From positions 1 through 9,368 of the IMG/VR virus record IMGVR_UViG_3300017469_000039: DNA of 9,368 bases; one strand, 5' to 3'. Below the pieces are notes generated by a model. The model had not been told where the DNA came from and did no database searches. It saw only the letters and a list, made by a program, of their open reading frames with translations. Below are positions 1 through 9,368 of the stretch, piece after piece. The number at the start of each line of letters is the position of its first letter. Position 1 is the first letter of the stretch. Made by a program: the position numbers and the translations under genes.

Positions 1-63
1 TTCGGAAGGAGAGAAAAAAAGATAAAATTGTCAAAAGAGAAAAAGAATTCAGAGGAGAGAAAT

Positions 64-534
64 ATGAGTCAAATAGAAAAAATTCGAGAAATAGAAAATG
101 AATTAGAAAATATTAAACAGAGGTTAGATGAAATAAAATCAGAAATTGTAGAGTTAGAATATGAAGATGATGTAAAGAATTTATTTAAGTTGATAAGAAA
201 AATAACAAATGAAGAATTTAATTCTTTATTTTATTTAGAAGGTAGTAATGTGAAATATATAGCTAACCATCAAAGAATATCTGGATTTCCGAATTTAATT
301 GTCTATATTAACGGATTACAGCGTAAAATATATTGCTATCGATTTTATATAGTTGAAAATCATTTAATTAAAGTTAAATATTATGCAGAATATGATATTT
401 CAGATGATATAATTAGTATTTTGAAGAGGTTGCCAGAAACTCCGAAAATTGATGAGTATGCTACAGATTCAATTTTTAAATTGTATTGTTTATTAAAACA
501 AGGTTATACATTAAGTTTTATTAAGGAAAATTGA
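64..534 (+). CDS. Hypothetical viral protein with N-terminal coiled coil (~156 aa)
   Basis: Long ORF. ATG at 64 follows an SD-like GAGGAG (52-57) and is preferred to the TTG at 28. Heptad-like E/K/I/L-rich N-terminus (IEKIREIENELENIKQRLDEIKSEIVEL). A T-tract follows the stop. Confidence 0.8.
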   Translation: MSQIEKIREIENELENIKQRLDEIKSEIVELEYEDDVKNLFKLIRKITNEEFNSLFYLEGSNVKYIANHQRISGFPNLIVYINGLQRKIYCYRFYIVENHLIKVKYYAEYDISDDIISILKRLPETPKIDEYATDSIFKLYCLLKQGYTLSFIKEN

Positions 535-646
535 TTTTTTCTTCTGCTTTTGTTTTCTGTTTTTCTTATGCTGTAAATAATATTTCGTTTTTGCTATAGT
601 ATTTGAGAGTCTAAATTTAAAGAATTAGAATATAATATGATTTTAT

Positions 647-1078
647 CTAATGGCGTATGTATGCAATATAGAAATCTTGTAGTGAGTTAAAATGATTCGA
701 TATTTCGCTAATATAAATATTAAAATCTATGCACGGACTACATAAAATTTTCATTGCATCTTTAATTTTTAAATTATAAATGTACATTATGCTTGCTAAT
801 GTAAAAGTTACACTCCTATGAACTCTAGCGTTACAATGTATTAATGTTCTCTGTTGTTTTTCAAAATTATTTCTTGTCAATTCCGCAACTAATAATAAAT
901 CATCAATATCAATTGGCGTGAAATCTGAATATTTCAGCCAAAGTTTTGCGTTTAGATTATGAAGTTCTTTTGCAACATTTATTGTATAAAACTCATGTCC
1001 GTGTTCTAAAGCGTATTTTCCGTCGCTTTGCCAAATCATTTTCTTTGGGTCAGAGCGTAAAAATCCCATTTTTATCAT
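647..1078 (-). CDS. PTP/dual-specificity phosphatase superfamily protein (CX5R)
   Basis: P-loop TLIHCNARVHRS (HCx5RS, nt 812-838), an upstream candidate general-acid loop (YSDFTPI) and a following hydrophobic helix. Start is uncertain (ATG at 1078, 1069 or 1039). Confidence 0.8.
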   Translation of the reverse strand: MIKMGFLRSDPKKMIWQSDGKYALEHGHEFYTINVAKELHNLNAKLWLKYSDFTPIDIDDLLLVAELTRNNFEKQQRTLIHCNARVHRSVTFTLASIMYIYNLKIKDAMKILCSPCIDFNIYISEISNHFNSLQDFYIAYIRH

Positions 1079-1156
1079 GTAATTTATAAGCTTTTTTCTG
1101 TTTTATTAGCTTATTATTTATGACATTTTAGAAAGATAGAGAGATAGAAGTTTAGA

Positions 1157-1170
1157 GAAAATTTTAAATA
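1157..1170 (+). promoter_or_regulatory. Strong archaeal BRE-TATA promoter GAAAATTTTAAATA
   Basis: Purine-rich BRE plus TTTAAATA upstream of the 1206 ORF. Near-identical copies at 2152-2165 (-) and 8571-8584 (+). Confidence 0.75.
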
Positions 1171-1205
1171 CTAGTTTTGACATAGATTATAACGGTGATA
1201 TGAGA

Positions 1206-1604
1206 ATGAGTAAAGAAGAGAGTAATTCAAGTCAAGATATAAGTCAGTTAGATTTGACTCAACTAACATTAGAGGAAAAACGCGATTTGATTCTAAGAGC
1301 TATAAAAGAAGGCAAAGAGGAGTCAAAGTTCATTTTACTACTAAGTGAATGGAGCAGACCTGGGCCTTCGTTTGAAGATCGTGCAGAAGTAAAGATATTA
1401 TACGGTGAAGTAGAGAGAGTGCTAATGAACAGAGTTTACAATTATCCGACAACAAATGAATTCTTATATGCTTTTATCCCAAGGACAAGAACAGTCATTC
1501 TATTACGTAAGACTGCGGATGATTATGAAGGGGAATTGCAAGAACATGAGACATTATATGTATTTACGTATTCTCAAGGCTGGAAGTCAATAGATTTATA
1601 TTAA
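1206..1604 (+). CDS. Hypothetical acidic viral protein (~132 aa), probable early gene
   Basis: Clean ORF with its own promoter and a downstream T-rich tract. SD GGTGA (1194-1198) lies 7 nt before ATG 1206; an alternative ATG is at 1200. Confidence 0.8.
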   Translation: MSKEESNSSQDISQLDLTQLTLEEKRDLILRAIKEGKEESKFILLLSEWSRPGPSFEDRAEVKILYGEVERVLMNRVYNYPTTNEFLYAFIPRTRTVILLRKTADDYEGELQEHETLYVFTYSQGWKSIDLY

Positions 1605-1760
1605 GCTATTTTCTTTTTTATTTTGCTCTAATTTCTTAGCTTTCTAATTTTGTTATTTTTAATTCCCTAGTTTCATGTTTGTTTTTCTTTAAGAAAAAGA
1701 TGTAATTCTATTTGAGAGTTGAGAAAAATTAGACATAAAAAAATAAGTTTAACTTAAAGA

Positions 1761-2120
1761 TTAGAAGTATACAGCAAATAAAAATTGCTTGTTTTCTTTT
1801 ATGAATATCTCAAGTCTAGTTTCATTTTCTTCAATTGTAATTTCTTTTGCTTCAATAATTTTTCTATTTCCAAATCTTAGTACTATATTTAATATTTCTT
1901 TTTTCTCATTTTTTACAAAAATAATATCAAATGCAAATATCTTTTTTCTAATTAGAGCAAACCCTTTAATGCTTGTTATCGCTCTGCTGATTGCTAATAT
2001 TTCTGGTGTCTCATCAAGCTCAAAATATGTTGTTAAAAGTTCTGCAATTTGATTCTTTGTGACTTGTCTAACTATATATCTAACGTTTTCCTTCCACTTA
2101 TCGACTTCTTTTTGAGACAT
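1761..2120 (-). CDS. Hypothetical viral protein (~119 aa), probable early gene
   Basis: ORF with K/E/I-rich viral composition. ATG at 2120 (MSQKEV) follows a GTGAG SD-like motif. Own promoter at 2152-2165. Confidence 0.75.
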   Translation of the reverse strand: MSQKEVDKWKENVRYIVRQVTKNQIAELLTTYFELDETPEILAISRAITSIKGFALIRKKIFAFDIIFVKNEKKEILNIVLRFGNRKIIEAKEITIEENETRLEIFIKENKQFLFAVYF

Positions 2121-2151
2121 TTTTCTCACACTTATATTTTAGAGATTTAGA

Positions 2152-2165
2152 TATTTAAATCTTTC
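2152..2165 (-). promoter_or_regulatory. Strong BRE-TATA promoter GAAAGATTTAAATA
   Basis: Reverse complement of TATTTAAATCTTTC, directly after the cas4 stop and 31 nt before ATG 2120. Confidence 0.72.
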
Positions 2166-2166
2166 T

Positions 2167-2790
2167 CTAGAACAATTTGCCGTAACAATAGTTAATAAAT
2201 TCGCAATTTGTGCAGAATTTGTTATTCATTCCTGGGACTTTTTTATAATCAGTTTGACTTAAATATTCTTTCATTTTCTTTATCCATTCAATTGCTTTCT
2301 TGGCATAAACTTCTAAGAGAACATCATCAATTTTCAATTGTTTAACTTCTTTAGTTGTCCTATTTAGATAAATGATGTATACATTGTCAATTTTGTAATT
2401 TTGCTTCTTTAAGAGATAGTAGTAAATTGCAACTTGATACAAGTGATATTCTTTAACTTGAAAAATTTCGTGACTTATAGTTTTTAATTCAATCAAATCA
2501 TTCCCGCAAATTAAATCAATTCTTGCAGATATTTTCATTCCTTCAATTTCATCATTTATTACTACTTCATTCTTACAATTCAATTTTTCAACTAGATAGC
2601 TTTCAATATGATAATGATATTGTACTCCTAAGTCCATATAAAATTCATTAATTTTTTTCTGGAAAGTGACTTTTCTAGAAAGATAGCTTCTTCTGAAACA
2701 AATTCCGATTTCGGACGGGAATATTGTGTCTTCTGGATATTTTACATTAAAACTTTCCTTAATTATATCTTCATAATTCATATATATCAC
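2167..2790 (-). CDS. cas4: Cas4-like Fe-S RecB-family exonuclease (SIRV2 gp19-like), not CRISPR-associated here
   Basis: PSEIGIC (first Cys), RIDLI / IELKT nuclease motifs, YQVAIY and C-terminal [10 protein letters not shown] (three Cys). The GTG start overlaps the ATPase stop; an alternative ATG is at 2781. Confidence 0.93.
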
Positions 2791-4103
2791 TCTGATAAAT
2801 TGAAATATCTCATTAATAATGATATCTGTTTACAAATTTCCTCACTTGACCTTTGACCGATTCTGATATCTATCCCGAGAGCTTGCAGTAAAATCTGAAT
2901 ATCTATAGCTTGTTCTTGTCTCCTAGATTGCAGATTATCACAATTTATATAATTTGTAGTTTTGTTAATTTTGTCTTGAATTAGTTCAACTAAAGCTCTA
3001 AGAATTGAAGGATATAAGACTCTTGCGTTAATGATTTGGTCGTAAGTTTTTTTAAGTGCAATTTGAATAATATGAATTCTATCTAAAATTGCCGGAGTAA
3101 ATATTTCATAATTTTGTAGATAGTCTTCTACGTCCGGAGTTGCTAATCTGTTAATTGTGTAAGAGTAAGGGTTTCCGGCGTAAATTATTGGCAAACATTT
3201 TTGAATAATTGCAGATTTTGATTCTGTACCGCTTCCTCTTGTCCAAATACAATTTTCAATTCCAGTACTTAGAGTTGAATTTATAGCGTTCAAGTTATTT
3301 TTTGATAAATTATCTTTCCAAGTTTGAATTTCATCAAATATTAAGCCGTTTGATAGAAATACTGCACCATACATATTATTACGGGCATCATAAACTAAAT
3401 TCGCATAAGTTGGGGCTTCTGTATAGTATCTGAAATTGAAGACTTCTTGGAGAATCATAAATGTTGTAGTTTTTCCAGTACCTCTGTTAGAAATTTCAAT
3501 ATAGTTAATTTGACGTTTTGTAATCGGGGATTTAAAAAGCGGGAATAATCTCGGCAAGAAGAGGAAAATGTCATTTACGTCCATTTTAGTCGGGTCATAT
3601 CCGAAAGCTTGCAGTAGTAGAGCGTATAATTGATGTTCATTTTCTGCAAGTTCAAAGAGTTCTTTTGCAATTTCATAATTATTTGGCGGTTCAATGGAAT
3701 AAATATCATTTATATACCAGCTATCTGTTCCTTTTCTAATTTTGACTAACATATAAGAAGAAATTAAATTATAGAAATCTTCTGGATTATTTGCAATTAA
3801 ATGCGGATCAAATTCTGCAGAAAATCCGTTTTGAAATCTTGCAAGTACTTGATTATCTTTTACTTTAAAGTTAGTAATCTTTGAGATAAATTTTACTTCA
3901 TCATTAAATAGCAAGTATGATTGGAAATATTGATTATCAATTCCGCGTTTGTAAGCCTTCAGAATTTCAATTCTTTTTCTTTCTTCAATTTGTTTTTCTC
4001 CTAGTATGATGTTCAGTATACGCTCCGTATCTCGTGGGTTGTAATAAAAAGAGTGGGCTATCTCTTTCTGGAGAAAAGAAGGCTTACTTTCGTTTTGAGA
4101 CAT
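2787..4103 (-). CDS. AAA+ ATPase, Lon/BrxL/MCM-related (SIRV2 gp18-like)
   Basis: Walker A variant SNRGTGKTT, Walker B LIFDE, sensor-like YAGN and Arg finger-like ILDRI. Lies between SSB and Cas4 as in rudiviruses. Confidence 0.88.
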
Positions 4104-4104
4104 G

Positions 4105-4112
4105 AAAAAAAA
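4105..4112 (-). terminator. Putative oligo(T)8 internal terminator/attenuator between SSB and ATPase genes
   Basis: T8 on the minus strand, ending 1 nt before the ATPase ATG. Archaeal intrinsic terminators are oligo(T) tracts. Confidence 0.4.
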
Positions 4113-4129
4113 GTTACGGTTTGACTTTT

Positions 4130-4516
4130 TTAAAATTCATCTTCTACGTTCTTTTTCTGTTGTTTCTTGGACTGTTGATGTTGTTCTTCTTCTAAGTCTA
4201 GTTCTTCTTCTTGTACTGAATTGCTATTCCTTCCAGTAAATTTTACATACTCATTTAGCAAATCAGCATATTTTGATAAGAATTCGCTGATTATTTTTAA
4301 ATCTTCTGCATCATTAGCAGTTATTCCGATTTGCTTTCTAAAGTTGTTCTGGCTATGGATAGTCATTGAATATCTTACAGAATTTCCATTTGGAATAGCG
4401 TTTAATTGAACTACTAGTCTCTTTATTCCTTTAATTTTCAATACTCTGGAAGCTATTTTATTATTTTGTTTCGCTTGACTTCCTAACTCTTCTATTATTT
4501 CTTTAAGGCTTGCCAT
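4130..4516 (-). CDS. Rudiviral single-stranded DNA-binding protein (SIRV ORF131/gp17-like, ~128 aa)
   Basis: MASLKEIIEELG...KIKGIKRLVVQLNA...RYSMTIHSQNNFRKQIGIT matches my recollection of SIRV ORF131. Acidic disordered tail ends EDEF. The ATG at 4516 fits a leaderless promoter, whereas the ORF-track TTG at 4540 lies within the promoter. Confidence 0.88.
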   Translation of the reverse strand: MASLKEIIEELGSQAKQNNKIASRVLKIKGIKRLVVQLNAIPNGNSVRYSMTIHSQNNFRKQIGITANDAEDLKIISEFLSKYADLLNEYVKFTGRNSNSVQEEELDLEEEQHQQSKKQQKKNVEDEF

Positions 4517-4532
4517 TAAGATAGTTAAAGAG

Positions 4533-4548
4533 TTTGACAAATATAAAA
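4533..4548 (-). promoter_or_regulatory. TATA+GTC promoter of the SSB-ATPase-Cas4 operon
   Basis: Minus strand TTTTATATTTGTCAAA, with GTC 19 nt before the ATG. Confidence 0.65.
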
Positions 4549-4610
4549 TTATAGAGTTGTAGAGTTAGGAATCTAAAAAATACAAAGATAAAAGTTAGAG
4601 AAAAAAAGAT

Positions 4611-4880
4611 TTAACTTAGTTGAAATATTATATTTCTAATTAGAGTTGATATCGGCATTTTATACTTTTTTGCAAGCTCTTCTAGTTTTTCATAGTAAAG
4701 TTCATCAACAGTTAGCGATACTCTTTCGCTATATATTTCTAAGTCTTCAATTCTTCTAATTTCTATATTTTTTTGAATTATTTCATCAATAATTTGTAGA
4801 ATTTTGTCCTTATTTTCATTAAAAAATTCTAGTTTACTTTTCGGAAGTCTTATGATTATATGTTTTTTGATGCTTTTCAT
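4611..4880 (-). CDS. Ribbon-helix-helix DNA-binding protein, probably tandem RHH
   Basis: C-terminal RVSLTVDELYYEKLEELAKKYKMPISTLIRNII is a typical CopG-like RHH. N-terminal HIIIRLPKSKLEFF...ILQIIDEII looks like a second, degenerate RHH. Confidence 0.75.
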   Translation of the reverse strand: MKSIKKHIIIRLPKSKLEFFNENKDKILQIIDEIIQKNIEIRRIEDLEIYSERVSLTVDELYYEKLEELAKKYKMPISTLIRNIIFQLS

Positions 4881-4919
4881 TATGTAGAGTCTTTGCGTTA
4901 AAATTTTTAAAGATTTCGA

Positions 4920-4936
4920 GAAATTTTTTAAATGTC
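4920..4936 (+). promoter_or_regulatory. BRE-TATA+GTC promoter of rep, back-to-back with the RHH gene promoter
   Basis: GAAATTTTTTAAATGTC, with GTC 18 nt before ATG 4955. Confidence 0.65.
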
Positions 4937-4954
4937 ACTTTTGCGATTTCAATT

Positions 4955-5311
4955 ATGAATTATGAAAAACTTTTAAGTTTCCACTTATCCTCTGCTTTTA
5001 CATATTTTGTTACAATTGCAACAAATTATAGATTTTATTCAACTACTCCGATTTATAAAAAATTTCGACAATATATTTATAATTTTGATAGGACTGCTCA
5101 TGTTTTCTCTGTTAAAGAAGTTACGCGAAATTCTAAAGGGTTGCATTATCATGTTCTAGTATTTCTTAACAGAAGATTAGACTATTCCGAAGTTCATGGG
5201 CATGTAGGTCTGCATGCAGACATTCGGATAGAAATTGTCCCGAAGACAAAGAGTGATTTTGAAAGAGTTTTTGCTTATATGTTAAAGCAGAATTCAAGAC
5301 TTTTTCCCTAA
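4955..5311 (+). CDS. rep: HUH-superfamily Rep / nicking-joining endonuclease (SIRV ORF119/gp16-like)
   Basis: Motif 1 YFVTIAT, HUH motif GLHYHVLVF, motif 3 YMLK (YxxK). 118 aa, near the SSB operon. Confidence 0.9.
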   Translation: MNYEKLLSFHLSSAFTYFVTIATNYRFYSTTPIYKKFRQYIYNFDRTAHVFSVKEVTRNSKGLHYHVLVFLNRRLDYSEVHGHVGLHADIRIEIVPKTKSDFERVFAYMLKQNSRLFP

Positions 5312-5476
5312 GTGATATCCGCCATGAATTAATAATGTTGAGAGTAAAATATATAGAATATTCATATAATTTTGACATTTGAATAATTCTGGATTTACAA
5401 CTGCTAAGAATAGAAAAACTGCAAATAGTACACTATGAACTAGAAAAGCTATAATATTGAGAGTTTCATTATTCAT
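5294..5476 (-). CDS. Small two-TM membrane protein (60 aa)
   Basis: Two hydrophobic segments (IIAFLVHSVLFAVFLFLAVV; ILYILLSTLLI) and a basic C-terminus. Fills the gap between rep and the 230-aa gene, with an 18-nt convergent overlap with rep. Confidence 0.65.
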   Translation of the reverse strand: MNNETLNIIAFLVHSVLFAVFLFLAVVNPELFKCQNYMNILYILLSTLLIHGGYHLGKKS

Positions 5477-5513
5477 GCTAAGTTTATTAAAGTTAAAGTG
5501 ATAAAAAAATATT

Positions 5514-6206
5514 ATGCAGAATCAGACATTAGAAAAATTGAGAAAAAATTCTAAATTTCTAGTTGAAAATTTTGAAGAAACAGAGCTAACAAAATTGAGC
5601 AAGCTTGAACAAGATTTAGGATACGGCGTAATTTGGCAAAATTTTGATGAAAATACTGGTTGCTTAAATTGGGTAATTTATAATAATAGCGGAATTGATA
5701 GAGAATTTGTATTAGTTAGAGGGACTCCGGAAGTCCCGCCTTACGCGTTTTTGAATTTCTATACAGAAGTATACAAAGCATTCGGAATTATTAAATTCGT
5801 AACTAATGAAAATAAGTATTATAATTATCCTTATAGGGTTGCTTTAGTTCGAGATGCTGACAACAACTTAAATTATGCCGGCGTTTTTTATGTCCCGGCG
5901 TTTAAGAAGCTTGTCTTAGAAGAATGTGGGTTCTCAGCACCGAACAATTTGCCGAATTACTACAGAGTATTTTTAGCTTTTCCGAGACAAACGCATGAAT
6001 ATTTTGTTGAATATAACCCGCTTGAAGTTGCACTTTATACAATGGAGACTGGAATTCCAGTATTTAATGCCCCGTTTCTGATATACTTACAAGAAGTTGA
6101 GAAATATATAGTTGATAACAGTGTTCCGTTTGCAAATAGTAGAGAATTTACAGAAGCAACTTGGCTAAAAAAGTCAATTTATAAATATTTAGGGATTTTA
6201 AAATGA
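5514..6206 (+). CDS. Hypothetical aromatic/beta-rich protein (230 aa)
   Basis: Long ORF with TATA TTTATTAA (5483-5490) 23 nt upstream (leaderless spacing). C-terminal amphipathic WLKKSIYKYLGILK. No catalytic motif recognised. Confidence 0.82.
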   Translation: MQNQTLEKLRKNSKFLVENFEETELTKLSKLEQDLGYGVIWQNFDENTGCLNWVIYNNSGIDREFVLVRGTPEVPPYAFLNFYTEVYKAFGIIKFVTNENKYYNYPYRVALVRDADNNLNYAGVFYVPAFKKLVLEECGFSAPNNLPNYYRVFLAFPRQTHEYFVEYNPLEVALYTMETGIPVFNAPFLIYLQEVEKYIVDNSVPFANSREFTEATWLKKSIYKYLGILK

Positions 6207-6769
6207 TAAGTAGATATTTATTTTTTAAAACATTGCTAATTGTTATTTTTTCAATTACTTACGCGTTTGTAGAAGTGAGGACGCCGTTCTATCTCTACAT
6301 TAATCCCTACATTTATCGCGTAATTTATTTCATTTTCTTTTTTGTAATTTCATTAGTTCCGAGTGTAACTCTAACATTTTCACTTTTCCTCTATAGCATG
6401 ACATTAGAAGATGTATTTTATTGGATTCTTGATAACACTTTGCCTTTCAATTACGCGTGGTATTATCCCGTTTATTATCATATTCCGATTGATGATATTG
6501 CTGAAGCTGTAGTTGCAACTGTTTTACTAAAGTTTTCAAACTCTAATTTCAGAACTCTGAAGTTCTATAATTCAGAATCTTGCAATATGTGGTATTATTT
6601 TACTCACGGAAGAACTCACGATTTATACGGCTTGCTAATTCTGATATTGTTGAATATCATCTTGTACTTTGCAACTAATATTTCTCTAGTTAAGTTTATT
6701 GCAATTGCAGATATTGTGGTCTCTACGGGAATATTTGTAGATTTATGGAGTCACTGCTTTCATCATTAG
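6203..6769 (+). CDS. Multi-pass membrane protein (188 aa) with EDxxYW motif and His-rich C-terminal module
   Basis: About 5-6 hydrophobic segments. Motifs TLEDVFYW, THGRTHD and VDLWSHCFHH. A 4-nt ATGA overlap with the upstream stop suggests translational coupling. Confidence 0.8.
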   Translation: MISRYLFFKTLLIVIFSITYAFVEVRTPFYLYINPYIYRVIYFIFFFVISLVPSVTLTFSLFLYSMTLEDVFYWILDNTLPFNYAWYYPVYYHIPIDDIAEAVVATVLLKFSNSNFRTLKFYNSESCNMWYYFTHGRTHDLYGLLILILLNIILYFATNISLVKFIAIADIVVSTGIFVDLWSHCFHH

Positions 6770-6771
6770 AT

Positions 6772-6788
6772 ACTTATTTATTTGTCAA
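6772..6788 (+). promoter_or_regulatory. TATA+GTC promoter of the svtR-like gene
   Basis: ACTTATTTATTTGTCAA, plus an SD-like GAGAGG before ATG 6815. Confidence 0.55.
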
Positions 6789-6814
6789 TTTCATTTTTTA
6801 AAAATTGAGAGGAA

Positions 6815-6961
6815 ATGTCAGAAGAAAAGGTAAGTTTCGGGATAGTAATTTCAAGAGAGTTGAAAACTAGACTGAAAATGTATTGTGCTAAAAATGATAA
6901 GAAAATAAAAGATGCTATTTCTGAAGCTCTTGATGAGTACTTGAGAAAAAGGGGCTTCTAA
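6815..6961 (+). CDS. svtR: SvtR-like ribbon-helix-helix transcriptional repressor (48 aa; absent from ORF track)
   Basis: Manual translation gives MSEEKVSFGIVISRELKTRLKMYCAKNDKKIKDAISEALDEYLRKRGF. It has the RHH pattern, and FGI / LKTRLKxYCAKN match my recollection of SIRV1 SvtR (ORF56b). Confidence 0.88.
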   Translation: MSEEKVSFGIVISRELKTRLKMYCAKNDKKIKDAISEALDEYLRKRGF

Positions 6962-7152
6962 TCCCCGTAAGATACTTCTATTTTTTTAACTCCGATAAAT
7001 TTTTTATGACAATTTGGACATTCATAATTTATTGATTTTAGAAGTTCAGCATTTGAATACAACTTTATACTTAGTAAATCATAACTTCTTGCATCTAAAA
7101 GTGTATATCCGCAATATCCGCATTTATAAATTACATGAACTCCTTTTTTCAT
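6958..7152 (-). CDS. Zinc-ribbon protein (64 aa)
   Basis: Two CxxC knuckles (YKCGYCG, YECPNCH) and a leaderless TATA+GTC promoter. Confidence 0.8.
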   Translation of the reverse strand: MKKGVHVIYKCGYCGYTLLDARSYDLLSIKLYSNAELLKSINYECPNCHKKFIGVKKIEVSYGD

Positions 7153-7168
7153 AATTCAAAAGCTTTGC

Positions 7169-7183
7169 TTGACAAATTTAAGA
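7169..7183 (-). promoter_or_regulatory. TATA+GTC promoter of the zinc-ribbon gene
   Basis: Minus strand TCTTAAATTTGTCAA, with GTC 18 nt before the ATG. Confidence 0.6.
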
Positions 7184-7355
7184 CTATTCTACGCTCTGCA
7201 GATATTCAAAATATTCATTATAAGCAATTTGTTGATTTGAGACTTCTGCAAACTCTAAGCTATATTTATCATATTTCGAATATTGTTTGACTTGTTCTAC
7301 TATAGAGAGAAATAGATAAATTTTTAAATGATAAAAGCGAATTATATAGATAGTG

Positions 7356-7742
7356 ATGCAAATGAAAATAGTCTCTATAAATAAAGATGTAGTTGTAAAT
7401 CTAAATAAGCAATTTTTTGTTTTAGAAGTTTTAGAAGGCGATAAATACGTAATTAATGATTTTACTTGGAACTCGAAAGTCTTAGAAGGGTATGAAGATG
7501 TGCTAATATTTAAGGACACTGACATTTATTATGCTGAGTGGGTTGATGCAAATTTAGTTCTACATCAAGTGATAGACTATGATCATTTAGCAAGATATCT
7601 GCATAACTTATTGCCACAACAATTTGGGTATTTCTATCTTATAACTAATAAATTTGTGCTAACTTTGCCAACTCACTTACTTATGAAGTTACCGTTAGTT
7701 GATGACCCTCTATTAACAAAGTATCATATAATCATAAATTGA
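7356..7742 (+). CDS. Hypothetical protein, first gene of an operon with the glutamine amidotransferase
   Basis: ORF preceded by TTTTTAAA (7321-7328). Its stop overlaps the SD of the next gene. Start could be 7353, 7356 or 7362. Confidence 0.78.
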   Translation: MQMKIVSINKDVVVNLNKQFFVLEVLEGDKYVINDFTWNSKVLEGYEDVLIFKDTDIYYAEWVDANLVLHQVIDYDHLARYLHNLLPQQFGYFYLITNKFVLTLPTHLLMKLPLVDDPLLTKYHIIIN

Positions 7743-7752
7743 GGTGAGTCTC

Positions 7753-8505
7753 ATGTGCTATAACTTAATTGTTAAAATATTTGATGTGAACAAAAAGCAA
7801 AAGAAAGAAGTCAAAAATCTGCTAAAAGAAATTTTCAATGAATTTAAATACAATGATGATGGGGCGTTTCTGTATAATTCTCTAAGTTCACAAATCATCA
7901 GAACTTTGAATTACAATGAATTTGAGAAAAAACTAGAGAATCTGAAAATCAGTAATAATACGCTAATACACATGCATTTAAGAAAAGCAACTTCTGGAAG
8001 CGTTACAGAGCAGAATATTCACGGTTGGCAAATAGGCAATTATATATGCAGTCATAACGGTTACTACGGCTATTCATATTATTATTCAATGAGCAAAAGC
8101 AAGTTAGATGATAATAGTGATAGTTATGAGTTCTTCTCAAAAAATGCAGAAGCAATAAATAATGAAGATATTGATAAAATCGATACTGACGGCTTTTACG
8201 GAGTTGCTTATTGCAATTCATTAGATTCTAAAAAATTATTGATTATATCAAAACATAAGACTGCAAAACTGTATTACTTACGTAGTTTGATATTAATTTC
8301 AAATGAGAGCTTAGATAATATATTATCACAATATTATACCGTCGGTGACTTTAAATTTAGATTAACAATGCCGAAAGCGGAGATAGAGAATAAAATTATA
8401 TTATTAGATACTAACACTTTCAAAATAATTAAGCAAAGGGATATAAAAGATTACTACTATTATTACAGTTACAGAAACAAGAATTACGACATCTACGATT
8501 TGTAA
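7753..8505 (+). CDS. Class II (Ntn-hydrolase) glutamine amidotransferase (~250 aa)
   Basis: SD GAGGTGA (7741-7747) points to ATG 7753, giving a Met-Cys start (N-terminal nucleophile). Motifs DDG, HLRKATSG, NIH, SHNG and SDS. Confidence 0.9.
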   Translation: MCYNLIVKIFDVNKKQKKEVKNLLKEIFNEFKYNDDGAFLYNSLSSQIIRTLNYNEFEKKLENLKISNNTLIHMHLRKATSGSVTEQNIHGWQIGNYICSHNGYYGYSYYYSMSKSKLDDNSDSYEFFSKNAEAINNEDIDKIDTDGFYGVAYCNSLDSKKLLIISKHKTAKLYYLRSLILISNESLDNILSQYYTVGDFKFRLTMPKAEIENKIILLDTNTFKIIKQRDIKDYYYYYSYRNKNYDIYDL

Positions 8506-8519
8506 TTTTTTTATTTTTC
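8506..8519 (+). terminator. Oligo(T) terminator after the amidotransferase
   Basis: T-tracts immediately after the TAA. Similar tracts follow the stops at 534 and 1604. Confidence 0.5.
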
Positions 8520-8530
8520 ATGTTTAAAGT

Positions 8531-8550
8531 TAAACGTTTTTTTACGTTTA
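8531..8550. repeat. Perfect 7-bp inverted repeat TAAACGT-T6-ACGTTTA
   Basis: Read directly from the sequence, 20 nt upstream of the amidoligase BRE-TATA. Confidence 0.6.
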
Positions 8551-8570
8551 TTCTCATGTCTCTTTTTATC

Positions 8571-8587
8571 GAAAGTTTTAAATAGTC
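8571..8587 (+). promoter_or_regulatory. Strong BRE-TATA(+GTC) promoter of the amidoligase
   Basis: GAAAGTTTTAAATAGTC; the TATA ends 23 nt before ATG 8608 (leaderless spacing). Confidence 0.75.
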
Positions 8588-8607
8588 TTTTCTCTATATT
8601 TCTAATT

Positions 8608-9368
8608 ATGAGAAAAATAATTAGTTCAATAGGAGTTGAATTAGAGGGCGTAATGCCCGATTCTCAAGTAAATCAAGCAATCACTTTTTTAAGAGAAAAG
8701 TATGAAAAGAAGGGGCTAATTCATGATATTGAAGCCCATCATGACGGTAGTATAGAAGTTAGCAATTATGATGAGACTGATGTTGAAATAACATTTTGGA
8801 GTCCAGCGTCAAACTATGAAAAGATATCTCAATTATATGGCGAAATTTATGATGAGTTAGCGGAGAAGTTTAGCTTTTATCAAAATTCTTCATGCGGGAA
8901 TCATATGCATTTAAAGCTAAGTTCTACAGTCTATTATTTCATATTATCGCTTCCTTCTAGTATTAAAATGTTTAAAGAAAAGTATGTTGAAAGATACAAG
9001 AACAACAGAAAGTATTTAAACAGATTGTTAAATAGATACAGTAAAGACTTTGAAGACCTTCAAGATATTGAAGACAATCAAAGAAACGGAGATAGATATC
9101 ATTTTATCAATTTCTCTTCAATGTATAAGCATAGTGATACGCAAACAGTAGAAATTCGTATAATGCCGTGGGCTGAAAGCGGTAGAGAGTACAGCGAAAT
9201 GGTTCAATTTAATTTAAACACTGTAGATGATATTGTATGGAGACAATATTTAAATGCTAAGAAATCATACTTGAGAGATCACGGAAGAGAATTGTATATT
9301 AATCATGTGAAGTATTATAGCCCTTATTTAGTTAATTATCTTTGGGGAAACGTTAAAGAACGCTTACT
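8608..9368 (+). CDS. Putative amidoligase (COOH-NH2 ligase, glutamine synthetase/gamma-glutamylcysteine ligase fold); 3' end beyond the window
   Basis: Manual translation is open to the window end: IGVELEG, HHDGS, VEI, SCGNHMH, DRYHFINF and TVEIR. These are the GxExE / DxS / E / GxHxH / RY..N / ExR motifs of phage amidoligases. Adjacent to a class II GATase. Confidence 0.88.
   Translation, partial: MRKIISSIGVELEGVMPDSQVNQAITFLREKYEKKGLIHDIEAHHDGSIEVSNYDETDVEITFWSPASNYEKISQLYGEIYDELAEKFSFYQNSSCGNHMHLKLSSTVYYFILSLPSSIKMFKEKYVERYKNNRKYLNRLLNRYSKDFEDLQDIEDNQRNGDRYHFINFSSMYKHSDTQTVEIRIMPWAESGREYSEMVQFNLNTVDDIVWRQYLNAKKSYLRDHGRELYINHVKYYSPYLVNYLWGNVKERL

What the first reader, a model, noticed from the sequence alone, without database searches (positions are those of the whole stretch)
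1157..8584. Shared 14-nt strong promoter GAAARWTTTAAATA marks three genes, including the amidoligase
Seen: GAAAATTTTAAATA (1157-1170 +), GAAAGATTTAAATA (2152-2165 -) and GAAAGTTTTAAATA (8571-8584 +). Established: anti-defence genes of Sulfolobales viruses, such as acrs, tend to be monocistronic early genes behind near-consensus BRE-TATA promoters. Inference: these three genes are immediate-early. The amidoligase is transcribed independently of its GATase and may act in host takeover or anti-defence.
Basis: partly seen in the sequence, partly recalled or inferred. Interest (0 to 1): 0.6.

Follow-up and report, generated by a model that had tools for sequence, protein, structure and literature searches.

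The report
Rudivirus early-type BRE-TATA promoter core
The shared 14-base motif is real and is the core of the strong promoter class already described for early anti-defence genes of Sulfolobus rod-shaped viruses. Two of the three marked genes belong to published candidate anti-defence families. The third, an amidoligase, has its own conserved copy of the core promoter, but its timing and role remain untested.

Summary
GAAARWTTTAAATA occurs exactly three times, where 0.03 is expected. Each copy lies 22-31 nt upstream of a start codon and points toward it.

The window is a fragment (about 30% complete) of an uncultured rudivirus related to the SIRVs. The motif is a purine-rich BRE plus a TTTAWATA TATA box. 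This is the core of the early anti-defence-gene (ADG) promoter described by Bhoobalan-Chitty et al. 2024. In SIRV2 a relaxed form of the motif recovers the published ADG set and no core or structural gene.

- **g134 (family ADG.05):** it carries the whole ~70-nt SIRV-type regulatory sequence.
- **g119 (family ADG.21):** it shares only the core, plus a short box just downstream of the TATA.
- **Amidoligase:** it also shares only the core and that box. Its promoter is conserved in six relatives although synonymous sites are saturated. T-runs follow the GATase stop, so a separate, leaderless transcript is well supported by sequence. However, the gene lies among core genes next to dCTP deaminase and the capsid gene, lacks the ADG flanks, and has the spacing of core-gene promoters. 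The source paper grades such cases as low probability.

No RNA run was listed, so timing is untested. The anti-defence role proposed for the amidoligase is speculation.

The parts
1157..1170 (+). BRE (GAAAA) plus TATA box (TTTAAATA, 1163-1170) of the g134 promoter
   Evidence: Exact motif hit. Core PWM score 15.4 bits.
1137..1199 (+). Extended SIRV-type early/ADG regulatory sequence around the g134 promoter. It includes the upstream TAGAGAGATA..AAGTTTAGA block, the downstream CTAGTTTTGACATA block, and the Shine-Dalgarno sequence GGTGA at 1194-1198.
   Evidence: The flank PWM from 28 SIRV2/SIRV9/V3 sites scores 19.3 bits upstream and 24.9 bits downstream. The training medians are 18.7 and 22.5. 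This is the top 0.01% of all window positions.
1200..1604 (+). g134, a small monocistronic gene of family ADG.05. The likely true start is the ATG at 1206.
   Evidence: tblastn gives 46-50% identity to SIRV1-XX ORF134b (CAG38864) and to the SIRV V3/V60 genes listed as ADG.05. It matches phrog_10536. A T6 run follows the stop.
2152..2165 (-). BRE-TATA core of the g119 promoter. It directly abuts the Cas4 stop codon (2167-2169).
   Evidence: Exact motif hit. Core PWM score 18.8 bits, the best in the window. It is identical to the SIRV2 gp02/gp05/gp52 core and is conserved in L010, L012 and L008.
1761..2120 (-). g119, homologue of SIRV8 gp59 and SIRV9 gp55 (family ADG.21)
   Evidence: tblastn gives 42% identity over 100% of the length. 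ADG.21 is listed in Supplementary Data 1. The promoter and 5' leader resemble those of SIRV9 ORF55.
8506..8567 (+). T-runs after the GATase stop codon: T7 at 8506-8512, T5 at 8514-8518, T7 at 8537-8543 and T5 at 8563-8567. They look like archaeal oligo-T terminator signals.
   Evidence: A T-run just before the BRE is kept in every relative, even in L007, where 60 nt of spacer are deleted. Their role in termination is inferred.
8571..8584 (+). BRE-TATA core of the amidoligase promoter
   Evidence: Exact motif hit. In six related contigs, 12-14 of the 14 bases are conserved, while synonymous sites are saturated.
8585..8607 (+). Conserved block between the TATA box and the ATG, with an invariant TTCTCTATA at 8590-8598. 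The ATG lies 23 nt after the TATA box, which predicts a leaderless mRNA.
   Evidence: Alignment A3. In relatives, the 16 nt after the TATA box are 11-13/16 identical to the g119 promoter of the same genome (p 1e-3 to 3e-5). In the window the figure is only 8/16.
8608..9366 (+). Amidoligase_2 enzyme, N-terminal 253 of 375 residues. The gene runs off the end of the contig.
   Evidence: Pfam PF12224: 33.8 bits against a cutoff of 22, E 4e-8. Full-length relatives are 375 aa. The motifs GVELEG, HHDGS, CGNHMH and E-I-R are invariant.
7753..8505 (+). Class-II (Ntn) glutamine amidotransferase-like protein, the second gene of the g126-GATase operon
   Evidence: Cys2, R-K-A-T-S-G, H-N-G and S-D-S-Y-E are invariant. 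ESM Atlas neighbours belong to GATase_6/4/7, score 0.94. Foldseek top hits are the GlmS glutaminase domain, EgtC and PurF, E 7e-5, on a model with pLDDT 59.6. The Pfam GATase_4 hit is only E 0.045.
7362..7742 (+). g126, an orphan gene translationally coupled to the GATase gene (GAGGTGA before the ATG at 7753). Its own promoter lies at about 7313-7330.
   Evidence: No T-run follows its stop. There is no Pfam, PHROG or Atlas hit. The gene order is conserved in all relatives.

Best explanation
The 14-mer is the core of a strong archaeal promoter. The TATA box TTTAAATA is bound by host TBP. A purine-rich BRE (GAAAR) one base upstream is bound by host TFB. This is the same core that defines the early anti-defence-gene (ADG) promoters of Sulfolobus rudiviruses. 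In this rudivirus fragment it drives three separate transcription units of at least two kinds.

(a) g134 (family ADG.05) carries the complete ~70-nt SIRV-type regulatory sequence, a ~12-nt leader and a GGTGA ribosome-binding site. It is most likely a true member of the early, repressor-controlled ADG regulon.

(b) g119 (family ADG.21) and the amidoligase share only the core. In relatives they also share a TCTAWWTCTCTAWA box just downstream of the TATA box.

The amidoligase is transcribed from its own promoter as a leaderless, monocistronic mRNA. The upstream g126-GATase operon ends at oligo-T runs. Because the promoter is near-consensus and needs no viral activator, transcription probably starts as soon as the genome enters the cell. 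Nothing indicates the early shut-off typical of ADGs.

Shown: the motif, its position, its conservation, and the gene-family memberships. Inferred: the start sites, promoter strength, termination and timing.
For: - **Statistics and placement:**
- **Identity with the published ADG core:** the paper describes a purine-rich BRE plus TTTAWATA.
- **Specificity in complete genomes:** in SIRV2 the relaxed pattern RAAARNTTTAWATA gives 14 hits. Eleven precede gp01/54, gp02/53, gp03, gp05, gp07, gp08, gp47, gp48 and gp52. For ten of these eleven genes I found the entry in the paper's ADG list; gp48 (acrIIIB1) I took from the paper's text. No hit precedes a core or structural gene. In SIRV9 and SIRV V3, hits lie within about 5 kb of the termini, apart from one central site in V3.
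- **Specificity in this lineage:** in 9-17 kb contigs that include the capsid and glycosyltransferase genes, only g119 and the amidoligase carry the motif.
- **g134 flanks:** they score at the training median.
- **Gene families:**
- **Amidoligase promoter footprint:** the 37-nt block is 81-95% identical between relatives while pS is 0.64-0.90. It is retained in L007 despite a 60-nt spacer deletion.
- **Operon boundaries:** T-runs follow the GATase stop but not the g126 stop.
Against: - There are no transcript data at all. No RNA run was listed.
- The same core drives constitutively expressed host genes, so strength is not timing.
- The upstream flank of the amidoligase promoter scores at null level (z 0.3).
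- Its TATA-to-ATG spacing of 23 nt matches the leaderless TATA+GTC core-gene promoters (21-22 nt), not the 32-35 nt of SIRV ADGs.
- The box shared with g119 is degenerate in the window itself (8/16, p 0.07).
- No Aca8 homologue was found, but only about 30% of the genome is available.
- g119 may also be read through from the ATPase-Cas4 operon.
Confidence: 0.72

Rival explanations
1. One reading: all three genes form one immediate-early regulon, and the amidoligase is an anti-defence or host-takeover enzyme expressed ahead of its GATase.
For: In SIRV2 every gene-proximal copy of the relaxed motif precedes a gene the paper treats as an early ADG. The amidoligase is an accessory gene, absent from all deposited rudivirus genomes. 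It is the only gene in the central region with this core. In relatives it shares a downstream box with the ADG.21 promoter. A central gene carrying the motif has a precedent: the SIRV V3 site at 13513, upstream of a 121-aa ORF.
Against: The promoter lacks the ADG flanking sequence. The arrangement is leaderless and the gene sits among core genes, which the source paper calls low probability. The partner GATase has a different, weaker promoter. No functional or expression data exist. Amidoligase-GATase pairs in phages have no demonstrated function.
Confidence: 0.2
2. These are generic strong promoters with no temporal meaning. The 14-mer is simply the optimal TBP/TFB site, reached independently by any gene that needs high expression. 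The amidoligase is a highly and continuously expressed metabolic or modification enzyme that acts during replication or assembly.
For: The core is shared with constitutive host genes such as cren7. The amidoligase promoter has core-gene spacing, and in the window it even has a GTC after the TATA box. The gene lies beside the dCTP deaminase and capsid genes.
Against: In three complete rudiviruses the motif is nearly confined to terminal ADG genes and is absent from highly expressed structural genes such as the capsid gene. The g134 flanks show regulon membership, not convergence.
Confidence: 0.2
3. The matches are chance occurrences in AT-rich DNA.
For: The window is about 71% A+T.
Against: Only 0.03 matches are expected, and 0 of 200 shuffles gave 3. 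All three are correctly oriented and spaced before start codons. They are conserved in relatives although synonymous sites are saturated.
Confidence: 0.01

Closest known systems
Early/ADG regulatory sequence of rudiviruses (SIRV2 aca8, acrID1 gp03, acrIIIB1 gp48; Bhoobalan-Chitty et al. 2024, PMC11065993)
   Same: Both have a purine-rich BRE plus TTTAWATA. The window's 2152-2165 14-mer is identical to the core before SIRV2 gp02, gp05 and gp52. The g134 region matches the whole ~70-nt consensus, including the leader and GGTGA.
   Different: g119 and the amidoligase lack the upstream consensus. The amidoligase is leaderless, encodes a 375-aa enzyme and lies in the central genome. No Aca8 gene is visible in the fragment.
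TATA+GTC promoters of SIRV1/SIRV2 (Kessler et al. 2004, as summarised in PMC5569661)
   Same: Most core genes in the window (ATPase, SSB, Rep, 56B, Zn64) use a TATA box followed by GTC, with 18-19 nt to the ATG. The window's amidoligase promoter also reads TATA+GTC, with 20 nt to the ATG.
   Different: The GTC is missing from the amidoligase promoter in all six relatives. TATA+GTC promoters lack the GAAAR BRE.
Canonical strong Sulfolobus BRE-TATA promoters (SSV1 T6 is recalled from memory; host cren7 and the cas I-A promoters are named in PMC11065993)
   Same: The TBP and TFB recognition core is the same.
   Different: Those promoters are constitutive or repressor-controlled host or fusellovirus promoters. 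They say nothing about timing in a rudivirus.
Amidoligase_2 plus class-II GATase gene pairs of tailed phages (LUZ24-like early module, PMC3890496) and of a Poseidoniales virus (PMC11706807); Iyer et al. 2009, as cited in PMC11706807
   Same: The same two enzyme families sit next to each other in a virus, in the early region in LUZ24-like phages.
   Different: No sequence match to any deposited phage or archaeal virus. This is the first case seen in a rudivirus. The two genes are in separate transcription units, and a third, orphan gene (g126) is linked to them.

Membership tests
Rudiviral early/ADG regulatory sequence (Bhoobalan-Chitty 2024) | Strong core promoter: a purine-rich BRE directly upstream of a TTTAWATA TATA box | tested here: met
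   All three sites match. They are the top three core PWM scores in the window.
Rudiviral early/ADG regulatory sequence (Bhoobalan-Chitty 2024) | A shared regulatory sequence flanking the core, conserved among ADGs of one genome | tested here: inconclusive
   g134 meets this against the SIRV consensus (19.3 and 24.9 bits). g119 and the amidoligase have null-level upstream flanks (z 0.3-0.7). They share only a downstream box, which is clear in relatives (11-13/16) and weak in the window (8/16). A within-genome test is limited because only about 30% of the genome is held.
Rudiviral early/ADG regulatory sequence (Bhoobalan-Chitty 2024) | A single gene, not part of an operon | tested here: met
   g134 and the amidoligase are flanked by T-runs or convergent genes. 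g119 is doubtful, because no T-run follows the co-directional Cas4 gene.
Rudiviral early/ADG regulatory sequence (Bhoobalan-Chitty 2024) | Not among conserved core genes, and the start site not next to the start codon (the paper's grounds for a 'low-probability' grade) | tested here: not met
   This fails for the amidoligase. The gap from TATA box to ATG is 23 nt, which predicts a leaderless mRNA, and the gene lies between the 56B/Zn64 genes and the dCTP deaminase and capsid genes. g134 meets it.
Rudiviral early/ADG regulatory sequence (Bhoobalan-Chitty 2024) | Transcription immediately after infection, followed by repression | not testable with these tools
   No RNA run was listed, and there is no isolate.
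ADG.05 protein family | Sequence homology to listed members (SIRV1-XX CAG38864, the SIRV V3/V60 genes) | tested here: met
   46-50% identity over 93-99% of g134, E 4e-35 to 3e-40.
ADG.21 protein family | Sequence homology to SIRV8 gp59 and SIRV9 gp55 | tested here: met
   42% identity over 100% of g119, E 3e-20 to 3e-28.
Amidoligase_2 (PF12224) | Pfam score above the gathering threshold | tested here: met
   33.8 bits against a cutoff of 22 for the window fragment, and 28.2 bits for the full-length P0001. P0004 falls just below, at 20.6 bits.
Class-II (Ntn) glutamine amidotransferase | N-terminal catalytic Cys and the Ntn four-layer fold | tested here: met
   Cys2 is invariant, as are R-K-A-T-S-G, H-N-G and S-D-S. 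Foldseek top hits are GlmS, EgtC and PurF, probability 1.00, TM about 0.5, on a model of modest confidence. Pfam is below threshold, and there is no PDB sequence hit.

The most novel reading that the evidence does not exclude
The g126-GATase-amidoligase module is an enzymatic anti-defence or host-takeover system of an uncultured rudivirus lineage. Its ligase is driven from an ADG-grade promoter, so it is made from the first minutes of infection. It might amidate or ligate a host protein or a small signalling molecule. It would be the first enzyme-type ADG found through the promoter signature in an archaeal virus.
Probability: 0.15. Interest if true: 0.65.

Novelty: new member of a known kind. 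Interest (0 to 1): 0.33.

Why it matters
The promoter signature is a published way to find anti-defence genes in archaeal viruses. This fragment adds new members of two candidate families, ADG.05 and ADG.21. It also shows that the 14-base core alone over-calls. Flank conservation and TATA-to-ATG spacing separate a full regulon member (g134) from genes that carry only the core. The amidoligase-GATase module is new for rudiviruses. It is conserved under purifying selection, and its promoter is conserved as well. That makes it a concrete candidate for biochemical study, though its role is open.

Tried and rejected
- **Relatives of the amidoligase in public virus collections:** the IMG/VR scan with the amidoligase found no relative. 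tblastn of the amidoligase against deposited phage and archaeal virus genomes found none, even at E <= 1. The GATase gave one marginal hit.
- **Whole-genome motif scan:** not possible, because the 'genome' is only this contig. I used related contigs and complete SIRV genomes instead.
- **RNA evidence:** none was listed.
- **Regulator and Acr homologues:** tblastn for Aca8, AcrID1 and AcrIIIB1 in the window and related loci found nothing.
- **Other blanks:** the PDB sequence search with the GATase profile found nothing. The ESM Atlas search for g126 found nothing.
- **Papers not held:** Kessler 2004, Quax 2013 and Iyer 2009. Their content is cited only through papers that summarise them.
- **Tools deliberately not used:** the sigma-70 promoter and hairpin-terminator scanner, because archaeal signals differ. 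The large representative-protein search, because the amidoligase already has a family assignment.
- **Ideas rejected:** the three sites are not copies of an inverted or direct repeat, since nothing beyond the core aligns among all three. The GTC after the amidoligase TATA box is probably not functional, since no relative has it.
Full report
**What the window is.** The 9368-bp window is a complete IMG/VR contig, and CheckV puts it at about 30% of a genome. Positions 2196-4709 are about 76% identical in DNA to the Cas4-nuclease / Lon-like ATPase / ssDNA-binding block of Sulfolobus islandicus rod-shaped viruses.

Pfam identifies these genes:
- Cas4/PD-(D/E)XK nuclease (2167-2781, minus strand)
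- BrxL-like ATPase (2787-4103, minus strand)
- PHA01746 SSB (4130-4516, minus strand)
- an RHH protein (4611-4880, minus strand)
- the rudiviral Rep (4955-5311, plus strand)
- a 56B-type RHH (6815-6961, plus strand)
- a dual-specificity phosphatase (647-1078, minus strand)
- Amidoligase_2 (8608-9366, plus strand, running off the contig end)

So this is the left part of an uncultured rudivirus with the gene order of a Usarudivirus.

**The observation.** GAAARWTTTAAATA occurs exactly three times, at the stated places. Shuffles predict 0.03 matches, and 0 of 200 shuffles gave 3. Each copy points toward an ORF:

| Gene | Gap, motif end to ATG | Ribosome-binding site |
|---|---|---|
| g134 (ATG 1200) | 29 nt | GGTGA at 1194-1198 |
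| g134 (ATG 1206, the better-spaced start) | 35 nt | same GGTGA |
| g119 (ATG 2120) | 31 nt | GTGA-type site |
| amidoligase (ATG 8608) | 23 nt | none |

With the usual Sulfolobus spacing of about 22-24 nt between the TATA box and the start site (my own knowledge), the amidoligase mRNA would be leaderless. The other two would have leaders of about 8-13 nt.

**What the motif is.** It is a purine-rich BRE plus a TTTAWATA TATA box. Bhoobalan-Chitty et al. 2024 describe exactly this core for the early genes of SIRV2, including aca8, acrID1 and acrIIIB1. They used it to predict anti-defence genes (ADGs) in archaeal viruses (PMC11065993).

I tested this on complete genomes with the relaxed pattern RAAARNTTTAWATA.
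- **SIRV2:** 14 hits. Eleven precede gp01/54, gp02/53, gp03, gp05, gp07, gp08, gp47, gp48 and gp52. For ten of these genes I found the entry in the paper's ADG list; gp48 (acrIIIB1) I took from the paper's text. Two hits lie inside the terminal repeats with no ORF behind them. One is intragenic. None precedes a core or structural gene.
- **SIRV9 and SIRV V3:** the hits lie within about 5 kb of the termini, apart from one central site in V3, upstream of a 121-aa ORF.
- **Core genes:** in SIRV2 and in the window they use a different promoter, a TATA box followed by GTC. This is the virus-specific element of Kessler et al. 2004, as summarised in PMC5569661.

**The genes behind the motif.**
- g134 is 46-50% identical to SIRV1-XX ORF134b and to the SIRV V3/V60 genes that the paper lists as family ADG.05.
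- g119 is 42% identical over its full length to SIRV8 gp59 and SIRV9 gp55, family ADG.21.
- The amidoligase has no homologue in any deposited phage or archaeal virus genome.
- The word-based protein search found only eight close relatives, all from metagenomes. Full length is 375 aa.

**Related contigs.** Six related contigs (L007-L012) show one lineage with a fixed gene order:
1. Cas4, ATPase, SSB and RHH on the minus strand
2. Rep, g230, a membrane protein and 56B
3. Zn64 on the minus strand
4. g126 and GATase
5. amidoligase
6. dCTP deaminase on the minus strand
7. further on, the major capsid protein and a glycosyltransferase

The amidoligase therefore lies in the central core region, not in the terminal ADG clusters.

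**Are the three promoters one class?** They are not. I built a PWM from 28 non-redundant SIRV2, SIRV9 and V3 sites and scored the flanks only, 20 nt upstream and 40 nt downstream.

| Promoter | Upstream flank | Downstream flank |
|---|---|---|
| g134 | 19.3 bits | 24.9 bits |
| training-set median | 18.7 bits | 22.5 bits |
| g119 and amidoligase | null level (z 0.3-0.7) | z 1.9-2.9 |

The g134 scores are in the top 0.01% of all window positions. Its region carries the entire ~70-nt regulatory sequence that the paper links to Aca8 repression.

In relatives, the 16 nt after the TATA box are 11-13/16 identical between the g119 and amidoligase promoters of the same genome (p 1e-3 to 3e-5). That suggests a second, lineage-specific element, TCTAWWTCTCTAWA. 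In the window itself the figure is only 8/16.

The amidoligase's spacing (23 nt, leaderless) matches the TATA+GTC core-gene promoters (21-22 nt), not the 32-35 nt of the SIRV ADGs. In the window a GTC even follows its TATA box, but no relative has it. The source paper grades core-promoter matches among conserved genes, or with a start site next to the start codon, as low-probability ADGs that are unlikely to be immediate-early. It also notes that the core promoter is shared with constitutive host genes such as cren7.

**Independent transcription of the amidoligase.** Sequence evidence supports this well.
- g126 and the GATase gene are coupled: 10 nt apart, with GAGGTGA and no T-run between them.
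- The GATase stop is followed at once by T7, T5, T7 and T5 runs.
- Then comes the promoter. All relatives keep a T-run plus (G/A)AAAG(C/T)TTTAAATA at a fixed 23 nt from the ATG. L007 keeps them even though 60 nt of spacer are deleted.
- Between lineage members, synonymous sites are saturated (pS 0.64-0.90) and pN is 0.13-0.23. Yet the 37-nt promoter block is 81-95% identical, and the 14-mer is 12-14/14 identical. This is a clear footprint of selection on non-coding sequence.
- The amidoligase is followed by a convergent gene, so it is monocistronic.
- g119, in contrast, sits 46 nt behind the co-directional Cas4 gene with no T-run. Read-through from that operon is possible.

**The enzymes.**
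- **Amidoligase:** the assignment passes Pfam's threshold, and the characteristic acidic, His and Arg motifs are invariant. Equating these motifs with catalytic residues rests on my own knowledge.
- **GATase:** Pfam alone is weak (E 0.045). However, Cys2 and the R-x-A-T-x-G, H-N-G and S-D-S motifs are invariant. ESM Atlas neighbours are GATase_6/4/7 families of viruses. A modest AlphaFold model (pLDDT 59.6, pTM 0.65) hits the GlmS glutaminase domain, EgtC and PurF.
- **The pair in other viruses:** such amidoligase-GATase pairs are known in the early region of LUZ24-like phages and in a Poseidoniales virus. No function has been demonstrated for them.

An anti-defence role here is therefore a hypothesis without direct support.

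**What could not be tested.** Timing and start sites could not be tested. No RNA run was listed, so no reads were laid. No Aca8, AcrID1 or AcrIIIB1 homologue is present in the window or the related loci, but these are fragments.

**Verdict.** The motif is already known as the rudiviral early/ADG promoter core.
- g134 is a convincing new member of that regulon.
- g119 is a probable member.
- The amidoligase carries only the core, in a core-gene-like, leaderless arrangement.

The amidoligase's separate transcription is well supported. Immediate-early timing is plausible but unproven; I put early onset at roughly even odds. The anti-defence function is speculative, at about 0.15.

Noticed in passing
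window 647-1078 (-): A dual-specificity protein phosphatase-like gene (PF00782, E 6e-9; phrog_16270) lies in the variable left region. It diverges from g134, and its own TATA+GTC-type promoter sits back-to-back with the g134 promoter.
   Followed up: partly
window 22-32 (+), 4123-4137 (-), 4536-4550 (-), 4922-4936 (+), 6774-6786 (+), 7171-7181 (-): Most core genes use an A/T-rich TATA box followed directly by GTC. For ATPase, SSB, Rep and Zn64 the gap from GTC to ATG is 18-19 nt, which predicts leaderless mRNAs. This is a second, distinct promoter class matching the SIRV1/2 GTC element.
   Followed up: partly
window 2121-2169 (-): The g119 promoter abuts the Cas4 stop codon, and no T-run separates the two co-directional genes. 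g119 may therefore also be transcribed by read-through from the ATPase-Cas4 operon.
   Followed up: no
window 1194-1208 (+): g134 has two in-frame ATGs, at 1200 and 1206. The GGTGA at 1194-1198 is spaced correctly only for 1206, so the protein is probably 132 aa.
   Followed up: no
window 8449-8505 (+): The GATase-like protein ends in a conserved tyrosine-rich tail (D-Y-Y-Y-Y-Y-S-Y ... Y-D-L). The model has low confidence there. Its significance is unknown.
   Followed up: no
L010:8260-9387 (+) and the equivalent genes in other relatives: The full-length amidoligase is 375 aa. The C-terminal ~170 residues match no Pfam family.
   Followed up: no
window 7362-7742 (+): g126 is an orphan protein with no Pfam, PHROG or ESM Atlas match. 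It is always found directly upstream of the GATase gene and is translationally coupled to it. Its promoter has ADG-like spacing (about 32 nt plus a GTGA site) but a weaker core.
   Followed up: partly
window 4881-4954: The divergent RHH89 and Rep genes have back-to-back promoters. Their BREs form a short inverted repeat (ATTTC-GA-GAAAT). This may be a site of autoregulation by the RHH protein.
   Followed up: no
L013:762-775, L014:140-153, L015:703-716: The terminal repeats of SIRV2, SIRV9 and SIRV V3 each hold a conserved copy of the same BRE-TATA core (GAAAAGTTTAWATA) with no ORF behind it. It may be a promoter for a non-coding transcript.
   Followed up: no
L013:1138-1389 and L014:2899-3102: RefSeq labels the Aca8 genes of SIRV2 and SIRV9 'terminase small subunit', with a start codon upstream of the promoter. 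The 2024 paper corrects the SIRV2 start, and my motif scan agrees: the ATG lies 35 nt after the motif and gives a 55-aa product.
   Followed up: partly
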